From Clostridia bacterium (GTDB lineage: Bacteria > Bacillota > Clostridia > Oscillospirales > CAG-272), in NCBI GenBank assembly GCA_017411785.1, contig JAFQPL010000082.1:1-34505 (forward strand): a DNA stretch of 34,505 nt, given 5' to 3'. Within the stretch, counting starts at the first letter, position 1. Each line of letters starts with the position of its first letter. The notes below the pieces were generated by a model. The model searched no databases. It saw only the letters and a list, made by a program, of their open reading frames with translations, and was not told the origin of the DNA. Below, piece after piece: positions 1 through 34,505 of the stretch. The translations under genes and the position numbers were made by a program.

Positions 1-76
1 ATATCACGCACGAAGTGCATATCACTCGCCACAGGCGAATAGAATTGGCGCACCTGCTTTATCGCAGGTGCGCCAA
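1..76. repeat. REP-like array of short hairpins, possibly continuing beyond the window edge
   Basis: ATATCAC occurs at 1-7 and 19-25, each followed by a mini-hairpin (GCAC-gaa-GTGC 8-18; TCGCC-aca-GGCGA 26-38). A perfect 13-bp inverted repeat follows: TTGGCGCACCTGC 45-57 / GCAGGTGCGCCAA 64-76. Confidence 0.55.
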
Positions 77-119
77 GAGCTCACTTCTCTTGATAGCACT
101 ATATTTTTCACTATTCCTA

Positions 120-147
120 TTGACAAATAATAAATTTATGGTATAAT
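120..147 (+). promoter_or_regulatory. sigmaA-type promoter with extended -10
   Basis: TTGACA (120-125), 16-bp spacer, TG-g-TATAAT (139-147). Confidence 0.75.
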
Positions 148-194
148 ATATCTTGGTAAGTATAATACCGTATTAATTTTAAGGAGAACCTACC

Positions 195-251
195 GTGACT
201 GACGGAGACATATGTGATCGAAGTAAATATTCAAAAAAGTCATTTGCATAA
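195..251 (+). CDS. putative 18-aa leader peptide MTDGDICDRSKYSKKSFA
   Basis: SD AAGGAG at 181-186, 8 nt before GTG at 195; TAA at 249-251. Lies between the promoter and the CorC-type gene. Confidence 0.55.
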   Translation: MTDGDICDRSKYSKKSFA

Positions 252-293
252 CCTGCGTTGTAACCTAAAGTTACATTCAGGCTATGCTTTTTT
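246..293 (+). terminator. putative attenuator/intrinsic terminator in the 5' leader
   Basis: GCATA-a-CCTG (246-255) pairs with CAGG-c-TATGC (278-287); inner stem TGTAAC (259-264)/GTTACA (270-275); followed by T6 (288-293) and T7 (297-303). Confidence 0.55.
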
Positions 294-368
294 GCGTTTT
301 TTTGGAAAATACTTTTCTGCATTTTTCCGAGTGTTCTCTCAATACTATTATAAGGAGTTATTTTTATT

Positions 369-1688
369 ATGGAATTGCCAGCCGGGAGTCTTTTAACATT
401 TATTTTAATGTTTGTCCTTGTTGCACTGTCTGCCTTCTTTTCGGCAACAGAAACCGCTTATACGTCTTTTAACCGCACAAAAATGAAAAATCTTGCAGCT
501 GAGGGAAACAAACGCGCAGCATCCGCGCTTAAGCTTTCCGAATCCTACGACAAGGTTCTTTCAACTATTCTCGTTGGAAACAACATCGTAAACATCGCAC
601 TCACATCTATAGCTACAGTTTGGTTTGTAGAGGCAATAGTTCATCCAACAGTAAAAAACTTTTCAGCCGCTATCGCTACGGCAGTTATAACGGTTATCGT
701 TCTTATCTTTGGAGAAATTTCACCAAAGAGCCTTGCGAAAGAGCATGCCGAAGGATTTTCCATGGCTGTAGCGCCTGTCCTTAAATTTTTAGTAATAATC
801 CTTACCCCTATAAACGCAATATTTATGCTTTGGAAAAAGCTTCTCTCAAAGATATTCAAAGCAAAAACAATAGACACCGTTACCGAGGGCGAGGTTCTTA
901 CCTTGATCGATGAAGCTCACGAGGACGGAAGTATTGATAAGTACAACAAAGAGCTTATCGAAAACATATTTGATTTCGACGATCTTTCCGCCGGTGAGAT
1001 CGCTACCCACCGTACCGAACTTACCTGCCTTGATTTCTCAGACTCGCTCGAGGAATGGGACAAAATAATTAATAACAGCCGTTTTTCACGTTATCCAATC
1101 TGCCAAGACAGCATAGATAATATAGTGGGGATTCTTGATGCCCGCTCCTATCTCCGTCTTGAAAATAAAACTCGTGAAACTGTAATGGAAACAGCCGTTT
1201 CATCTCCCTATTTTGTACCTGAAGCAGTAAAGGCAGACGTTCTGTTTAAAAATATGCGTGAGCACCGTGAATCTATGGCGATAGTCCTTGACGAATACGG
1301 CGGTCTGTTTGGCGTTATTACTATGACCGATCTTGTTGAATGTATTGTCGGTGACATAGTTTCGGAAAACGAAGACGGAGAGGAAGACCTCCCACCCATT
1401 GAATTTATCGGTGAAAATTCCTGGAGAATTCTCGGAAGCGCCTCTATCGATGAGGTTGAGGAAGCTCTCAATATAAAGCTTGAAGAGACCGATTCCGATA
1501 CATTCAGCGGTTATGCTCTTGCGCTTTACGGTTCTGTTCCCGATGACGGTTCTAATATCGAGCTTTCTACAGAGCACTTAAATATATCTGTTGAAGAAAT
1601 AAAGGATCACAGAGTTGACCGTGCAATAGTAAGTATTCGGGCGGAAGATCCTGATGAAAGCTCCGACGAAGAAAAAAAGGACGATTAA
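369..1688 (+). CDS. CNNM/CorC/HlyC ('hemolysin family') transporter: DUF21 TM domain, CBS pair and CorC_HlyC domain; probable Mg2+/Co2+ efflux
   Basis: Motifs LSAFFSATETA, ILVGNNIVNI, LIFGEISPK, FSRYPI, AIVLDEYGG and DTFSGY; SD AAGGAG 352-357. Confidence 0.92.
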   Translation: MELPAGSLLTFILMFVLVALSAFFSATETAYTSFNRTKMKNLAAEGNKRAASALKLSESYDKVLSTILVGNNIVNIALTSIATVWFVEAIVHPTVKNFSAAIATAVITVIVLIFGEISPKSLAKEHAEGFSMAVAPVLKFLVIILTPINAIFMLWKKLLSKIFKAKTIDTVTEGEVLTLIDEAHEDGSIDKYNKELIENIFDFDDLSAGEIATHRTELTCLDFSDSLEEWDKIINNSRFSRYPICQDSIDNIVGILDARSYLRLENKTRETVMETAVSSPYFVPEAVKADVLFKNMREHRESMAIVLDEYGGLFGVITMTDLVECIVGDIVSENEDGEEDLPPIEFIGENSWRILGSASIDEVEEALNIKLEETDSDTFSGYALALYGSVPDDGSNIELSTEHLNISVEEIKDHRVDRAIVSIRAEDPDESSDEEKKDD

Positions 1689-1715
1689 ATTAAATTTAAA
1701 ACTTGAGGCGATCGC

Positions 1716-3056
1716 ATGAAAAAGATACCAAAGGATCAAAACTGGCACTATTTGAAATGGCTTGGAATTATAGTCGTTTCAATTCTCGTGTTTGGAATTA
1801 TATATAATTTTGATACCTCGCTTTCGGTATTATCCCTGATACTGAAGGTTTTATCTCCTATTTTCATAGGACTTTTTATAGCAATTATCCTTAATATACC
1901 CGTTACTTTTTTTGAAAACAAGGTCTTCAGGCGTTTGACTCTGCGCAACGGCAGAATTTGGTCAAAAATCAAGCGCACCGTCTCGATTTCGTTAAGTCTT
2001 GCCTGCTTTTTTCTGATTTCCGCAGTACTTCTTTCCTATATTCTCCCAAAGCTTGGTGAGAGTATAAAGGACTTCTTCAACAATGCCGACGGATATATGC
2101 AAAACCTCACAGAAAGAACGCGTGAGCTTGTAAAGAAATTCGATCTTCCCTTCGACCACGAATCGATAGATTTTTCATGGGGAACTATTACGTCCTTCCT
2201 TACCAAGCTGATTGGCGAAAGCACAAACGACGTCATTCAAACAACGCTCAACGCGGCTCTTAATGTTTTCGTTTCTCTTTGGAACGTAATTCTCGGATTT
2301 ATTCTCTCCATATATATCATCGCCTCCAAGGAATCCCTTTCAAAGCTTCTAAAAGGATTTCTTTATTCCATCGCGTCCGAACAAAGAGTTACCAATATAA
2401 TCAATGTATTGACGCTTACAAAAAAAGCCTTTGAAGGATTTATTGCCGGTCAGTGCATAGAAGCAGTTCTGATTGGCTCGCTAACCTTTATCGGTATGAC
2501 CATTTTCCGATTCCCACATGCCCTTATAGTTTCCTTTATAATCGGCTTAACGGCCTTCATTCCTATATTTGGAGCTATAACAGGAGCGGTGATAGGAGCT
2601 TTCCTGATCCTACTTGTTGAACCAATCAAGGCGCTATGGTTCTTAATATTCATAATCATTCTTCAACAGATTGAATCCAACGTTCTTTATCCCAAATTTA
2701 TGGGGCAACAGATCGGGCTTCCAAGTCTTTGGGTTCTCGTATCGGTAATAATTGGCGGAGAGCTTTTCGGGATCCCGGGAATAATCCTAAGCGTTCCTCT
2801 TTGCAGTGTTTTATATACTCTTTTACACGAATGGATCTTAAAGCGTCTGCGCGAAAAACGTCTATGCCGTCAGAACGCAACTCACATCCCCGAAAATCCA
2901 TCCCTTCTTACCGAGGAAGAATTTCTTTCATCAAAATCCGATGATGATGAGTCTGCTAACACAGTCCCAACCAAAGAAAAGAACAAAAAGAAGCCTCAGC
3001 AATCAAAAAATGCTAAAACAAGAAAAGGCAACCACTCAAAAAAATCGAAAAAATAA
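1716..3056 (+). CDS. AI-2E (PerM/UPF0118) family transporter
   Basis: Multi-TM protein with motifs FIAGQCIEA, FIPIFGA, QQIESNVLYPK and GGELFGIPGIILSVP; Lys-rich C-terminal tail. Confidence 0.9.
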   Translation: MKKIPKDQNWHYLKWLGIIVVSILVFGIIYNFDTSLSVLSLILKVLSPIFIGLFIAIILNIPVTFFENKVFRRLTLRNGRIWSKIKRTVSISLSLACFFLISAVLLSYILPKLGESIKDFFNNADGYMQNLTERTRELVKKFDLPFDHESIDFSWGTITSFLTKLIGESTNDVIQTTLNAALNVFVSLWNVILGFILSIYIIASKESLSKLLKGFLYSIASEQRVTNIINVLTLTKKAFEGFIAGQCIEAVLIGSLTFIGMTIFRFPHALIVSFIIGLTAFIPIFGAITGAVIGAFLILLVEPIKALWFLIFIIILQQIESNVLYPKFMGQQIGLPSLWVLVSVIIGGELFGIPGIILSVPLCSVLYTLLHEWILKRLREKRLCRQNATHIPENPSLLTEEEFLSSKSDDDESANTVPTKEKNKKKPQQSKNAKTRKGNHSKKSKK

Positions 3057-3059
3057 CCC

Positions 3060-3094
3060 CAAGGCTATTCCCTATTCGGAATAGCCTTGATTTT
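3060..3094 (+). terminator. intrinsic terminator
   Basis: 12-bp stem CAAGGCTATTCC/GGAATAGCCTTG with 6-nt loop, then ATTTT, just after the AI-2E stop. Confidence 0.8.
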
Positions 3095-3113
3095 GAAAAT
3101 TTACATATTATAC

Positions 3114-3141
3114 TTGAATTTTAACGTATTTATGATATAAT
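3114..3141 (+). promoter_or_regulatory. sigmaA-type promoter with extended -10
   Basis: TTGAAT (3114-3119), 16 bp, TG-a-TATAAT (3133-3141). Confidence 0.6.
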
Positions 3142-3177
3142 AAATGGGTAAACTACCTGAAAGGACCACGCTTCAAT

Positions 3178-3609
3178 ATGAACGCAAAAAAGCTTATTAA
3201 AAAAGCACTCATATCTACTTGCGTTATATTTACCGTTATAACCGCAGCCTATATGCTGGTGCTTCAAATAATAAACATATCCGATAGCAGTGCCGCAATC
3301 GAAGCAGGCAGAGTTTTACTTTTCTTTCTTTTCTCCTGCCTTCTTGCCATTGCTAACGCAATTCTTTCTATAAAGCAAATTCACACTGCTATTCGCTATA
3401 TTATTCACTATTCGATATTTATTTTCGCATTTTCGACCTGCTTCTGCATCCCAAACAAAATGAATTCAACAAAAATCATAATAGGAATTACAATAGCAAC
3501 TGCAGGCTATACTGTGATAATGCTTTTGATCGCGTTTTTCAAAAAACGGTTGCTGAAATCAAATTCTACCCCCGAAAAATACGAAAAGCAGTTCAACTAC
3601 AAAAGATAA
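3178..3609 (+). CDS. hypothetical membrane protein (about 4 TM helices)
   Basis: 143-aa ORF with four hydrophobic segments, an upstream AAAGGA and its own promoter; family not recognised. Confidence 0.75.
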   Translation: MNAKKLIKKALISTCVIFTVITAAYMLVLQIINISDSSAAIEAGRVLLFFLFSCLLAIANAILSIKQIHTAIRYIIHYSIFIFAFSTCFCIPNKMNSTKIIIGITIATAGYTVIMLLIAFFKKRLLKSNSTPEKYEKQFNYKR

Positions 3610-3614
3610 AAGAA

Positions 3615-3661
3615 CTCCGTACATAAAGCTTTTAAGGCATTTTTATGTACGGAGGTTTTTT
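3615..3661 (+). terminator. terminator-like hairpin overlapping the SD of the next gene
   Basis: 13-bp stem CTCCGTACATAAA (3615-3627)/TTTATGTACGGAG (3642-3654), then G and T6. GGAGG (3651-3655) is mostly inside the stem. Confidence 0.55.
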
Positions 3662-4399
3662 ATGTTTAGAATACTTTTAATATCAATCATTGTATCGCTG
3701 GTATTGGTTTCATGCGCAAACAATAAACAGGAATTCCAAGACACCGACACGGAAGCTACCAAGGAGGTATCAAGCATATCCTCAAATTATATAGATGAAA
3801 TAACCTTCCTTGGAGAATCAACGACTTATCACTTAAAAAGCCGCGGTGTCCTTTCCGATGGAACTAACACAACTCAAGTCTGGGCACCGAAAAGCGGAAC
3901 TCTTATGCTTGACCCCTCAATATCTGACTGTAGAATAATTTATCCCGAAAACCGCGAGGAAATATCTCTTGAAGAAGCAATAAAGAGAAAAAAGCCTAAA
4001 TATATGATGCTTACCTTTGGACTTAACGGTGCGACCACATTTATAGCGCGCGGAGAAAATTACTTTAAATCATGCTATCAAAAACTTATAGATCTCATAA
4101 AAACAAACTCTCAAAGCACCAAAATAATAATAAATTCCTGCTTCCCTATCGCCAAAAGCATGGATATGTCTCGCTATACCGTAAGCGCTGCCGAGCTTAA
4201 TTCATATATTAAAACACTGAATGAATGGGCTTTTCAGCTCGCTAACGAAAATAAAATATATTATATAGAAAGCGCAAAAGCGCTAAAGGATGAAGACGGA
4301 TATCTGAAAAGCTCCTTCCAAGCGCCTGACGGATATCATCTTAACACAGATGCCTACAAATGCTTTTTAGAATATTTAACAAACAATCCTATTGACTGA
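3662..4399 (+). CDS. SGNH/GDSL-family hydrolase or acyltransferase, lipoprotein
   Basis: Lipobox LVSC (Cys18); block I FLGES, block III FGLNG, block V DGYH. Confidence 0.8.
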   Translation: MFRILLISIIVSLVLVSCANNKQEFQDTDTEATKEVSSISSNYIDEITFLGESTTYHLKSRGVLSDGTNTTQVWAPKSGTLMLDPSISDCRIIYPENREEISLEEAIKRKKPKYMMLTFGLNGATTFIARGENYFKSCYQKLIDLIKTNSQSTKIIINSCFPIAKSMDMSRYTVSAAELNSYIKTLNEWAFQLANENKIYYIESAKALKDEDGYLKSSFQAPDGYHLNTDAYKCFLEYLTNNPID

Positions 4400-4413
4400 T
4401 ACGGAGGTCTATT

Positions 4414-4914
4414 ATGAAAAAAAACAAAAAATTTATCATTGCGCTATTGTCTCTTCCCTGCGCTTTCATTTTCACATTCTGTTCTGCCAAAGCTTTTTCC
4501 AATTCTCTTGCTTGCAATGAATTGTCAAGCACCTTACAAAAGGAAATTTCCGTGCCATACGGTGAATTCAGTGAATATTCAAGCGCAGATCTAAATCTTT
4601 TCTTTCCCGATTCAGAGCTTTTTGACGATTTTTATGTCATATATTCAAAGGATAACACAGATGTATCCGAATTAGGTATTCTGCACGCTTCAAACGATGA
4701 AAACGCAAAAAAGCTCTTGGAGGATGCACAGCTTTATATAAAAGACAACCAGGAGCAAAAGCGTGAATTTTTAAGGAATTATTCACCGTCCGAGCTTGAA
4801 AAGCTTAATTCTGCCGAGGCACGAAGATTTGGTAACTACGTTATTTTCACAGTAGCGGACCAGGACGAGAAATCAAAAATATTTCAAAAAGCCGAGGAGC
4901 TGCTAAAAAAATAA
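4414..4914 (+). CDS. DUF4358-like exported protein
   Basis: Signal peptide; the pattern DVSELGIL..F.NYSPSE.EKL.SA....GNYVIF resembles DUF4358; SD GGAGG. Confidence 0.7.
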   Translation: MKKNKKFIIALLSLPCAFIFTFCSAKAFSNSLACNELSSTLQKEISVPYGEFSEYSSADLNLFFPDSELFDDFYVIYSKDNTDVSELGILHASNDENAKKLLEDAQLYIKDNQEQKREFLRNYSPSELEKLNSAEARRFGNYVIFTVADQDEKSKIFQKAEELLKK

Positions 4915-4924
4915 AAAATCAAAA

Positions 4925-4960
4925 ATCAAAAAGGACACTCAAAAGAGTGTCCTTTTTGAT
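4925..4960. terminator. bidirectional intrinsic terminator
   Basis: 16-bp perfect inverted repeat ATCAAAAAGGACACTC-aaaa-GAGTGTCCTTTTTGAT between convergent genes. Confidence 0.88.
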
Positions 4961-4973
4961 CAACATCGCAAGG

Positions 4974-5318
4974 TTAGATCTTCTCTTTAACCTTAGATGC
5001 CTTACCGACTCTGTCACGGAGATAGAAGAGCTTTGCTCTTCTTACCTTACCGGAACGAATGATATCAACCTTAACAACGTTAGGTGAATGAACCGGGAAG
5101 GTCTTTTCAATTCCACAACCGTAAGAAACTCGTCTTACAGTGAATGTCTCGGAAATTCCACCGCCATGCTTTGCGATGATAGTACCCTCGAACATCTGAA
5201 TTCTCTCACGAGTACCCTCCTTAATTCTGTTGTGAATACGAACCGTATCACCAACGTTAAGTACGGGAACCTCCGTTTTAAGCTGCTCGTTTGTAAAAGC
5301 CTGAATCAAATTATTCAT
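4974..5318 (-). CDS. rplS: 50S ribosomal protein L19
   Basis: [34 protein letters not shown]. Confidence 0.98.
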
Positions 5319-5340
5319 CTTTCAGTCCTCCTTAAAATCC

Positions 5341-5374
5341 GAGTGTTCATGCAGAGCTTCGCAGCGGACCACTC
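5341..5374 (-). ncRNA. L19 leader (ribosomal protein autoregulatory RNA)
   Basis: Minus strand reads GAGTGGTCCGCTG...ATGAACACTC just upstream of the rplS SD. This matches the TCCGCTG...GAACA core of the Firmicutes L19_leader, closed by GAGTG/CACTC. Confidence 0.75.
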
Positions 5375-5402
5375 TTTATCGTGTTTACACACATTACGAG
5401 AT

Positions 5403-5431
5403 ATTATATCATATTCTCGCAAGAAATGCAA
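5403..5431 (-). promoter_or_regulatory. sigmaA promoter of rplS
   Basis: Minus strand TTGCAT, 17 bp, TG-a-TATAAT. Confidence 0.75.
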
Positions 5432-5451
5432 TAGTTTTTTGAAATTTTTTA

Positions 5452-6864
5452 TTATTTTTTCAATTTTATTTTTAGCATTGATATAACAGTTCGTATTATA
5501 TCTCTACCGTTAAAAGCTGCCATGAACAAAACAAAGGCTATCTGATATATCCACCAATACGGTATCTGTAAAAGGATCAATACCGTTTGTGCCATAATTG
5601 CAACAGTATTAACAACGGTTTTTATAGGCGCACGGCTAAACGAAATATATTTTTTTGTATCTATAACTCTTATTAAAAACACTATTCCATAGCATATTGC
5701 AGTTGCAATTGCCGCGCCCATCGCCCCAAGACTTGGTATCAAAGCAAAATTAAGCACTATATTTACTATAGCGCCAACTGCCGCTGTTAGCAAGGAGCGC
5801 GCGCTTCTCTTATGCACAAAATAAACACTTCCCAAAAACTCCGAAAACGCAGAAAATACCATTGCTATCGCAAGAACAGGAACGTACTTCCAAGACTCAA
5901 AATAACTTTCGTGCAGCAAAAGCCTTGTAAATATTTGCGAAAAAGCAATAAGTCCCGCTCCGCCCGCAAATATTATACTCAAATAATTTTTATAAACCGT
6001 TCCGAAAAAGGAAGCTCTCTCCTCCGCATCCCGTTCGCTTACCGAGGATATCTGCCACGCCTTAATAAAAATGCTGCCTGCTATAGTTATAAGCGTTGGA
6101 ATTTTATACGCAGCGGCATAAAGTCCGTTGATCGCCGTTGCATTTTCTCCAAGTGTTGCAAGTATTACAAATCTATCTGATACAGACGTTATTGTCCACA
6201 TAAGAGTGAGCGGAATATAAGGAACACTGAACTTTAAAAGCTCCTTTACCAAAGCGCTGCTTATTCTCTTAGGCTTTATATCTCTGTAAAGCTTACAGAA
6301 AATAATAAGTCCAACAGAAACCAAAAAATCCGCAAGAATTACAGATAAAACGTACCCCGTAACCCCCATATCAAACGCCACAAGAAATAAAATATTAAAT
6401 CCTATTACTAAAACGGTATTTATTATTCCCTGTACCGCAAAGATCTTTGTTCTGTCGCATCCTCTTACATAATTTGCAACGATGAGATGTAAATTGGCGG
6501 TGCAAATATAAGCAAATACAAGCCATATATACCCATCAAAAACGCTGAAGAATCTTAAGAGCTGTATCAGCAATGCAAGTGGGATCATACCAACCGCGAG
6601 AGTAATTATCGCGGTGCTGAACACCTGCTTTCTGTTGTTTGGTTCTGCGTCTATCGTAAATCTGAAAAGTCCGTCACCTATGCCAAGAACTGCTATCGGA
6701 ATTATAAGATTTGCCGTTTGCGTCAAAATATCGGCAACTCCAAATTCTGCGCTTGAAAGATACGCCGTATATAAGGGCATAAGCAGGAAAACGAGCAGCT
6801 TTGAAATAAAGGTGCCCGCTCCCATAATAGCCGTATTGGAAAAAAGTCTTTTCCATTTTCCCAT
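5452..6864 (-). CDS. Wzx/MOP-superfamily oligosaccharide flippase
   Basis: Many TM segments; KLLVFLLMPLYT..LS.AEFG, SDRF, GLYAAAYK and LIP.LG.MGAAIAT patterns. Likely start is ATG 6864, 2 nt after the yebC stop. Confidence 0.85.
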   Translation of the reverse strand: MGKWKRLFSNTAIMGAGTFISKLLVFLLMPLYTAYLSSAEFGVADILTQTANLIIPIAVLGIGDGLFRFTIDAEPNNRKQVFSTAIITLAVGMIPLALLIQLLRFFSVFDGYIWLVFAYICTANLHLIVANYVRGCDRTKIFAVQGIINTVLVIGFNILFLVAFDMGVTGYVLSVILADFLVSVGLIIFCKLYRDIKPKRISSALVKELLKFSVPYIPLTLMWTITSVSDRFVILATLGENATAINGLYAAAYKIPTLITIAGSIFIKAWQISSVSERDAEERASFFGTVYKNYLSIIFAGGAGLIAFSQIFTRLLLHESYFESWKYVPVLAIAMVFSAFSEFLGSVYFVHKRSARSLLTAAVGAIVNIVLNFALIPSLGAMGAAIATAICYGIVFLIRVIDTKKYISFSRAPIKTVVNTVAIMAQTVLILLQIPYWWIYQIAFVLFMAAFNGRDIIRTVISMLKIKLKK

Positions 6865-6866
6865 GA

Positions 6867-7598
6867 TCAATCGGCATTCTCCCAGTTATGATATACGTTC
6901 ATTACGTCATCGTCATCCTCAAGATGCTCGATAAGCAAATTCATAAACTTGATATCCTCTTCCTCCTCAAGCGTTACGTAATTAGAGGGGATCTTATCCT
7001 GCTCCGCGGAAAGAATGGGATATCCTGCCGCTTCAATAGCTTCCTTAACGGCAAAAAGATCGTCAGGCTCGGTATATATCTCAAAAGCCTCGTCCTCAGC
7101 CGCAAAATCCTCTGCGCCCGCCTCAAGAGCCGTCTCCATAAGCTTATCCTCGTCAATATCTCCGTCTTCGTTAGAAACGATTATTACGCCCTTGTCGGCG
7201 AAAAGATAAGATACGCATCCTGTCTGTCCCATATTACCGTGATATTTTGAAAAATAGGAACGCACATTACCTGCCGTACGGTTACGGTTATCGGTCGTTG
7301 TTTCAACAATTACAGCAATACCCGCAGGACCGTAGCCCTCGTAAACTATTTCCTCGTAGTTTTCTCCCGTTGAACCAAGTGCCTTCTTTATCGTTCTTTC
7401 AATGTTATCATTAGGAACATTATTGGATTTTGCCTTAAGTATAAGGTCGCGAAGCTTAGAGTTGTTATTTGGATCTCCGCCGCCCGCTTTTACCGCAATA
7501 GTAATTTCTTTACCTATTTTAGTAAATATTTTTGCTCTTTGAGCATCGGTTTTTTCTTTTTTGTGCTTAATGTTAGCCCATTTGCTGTGTCCTGACAT
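6867..7598 (-). CDS. yebC: YebC/PmpR/TACO1 family protein
   Basis: MSGHSKWANIKHKK, YEGYGP, TDNRNRT, LEDDDDVMNVYHN. Confidence 0.96.
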   Translation of the reverse strand: MSGHSKWANIKHKKEKTDAQRAKIFTKIGKEITIAVKAGGGDPNNNSKLRDLILKAKSNNVPNDNIERTIKKALGSTGENYEEIVYEGYGPAGIAVIVETTTDNRNRTAGNVRSYFSKYHGNMGQTGCVSYLFADKGVIIVSNEDGDIDEDKLMETALEAGAEDFAAEDEAFEIYTEPDDLFAVKEAIEAAGYPILSAEQDKIPSNYVTLEEEEDIKFMNLLIEHLEDDDDVMNVYHNWENAD

Positions 7599-7628
7599 TG
7601 TTTTTACCTCTGAATTTATAAAATAATT

Positions 7629-9365
7629 TTAAATTTTTTCTGTTTTTGCAAGACAAATAAGTCCGAATGCGTTACCAAGCACCGTCTTAGTTGCCTCTGT
7701 AAGCGCAAGACGCGTATTCTTTACATCCTCATTATCTGCTCCAAGTATTGAGCAATTATGATAAAATCTGTTATACGCGCCCGCAACGTCGAGAATATAT
7801 CTCGTAATTACCGACGGCTCGTACACCGCGATTGCCTCACGCACTACCTCCTCAAACCGAGAAAGCGCCTTGAGAAGCGACGTCTCCTCATCTGCGGTCA
7901 CAACGAGTGTCTCCGCTCCCTTGTATTCAGGTGACTTTGCAAGAACCGAGCAGGTTCGCGCATAAGTGTACTGAACGTAAGGTCCTGTATTGCCCTCAAA
8001 GCTGAGAGCGTCCTCCATCATAAAGTTTATATCACGTATTCTGTTATTTGAAAGGTAATAGAATACAATAGCTCCGACACCGACTGCCTCTGCGATCTTA
8101 TCCCCATTTTCAATATCGGGATTTTTTTCTTTCATAATACTCTCAACCTTTGAAATAGACTCGGCAAAGAGATCTCGCAGAAGAATTACGTTACCCGTAC
8201 GGGTTGCAAGCTTTGCTCCGTTTATGCTGACGGTACCGTACGGAACGTGAACAAGCTTATCGTACCAATCATACCCCATAAGCTCAACGACCTTGAACCA
8301 CTGAGCAAAGTGTAAGGACTGTCCCGCGCTTGTAACATATATCATCTTGTCAAAATCATACTCTTGCTTACGGTAAACCGCCGCCGCAATATCACGTGTA
8401 GGATAAAGCGTAGAGCCGTCCCGCTTAAGTATAAGGCAGGGAGTCATTCCATATGCCTCAAGGTCTACGATAGAAGCTCCGTCATCGATCTTAAGAAGTC
8501 CCATGTCGCGAAGCTTTTGAACCTGAGCAGGCATCTTATCGGTATAAAAGCTCTCACCCTTATAGCTATCGAATTCGATACCCAACTGCTTATATGTTTT
8601 TTGATACTCGGCAAGACTTATATCAACAAACCAACGCCAAAGAGAGATGTTTTGCTCATCACCCTCCTCAAGCTTACGGAATTCAGCTCTCGATTCGTCG
8701 GCAAGGGTTGGATCTGCGGGAATTCCAAGCTCCTCATTACCCGAAATAGCATTATTTATTTTTACGTAAAGAGCAACTAACGCATCGACTCCTCCGTTTT
8801 CTATCTCCTCTCGGTTGCCCCATTTCTTATAAGCTACGATAAGCTTACCAAACTGAGTTCCCCAGTCACCGAGATAGTTTATTCCCACGCATTTATATCC
8901 CGCAAATTCGTGAAGCTTTTTTAAGGAATGACCTATAACCGTTGTTCCAAGATGTCCTATATGAAACGGCTTCGCAACGTTTGGCGAAGAATAATCAAGA
9001 ACAACCGTTTTCCCTTCTCCGATATCGGGCGCACCGTATTTATCGCCTTTTTCTCTTACCTTGGCAACGACCTTTTTTGCAAGATATTCGCCGTCAAAAT
9101 AAATATTAAAATATCCGTTTACAGCCTCCGCTCTTTTTACAGAACAAGCAGAAAAGCTCTCCGCTATCGCCTCCGCAATTTTAGGCGGCGCCATTCTGAG
9201 CGTTCTGCTGAGCTTGAAGCACGGTAACGCAAGATCTCCCATCTTTTCATCAGGCGGATACTCAAGCATATCAAGTATATCTTGCTCACCAAGCTCGGCT
9301 TGCGCGTTTATATTTTTAATAATTTCCGCTATATTTTGCGCTATTTCCTTCTTGATCTCTAACAT
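7629..9365 (-). CDS. argS: arginine--tRNA ligase
   Basis: SSPNVAKPFHIGH, NYLGDWGTQFG, DGSTLY.TRD, FEGNTGPYVQY. Confidence 0.97.
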   Translation of the reverse strand: MLEIKKEIAQNIAEIIKNINAQAELGEQDILDMLEYPPDEKMGDLALPCFKLSRTLRMAPPKIAEAIAESFSACSVKRAEAVNGYFNIYFDGEYLAKKVVAKVREKGDKYGAPDIGEGKTVVLDYSSPNVAKPFHIGHLGTTVIGHSLKKLHEFAGYKCVGINYLGDWGTQFGKLIVAYKKWGNREEIENGGVDALVALYVKINNAISGNEELGIPADPTLADESRAEFRKLEEGDEQNISLWRWFVDISLAEYQKTYKQLGIEFDSYKGESFYTDKMPAQVQKLRDMGLLKIDDGASIVDLEAYGMTPCLILKRDGSTLYPTRDIAAAVYRKQEYDFDKMIYVTSAGQSLHFAQWFKVVELMGYDWYDKLVHVPYGTVSINGAKLATRTGNVILLRDLFAESISKVESIMKEKNPDIENGDKIAEAVGVGAIVFYYLSNNRIRDINFMMEDALSFEGNTGPYVQYTYARTCSVLAKSPEYKGAETLVVTADEETSLLKALSRFEEVVREAIAVYEPSVITRYILDVAGAYNRFYHNCSILGADNEDVKNTRLALTEATKTVLGNAFGLICLAKTEKI

Positions 9366-9379
9366 TTTTTACTCCTTTA

Positions 9380-11050
9380 TCAGTACTCTGCACCCTCGCA
9401 AAGCATTTCCTCGGCAGCAACAAGTTGTGCGCGAGTTATTTCAATTCCTCCAAGTATTCTGGCAATTTCATTTATTCTTTCTCTACCGTCCAAAGGACTT
9501 ACAGAGCTTTCGGTACGACCGTCGATCTCTTTTTTTGAAACCAACAGGTGATTGTGCGCAAGAGACGCAATTTGTGCCGAATGTGTAACACATACGACCT
9601 GCGATGCTCTACCGATCTCCTTTAGCTTCATTCCGACCTTTCGCGAGGTCTTACCCGAAATTCCCGTATCTATCTCATCAAACACAACTGTATCTATTCC
9701 GTCGCATTGATTTATTTCATTCTTGAGCGCAAGCATTATTCTCGCAAGCTCTCCGCCCGAAGCTATCCTTGCTATGGGAAGCAAGGGCTCTCCGGGATTT
9801 GCAGATATCATAAATTCGATCTCATCGCGTCCCGTTGCTAAAAAATCATCAGACGGCTTGATAGAGACCTCGAATCTTACCTTTGGCATATCTAAAAACG
9901 CAAGTGTTTCACAAACTCTGTGAGTAATAGCGTGCGCCGCCTTACGTCTCGACTCGGTAAGCGCTCTCGCCGATTTTATTGCCTTTTGCTCTGCCAACTT
10001 AAGCTCATTCTCGATATCGGCGCGAATATCATCCGCGTTTTCTATAAAATCAAGCTTTGCCCTTGCATCGTCTCTGAAAGCAATAATTTCCTCCACCGTG
10101 CTTCCGTATTTGCGCTTTAGCTTCACTATAGCATTGAGGCGCGCTTCTGCTCTGTCAAGCATAGCCGTGGGGTCATCTCCTCCAAGATCCGAAAGCAAGG
10201 AGACCGACGCCGCTATATCCTCGAGCTCATATCTTACCTCACTGAGCCGAGCCGAAAGCGAATCGGCTTCAGGTACGGAATCGGAAATAGAGCCCAAGGC
10301 ATCCGATGCTCTCTCGGTAAGATAGATAGCTCCCATTCCTTTTCCGCCCTCAAGCGCACGCTTGACAAGTCCGCAAGCTTTGTTAATTCTTTCAAACCCA
10401 CGAAGACGGGCTACAAGAGCTTCAAGCTCTTCCTCCTCGCCTGCCTTAAGCTTTACCGAATCTATATCCTCGATTTGAAATTTAAGCACCTCACTCATTC
10501 GCGCTTGCTCACGCAAATCCTCGGAAACCGACCGCAACTTTCTACGTAAAGCAACAACACTTTCATATTGCGAAGCATATAAATCAAGAAGCTCACGGTT
10601 ATTTGCATAAATATCAAGAATATTCAAATGATTTTTAGGATCCTCCAAAAGCACGTTGTCATTTTGTCCATGTATGGCAAAAAGCAACTCTGCTATACTT
10701 TTCAGCATCGCAAGCGTAACGGGACTTCCGTTTACTCTTGCGCTTGACGATGCTTGCGTTATTGAACGGCTTATATATATTGAACCGTCCTCGCAATCAA
10801 AACCAAGCTCACTCAATCTTCTGCGGGTATTTGAGTTTAGATTTGAAAATACCGCGCTGACCTCCGCCTTACTTTCGCCGTTGCGTATAAGCTCCTTATC
10901 GGCTCGCGCGCCCGAAAGAAGATTCAGGCTATCCAAAATGATAGATTTACCCGCCCCCGTTTCTCCCGTAAGCACTGTCATTCCGTCCGAGAGCTCTATA
11001 TCTATTTTCTTTACGACCGCAATATTTTCTATATGCAATATTTCAAGCAT
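9380..11050 (-). CDS. recN: DNA repair protein RecN
   Basis: Walker A GETGAGKS, coiled coil, ASGGELARIMLA, FDEIDTG. Confidence 0.97.
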   Translation of the reverse strand: MLEILHIENIAVVKKIDIELSDGMTVLTGETGAGKSIILDSLNLLSGARADKELIRNGESKAEVSAVFSNLNSNTRRRLSELGFDCEDGSIYISRSITQASSSARVNGSPVTLAMLKSIAELLFAIHGQNDNVLLEDPKNHLNILDIYANNRELLDLYASQYESVVALRRKLRSVSEDLREQARMSEVLKFQIEDIDSVKLKAGEEEELEALVARLRGFERINKACGLVKRALEGGKGMGAIYLTERASDALGSISDSVPEADSLSARLSEVRYELEDIAASVSLLSDLGGDDPTAMLDRAEARLNAIVKLKRKYGSTVEEIIAFRDDARAKLDFIENADDIRADIENELKLAEQKAIKSARALTESRRKAAHAITHRVCETLAFLDMPKVRFEVSIKPSDDFLATGRDEIEFMISANPGEPLLPIARIASGGELARIMLALKNEINQCDGIDTVVFDEIDTGISGKTSRKVGMKLKEIGRASQVVCVTHSAQIASLAHNHLLVSKKEIDGRTESSVSPLDGRERINEIARILGGIEITRAQLVAAEEMLCEGAEY

Positions 11051-11077
11051 AGAAAGCTCCCCTCCAAGAATTAAAAA

Positions 11078-11533
11078 TCAAAAGCTTTTCATAAGCTCTG
11101 TAAGCTTTTCACTAAGCTCAGCCGAGCTTTCAACGCTATCGGTCACGATTATCACCGTATCATCGCCCGCAACGCATCCAAGAATGCTCGGCATATTAAG
11201 TGTATCAACCGCAAACGCAACCGCTCCCGCAAGCCCCGGATAAGTCTTTATCACAACATTGTTCAATGAATATTTCACTTCGGTTATTGAATCCACCATT
11301 GCGTTATTGAGCTTTACACTGCCGTTTGCCTGCCGCATCTGTCCAAGAGAATATCTGTAGGTCCCGCGTGCGGTTTGTACCTTGGTAAGCCTTAACTCCT
11401 TAAGGTCTCTTGAGACCGTTGCCTGCGTGACCTTAAAGCCCTCTGCAAGCAATCGAGTCATCATATCCTCCTGAGTTTCTATCTCATATTTGGAAATAAG
11501 CTCTAAAATTCTTTGTTGTCTTTGTGATTTCAT
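11078..11533 (-). CDS. argR: arginine repressor
   Basis: TQATVSRDLKEL and GCVAGDDT motifs. Confidence 0.96.
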   Translation of the reverse strand: MKSQRQQRILELISKYEIETQEDMMTRLLAEGFKVTQATVSRDLKELRLTKVQTARGTYRYSLGQMRQANGSVKLNNAMVDSITEVKYSLNNVVIKTYPGLAGAVAFAVDTLNMPSILGCVAGDDTVIIVTDSVESSAELSEKLTELMKSF

Positions 11534-11549
11534 TCTCTTTGCGCATCCT

Positions 11550-12425
11550 TTATATAAATTTTTTCATACGTATTTTAGAATAAAAATCCTCATCCTTTAT
11601 TCTTAACAGCTTTGTGCTGATAGAAGCCTTGGTTATTACTACCGTATCACCAAAGAAAAGGTCAAATGTTGCCTTACCGTCAACCGTAAGATGCAAAACC
11701 TTTTCTCTCACACATATATTTTTTATTTCAAGACTTGCGCTATCGGGAAAAATAAGCGGCCGCGCAACAAGCGAGTGCGGACATATCGGTGTTACGCAAA
11801 AGCAGGAAAGCTTTGGATCAACTATAGGACCTCCAGCCGAAAGTGAATACGCAGTAGAGCCCGTCGGTGTCGCGACCACGATACCGTCAGCTCGATATTC
11901 ACTTACAAGCCTTCCGTTATCCGAAAGCTGAAGATCTATAATTCTTGCAGTTGAGCCGTTTGCTATTACTGCCTCATTAAGAGCATACGCCGAAAATCTG
12001 CTCTGCCCTTTACTTGAACGTATATCAACCCTCAGCATTGCTCTCTCGTCAAGATAATAATCCCCCGTAAATATTCTGTCAAGAAGTGAAAGCTCATTCA
12101 TTTCAAGCTCGGTCATATATCCAACTCTGCCCATGTTGATCCCAAGTATCGGAATTCCACACGGCGTTGCCCGACGAGCTGCCTCAAGCATAACTCCGTC
12201 TCCGCCGATAACAATTACGAGATCACTATCGGAATAAATACCGTCAAAAGAAAGGTAAGTAAAATATGATTTATGGTTATGACTTCTAAATATTCTATCT
12301 TTATAATTTTCGGGAATATAAACAGCCTTTGCTTTTTCATATATTCCCTCGGCAACGGTAATCGCGGCTGCAAGCTTATCAGGAATATTATAATTAGTCA
12401 CTATCGCTATTTTCTCAATTTTCAC
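11550..12425 (-). CDS. nadK: NAD(+) kinase
   Basis: GGDG, LNE, ATPTGSTAYSLSAGG; GTG start. Confidence 0.95.
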   Translation of the reverse strand: MKIEKIAIVTNYNIPDKLAAAITVAEGIYEKAKAVYIPENYKDRIFRSHNHKSYFTYLSFDGIYSDSDLVIVIGGDGVMLEAARRATPCGIPILGINMGRVGYMTELEMNELSLLDRIFTGDYYLDERAMLRVDIRSSKGQSRFSAYALNEAVIANGSTARIIDLQLSDNGRLVSEYRADGIVVATPTGSTAYSLSAGGPIVDPKLSCFCVTPICPHSLVARPLIFPDSASLEIKNICVREKVLHLTVDGKATFDLFFGDTVVITKASISTKLLRIKDEDFYSKIRMKKFI

Positions 12426-12436
12426 GTTATCCCCCC

Positions 12437-13219
12437 CTAAAGCAAAGTCACTCGCTTTATGTATTTATCGTCAATTTTCGGTTTAAGACAATTCTTTTTT
12501 ACAAAATAAGCCAAATACTCTTTGTTCCCGTCGCCCCCCTCTATAGGCGAGCAAATAAGTCCCAAACAATCAAATCCGTTTTCAAAGGCAAAGCTTATAA
12601 CTCTTTTCGCTGCCAAAAACCTATACGCAGAATTGCTGACAACACCGTTTTTCCCAAGCGCAGACCTTCCCGCCTCAAACTGTGGCTTTATCAAGCTTAC
12701 AAATATTCCTCCGTCGCAAAGCACCGATGCTATCTGCGGAATAATATACGTTTGCGAAATAAAAGAAACGTCGGCAACCGCAATATCACATTCTCCGCCG
12801 GTAGTCTCAACAGTCATCTCTCTTGCGTTGAACTGTTCTATCGAATGAACTCTGGCATCTGATCTGAGGCTTTCATGCAGCTGATTTACGCCTGCGTCGA
12901 TCGCGTAAACCTCTCTTGCTCCGCGTCTGAGCAAGCAATCGGTAAAGCCTCCTGTAGAAGCTCCTACGTCAACGGCTTTTTTTCGGCTGACGTTAATCTC
13001 AAAAGCATCAAGCGCCGCTTGAAGCTTAACTCCGCCGCGGCTCACGTACGGAAATACCTGCTCTATTTTTACCTCATGCGGTACCGCTTCATTTATAGGA
13101 GAGGAAGATTTCTTTACGATCTCTCCGTCTATTATTACAGCTCCCGCCTCAATAAGATCCTGTGCTTTTTTTCGGCTCGCGGTGTATCCCGCCGCAGCCA
13201 GATAAACATCTACTCTCAT
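12437..13219 (-). CDS. tlyA: TlyA-family rRNA (cytidine-2'-O)-methyltransferase
   Basis: N-terminal S4 domain, YVSRGG.KL, DVGASTGGFTD, DVSFIS, LIKPQFE, GGDGNKEY. Confidence 0.95.
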   Translation of the reverse strand: MRVDVYLAAAGYTASRKKAQDLIEAGAVIIDGEIVKKSSSPINEAVPHEVKIEQVFPYVSRGGVKLQAALDAFEINVSRKKAVDVGASTGGFTDCLLRRGAREVYAIDAGVNQLHESLRSDARVHSIEQFNAREMTVETTGGECDIAVADVSFISQTYIIPQIASVLCDGGIFVSLIKPQFEAGRSALGKNGVVSNSAYRFLAAKRVISFAFENGFDCLGLICSPIEGGDGNKEYLAYFVKKNCLKPKIDDKYIKRVTLL

Positions 13220-13224
13220 ATCAA

Positions 13225-13695
13225 TCAGTGAAACACAAAAAACATCGCAATGCCTACAGCAATTCCAAGTAATACTCCCATGAATACCTGAAGCGGAGTA
13301 TGTCCTATAAATTCCTTAAAATGAGTTTCTGCGTTTTCAGAATCGGTAAATATCTCTTTTACTATCTTATTAAGCATTTTTGACTGCTTACCTGTCTCAT
13401 ATCTGACACCCATAGCGTCTATTATAACTATTATTGAAAGTATCGCACAAATGGCGAAGATCGCAGAGCCTGCACCGTGCTTCAAGGCTGCCGCTGTCGT
13501 AAGTCCCAATACGCTTGCCGAATGCGAGCTTGGCATTCCTCCTGTTGAAAACAAAAGCACAAGAATATTTACATGCCTGTCTCTGTAAACGCCCGTAAAT
13601 ATTTTTATTATTTGAGCCATAAGCCAAGCCACTACCGCGCTCATAAGCATATAGTTACCAAAAAATGCCTTAACGTGTCCTAAAAAAGCGTCCAT
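13225..13695 (-). CDS. divergent PAP2 family protein (DUF212/YuiD-like)
   Basis: GGMPSSHSA, DAMGVR, GHTPLQV; SD GGAGG. Confidence 0.92.
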   Translation of the reverse strand: MDAFLGHVKAFFGNYMLMSAVVAWLMAQIIKIFTGVYRDRHVNILVLLFSTGGMPSSHSASVLGLTTAAALKHGAGSAIFAICAILSIIVIIDAMGVRYETGKQSKMLNKIVKEIFTDSENAETHFKEFIGHTPLQVFMGVLLGIAVGIAMFFVFH

Positions 13696-13734
13696 TTTAT
13701 CCTCCGCTAAAATAAAAAAGTTTTGGATGTATTT

Positions 13735-14646
13735 TTATTTGATTCTCGTTAAAAGGTATTCCGCAAGCATACAAAGCATCTCACTGTCCTTCAGCTTTGA
13801 AATCTCCATTATAGCCTCTTGAGTAAGACTTTTTGCATATCTTTTTGCATGCCCGATATCAAAAAAGCTGAGAAAGGTCGTCTTTTGCTTTTCCGCGTCT
13901 GAATTAAGAGACTTCCCTACTGTAGCCTCGTCCCCCTCAACATCGAGTATATCATCAACCACCTGAAAAGCGAGCCCTATCTTCCTTGCATACAAGCGAA
14001 CGCAGAGAAATTCATCGCTATCCTCGTGATATCCTGCCGCAAAACAGCCTAATATTGCCGACAATTCTATCATTCGTCCTGTCTTTAGATTGTGAAGCAA
14101 AACAAGCTCATCAAGAGAAAGCTTTCGCATCTCACCCTCAAGGTCTATAAACTGTCCTCCTATCATACCCACATCCCCGGCTGATTCTGCCATAAGCTCG
14201 ATAGCTCTGACATTAACTTCCGATGAGGTGAATGGGTTTGACGCCGCTACGGCAAACGCATTTGTGAGCAGCGCATCGCCCGCCAAAAGCGCGTAAGCCT
14301 CCCCAAAGACCTTATGATTTGAAGGCTTGCCGCGTCTCATATCATCATCGTCCATACACGGCATATCATCGTGTATCAATGAATAAGTGTGTATCATCTC
14401 AACCGCCATAGCAAACGGCAAAGACGCCTGCATATCACCGCCAAGCATACGGCAAACCTCATTTACAAGAAAAGGCCTTATGCGCTTCCCGCCGCCGAGC
14501 AATGAATATTTCTCTGTTGCAAGAAATGCCTCCGCACCCTTATCGATATTCTTCTTTTCAAAATAATTTGCAAGCTCTTTCTCAAGCACATCGCTGTTTT
14601 CAGCAAGTCTTACCTCGATCGCTTCAAGCTTTTGTGAATTACTCAT
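13735..14646 (-). CDS. ispA: farnesyl/geranylgeranyl diphosphate synthase
   Basis: GGKRIRP, DDMPCMDDDDMRRG (first Asp-rich motif), FQVVDDILD (second Asp-rich motif). Confidence 0.93.
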   Translation of the reverse strand: MSNSQKLEAIEVRLAENSDVLEKELANYFEKKNIDKGAEAFLATEKYSLLGGGKRIRPFLVNEVCRMLGGDMQASLPFAMAVEMIHTYSLIHDDMPCMDDDDMRRGKPSNHKVFGEAYALLAGDALLTNAFAVAASNPFTSSEVNVRAIELMAESAGDVGMIGGQFIDLEGEMRKLSLDELVLLHNLKTGRMIELSAILGCFAAGYHEDSDEFLCVRLYARKIGLAFQVVDDILDVEGDEATVGKSLNSDAEKQKTTFLSFFDIGHAKRYAKSLTQEAIMEISKLKDSEMLCMLAEYLLTRIK

Positions 14647-14665
14647 CTTATCTCCGTTTACATCT

Positions 14666-14896
14666 TTATTTTTCCGAAAAGTCCTCTTCGGTTATCTCTC
14701 CGCTATCCGAAACCTGCAAAATTTTAATTCTGCGTTCGGTATCCTCAAGCCTTTGATTACATTCCCTTGCCAAAGCAACCCCCTCCTCATAAAGAGAAAG
14801 AGACTCCTCAAGCGTAATTCCCTCGCGCGCAAGCTCTTGAGTTATTTTTTCAAGCCTCGCCATAGCTTCTTCAAAATTTATATCCTTATTTTGCAT
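14666..14896 (-). CDS. xseB: exodeoxyribonuclease VII small subunit
   Basis: FEEAMARLE, LEESLSLYEEG; adjacent to xseA. Confidence 0.95.
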   Translation of the reverse strand: MQNKDINFEEAMARLEKITQELAREGITLEESLSLYEEGVALARECNQRLEDTERRIKILQVSDSGEITEEDFSEK

Positions 14897-14923
14897 ATCC
14901 TTCTCCGCTATTTCAAGCTATCT

Positions 14924-16141
14924 TTATTTTAGTGTTTTTAATGAAAGTATTTCCGCTTCGGCTATTCCGTCCGAAAACCTTATATCGATCTTATCTCCGA
15001 CGCTTATCTGTTCGATCGACGCAACGACCGAACCATCCTTTTGAGAATAAGAATATCCTCTTCCAAGCACCGCAAGCGGATTGATTGCGCCAAGCTCGGT
15101 TGCAAGCACGGAAAATCTCTCGCGGTTTTTTTGTATAGTACGCGCTATTGTTTGCTCAAGCCGTTCGGATACAAGTGAAAGCTGCTTTCTCTCAAGCTCA
15201 AGTCTGCCGCTTGGCGATGAAAGCTCAAGCCTTTTACTAAGCTCCGACACCGCTCCGCGCTTAATATTCAACACGCTTAAAGCAATTCCTTCAGCCCGTC
15301 CGATCAATTCATCAAGCCGAAGCTTTATTTCATCCGCATCCGGCGTTGCAAGCTCTGCCGCCGCGGAAGGAGTTGGCGCTCGCAGATCCGCCGCAAAATC
15401 ACAAAGAGTAAAATCGGTTTCGTGCCCTACTGCAGATATTACGGGAATGCTCGACGCGGCAACGCTTCTGACAACTCTTTCATCGTTAAACGCCCACAGA
15501 TCCTCGATCGATCCTCCCCCTCTGCCTATTATTATAACGTCACAGGCATTGGTCGCATTTAAATATTCAAGCCCCAGGCACAAAGAATTCGGAGCCTGCT
15601 CACCCTGAACCAAGGAAGGAAACAAAAGTATTTTCGTACTTGGCCATCTTCGTCCGGTGACATTTATCATATCTCTTACCGCCGCACCTGTTGGCGAGGT
15701 GATAATTCCTATACAACGGGGAAACTTTGGTATCGGCCTCTTTCTTTGCTCATCAAAGAGTCCCTCTTCTGCAAGCATTTTTTTGAGCCTCTCAAACTCA
15801 AGCTGAAGCACTCCTATTCCGTTATCAACCATGGCCGATACGTAGATCTGACATTTCCCGCTCTTTTCATAAACCGATATCCTACCGTATGCTATAACCC
15901 TCATCCCATCGGTCACTCGCATTTTTAAGCCTGCCGCGGCAGAACGAAACATAACCGCAGAAATTTCCGCCTCGGGATCCTTAAGGGTAAAATATAAATG
16001 ACCGCTCGAATGATATTTTAAATTGGATATCTCACCTTGTATACTTATGCTTGACAAGAGCGAATCATTGTCCATAAGCATCTTTACATATCTGTTTGCC
16101 TCACCGACGCTAAGCACGCCATCACGCCGTTCATCTATCAT
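14924..16141 (-). CDS. xseA: exodeoxyribonuclease VII large subunit
   Basis: SGHLYFTLKD, RGGGSIEDLWAFN, SAVGHETD, APTPSAAAE. Confidence 0.97.
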   Translation of the reverse strand: MIDERRDGVLSVGEANRYVKMLMDNDSLLSSISIQGEISNLKYHSSGHLYFTLKDPEAEISAVMFRSAAAGLKMRVTDGMRVIAYGRISVYEKSGKCQIYVSAMVDNGIGVLQLEFERLKKMLAEEGLFDEQRKRPIPKFPRCIGIITSPTGAAVRDMINVTGRRWPSTKILLFPSLVQGEQAPNSLCLGLEYLNATNACDVIIIGRGGGSIEDLWAFNDERVVRSVAASSIPVISAVGHETDFTLCDFAADLRAPTPSAAAELATPDADEIKLRLDELIGRAEGIALSVLNIKRGAVSELSKRLELSSPSGRLELERKQLSLVSERLEQTIARTIQKNRERFSVLATELGAINPLAVLGRGYSYSQKDGSVVASIEQISVGDKIDIRFSDGIAEAEILSLKTLK

Positions 16142-17131
16142 TTAACCGTTCTCCTTGTTTTCAGCATGCTTGAGCCTGCACAAAAGCGCCACTCCCGCCG
16201 CATTATCCGAAGAAAATTCGGGCTCCGCAAAATATGCATCGAAGCGTTCGGAGAGTCTATGCCTCATAATTTTGTTCGACATCACTCCGCCCGCAAAAAG
16301 AATTGGCATTCTTTGATCCATATCAAAAATCTGCTCGACCATTTCCGTAAGTGTTCTCTCTATAAAATCAAAGGTAAATGCCGCAACTGCTTTATCAGCT
16401 ACTCCGTTATCGTACATCTGCTTTGCAATATTTTCAACACCCGAAAGATTACAACATCCGTTTTTTACCGAAACTTTTCTTCTTTCGATTTTACCGTCAT
16501 AGGACTGTGCAAGACGCTCGAGCTCTCTGCCCGCGGGAAAGGCAAGTCCCATCATAACTCCGACCCTGTCTATAGCTTGTCCTGCGTTTATATCCTTGCT
16601 TTCACCAACAAGCTCGATATTAAAATCGGTTTTAGTGATATTCGGAGTAACCTTTAAGACCTCGGTAGTTCCTCCCGAAACGTGAAGTGCCAAAAAATCA
16701 CCGCTCATTAATTTTTCAACACATCCCGAAGAATATAATGCCGCCATTATATGCCCGTTCTGATGAGCTGTCTCATAAACAGGCAAGGAATTTTGCGCCG
16801 CGAAAGCATGCGCTGCCGATATTCCGCTTAAAAAGCATGGCATATAAGATCCCTCAAGGGCTCTCGGCTTTGTTGAAACTCCAACCGCAACCGGAGCAAA
16901 ATCCCTAATGCAACAGGAAAACTCATCCATAAGCGCAGGGAGATTTTTAACGTGCGCAAATAATGCGTCAGATTGCCTTAATCCTCGCTCGCCCTCTTTT
17001 ACAAAAAGCGGAGCCTTAAGATTTGCGATGACCTTCCCGTAGCTATCACATGCCGCAATTGACGTAGTATAATTACTTGTATCTATTCCTACGTAGCATT
17101 CGAGCTTAACACTCATTGTTACCGTTTTCAC
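16142..17131 (-). CDS. TsaD/Kae1-like (ASKHA fold, 'peptidase M22') paralog
   Basis: GIDTSN, HQNGH metal motif, LHVSGGTT, AGQAIDR, AGGVMSN, SSDNAAG. Start is GTG 17131 (GGAGG upstream) or ATG 17116; either overlaps the nusB end. Confidence 0.85.
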   Translation of the reverse strand: MKTVTMSVKLECYVGIDTSNYTTSIAACDSYGKVIANLKAPLFVKEGERGLRQSDALFAHVKNLPALMDEFSCCIRDFAPVAVGVSTKPRALEGSYMPCFLSGISAAHAFAAQNSLPVYETAHQNGHIMAALYSSGCVEKLMSGDFLALHVSGGTTEVLKVTPNITKTDFNIELVGESKDINAGQAIDRVGVMMGLAFPAGRELERLAQSYDGKIERRKVSVKNGCCNLSGVENIAKQMYDNGVADKAVAAFTFDFIERTLTEMVEQIFDMDQRMPILFAGGVMSNKIMRHRLSERFDAYFAEPEFSSDNAAGVALLCRLKHAENKENG

Positions 17132-17543
17132 CCTCGCCCTCCAACTCGTTCTTAACCGAATTGAGAACTCCGTTTACAAAGCCCTTCGCCTTAGGGTCAT
17201 CATATTTTTTAGTTAACTCAATTGCTTCATTTATCGAAACACTGCTTGGGATTTTTTCCTCAAAAAGCATCTCGTAAATAGCAAGCCGCATTATCGAACG
17301 AGAAAGCTTAGTAAGACGCGCGGTACGCCAACCATGCGAGCTTTTCTCTATCAAGGCATCTATCTTTTCCTTGTTTTCAAAAACTCCGAAATATGCGCGC
17401 TTAATATACTCATCCTCGGGGATTTCTCTGTTATCGGCAGAAAGCTCATATATCTCCTCTATCTGCTCTCCATCCTTAAACTCAGTCTCAAAAAGCAAGG
17501 ATAAAACTATCTCTCTTGCTTCTCTTCTCTTCATTCCGCTCAT
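17106..17543 (-). CDS. nusB: transcription antitermination factor NusB
   Basis: RREARE, W...RL, SINEAIELTKKY, FVNGVL. Start trimmed to ATG 17543 (AAGGA upstream); 17534 is an alternative. Confidence 0.95.
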   Translation of the reverse strand: MSGMKRREAREIVLSLLFETEFKDGEQIEEIYELSADNREIPEDEYIKRAYFGVFENKEKIDALIEKSSHGWRTARLTKLSRSIMRLAIYEMLFEEKIPSSVSINEAIELTKKYDDPKAKGFVNGVLNSVKNELEGEGENGNNEC

Positions 17544-17604
17544 ACAAAAAGGCTTTCCTTTCTTTAATGCAACTATACGTTTAGGCAAAAATAGCCATAA
17601 TAAT

Positions 17605-17633
17605 ATTATACCGCCAAAGCATCAAAAAGTCAA
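17605..17633 (-). promoter_or_regulatory. sigmaA promoter of the nusB operon
   Basis: Minus strand TTGACT, 17 bp, TATAAT. Confidence 0.8.
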
Positions 17634-17681
17634 GAAAAAATGAATATATTTATTATAATTATTCATTATATTATATGCATC

Positions 17682-17715
17682 AAAAAAACAGTCCCAAGCA
17701 GATGCTCAGGACTGT
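17682..17715 (-). terminator. intrinsic terminator of rpsB-tsf
   Basis: Minus strand ACAGTCCTGAGCA-tc-TGCTTGGGACTGT, with two G-U pairs that form only on this strand, followed by a T run. Confidence 0.82.
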
Positions 17716-17738
17716 CCTGTTTTATAAATCAAACGATA

Positions 17739-18671
17739 TCAGTTTCCGCCTGCGAGCTTTGCTATCTCAGCTGCGAAATCCTCTTCCTTCTTTTCGATTC
17801 CCTCACCCTTTTCAAAGCGGTAGAAGCCGGTTATCTTGATGCTTCCGCCAAGCTCCTTAGCGGTTTTCTCAACATACTTGCCAACCTTGAGGTCATCATC
17901 CTTGAAGTACTCCATATCAAGCAAGCAATTGTTCTCATAGAACTTTCCAAGCTTACCTACTACCATCTTCTCAAGAATGTTTTCAGGCTTACCTGCGTTC
18001 TTGGGATCGTTTGCCATCTGAGCAAGAATAATTGCCTTCTCATCCTCGATAACCTTTGCGGGAACAGAGTCTCTGTCAAGATAAGGGGTTGTAAATGCGC
18101 CGATCTGGAGCGCTATATTCTTTGCGAATTCTGCAAACGCATCGGTTGCAACGATAGCATCGTCGGCATCAAAGGTTACTACTACACCGATAGAACCTGC
18201 ACCGTGAATGTAAGTGCTGGTGTATCCTGTAGCAACTGCGAAACGGCGAATGCTTATCTTTTCACCGATAACAAATATCATTTCCTTAAGCTTTGCTTCA
18301 ACAGTAACATCGCCCTCAATATAATTTGAAGCAAGAAGCTCCTCTACATTTGCAGGCTTATTTGCAATTATAGTCTTAAGAATATTCTTTACGAACTCCT
18401 GGAAAGAAGCGTTCTTTGCAACAAAGTCGGTCTCGGAGTTTACCTCAACCATAGCTGTAATGTCGCCGTCCTTGAGAACGTCAACTATACCGTCTGCCGC
18501 TATTCTGGTAGCAGCCTTTGCATCAGCCTTAAGCTCGCCTCTCTTACGGAGGATCTTTATTGCCTCCTCAACGTCACCGTTAGCCTCAACGAGTGCCTTC
18601 TTGCACTCCATCATACCAATACCCGTCTTTGCGCGAAGCGCCTGTACGTCCTTTGCGGTAATGTTTGCCAT
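17739..18671 (-). CDS. tsf: elongation factor Ts
   Basis: LR.KTG.GMMECKKAL, EVNSETDFVAKN, RFEKGEGIEK. Confidence 0.98.
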   Translation of the reverse strand: MANITAKDVQALRAKTGIGMMECKKALVEANGDVEEAIKILRKRGELKADAKAATRIAADGIVDVLKDGDITAMVEVNSETDFVAKNASFQEFVKNILKTIIANKPANVEELLASNYIEGDVTVEAKLKEMIFVIGEKISIRRFAVATGYTSTYIHGAGSIGVVVTFDADDAIVATDAFAEFAKNIALQIGAFTTPYLDRDSVPAKVIEDEKAIILAQMANDPKNAGKPENILEKMVVGKLGKFYENNCLLDMEYFKDDDLKVGKYVEKTAKELGGSIKITGFYRFEKGEGIEKKEEDFAAEIAKLAGGN

Positions 18672-18704
18672 AATCTATAATCCTTTCTCGTATTTTTGAA
18701 AAAA

Positions 18705-19460
18705 TTACTCTGCGGCCGCAGTCTCTGCCTCTGCCTCAGCCTCAGCCTCTGCGGCTTCCTCTACGGGAGCATTCTGCTCGCCCTGCTTACCCTCTATAAC
18801 CGCATCAGCAAGCGCAGCAGAAATAAGCTTTATTGCGCGGATAGCGTCATCGTTACCGGGGATAACGTAATCAGCATCGTCAGGGTCACAGTTAGTATCA
18901 ACTATAGCAACAACCGGAATTCCAAGTCTCTTTGCCTCAAGAACTGCGTTTCTCTCCTTCTTGGGGTCAACTATAAAAATAGCTGCGGGAAGAGTGTCCA
19001 TGGTCTTGATACCGCCATAGCTCTTTGTGAGGTCGAACATCTCCTTCTGCTTTGCAGCAACCTCCTTCTTGGGAAGAAGATCAAAGGTTCCATCCTCCTG
19101 CATTCTCTCAAGGTCGTTAAGACGTCTGATGGACTTCTTTATGGTCTTAAAGTTAGTCATCATTCCGCCGGGCCAACGAACGTTTACGTAGTACATTCCG
19201 CAACGGGTAGCCTCCTCTGCGATAGCATCCGCAGCCTGCTTCTTCGTACCAACGAAAAGTACGTTTCCGCCCTCTGCCGCGATGTCACGGATGAAATTGT
19301 AAGCTTCATCAAACTTTTTAACGGTCTTCTGCAAATCGATAATGTAGATACCGTTTCTTTCTGTGAAGATGTACTCCTGCATTTTAGGATTCCATCTTCT
19401 CGTGTGGTGTCCGAAATGAACACCTGCTTCAAGCAACTGCTTAATTGAGATTACAGACAT
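18705..19460 (-). CDS. rpsB: 30S ribosomal protein S2
   Basis: [23 protein letters not shown]. Start is ATG 19460 with SD AAGGAGG; the ORF-track start is over-extended. Confidence 0.98.
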
Positions 19461-19475
19461 TTCAATGTCCTCCTT

Positions 19476-19560
19476 CGGTTTTTTCCACCACGTAGTACAA
19501 GACGGTTTAATTGCCCTTTGCGGGCAACACCGAGCCGTCATTTTACGGCGTGTGTGTGAT
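19476..19560 (-). promoter_or_regulatory. structured rpsB 5' leader (probable S2 autoregulatory element)
   Basis: Leader of about 135 nt containing CACACACGCC and nested stems (GACGG/CCGTC; TTGCCC-gcaaa-GGGCAA), resembling known rpsB leaders. Confidence 0.55.
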
Positions 19561-19602
19561 TATTATTTTTACGCACAAGCTAATGCACGCAAATTACGGT
19601 TA

Positions 19603-19631
19603 ATTATAGCATAACTTTTCTGCTTTTACAA
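19603..19631 (-). promoter_or_regulatory. sigmaA promoter of rpsB-tsf
   Basis: Minus strand TTGTAA, 17 bp, TG-c-TATAAT. Confidence 0.75.
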
Positions 19632-19658
19632 GCAAGCTTTTGTAAATTTACAAATTGT

Positions 19659-22448
19659 TTACATTTTGCGCTTTTGATTCTTATTTCGCGCTCGATGCAT
19701 TTTATCCGAGTTTATTTTACTTTTTGAGGCATCGTCGTTACCCGTTAAAAGCATTACCGCATAAAGCACTATTACCGCTATTGCGGGAACTACGGTAAGC
19801 AAGAAATAAAATGTGCTTCGCGTAACGAAATTACCGCTTAATCCTATCAGATCTCCTATAGGCGTAATCAAAAACGAAAGCGAAATCAAAAGCACAAACG
19901 CCAAAATCTCCGCAAGAAACAGCTTTCTTGAAAAAAGCATTTTCAAGGCAGTTCTGCTTGTTATATCAACAGTATAGATCATAGCTACGATAACAAGCTG
20001 AAGCAGCATCAAGGCAAGAAACGTAAATTCCTCCTTATATTGATGTCCGTCAAAAAGATTAAAGGAATTAAATATCGCAGGTAATATCAAGACCAATACT
20101 CCGCCTGTAACAGCGCAAATAAGCGGATTTTTATATTTTTTGATCATATCTCTGAAGCGTTGCTCGGAATATAGCTTCTTTACTGTTTTCACTGTAGGAC
20201 CTGCTCTTCTCGAGTTTGTCATAAACAGGAACAGCGCAAAAACATCAAAGCATAAGCCCAGCAAAGCAACATGGCGTGCATCAGTCACAGAAACGCCAAA
20301 TAACATCGGCAGGATTATAGCTATCAATCTTGTGATCTGCACGCAAAACAGATAGATCAAAAATCTATTAAGGTTTCTGTACGCCATTCGGCAATATTCC
20401 ATGACCCGCATAAGAGGTTCAATTCCGCCCTTACCGTTTTTGGGACGCATAAGCAGCGCATCTGCGTTTATTTTAACGGTTTGCATACAAGTCGCGCTGC
20501 TTTCCTCTCCCGGAATCTCAAGTGCGGTTATCTCCTCATCAAGTCGGCCTCGGCTTTCGGTTTTGATCGGAGCGCAGGAAATAAATACGTCAGAAATCTC
20601 AATAGCCTTTTCCGCATAATCGGAAAAACCTATGATAGTAAGAGTCTTTCCTTCGGATTTTACGAGCCCTGCAAGCTTATAGATATCGTCTGCGCCAAAT
20701 CCATTATACTCCTCATAGCTTCCAAATTCAGACGTAACAGAAAGATCACGACGTTTAAATTCAACAAAAGACGCCACTTTTTCACTTTTAAGTAAATCCG
20801 GAATTTCAGGGACTGCGAGGTCTCTGTCGTAACAATTTGAAAAGGTTATAACACCGATTCCGTTTTTGCGGAATTCGTTTACGGTATGTACTGTTGTATA
20901 GTCCAGACCTTCTCTTAACACAAGCATACCGACGAAGCATCGCGCTCCATCGCTTACCGATGTAAAGATTATCGGCTTTTTGCCGGAATTAACATTAGAA
21001 TAAAAGAGATTTTTCAGTCTTTGAATACCCTCATATGTGAGAAGCTTTTTTTCTCCCGCCAGATAAACATAAGTGCAGTCCTCAATAATACGGCTTGATG
21101 TTGAAACCTGCATTTCTTTGTTTATACCCATTTCAGTATAAACCAAAGTATCGCTTACGCTTCTGTCAACGCGCGGCAGATAGGAATTCACCGTACACCG
21201 TATTTTTAACGCCTCTCGGTCAAAGTTGGCTTTATTGAGTAATTCCTCTATTGCCATATCTATCATACCGTAAGACTTAACACCTATGCTGGGCATCGAG
21301 GAACGCGCTTGAGCATATATGGTGACCATATTAAAAAGCTCTGCCGCGCTTCCGCTCAAGCTCTCAATATCCTTTAGTGCTCCGTCCGCCGTTTCCAACG
21401 CGGCAAAATGCAAAATTCCGTCGGTAGCAATACTTCCGTCCAAAATAAATATATAATCGGTATCCGCAAGCTTGTCCAGAACACTTGCCGAACGCAATAT
21501 ACACGGATTATCCGCAACAGCAGCCTTTCTGACATATCTGTTGAAAAACGCCGCAAAGAGAGTTGAAAAGCTTGTCAACCGAAAGGTTGCCCCAAAGGCA
21601 AGCGCGATCATAATTGTTTGCGACAAGAAAGAATTTCCGCCTACAAGCTCCCCCATAAGCAAGCTGATAATACAAAACGGCAATAAGCAAATAAGCAATA
21701 TCGTGCTGAATTTGGAGCAGCTTTTTCTAAGGAGCTTCAGGGTTTGCGGAATATCATCCTCAAGGCTTTGAGAAAGTCCTCCCATCACAGATCCAAGATA
21801 GGTATAATCACCTGTAGCGATTACCACCGCACGTCCGCTTCCCTCATCAACGGTTGAACCCGCGTGAAGCATATTTACCATATTTTCAGCGTATATCTCC
21901 TCGGGGCTCACCGCACCGTTTGCATATTTTTGAAGCTTTTTCTCGGTCTTTTTGTCGATCTGCATCGTTACCTTCAGATCATCCGAGTAAACAAGTCTCG
22001 CGTCTACACCTATAACATCACCGCGCTCAACTATAATGACGTCACCTACTACGACGTCCTTATAATCAAGAACGTAAAGCTTTCCGCCCCTTATTACTCT
22101 TGCTGTTGGCAAAAACAGAGCCGAGAGAGATTCAATACTTCTTCTGTTTCTGAAATGAAGCAGAAACGAAGCGCCAAGAGACAGCAGCACAATAACCAAT
22201 ACTACACCGCCCACAGTCCCGTCTCCGAGAAAAATAGCAAAAAAGGAAACAAGAGTAAGCATAAGAAGAAAGAAATCATAAAAAAGCTCAACAATAAGCA
22301 ATCCTATATTCTTTTTTCTGACCTTAAAAAAAGCAGAATCCTTTGAAGCTCGAGCATGCGCAGCCTTTAAAGAAAGTCCCGAGGCTACGTTAGTTCTTAA
22401 CTTTTTTTCTATTTCATCAACAGGTAATGAAAACCATTTTTCGTTCAT
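19659..22448 (-). CDS. P2-type (Ca2+-ATPase-like) P-type ATPase homolog with degenerate catalytic motifs
   Basis: Scaffold segments are recognisable (N-terminal W..L.VDEIEKKL.TN..SGLS; PTARVIRGG..VVGDVI..GD....DARL; NMLHAGSTV..G.G.AVVIATG; about 10 TM segments). TGES, PEGL, DKTGT, KGA, DPPR, TGD and GDGxND are all absent. Confidence 0.85.
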   Translation of the reverse strand: MNEKWFSLPVDEIEKKLRTNVASGLSLKAAHARASKDSAFFKVRKKNIGLLIVELFYDFFLLMLTLVSFFAIFLGDGTVGGVVLVIVLLSLGASFLLHFRNRRSIESLSALFLPTARVIRGGKLYVLDYKDVVVGDVIIVERGDVIGVDARLVYSDDLKVTMQIDKKTEKKLQKYANGAVSPEEIYAENMVNMLHAGSTVDEGSGRAVVIATGDYTYLGSVMGGLSQSLEDDIPQTLKLLRKSCSKFSTILLICLLPFCIISLLMGELVGGNSFLSQTIMIALAFGATFRLTSFSTLFAAFFNRYVRKAAVADNPCILRSASVLDKLADTDYIFILDGSIATDGILHFAALETADGALKDIESLSGSAAELFNMVTIYAQARSSMPSIGVKSYGMIDMAIEELLNKANFDREALKIRCTVNSYLPRVDRSVSDTLVYTEMGINKEMQVSTSSRIIEDCTYVYLAGEKKLLTYEGIQRLKNLFYSNVNSGKKPIIFTSVSDGARCFVGMLVLREGLDYTTVHTVNEFRKNGIGVITFSNCYDRDLAVPEIPDLLKSEKVASFVEFKRRDLSVTSEFGSYEEYNGFGADDIYKLAGLVKSEGKTLTIIGFSDYAEKAIEISDVFISCAPIKTESRGRLDEEITALEIPGEESSATCMQTVKINADALLMRPKNGKGGIEPLMRVMEYCRMAYRNLNRFLIYLFCVQITRLIAIILPMLFGVSVTDARHVALLGLCFDVFALFLFMTNSRRAGPTVKTVKKLYSEQRFRDMIKKYKNPLICAVTGGVLVLILPAIFNSFNLFDGHQYKEEFTFLALMLLQLVIVAMIYTVDITSRTALKMLFSRKLFLAEILAFVLLISLSFLITPIGDLIGLSGNFVTRSTFYFLLTVVPAIAVIVLYAVMLLTGNDDASKSKINSDKMHRARNKNQKRKM

Positions 22449-22449
22449 T

Positions 22450-24756
22450 TTAAATACACTCTACCGTTAATTTATCGTCTTTTTTTGAGTATCCGAGAGA
22501 AACTCCCGAAATACTTCTTCCATAGTCTGCAATTATCCTCTCCGCAAGAGGATCTTCAACGTTCGCGCGTATAAATCTTCTCATATTTCTTGCGCCATAC
22601 TTACGGGAATAAGAATTTCTCGCTATATATTCAAGCGCGGAATTTGAATACTTAAGCTTAATATTCTTTTCCGCAAGAGCGGTCTTAAGCTCATCAAGCA
22701 TTATTTTCGCTATACTGCAGAAATCCTTTTCATCAAGTGATCGGAAGGTAATAATTTCATCAACACGATTTATAAATTCAGGACGCAAAAAGTCCGAAAG
22801 CGCCTTCATGGTAGCACTCTCACTGCGCTCGCTCTCATCTGTTGAGAAGCCTATAGTCGTATTAGATCTGTCAGAGCCCGCGTTAGTTGTCATAACTATA
22901 ACCGTATTCTCAAAATTAACCGTTTTTCCTCTTGCATCTGTTATTCTTCCGTCATCGAGTATTTGCAAAAGTATATTTAACACGTCGGGGTGAGCCTTCT
23001 CAATCTCATCAAAAAGCACCACAGAATAAGGTCTGCGACGTATCTTTTCGGTAAGCTGTCCCGCCTCATCGTAACCGACGTATCCTGGGGGCGCACCTAT
23101 TATTCTTGAAACAGAATGCTTTTCCATAAACTCGGACATATCAAGTCTTATCAAGGTTTCCGGTGAATGAAAAAGATCCGCTGCAAGCGTTTTTACGAGC
23201 TCGGTCTTACCAACACCGGTGGGTCCCGCAAATATAAATGAAACAGGCTTTCTCTTATACGATATACCCGCTCTGCTTCTCTTTATAGCCTTTGCCACGG
23301 CATTTACCGCCTCATCCTGTCCGACTATTCTTTTCTTCAATCTATCGGAAAGCTTATCTATCTGCTCAAATTCATTCTCGGTTATATCGGTAGCGGGAAC
23401 ACCCGTCCAGATCTCTATAACCTCGGCAAGCTCCGAATCGGTAAGCTCAAGCGCCTCACACTCGGGCTCAAGCTCGCGCAACCGCTCGGAAAGCTTGATC
23501 TCTCTGGACTTTATCTGCGCAATCTCCTCATAGCATTTTTGCGCCGCCTTATCATCGGTCGGAGATTCAGCCTCAAGTGATTCCCTTTTATCGCGCAGAG
23601 AAAGCAATTCTTCCCTTATTTCCTGTGTTTCATTAAGAGCAGAGCTTGTAAGCGAAAGATGCGAAGCCGCCTCATCGAGCAGATCTATCGCCTTATCGGG
23701 AAGATATCGGTCGGTTATATACCTTTCCGAAAGCGTAACCGCTCTCATTACAACACTATCCGATATTTTTATAGCATGGAACTCCTCATAATAATGCTTT
23801 ATTCCCGCAAGCATTTTAACGCTATCCTCAATAGATGGCTCTTCTACCGTAACAGGTTGAAAGCGTCGCTCAAGCGCGGTATCCTTCTCTATATATTTAC
23901 GGTATTCGTTAAGCGTAGTAGCTCCAAGTATTCTTATCTCGCCCCTTGAAAGCGCAGGCTTAAGAATATTTGCGGCATTCATGCTTCCCTCGGAATCCCC
24001 TACGCCAACAATATTATGAACCTCATCAATAACCAGAATTACGTTTCCTGCCGCTTTGACCTCGCCTAAAAGTCCCAATATTCTTGATTCGAACTGTCCT
24101 CTGAACTGCGTTCCCGCAACAAGAGCGGTCATATCAACAAGATAAAGCTGCTTTCCTTTTAACTTAAAAGGAACATTACCGTCAGCTATTCTTTGAGCAA
24201 GAGCCTCTGCTATAGCAGTTTTTCCAACACCCGGCTCACCTATAAGGCAGGGATTATTCTTCTGCCGTCTGCAAAGTATTTGTATAACTCTTGAGAGCTC
24301 ACGATCACGTCCCACTATTCTGTCAAGCTTTCCGTCGGCAGCTCTTTTTGTTAGATTTCGGCAATAGGTATCAAGATATTTATACTTTTTTACCTTATCT
24401 GCTCCCTGCTGTTTTTTTGAGGTCTTTGCTCCCTTTGGCTCTCCCGAATTATCCGAAGATACAGGCAAATTGCCCTCCGAGCCAAAAAGCTTAGGCAGAT
24501 CTATAGCGGGTGCTCCGCCCTCCTCCATATCGTCGTTCTCAGAGGGGATCATGCCCTCAAGCTCATTTTCCATCATTTCAAGCTGCTCGGCAGACATTCC
24601 CAGCTGATTCATAACGTCACCGAGCATATTATCAACAGGTACGCCTATTTCCTTAGCGCACTTAATACAAAGTCCTTCGTTTATTTTATTTCCGTTTTCG
24701 ATTTTAGTAACGAAAACCACTGCCACTCTTTTATGGCATCTTGAACACATTACCAT
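22450..24756 (-). CDS. class I Clp/Hsp100 AAA+ ATPase with N-terminal C4 zinc finger (ClpE/ClpC-like)
   Basis: CSRC...CIKC N-terminus without Clp_N repeats; Walker A GEPGVGKT and GPTGVGKT; IDEVH; FDEIEKAH; pore loop GYVG; IGF ClpP-docking-like loop. Confidence 0.93.
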   Translation of the reverse strand: MVMCSRCHKRVAVVFVTKIENGNKINEGLCIKCAKEIGVPVDNMLGDVMNQLGMSAEQLEMMENELEGMIPSENDDMEEGGAPAIDLPKLFGSEGNLPVSSDNSGEPKGAKTSKKQQGADKVKKYKYLDTYCRNLTKRAADGKLDRIVGRDRELSRVIQILCRRQKNNPCLIGEPGVGKTAIAEALAQRIADGNVPFKLKGKQLYLVDMTALVAGTQFRGQFESRILGLLGEVKAAGNVILVIDEVHNIVGVGDSEGSMNAANILKPALSRGEIRILGATTLNEYRKYIEKDTALERRFQPVTVEEPSIEDSVKMLAGIKHYYEEFHAIKISDSVVMRAVTLSERYITDRYLPDKAIDLLDEAASHLSLTSSALNETQEIREELLSLRDKRESLEAESPTDDKAAQKCYEEIAQIKSREIKLSERLRELEPECEALELTDSELAEVIEIWTGVPATDITENEFEQIDKLSDRLKKRIVGQDEAVNAVAKAIKRSRAGISYKRKPVSFIFAGPTGVGKTELVKTLAADLFHSPETLIRLDMSEFMEKHSVSRIIGAPPGYVGYDEAGQLTEKIRRRPYSVVLFDEIEKAHPDVLNILLQILDDGRITDARGKTVNFENTVIVMTTNAGSDRSNTTIGFSTDESERSESATMKALSDFLRPEFINRVDEIITFRSLDEKDFCSIAKIMLDELKTALAEKNIKLKYSNSALEYIARNSYSRKYGARNMRRFIRANVEDPLAERIIADYGRSISGVSLGYSKKDDKLTVECI

Positions 24757-24759
24757 AAT

Positions 24760-25356
24760 TTATTTTTTCGCCTTTCGGGAATTTTTTATTACGTCTTTAA
24801 GCTTTCCGTGCTCTATATTTTCTTTAGAAAGCTTTGAATAAAAGCCTATGTATGCACCAAAAGCAAATATCGCCATTATTGCCGCAGGCATAAACAAGAC
24901 GAGCTGCTGCCAATTATTAAGCGACAATCCGCAGACATACTTGAATATTACTGCCAGGAATATTGTAGCGTAGAACAGACAGACTGCCGTTTTACCATAC
25001 CATTTGCTTACAACCACAACGCTGCGCCTTCTTATAACAAGGAAGCCTATAAGTAGCGTTAAAAGCTCTTTCGCAAAGAAAATGAGCAAAAACCATATAG
25101 GTACTACTTTTTCAATGCAAAGACAAACAAGCACGGTACACTGCATAAGCTTATCAGCAAAAGGATCAAGGACCTTTCCAAGCTCTGTTATCCAGTTAAA
25201 TCTTCGCGCAAGGAATCCATCCACAACATCTGTAGCTCCCGCAGTTAAGAAAACTATAAGCGCCCATATCTTGCTTTCAAGCAAAAAGAAGACCGCTACA
25301 AATACAAAAACCAAAAGAATTCTTATTACCGACAAAATATTAGGTATGTTTTTCAT
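24760..25356 (-). CDS. CDP-alcohol phosphatidyltransferase (PgsA-like)
   Basis: NIPN.LS..R and the signature DVVDGFLARRFNWITELGKVLDPFAD. Confidence 0.92.
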   Translation of the reverse strand: MKNIPNILSVIRILLVFVFVAVFFLLESKIWALIVFLTAGATDVVDGFLARRFNWITELGKVLDPFADKLMQCTVLVCLCIEKVVPIWFLLIFFAKELLTLLIGFLVIRRRSVVVVSKWYGKTAVCLFYATIFLAVIFKYVCGLSLNNWQQLVLFMPAAIMAIFAFGAYIGFYSKLSKENIEHGKLKDVIKNSRKAKK

Positions 25357-25437
25357 TTTAACTTCTTCGCTCTGATTATATGATAACCAAAATAATCAAG
25401 AACCTTCCTCCAAAAATATGACAATTATTTTTATACA

Positions 25438-26840
25438 TCAATCAAAAACAAGATATTCCGCTTTTGCCTCTCCGCAAACTATAGCTGTATCCTCGCTGTA
25501 AACCAGCATAGAGCCCTGATCGGAAGCCAAAAACTCCCTTGTTTTATCATCAGTGTTGATTCTTATAACACCCGTTGCCGTCTGCAAGAAAAGATATTCT
25601 CCGACTATATCGGATCTAAGTATATTCTCACCTATCGAATTGTTATAAATAAGCTTACCGCCCGAATCAAAAGCATAAACCGTTCTCAAGGTTCCCGTTC
25701 CGACAACAGCAACCGCGCCGCTTCTGTTTACATTAAAGGAACCAACGCTTGCCTCATAAAAGGATTCCCTGTCTATCTCCTCAAACTTATCGTTAAAAAT
25801 TCTTATTGACTGATTGGTAATTACCGCAAGATTTCCACTCTCAAGATATGCGCATGCGTAAGGGAACTCACCGTCAATAGAATATTCAAACAATTTTTTT
25901 GCACTGTTAGTGCTTGCGACATCATAAAATGTAACCGTTGTTTCTCCCATGCCGACGCCTACGTCATAAGCTACTGTAGCAAATCTGCCGTCAGAGCTGT
26001 TAAGAGACATATCAAAAACATAATCGCTTTGTGATATATGACCTCTCTGCTTTATATTTTTTCCGTAAAGATATATAACAGTCTTTATGTCTGCCTGTCT
26101 CGTAGCCACGGCAAAGGAACCGTCCTCCGCAAAAACAGCGTCGGTTATAGGATCCTCAAGCGTTCTGTTATACACCTTTGAAAAAGAATTATAAAGTGAA
26201 AACGAGCCGCCCGCAGAGTCATAAACCAAAACATATTTTTCACATGCCACAAGATTTGGCGAATAATAATCGTTATTATTGCGCAGCGTTCTCCGCCCGC
26301 TTGTTGTAAACACAGAAACGCTCGAAGGAGACGCGCTTGCGATCCCTCCTCTGAAAAGCGCAAATTTCTGACGTTTATCCGAGTCATAAGACAATATCTG
26401 ATAATTAGAGGTCTCGCTATCTACGGCACTTGAAAAATCCTTTATTAAATAAAAGAAATTATTGTAGGTTATTTCTTTATAATTAGTCAACAAGGCAAAA
26501 ACCACAAACAAGATCAATGCAGCCCACAAAATTCTCTCTATGACCTTATAAAAGCCGATACAGAAGCAAAATAAACATCTCCTGCGCCCTTAAAGTCTTC
26601 CTTGCTTAAGACCCGTTCCTTTTGAGGCTCGGGGTCAAAAAAGCCGCCAACTCTGTTAAAGAATTTACCTTTTTTCTTTTTAGCCTTATTTTCCGACTCT
26701 TGAGCTTCATTCAAGCTATCAAGATCACTGTAATCATCCTGCATCTTTTCATTATCTTCCGAATAATTTTCGTCAGGCTTCTTTATTCCGCTTTTCACGG
26801 TTTTTAAGAATTTTTTTGCATTAAATCGCGATTTACCCAT
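25438..26840 (-). pseudogene. membrane-anchored beta-propeller protein (DUF5711-like), split by a 1-nt frameshift near 26550-26553 (real lesion or sequencing indel)
   Basis: ORF 26538-26840 has SD AGGAGG; ORF 25438-26529 has no clear SD. Adding one T to the T4 run gives continuous ..YFASVSAF-YKVIERILWAALILFVVF.., a 467-aa protein with a cytoplasmic N-terminus, one TM helix and beta-strand repeats. Confidence 0.7.
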
Positions 26841-26876
26841 AAGCGTTCCTCCTTTCTCAAATATTCTCCGATCATT

Positions 26877-27656
26877 TTACTCTTGATTTATAAACTGTTT
26901 ATAAACCACTTTATTTAAAATCAACCCTTGCGGCGGCGCAGTACTGCCCGCCAAACGTCTATCCTTTGCGGAAATTATTTTTTCAATATCCGAAGGCTCA
27001 AGCTTTCCGTACGCAACGTCAACAAGCGTGCCTGTAAATATCCGCACCATATTGTAAAGAAACCCATCTGCGCTAACCTTAAAAATTATAAGATTGCCTT
27101 GCTTGAAAACATCGGCGTCCTTTACTGTTCTGACAGAATCCTTTATTTTGGAATCAGATGCCATAAAAGAAGCAAAATCCTTTGTTCCCACAAAAGCTTT
27201 CGCGGCAAGCCTCATTTTTTCTATAGCGCAATCATCGATTTTTTTTGGACAATGCCAGCTCCTATCGTTAAGGAATGGATTTCTAACAGGACCGTTCCAT
27301 ATCTGATAGATATATTCTTTATATTCAACATCATATCTTGGGTGAAAGCTATCCTCAACCCAATCAGCAGAAAGCACCGATATATCCTCAGGCAATCTTA
27401 CCGAAAGAGCCTGCGGTATCTTTTCAATCGGAACAAAGGTATCAAGAAAGCTCTCCCCGCGTTTTGTGACAGCTGCAAAAAACTCATTTGCGTGAACTCC
27501 GCTATCGGTACGGCTGCATCCTACTATATCGCAATCGTATCCAAAAAGGTCCTTTGTTGCCTCATTGAGCTTCTGTTGAACGGTAATTCCGTTTGGCTGA
27601 ACCTGATATCCGCAATAAGCGCTCCCCAAAAAAGCCACCTTAATTAAAATCTTCAC
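26877..27656 (-). CDS. truA: tRNA pseudouridine(38-40) synthase
   Basis: SRTDSGVHA, GFLYNMVR, TAPPQGL. Start trimmed to GTG 27656 (SD GAGGTG). Confidence 0.96.
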   Translation of the reverse strand: MKILIKVAFLGSAYCGYQVQPNGITVQQKLNEATKDLFGYDCDIVGCSRTDSGVHANEFFAAVTKRGESFLDTFVPIEKIPQALSVRLPEDISVLSADWVEDSFHPRYDVEYKEYIYQIWNGPVRNPFLNDRSWHCPKKIDDCAIEKMRLAAKAFVGTKDFASFMASDSKIKDSVRTVKDADVFKQGNLIIFKVSADGFLYNMVRIFTGTLVDVAYGKLEPSDIEKIISAKDRRLAGSTAPPQGLILNKVVYKQFINQE

Positions 27657-27666
27657 ATTGCACCTC

Positions 27667-28485
27667 TTACGCAGTATATCCAATGCCTAATATATTAAGC
27701 GTTATCAAGCCTGCGCCAAAAGCAATTATAACGATAAGCGGAATGAAGTCAACAAATCTCAGGTGGCGAACGTTCATTCTCGTTCTACCCTCGCCGCCAT
27801 TATAGCAACGGCACTCCATGGCGGTCGCTAAATCCCCCGCTCTGTTAAATGCCGAGACGAACAACGGAATAAGCACAGGAATCAACGCCTTCGCGCGTTG
27901 AATAAGACCTCCGCTTGAAAAATCCGCGCCTCTCGCCTTTTGCGCCGTCATTATTCTTTCGCACTCCTCGGACAAGGTTGGTATAAAGCGCAACGCTATC
28001 GTCATCATCATTGCGAAAGAATGCACAGGCACGTGAAGCTTTTTCAACGGTGAAAGAAGATCCTCTATTGCATTTGTAAGAGCTATCGGAGTAGTCGTAT
28101 AGGTAAGGAGCATTCCCGTTCCTATAATAAGAACAGATATCCTTATCATAATAAAGAGAGCCGCATAAAGTCCCTCCGCGTATATAGATATAAATTTCCA
28201 CTGCCAGAGAAGCGAATCCCCTGTCGTCCAAAAAATATTAAGAACAGCGGTAAACAAAAGTATAAACAATACGCCCTTAAGACCCTTTAAAATTATTCTG
28301 ACAGGGACTCTGCCTATTATCACAAGAATAATTGCCGAGAAAAGCAAAAGCGCATAGCTGATTATGTTTTTACACATAAACGAGCAAATTATATAAAGTA
28401 ACGTCAGTATTATCTTTATTCTCGGATCGAGTCTGTGCAAGAGCGACCGAGCGGGATAATACTGTCCAAAGGAAATACCACTCAT
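27667..28485 (-). CDS. ecfT: ECF transporter transmembrane component T
   Basis: LHRLDPR, IALRFIP, AQKARG, AMECR. Confidence 0.95.
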   Translation of the reverse strand: MSGISFGQYYPARSLLHRLDPRIKIILTLLYIICSFMCKNIISYALLLFSAIILVIIGRVPVRIILKGLKGVLFILLFTAVLNIFWTTGDSLLWQWKFISIYAEGLYAALFIMIRISVLIIGTGMLLTYTTTPIALTNAIEDLLSPLKKLHVPVHSFAMMMTIALRFIPTLSEECERIMTAQKARGADFSSGGLIQRAKALIPVLIPLFVSAFNRAGDLATAMECRCYNGGEGRTRMNVRHLRFVDFIPLIVIIAFGAGLITLNILGIGYTA

Positions 28486-28507
28486 TTTTATTTTTTCCTG
28501 TACCCTT

Positions 28508-29359
28508 TTAATTATGATATAACTTCTTTATCTGCTCAAGAGCCTCATCAACCGTAAGCGCGCCGCAATCAACGTCAAAGCCTCTTGACTTAAGCGCGAG
28601 TAACAGCTTTGTTGCCTGCGGAACGTCAAGTCCAACGCTCTCAAGAATCTCTGCATGAGAAAATACCTCTCTGCATTCACCGCAAAGCAAAATCTTGCCC
28701 TCTGACATAACAACGAGATCATCACAATATTTTGCCATATCCTCCATACTGTGACTTACTATAACAACGGTTCTTCCGCTCTTTTTCTGGTAATCCACTA
28801 TATTCTGAAATATCGCGGTCCTCCCTCGCGGATCAAGCCCGGCCGCAGGCTCATCAAGCACAAGAATATCAGGCCGCATCGCAATTATACCCGCTATCGC
28901 AACACGTCGCTTCTGACCTCCCGAAAGATCAAACGGCGATTTATCAAAAAGCTCCTCCGAAAGATCGGAAAACTCAGCCGCCTCTTTTACACAAGCATCT
29001 ATCTCATCATCCTTCAGTCCCATATTTTTAGGTCCGAAGGCTATATCCTTATAAACAGTTTCCTCAAAAAGCTGATATTCGGGATACTGCATAACAAGCC
29101 CTACCTTAAAGCGCACCTTGCGTATATCCTTAGGCTTCTTCCATATATCCTCACCGGCAAGCAAAACCCTTCCCGAATGAGGCTTCAATATTCCGTTAAA
29201 CATCTGCACGAGAGTTGATTTTCCCGAGCCGGTATGACCTATGATCCCGGTTATTTTTCCCTCTCTTATATGCAAAGCTATTTCATCAAGAGCCTTTATC
29301 TCATAAGGCGTACCCTTGGCATGAAAATAACTTAAATCCTCTATTCTTACATCTGACAT
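28508..29359 (-). CDS. ecfA2: ECF transporter ATPase A2
   Basis: GTPYE..AL, GHTGSGKS, QYPEYQLFEETV, SPFDLSGGQ. Confidence 0.94.
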   Translation of the reverse strand: MSDVRIEDLSYFHAKGTPYEIKALDEIALHIREGKITGIIGHTGSGKSTLVQMFNGILKPHSGRVLLAGEDIWKKPKDIRKVRFKVGLVMQYPEYQLFEETVYKDIAFGPKNMGLKDDEIDACVKEAAEFSDLSEELFDKSPFDLSGGQKRRVAIAGIIAMRPDILVLDEPAAGLDPRGRTAIFQNIVDYQKKSGRTVVIVSHSMEDMAKYCDDLVVMSEGKILLCGECREVFSHAEILESVGLDVPQATKLLLALKSRGFDVDCGALTVDEALEQIKKLYHN

Positions 29360-29388
29360 TTTTCCGTCCCTACACGAATCAATTTAAA

Positions 29389-30252
29389 TTATATTATCTT
29401 TATCGAATTTGCTATAAGCTCTACGCAATCATCTAAATCCACGCAATCGCCGTCAAGAACGATACCCGAATCTCTCAAGCGATGAACAAGCTCTGTACAT
29501 TGCGGTATAGCAAGTCCCGCGTCAAGAAGCATCCGCTCTTTCTCAAAAACCTCGCTTGGAGTTCCGTCAATAAGCATTTTTCCGTCATTGAGCACAACTA
29601 TTCTGTCTGCCAGCGCCGCCTCATCCATATAATGTGTTATCATTATAACCGTAACCTGCTTTTCACGGTTAAGCTTTAATATTGAATCAAGAACCTCTTT
29701 TCTGCCAAGCGGATCAAGCATTGCCGTTGATTCATCAAATATAACACATTCAGGACGCATAGCCATAACGCCCGCAATCGCGACTCTTTGCTTTTGTCCG
29801 CCCGAAAGCCTATGCGGCTCATGCTTTGCGTATTCAAGCATTCCGAAATCGGAGAGCGCCTCGTCTACACGTCTGCGTATCTCATCTGACGGTATCCCGA
29901 GATTTTCCAAGCCAAAGGCAACGTCATCCTCAACTATCGTAGCGACAAGCTGATTATCGGGATTTTGAAATACCATACCGACAGTTCTTCTCAACGAAAG
30001 AACATCATCATCACTCAACGCCTCAGAGGTTATATCCTTCCCGTCAATAATTATTTTTCCCTTTGTGGGAGTAAGAATCATATTCAAAAGCTTTGCCAAC
30101 GTAGATTTTCCCGAACCGTTATGTCCAAGCACCGCAACAAACTCACCCTTTGTTATCTCAAGAGAAAGCCCCTCAAGCGCGGGAGAGTTATCTACAGAAT
30201 CATCCTCGTAAAGATAGGATAGGTTTTCTATTTTTATAAACGGTTCGCTCAT
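29389..30252 (-). CDS. ecfA1: ECF transporter ATPase A1
   Basis: GHNGSGKS, FQNPDNQ, LSGGQKQR, DESTAMLDP. Confidence 0.94.
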   Translation of the reverse strand: MSEPFIKIENLSYLYEDDSVDNSPALEGLSLEITKGEFVAVLGHNGSGKSTLAKLLNMILTPTKGKIIIDGKDITSEALSDDDVLSLRRTVGMVFQNPDNQLVATIVEDDVAFGLENLGIPSDEIRRRVDEALSDFGMLEYAKHEPHRLSGGQKQRVAIAGVMAMRPECVIFDESTAMLDPLGRKEVLDSILKLNREKQVTVIMITHYMDEAALADRIVVLNDGKMLIDGTPSEVFEKERMLLDAGLAIPQCTELVHRLRDSGIVLDGDCVDLDDCVELIANSIKII

Positions 30253-30292
30253 ATCCGAAGATCTCCAAATCTAAATCAAAACTTTTAAAAAT

Positions 30293-31162
30293 TTATTTTG
30301 CCTGCCATCTCGCGCTTGCGCCGCAAGGAATAGCAAGCGACGTGCTTGACGCTCTGAGTCCAAGCTCACCCGCCTCAAGCCGTCCTCCATACCTTGAGGA
30401 AACCTTAAGACCGAGTATATATTGCATTGCCGCGGGAGAAAGTCCCGTGGTATAAGAATTAACAAGGAAAAACAAGGGCTCGTCGGAAAGCAATGATGCC
30501 GTAAGCGTAATAAGCTCATCTACGCTTTCTTCTATTTTCCATACCTCGCCCGAAGGACCTCGTCCGTACGATGGCGGGTCCATTATCACCGCGTCGTATT
30601 TATTTCCTCTGCGTATCTCTCGCTCAACGAACTTCTTGCAGTCGTCAACGATATATCTTATAGGCGCGTCGGCAAGCCCCGAAAGCGCCGCATTTTCCTT
30701 TGCCTGCGCAACCATTCCCTTTGCCGCGTCAACGTGTACAACCGAAGCTCCTGCCTTTGCGGCGGCAACGGTTGCGCCTCCCGTATAAGCAAAAAGATTC
30801 AAAACCCTTATAGGTCTTCCCGCTTTTTTTATAAGCTCGGAAAACCATTCCCAATTAGCAGCCTGCTCGGGAAAAAGCCCCGTATGCTTAAATCCCATCG
30901 GCTTAAGTGTAAATTTCAAGCCAAGCGAGGAATAATCTATAGTCCAAGCTTGAGGAAGATTATTTTTTGACCATCCTCCGCCGCCCGAGTGAGATCTTTT
31001 ATAAACCGCATCGGCGTTGTTCCAAAGTCTGTGAGATGCCGACTTTTTCCATATTATCTTAGGATCGGGGCGGCGCAGTATATATCTTCCCCAACGTTCA
31101 AGACGCTCGCCGTCGCTTGCATCCAAAAGCTCATAATCCGTCCATTTATCTGCTATCCACAT
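30293..31162 (-). CDS. class I SAM-dependent methyltransferase (RlmI/RlmK-like)
   Basis: HTGLFPEQ, VLNLFAYTGG, MDPPSYG. Start trimmed to ATG 31162 (SD AGGAG). Confidence 0.9.
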   Translation of the reverse strand: MWIADKWTDYELLDASDGERLERWGRYILRRPDPKIIWKKSASHRLWNNADAVYKRSHSGGGGWSKNNLPQAWTIDYSSLGLKFTLKPMGFKHTGLFPEQAANWEWFSELIKKAGRPIRVLNLFAYTGGATVAAAKAGASVVHVDAAKGMVAQAKENAALSGLADAPIRYIVDDCKKFVEREIRRGNKYDAVIMDPPSYGRGPSGEVWKIEESVDELITLTASLLSDEPLFFLVNSYTTGLSPAAMQYILGLKVSSRYGGRLEAGELGLRASSTSLAIPCGASARWQAK

Positions 31163-31178
31163 AAAAGCTCCTGAAAAA

Positions 31179-31676
31179 TTATTTATTGTAATACTCGGCA
31201 AGCCTTGAACCGCCGCAGTGCGCGTGACAAACCGCGATCGCAAGCGCGTCGGCGGTATCGTCGGGCTTTGGCGGAGCATCAAGATTAAGCAATCTCGTCA
31301 CCATAGAGATCACCTGCTTTTTTTCGGCTCTTCCGTAGCCGACTACCGCCTGCTTAACCTGAAGCGGAGTATACTCCGCAAGCTTGACTCCCAAGCTATG
31401 AGCTCGCATAATGATAACGCCTCTCGCCTCGGCAACCCGAATTCCCGTAGTTATATTAGTATTAAAGAACAGCTCCTCTACCGCCATTACGTCGGGATGA
31501 TATGTATTTATAAGCTCCGCTATCCCCTCGTTTATCCGAAGAAGTCTTTCCTCGGTTGGCGTATGCGCGGGAGTTTCAACAGAGCCATATCCAAGCACCT
31601 TAAATCTTGAGCCGCTATATTCAATCACCCCCCATCCGACTATAGCAAGTCCGGGGTCAATGCCAAGAATTATCAT
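31179..31676 (-). CDS. ruvC: Holliday junction resolvase RuvC
   Basis: ILGIDPG, AVEELFF, GYGRAEKKQV, PDDTADALA. Start ATG 31676 (SD AAGGAG). Confidence 0.96.
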   Translation of the reverse strand: MIILGIDPGLAIVGWGVIEYSGSRFKVLGYGSVETPAHTPTEERLLRINEGIAELINTYHPDVMAVEELFFNTNITTGIRVAEARGVIIMRAHSLGVKLAEYTPLQVKQAVVGYGRAEKKQVISMVTRLLNLDAPPKPDDTADALAIAVCHAHCGGSRLAEYYNK

Positions 31677-31707
31677 AGCTTCTCCTTTATACAAAAATCC
31701 AACTTAT

Positions 31708-31736
31708 ATTATATCACACGAAAGCCTTTCTGTCAA
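31708..31736 (-). promoter_or_regulatory. consensus sigmaA promoter of the ruvC operon
   Basis: Minus strand TTGACA, 17 bp, TG-a-TATAAT. Confidence 0.85.
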
Positions 31737-31799
31737 ATGAATTTTTATATATAAATTGTAAATATAAATATATATATTTTGTAAAATTTAACTTTGTTA

Positions 31800-31828
31800 T
31801 TTACAAACCCGATATAATATGTTAAAAT
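31800..31828 (+). promoter_or_regulatory. probable divergent sigmaA promoter
   Basis: TTTACA (31800-31805), 17 bp, TG-t-TAAAAT (31820-31828). Confidence 0.55.
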
Positions 31829-31865
31829 ATATTAACTGACATTTTTCTTAAGGAGGATTCCCTGC

Positions 31866-32072
31866 ATGGAAATAAAAAAATATTGCGTGGGTGACGTAAT
31901 AGAATTGAAAAAGCCCCACCCCTGCGGCAATCCTCTTTTTAAGATAGCGCGAGTCGGAAGCATTATGCGTATAATTTGCACAGAATGCTCACGCGATTTG
32001 GAAATAGATCGCTTAAAGCTTGAAAAAGCAACAAAAAAATTTATTTTTAGCGAGGAGATAGATAAAAAATGA
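31866..32072 (+). CDS. DUF951 family small protein
   Basis: VGDVIELKKPHPCG...R.G...RI.C..C; SD AAGGAGG. Confidence 0.9.
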   Translation: MEIKKYCVGDVIELKKPHPCGNPLFKIARVGSIMRIICTECSRDLEIDRLKLEKATKKFIFSEEIDKK

Positions 32073-34505
32073 GCTTCCTCAAAAGTTCAAAATCGATGAT
32101 GCAGATGGAAGATATCCCAACTAAAAAGCCATTTCATCCAAAGCTGTTTTTAAAAAACGCACAGCGCAGGCTTCAGACCTCGCCTTATCTTTATCTTGTC
32201 TTCTGCTTTTTTATTCCCGTGATAATTATGTACGGAATATACGTAATAAAAGGAATCTACCCCATTTTTTCCGACGGTTCTCCGTTAGTACTTGACCTTA
32301 ACCATCAATACGTTTCCTTTTTTGAAGCGCTGCGTGATTTCGCGCTTGGCGAGCGAAGCATTCTTTACTCATTCTCACGTTCTCTTGGCGGCGAATTTAT
32401 GGGAATGGTTGCGTACTACATGGCAAGCCCTCTTACCTATATTACCGTCCTTTTTCCAAAAGAAAGGATTCAAGAAGCCGTTCTCACTATACTGCTGTTA
32501 AAATGCGGTCTTTCGGGTCTTTCGTTTGGATTCTATCTTCACAAAAAATCAAGAAATCCGAAAAAACTTACTATCTTAGCCTTTTCATTGCTTTACGCGC
32601 TTTCGGCTTATTCGGTGGTTCAGCAGCAAAACACCATGTGGATAGAGGCTCTCATTTGGCTTCCTCTGCTTGCTTACGGTATTGAAAATCTTGTCTACCG
32701 CAAAAAGTACAAGCTTTACGTAGCAGCGCTTTCGGTAATAATGATATGCAACTATTACATCGGATTTATGATCTGCATCTTCTCCGTGCTTTATTTCTTC
32801 TTCTGTTATTTTTCAAAAAGCAAGGAAGAGATCAACCCTTATAAAGAGAAGCTGCACTTTTTACGCGCAGGCGCAAGATTTGCAATATTCTCATTAATTT
32901 CCGCCGCAATAAGCGCGTTTATGCTTATTGCCGCATTCTATTCTCTCCAATTCGGAAAAACAGATTTTTCATCTCCGAGCTGGGATATACAAATGAACTT
33001 TGGGATCGTGGATTTCCTTACAAAGTTCCTTCCGGGCGCGTATGATACACTCTCAATTCCAGGCCTTCCATTCGTATATTGCGGAATTCTTACACTCTTT
33101 TTAGTTCCCATATATTTTCTCTCAAAAAAGATTTCCTCGCGGGAAAAAATAGCATCTCTTGCGCTTTTAAGCGTTCTTATCCTATCACTCTTTATAAGAC
33201 CGCTTGATCTTATTTGGCACGGCTTTTCAATGCCAAACTGGATAAACGCAAGATATAGCTTTATTCTCTGCTTTGTGCTTTTGGTTCTTGCTTACAAGGC
33301 TTTGGGAAATCTGAAAAGCGCAAACGAAAAAGTAATTCTCTGCATTGCCGCATTTATAATTTTCTTCGCGGCAGTGGCGGAAAAATTTGAGCTTGAATCT
33401 TATATAAATTCAGAAAAGAAGCTTTTGCTGTTAGGCTGCATTTTATTTACGATAGCCTTTGCAATTATAATCGCCGTAATTCTTTGCCTCAAGCTCAAGA
33501 AAAGCACCCAAAAATTTCACAGAGGAGTTTCTGCGGTTCTCGTTGGAGTGATCTGTCTTGAGCTTTTCTGTAACGGCGTAGTTTGCTTTTTAAAAATGCA
33601 CGAGGACGTTGGGTTCACAAATTATAAAAGATACAACGAAAATTTAGCGGATTTCAGACCCTTGATCAGTGAAATAAAGGAAAAAGATCCCTCTTTTTTC
33701 CGCATGGAAAAAACCTATGCGAGAACAAAAAATGACAATATGGCTCTGGGGATGTACGGTATCACCAACTCAACCTCAACACTCAATGCAAAGGCTATAA
33801 GCTTTGTTCACGACCTCGGATACAACGGACGCTCACACTACACGATGTACAAGGGCGGAACTGCCGTTGGAGATTCCCTGCTTGGAATCAAATACGTTAT
33901 TGATTACAAGGACTCAACTGTACACGACAAGATATACGAAAAGCTTGATATAGGCGACGGTGAAAAATATTGCGTTTATGAGAATCCAAACGCGCTTTCC
34001 TTAGCGTACGGAGTTGACAAAAAGCTCAACGATTTCAGCTTTGACGATTACGACAACTTTTTCAACCGCTATAACGGGCTCTTATCGGCAATGCTCGGAG
34101 AGGACGACGAAGATGTTTTACTCTTCCGATATTCATTTGACGACCCCAACGTAATTTCCGAGGGATGCACAAATGACAGTGGATATGTTTATTATAAATA
34201 TGCCGCTGATGACGATGCTTCGGGAACGCTGACCTTTGAATATACCGCGCCCGAAGCGGGATACTATTACTTTTACCCTCACGGAAGCGCAACTGACAAG
34301 GTAACTCTTACAAATCTGGGAGAGTTTCAAAACGAGGAAAATAACTATATTTTCAAGCTCGGATATTTTGAAGCTAATGAAACTATTCCTATAAAATTCC
34401 AACTCAAAGCAGGCGTTGAGATATCGTTGCAAAAATCCTACAACATGCTCTGGTATTTCAGCATTGAAGAATATAACGAGGTCTTTTCAAGGCTAAAGGA
34501 CAATC
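32069..34505 (+). CDS. YfhO-family (GT-C type) membrane glycosyltransferase, 3' truncated by the window
   Basis: Hand-translated open frame of about 812 codons with no stop, from ATG 32069 (ATGA overlap with the DUF951 stop, SD GAGGAG). Motifs: GIYP..DGS.LVLDLNHQY, SLGGEF, YYMASP, NYYIGFMIC, WHGFSMPNW..RYSF, LLGIKY. Confidence 0.9.
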   Translation, partial: MSFLKSSKSMMQMEDIPTKKPFHPKLFLKNAQRRLQTSPYLYLVFCFFIPVIIMYGIYVIKGIYPIFSDGSPLVLDLNHQYVSFFEALRDFALGERSILYSFSRSLGGEFMGMVAYYMASPLTYITVLFPKERIQEAVLTILLLKCGLSGLSFGFYLHKKSRNPKKLTILAFSLLYALSAYSVVQQQNTMWIEALIWLPLLAYGIENLVYRKKYKLYVAALSVIMICNYYIGFMICIFSVLYFFFCYFSKSKEEINPYKEKLHFLRAGARFAIFSLISAAISAFMLIAAFYSLQFGKTDFSSPSWDIQMNFGIVDFLTKFLPGAYDTLSIPGLPFVYCGILTLFLVPIYFLSKKISSREKIASLALLSVLILSLFIRPLDLIWHGFSMPNWINARYSFILCFVLLVLAYKALGNLKSANEKVILCIAAFIIFFAAVAEKFELESYINSEKKLLLLGCILFTIAFAIIIAVILCLKLKKSTQKFHRGVSAVLVGVICLELFCNGVVCFLKMHEDVGFTNYKRYNENLADFRPLISEIKEKDPSFFRMEKTYARTKNDNMALGMYGITNSTSTLNAKAISFVHDLGYNGRSHYTMYKGGTAVGDSLLGIKYVIDYKDSTVHDKIYEKLDIGDGEKYCVYENPNALSLAYGVDKKLNDFSFDDYDNFFNRYNGLLSAMLGEDDEDVLLFRYSFDDPNVISEGCTNDSGYVYYKYAADDDASGTLTFEYTAPEAGYYYFYPHGSATDKVTLTNLGEFQNEENNYIFKLGYFEANETIPIKFQLKAGVEISLQKSYNMLWYFSIEEYNEVFSRLKDN

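Follow-up and report, generated by a model that had tools for sequence, protein, structure and literature searches.

The locus

The window analyzed here is the whole stretch of 34,505 nt at positions 1-34,505 of contig JAFQPL010000082.1, from the genome of a Clostridia bacterium (GCA_017411785.1) that is affiliated with CAG-272 (Oscillospirales) in the GTDB. Three closely spaced genes on its reverse strand encode a PgsA-like phosphatidyltransferase, a ClpE-type unfoldase, and a degenerate homolog of P2A-type ATPases, hereafter the pump homolog (Table 1). The clpE stop codon and the ATG of the pump homolog are separated by 1 nt, and the pgsA-like gene is probably the first gene of a transcription unit that includes all three. 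A promoter-like site lies upstream of rpsB, which suggests that rpsB is transcribed separately. No CtsR operator was identified near the operon; with the consensus used, eight matches at three mismatches were found elsewhere, and eight or more matches were also obtained in 7 of 100 shuffles.

Table 1. Coordinates of the pump homolog, its altered motifs, and neighboring features in the window.
Feature	Position	Strand	Basis
Degenerate P2A-type ATPase homolog CDS (P0001), 929 aa	19659..22448	-	ORF listing, translation, profile and structure matches
Actuator-domain region, residues 114-284	21597..22109	-	sole part of P0001 above a Pfam cut-off (E1-E2_ATPase)
TMQIDKKTE, residues 161-169, at the dephosphorylation loop (D/E)xxLTGES	21942..21968	-	MAFFT, hhalign
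TM4 GATFRLT, residues 286-292, at the ion-site IPEGL; no Pro, no Glu	21573..21593	-	MAFFT, hhalign
DYIFILDGSIATDGILH, residues 331-347, at ICSDKTGTLTxN	21408..21458	-	alignment, conservation
TFSNC, residues 535-539, at P-domain MITGD	20832..20846	-	MAFFT, hhalign
GFSDYA, residues 607-612, at Mg2+-binding GDGVND	20613..20630	-	MAFFT, hhalign, conservation
TM5 QITR, residues 704-707; Q704/R707 at the canonical calcium ligands Asn/Glu	20328..20339	-	hhalign, conservation
D735 codon, retained TM6 Asp, co-occurs with R707	20244..20246	-	MAFFT, conservation, co-occurrence
ClpE-type AAA+ unfoldase gene, 768 aa	22450..24756	-	zinc ribbon, two AAA+ modules, IGF loop
pgsA-like CDP-alcohol phosphatidyltransferase gene	24760..25356	-	ends 3 nt before clpE start
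Promoter-like site (TTGTAA, 17 nt, TATAAT with TG) between P0001 and rpsB	19603..19631	-	sequence

A preliminary description of the locus reported an uninterrupted 929-aa ORF, and both the ORF listing and the translation agree with this: the gene is a single open frame that begins with ATG. Its N-terminus, MNEKWF, is kept in 17/17 aligned homologs. Chance would not account for an open frame of 929 codons that has hundreds of full-length homologs. Contigs from the RNA libraries of two studies align to some stretches of the gene at 0-7 mismatches, although this is not proof of transcription. Parts of the gene are without contig cover in four RNA libraries, an observation that carries no evidential weight.

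Homology and predicted fold

Only the actuator domain of the pump homolog is recognized by Pfam (PF00122, E 4.2e-15, 56.2 bits against a cut-off of 28.1). Cation_ATPase_N scored below threshold (17.9 bits against 20.4), and neither Hydrolase/HAD (PF00702) nor Cation_ATPase_C matched even at E <= 1. NCBIfam models of P2/P3 pumps cover only the first ~290 residues, with 40-67 bits against cut-offs of 500-1000 (e.g., TIGR01522, 67.2 against 798.3). TIGR01494 scored 20.1 bits against 62.3. Public names for relatives of the protein are cation-transporting or magnesium-transporting ATPases.

Profile comparison of the family with 31 canonical pumps by hhalign yielded a probability of 100% (E 1e-60, 754 aligned columns). 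When the family profile was compared to the PDB, the best match was the calcium pump LMCA1 of Listeria monocytogenes (lmo0841; PDB 6zhf, 6zhh, 9euq; E 2e-35), covering profile positions 23-538 and TM5-6. The AlphaFold2 model (pLDDT 91.4, pTM 0.89) predicts an N-terminal helix, the three cytosolic domains A, P, and N, and a membrane domain of ten helices. Foldseek placed LMCA1 at the top (E ~1e-34) and returned whole-chain matches to SERCA, SPCA1, and Na,K-ATPase with TM-scores up to 0.72, the highest being to SERCA1a in the E1-Mg2+/sarcolipin state (4h1w, 3w5b) and SPCA1 in the CaE1-ATP state (8iwr), at 0.70-0.72 over ~1000 columns. The preliminary description had judged the protein to be colinear with P2-type pumps and had suggested that a model be compared with solved structures; the hhalign alignment over its length and the high-confidence match of the model to LMCA1, SERCA, and SPCA1 support that judgment.

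The pump homolog and LMCA1-like bacterial P2A pumps have the same length, domain order, and ten-helix membrane domain. However, identity to LMCA1 is 17%, and TGES, PEGL, DKTGT, KGAPE, TGD, and GDGVND are all present in LMCA1 and absent from the pump homolog. Identity to SERCA1a and SPCA1 is 13-15%, and here too the calcium ligands are replaced and the phosphorylation chemistry appears to be missing. These sequence and model comparisons show that the pump homolog shares common descent and the overall fold with P2A calcium pumps.

Replacement of catalytic motifs

The defining feature of P-type ATPases is phospho-aspartate chemistry. The substitutions that had been listed by eye were all reproduced, both in a MAFFT alignment that included the genome's two canonical pumps and in the hhalign alignment with 31 canonical pumps. 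In the A domain, LTGES is replaced by IDKKTE, and the TGES position holds Y/E/T and other residues across the family. The IPEGL of TM4 reads TF-RL, and the phospho-Asp motif SDKTGTLT reads LD-GSIAT(DG). In the N domain, KGAPD is replaced by VSTSS, which removes the nucleotide-site Lys. DPVR reads REGL. None of the P-domain motifs for binding Mg2+ and phosphate is kept: ITGD reads FSNC, the conserved motif-III Lys is I589, and GDGVND reads GFSDYA. Alignment thus indicates that the protein has lost the phospho-acceptor, TGES, the Mg2+/phosphate Lys and Asp, the KGAPE Lys, and the TM4/TM5 calcium ligands.

The same motifs are missing from the best 150 representative relatives, which are 21-72% identical to the pump homolog: none has DKTGT at the expected place and none has GDGxND or TGD. 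The single DKTGS match among them sits at residue 699 and not near 340. In a survey by Pedersen et al. (2014; PMC3896382), DKTGT is intact in 99.77% of 9,634 P-type ATPases, with 22 non-intact sequences. Those exceptions are likewise pump homologs recognized despite a defective signature, but they carry single point changes, whereas here every catalytic motif is replaced across a conserved clade.

The codon of Asp337 does lie at 21438-21440, as was first reported, but the alignments differ on whether it is a remnant of the phospho-Asp: hhalign aligns it with the catalytic Asp, whereas hmmsearch against LMCA1 is one residue off. One alternative is that Asp337 (in LDGS) is phosphorylated or catalyzes some other HAD-like reaction, making the protein a non-canonical enzyme. 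In the near subfamily, D337 (38/38 members), G338, D343, G344, and the Ser at +2 are invariant, and H347 is at least nearly so; with D337 and the Ser fixed, residual or altered chemistry is conceivable there, and residues 312-352 are the most constrained part of the protein. However, position 337 is Gly in 65/80 more distant members, which indicates that D337 is not a conserved catalytic residue, and it is His, Pro, Gly, or others in other lineages at the same locus. Given also the absence of the motif-III Lys, both Asp of GDGxND, the Thr and Asp of TGD, TGES, and the KGAPE Lys, and the lack of any HAD/Hydrolase match, we consider a non-canonical enzyme very improbable.

A charge pair in TM5 and TM6

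A TM6-like Asp had been singled out as the only surviving ion-site residue. It corresponds to D735, and the other calcium ligands are indeed replaced. D735 is kept in 38/38 near members, and Asp or Glu occupies the position in 60/80 distant members. In the hhalign alignment, R707 of TM5 corresponds to the site-I Glu of SERCA (Glu771) and D735 to its TM6 Asp (Asp800); because of this homology the two side chains are expected to be in contact. Of 118 sequences, 93 carry both R/K707 and D/E735, 19 carry neither, and 6 have only one of the two, so that the two states are concordant in 112/118, a count that ignores relatedness. This suggests that an internal ion pair between the TM5 Arg and the TM6 Asp has taken the place of a bound cation. 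An analogous pair is described in PMC10654040 for the P3A H+-ATPase AHA2, where Arg655 (TM5) lies beside Asp684 (TM6) in place of a metal ion; AHA2, in contrast to the pump homolog, has every catalytic motif and pumps actively.

Since the Arg-Asp arrangement is that of the proton acceptor and donor in P3A H+-ATPases (PMC10654040), and since D735 is so widely kept, the protein might instead be a passive ion pathway or sensor, in which the TM6 Asp binds or conducts a cation or proton and the headpiece reports or gates this without ATP. Against this, the Pro-Glu of TM4 and the Asn/Glu ligands of TM5 are lost, and both charges are replaced by uncharged residues in 19/118 members, which means that ion binding is not required family-wide. 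We therefore regard such a role as improbable.

Family distribution and selection

The family, which is kept in many uncultured gut Clostridia, comprises 174 representatives at E <= 1e-30. In the ESM Atlas, the closest cluster counts 1,543 members that lack a Hydrolase domain. Degenerate and canonical proteins are parted by one tree branch with a support of 100, in line with a single origin. The motif loss is old and common to a whole clade that spans at least three GTDB families, rather than peculiar to this protein. A single-protein threshold of E <= 1e-50 undercounts the family, since 3/5 same-family genomes scored as lacking a match have a more diverged member after clpE. A broad class-wide profile was swamped by canonical pumps (29/29 fetched loci besides that of the window) and was discarded as holding no information on distribution.

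The preliminary description argued that loss of the motifs was targeted and not random decay, and it anticipated orthologs that share the loss with dN/dS well below 1. Both expectations are borne out by the 150 motif-less relatives and by the dN/dS of the pump homolog, which is 0.065-0.096 in 6/6 close ortholog pairs (dS 0.47-0.99); clpE, for comparison, has 0.023-0.071, and the values resemble those of housekeeping neighbors. Constraint extends to every domain: all seven regions of the protein have an omega of 0.00-0.17, with the lowest values (0.00-0.06) at residues 312-352. The gene might be considered a decaying pseudogene or an assembly artifact given its fast divergence, with 22-37% identity within one GTDB family. 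However, the frame is open over 871-1160 codons in all full-length loci examined, a single in-frame stop was found in only 2/30 matches of one homolog search, omega is below 0.1, and the gene was recovered in 16 DNA runs of several studies. The omega values and the open frames across loci refute this explanation, to which we assign a negligible probability. A kept fold, lost catalytic residues, and purifying selection in many species are the marks of a pseudoenzyme, and the alignments, the model, and the dN/dS values show all three for the pump homolog.

Pseudoenzymes often regulate active paralogs. The genome of the window retains two canonical P2-type pumps with all motifs, and relatives that carry the dead copy also have a canonical pump. 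It is therefore conceivable that the dead paralog pairs in the membrane with a canonical P2-type pump of the same cell and tunes its activity, and a solved dimer of a bacterial P-type pump (MgtA) is among the fold matches. However, the canonical pump genes sit on other contigs and show no linkage to the pump homolog, and this reading leaves the fixed position after clpE unexplained; we consider it unlikely. In genomes where orthologs of the pump homolog have identities of 69, 30, and 26%, those of the canonical pump reach 80, 80, and 67%, which points to constraint that is relaxed relative to the active paralogs.

Association with clpE

The protein encoded upstream has the features described for the ClpE subfamily in PMC13125188, namely an N-terminal zinc ribbon of the C4 type, a pair of AAA+ modules, and an xGF loop for ClpP docking, and it belongs to that subfamily. 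The ribbon comprises C4, C7, C30, and C33, nearly the same positions as the Zn-binding C3, C6, C29, and C32 of Enterococcus faecalis ClpE (PMC13125188). These four Cys, together with G636 and F637, are invariant in 17/17 sequences, and Pfam matches were to AAA, AAA_lid_9, AAA_2, and ClpB_D2-small. The same source describes clpE as typically monocistronic and autonomous, whereas in the window it is set between pgsA (3 nt) and the pump homolog (1 nt). The 70%-complete genome has only an 82-bit CLP_protease match; a 290-bit ClpP was identified in 3/5 relatives.

Among loci that were found through a protein of this type and have upstream DNA, clpE is directly upstream in 36/36 and in 13/13 further loci (49 in total). 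However, the neighborhood as a whole is syntenic (truA, DUF5711, pgsA, clpE, rpsB, and tsf), so the adjacency may reflect inheritance rather than function. In most of the order clpE remains without a pump homolog, with a P-type-like ORF after clpE in 5/27 order-level loci that have enough downstream DNA, and four loci within the carrying clade have none.

An N-terminal xPxΦDΦxxΦF motif of ClpE, as opposed to an FPF-type motif, was found in 9/9 loci with the pump homolog and 3/26 without. A single branch of the ClpE tree has all 29 carrying loci on the same side, leaving only 4 independent contrasts (sign test p = 1). Shared ancestry therefore explains the pattern, and co-variation was dropped as a reading. 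Complex prediction with residues 1-905 of the pump homolog and 1-95 of ClpE, from separate alignments, scored 0.00, which is no verdict and counts neither way.

Interpretation and significance

Judged from its sequence, the pump homolog is best described as a paralog of bacterial P2A calcium pumps (LMCA1/SERCA type) that was inherited vertically and is catalytically dead. Its catalytic and ion-site residues are lost, yet the gene is kept by selection and always follows clpE, a combination that suggests a non-enzymatic descendant of a pump. The earlier proposal of a repurposed, non-catalytic membrane protein gains support from the shared motif loss, the purifying selection, and the intact predicted fold. 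The explanation that we favor as a whole, with a probability of roughly 0.6, is that this dead P2A paralog has a non-catalytic role in the membrane, as a scaffold or as a partner, perhaps that of ClpE. Neither a motif-less family of bacterial P-type ATPases nor a pump homolog linked to clpE was described in the literature searched, which was largely open-access, and the protein thus looks like an undescribed descendant of an ion pump.

As a scaffold or partner, the protein would not undergo the E1-E2 phosphorylation cycle and would not pump. The old calcium site would be neutralized by the R707-D735 pair acting as a built-in counter-ion, and the membrane domain would then be a fixed scaffold. 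The selected function would reside mainly in the cytosolic headpiece, where the most constrained part (residues 312-352) is the presumed remodeled former active site. We tentatively suggest that the pump homolog and ClpE are made together from the pgsA-clpE-pump-homolog operon, and that the former may cooperate at the membrane with ClpE, or with ClpE-ClpP, whether as its anchor, as an adaptor, or as a dedicated client. More speculatively, and in our view rather doubtful, a whole clade of gut Clostridia may have repurposed a calcium pump as a partner of ClpE-ClpP that sits in the membrane, needs no ATP, is translated in step with the unfoldase, and anchors or directs it there. If so, it would be the first described bacterial pseudo-P-type ATPase and the first adaptor-like ClpE partner encoded in one operon with ClpE.

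Collectively, these findings point to a large family in which the four-domain body of a pump is under strong selection after apparent loss of all phospho-aspartate chemistry, and they show that the scaffold of a pump can be useful in its own right. The labels of cation- or magnesium-transporting ATPase on these proteins need correction, and the family may offer structural work a natural P-type body in a fixed state. The fixed place of the gene after clpE provides a starting point for testing how these bacteria might direct ClpE, which is reported to be autonomous and monocistronic.

Motif Loss and Predicted Fold

The pump homolog P0001, a relative of P2A-type ATPases, and its neighbors in the window are listed in the table below. 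Pfam matched E1-E2_ATPase (actuator region) to residues 114-284 of P0001 (E 4.2e-15) and Cation_ATPase_N (N-terminal helix) slightly under the cut-off, while neither Hydrolase/HAD nor Cation_ATPase_C matched P0001 even at E <= 1. NCBIfam models for Ca2+, Mg2+, H+, and Na+/K+ pumps covered only its first ~290 residues, with scores of 40-67 bits versus cut-offs of 500-1000.

Features of the locus encoding the pump homolog
Feature	Position	Strand	Remark
Pump homolog (P0001)	19659..22448	-	single open frame, 929 codons, ATG start
ClpE-type unfoldase gene	22450-24756	-	stop 1 nt before pump homolog ATG
pgsA	24760-25356	-	ends 3 nt before clpE
DUF5711 gene	25438-26529	-	Pfam E 6.9e-20
Long antisense ORF	17640-18329	+	opposite tsf
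Long antisense ORF	18696-19448	+	opposite rpsB
Long antisense ORF	21864-22346	+	opposite pump homolog

Motifs were compared by aligning P0001 with two canonical pumps of its own genome and by hhalign comparison of a 17-member family alignment with 31 canonical pumps (probability 100%, E 1e-60, 754 columns). Both alignments recovered the replacements that a preliminary description had claimed from alignment by eye: LTGES reads IDKKTE, IPEGL reads TF-RL, SDKTGTLT reads LD-GSIAT, KGAPD reads VSTSS, DPVR reads REGL, ITGD reads FSNC, GDGVND reads GFSDYA, and the conserved motif-III Lys is I589; the TM6 Asp is retained as D735. An AlphaFold2 model built with 118 family sequences as input (mean pLDDT 91.4, pTM 0.89) has low confidence only in loop 632-643. 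Foldseek matched this model exclusively to full-length P2-type pumps in the PDB (E ~1e-34, 13-17% identity), with SERCA1a, Na,K-ATPase, and SPCA1 in E1-type states scoring highest (TM-score 0.70-0.72); the predicted structure agrees with the colinearity with P2-type pumps noted previously. The first PDB sequence match to the family profile was LMCA1 of Listeria (E 2e-35).

In the hhalign comparison, Q704 and R707 align on the canonical TM5 Asn and Glu and D735 on the TM6 Asp, positions occupied in SERCA by calcium ligands. Among the 118 family sequences (kinship ignored), a basic residue 707 and an acidic residue 735 occur together in 93, singly in 6, and not at all in 19. We read R707-D735 as a putative buried ion pair standing in for the bound cation, the contact being deduced from the alignment, and the ion site as probably self-neutralised. 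The pair resembles Arg655/Asp684 of P3A proton pumps, as presented in the sections consulted of PMC10654040. The existence of 19 members lacking both charges speaks against ion binding as a common family function; that the protein is a passive ion path or sensor is improbable.

Selection, Divergence, and Origin

A word-index search yielded 269 homologs of P0001, of which the 120 listed share 43-100% identity and are nearly all full length. An exhaustive search of cluster representatives gave 174 matches at E <= 1e-30, of which the best 150 share 21-72% identity. When P0001 and the best 150 of 174 were scanned by regex, neither GDGxND nor TGD occurred, and the lone DKTGS match lies at residue 699, away from ~340. 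Nei-Gojobori dN/dS for six pairs of close orthologs (dS 0.47-0.99) was 0.065-0.096 in the pump homolog; clpE gave 0.023-0.071 and the neighboring DUF5711 gene 0.028-0.108. Orthologs therefore share the motif loss at dN/dS well below 1, in line with the earlier suggestion that it is not random decay. All seven regions are constrained (omega 0.00-0.17), the lowest values (0.00-0.06) falling in the segment that once served phosphorylation and is now remodelled (residues 312-352). There, Asp337 is constant in the 38 nearer sequences and is Gly in 65 of the 80 distant ones, and D343, G344, and H347 are more widely conserved; residual chemistry at D337 is very improbable.

The window's genome, a 1.12-Mb MAG (70% complete), encodes two more P-type proteins, both canonical P2-type pumps that keep all motifs, on contigs C86 (locus L001) and C88 (L002); both frames extend past the 3' ends of the fetched loci. 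Orthologs of one canonical pump share 80, 80, and 67% identity in three relatives, whereas the degenerate protein shares 69, 30, and 26%, indicating that it evolves much faster than the active pump, yet it is still under selection. Regulation of the active paralogous pumps by the degenerate protein is unlikely. Degenerate and canonical proteins (32 versus 31) split at one branch of a FastTree phylogeny (SH-like support 100); as this tree lacks a root and contains long branches, the split is consistent with, rather than proof of, one origin of the degenerate set.

Same-locus members of other lineages (871-1160 aa) likewise lack every motif, with TGE(I/V), RGxxE, (T/S)ED, and QKR as vestiges and CDKEVA, CGKNLA, VDSGKY, VHKEGA, or VPKECA at the SDKTGT position. 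The nearest cluster in the ESM Atlas comprises 1,543 members with E1-E2_ATPase and without the Hydrolase family. Database names for family members are 'cation-transporting P-type ATPase,' 'magnesium-transporting ATPase,' or 'hypothetical protein.' Metatranscriptome contigs from two studies align to stretches of the gene with 0-7 mismatches, which is not proof of transcription. Two contigs of one MAG (L025 and L032) each carry a copy (~91% mutual identity), likely reflecting a strain mixture in the bin and not duplication.

We found no account of such a motif-less pump homolog in the literature searched. A 2014 survey, in the part consulted (PMC3896382), reported 22 of 9,634 pumps with defective DKTGT, all point mutations; in contrast, the P0001 family lacks every motif.

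Genomic Context and Distribution

Gene order in the window is truA, DUF5711, pgsA, clpE, pump homolog, rpsB, and tsf, with pgsA, clpE, and the pump homolog in a tight run and rpsB preceded by a promoter-like site of its own. The antisense ORFs are most likely shadows of coding-strand composition. The upstream protein has a C4 zinc ribbon, two AAA+ modules, and an IGF loop, features matching ClpE as described in the sections consulted of PMC13125188. According to the same sections, clpE is typically monocistronic and autonomous, unlike the three-gene run observed here, near which no CtsR-operator-like site was found.

Among 38 loci reached via the pump homolog, clpE lies immediately upstream in 36 of the 36 with upstream DNA (L007 and L032 have none), and likewise in all 13 additional loci, which belong to more distant genera (L085, on the same contig as L038, was left out). 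The entire neighborhood is syntenic across these loci, so clpE adjacency alone is weak evidence of joint function. Every related locus whose DNA extends far enough has the DUF5711 gene upstream of pgsA/clpE, and this gene diverges at about the rate of the pump homolog (23-78% identity). ClpE residues ~80-92 (about 24481-24519) include a short conserved linear motif, APAIDLPKLF, after an acidic stretch; sister-clade orthologs have a TATFPFLxxLFG-type motif instead, a split that tracks phylogeny and was rejected as a special signal. In some relatives, clpE or the pump homolog is followed by a ~285-aa protein with a Cys-rich N-terminal stretch, C-x-H-D-C-S-x-C-G-A-D-C-P-S-K (L087, ORF 4065-4925; L089, ORF 6823-7671).

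With P0001 as query at E <= 1e-50, matches were detected in 1 of 201 genomes sampled from the order (the window's own) and in 30 of 401 from its GTDB family, including all seven other genomes of the genus (34-69% identity). This threshold undercounts, since three of five 'no-match' family genomes have, after clpE, a member that has diverged even further. Carriers occur among MAGs labelled uncultured Clostridia, Eubacteriales, and Oscillospiraceae. Of 61 genomes of the order, 56 have a clpE ortholog. Among the 27 loci where at least 1200 nt lie downstream, clpE is followed by a P-type-like ORF in 5, which come from three GTDB families. All 29 carrying loci fall on one side of a branch in the ClpE tree (support 97) together with four non-carriers, a pattern that fits one gain and a few losses.

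Implications for Function

The pump homolog shares descent and fold with P-type pumps, has lost their motifs, is under purifying selection, and is linked to clpE; we class it as a conserved pseudo-P-type ATPase. It presumably neither undergoes a phosphorylation cycle nor pumps. We tentatively propose, at a probability of about 0.3, that it is a non-catalytic membrane scaffold that would work via its headpiece, possibly with ClpE.
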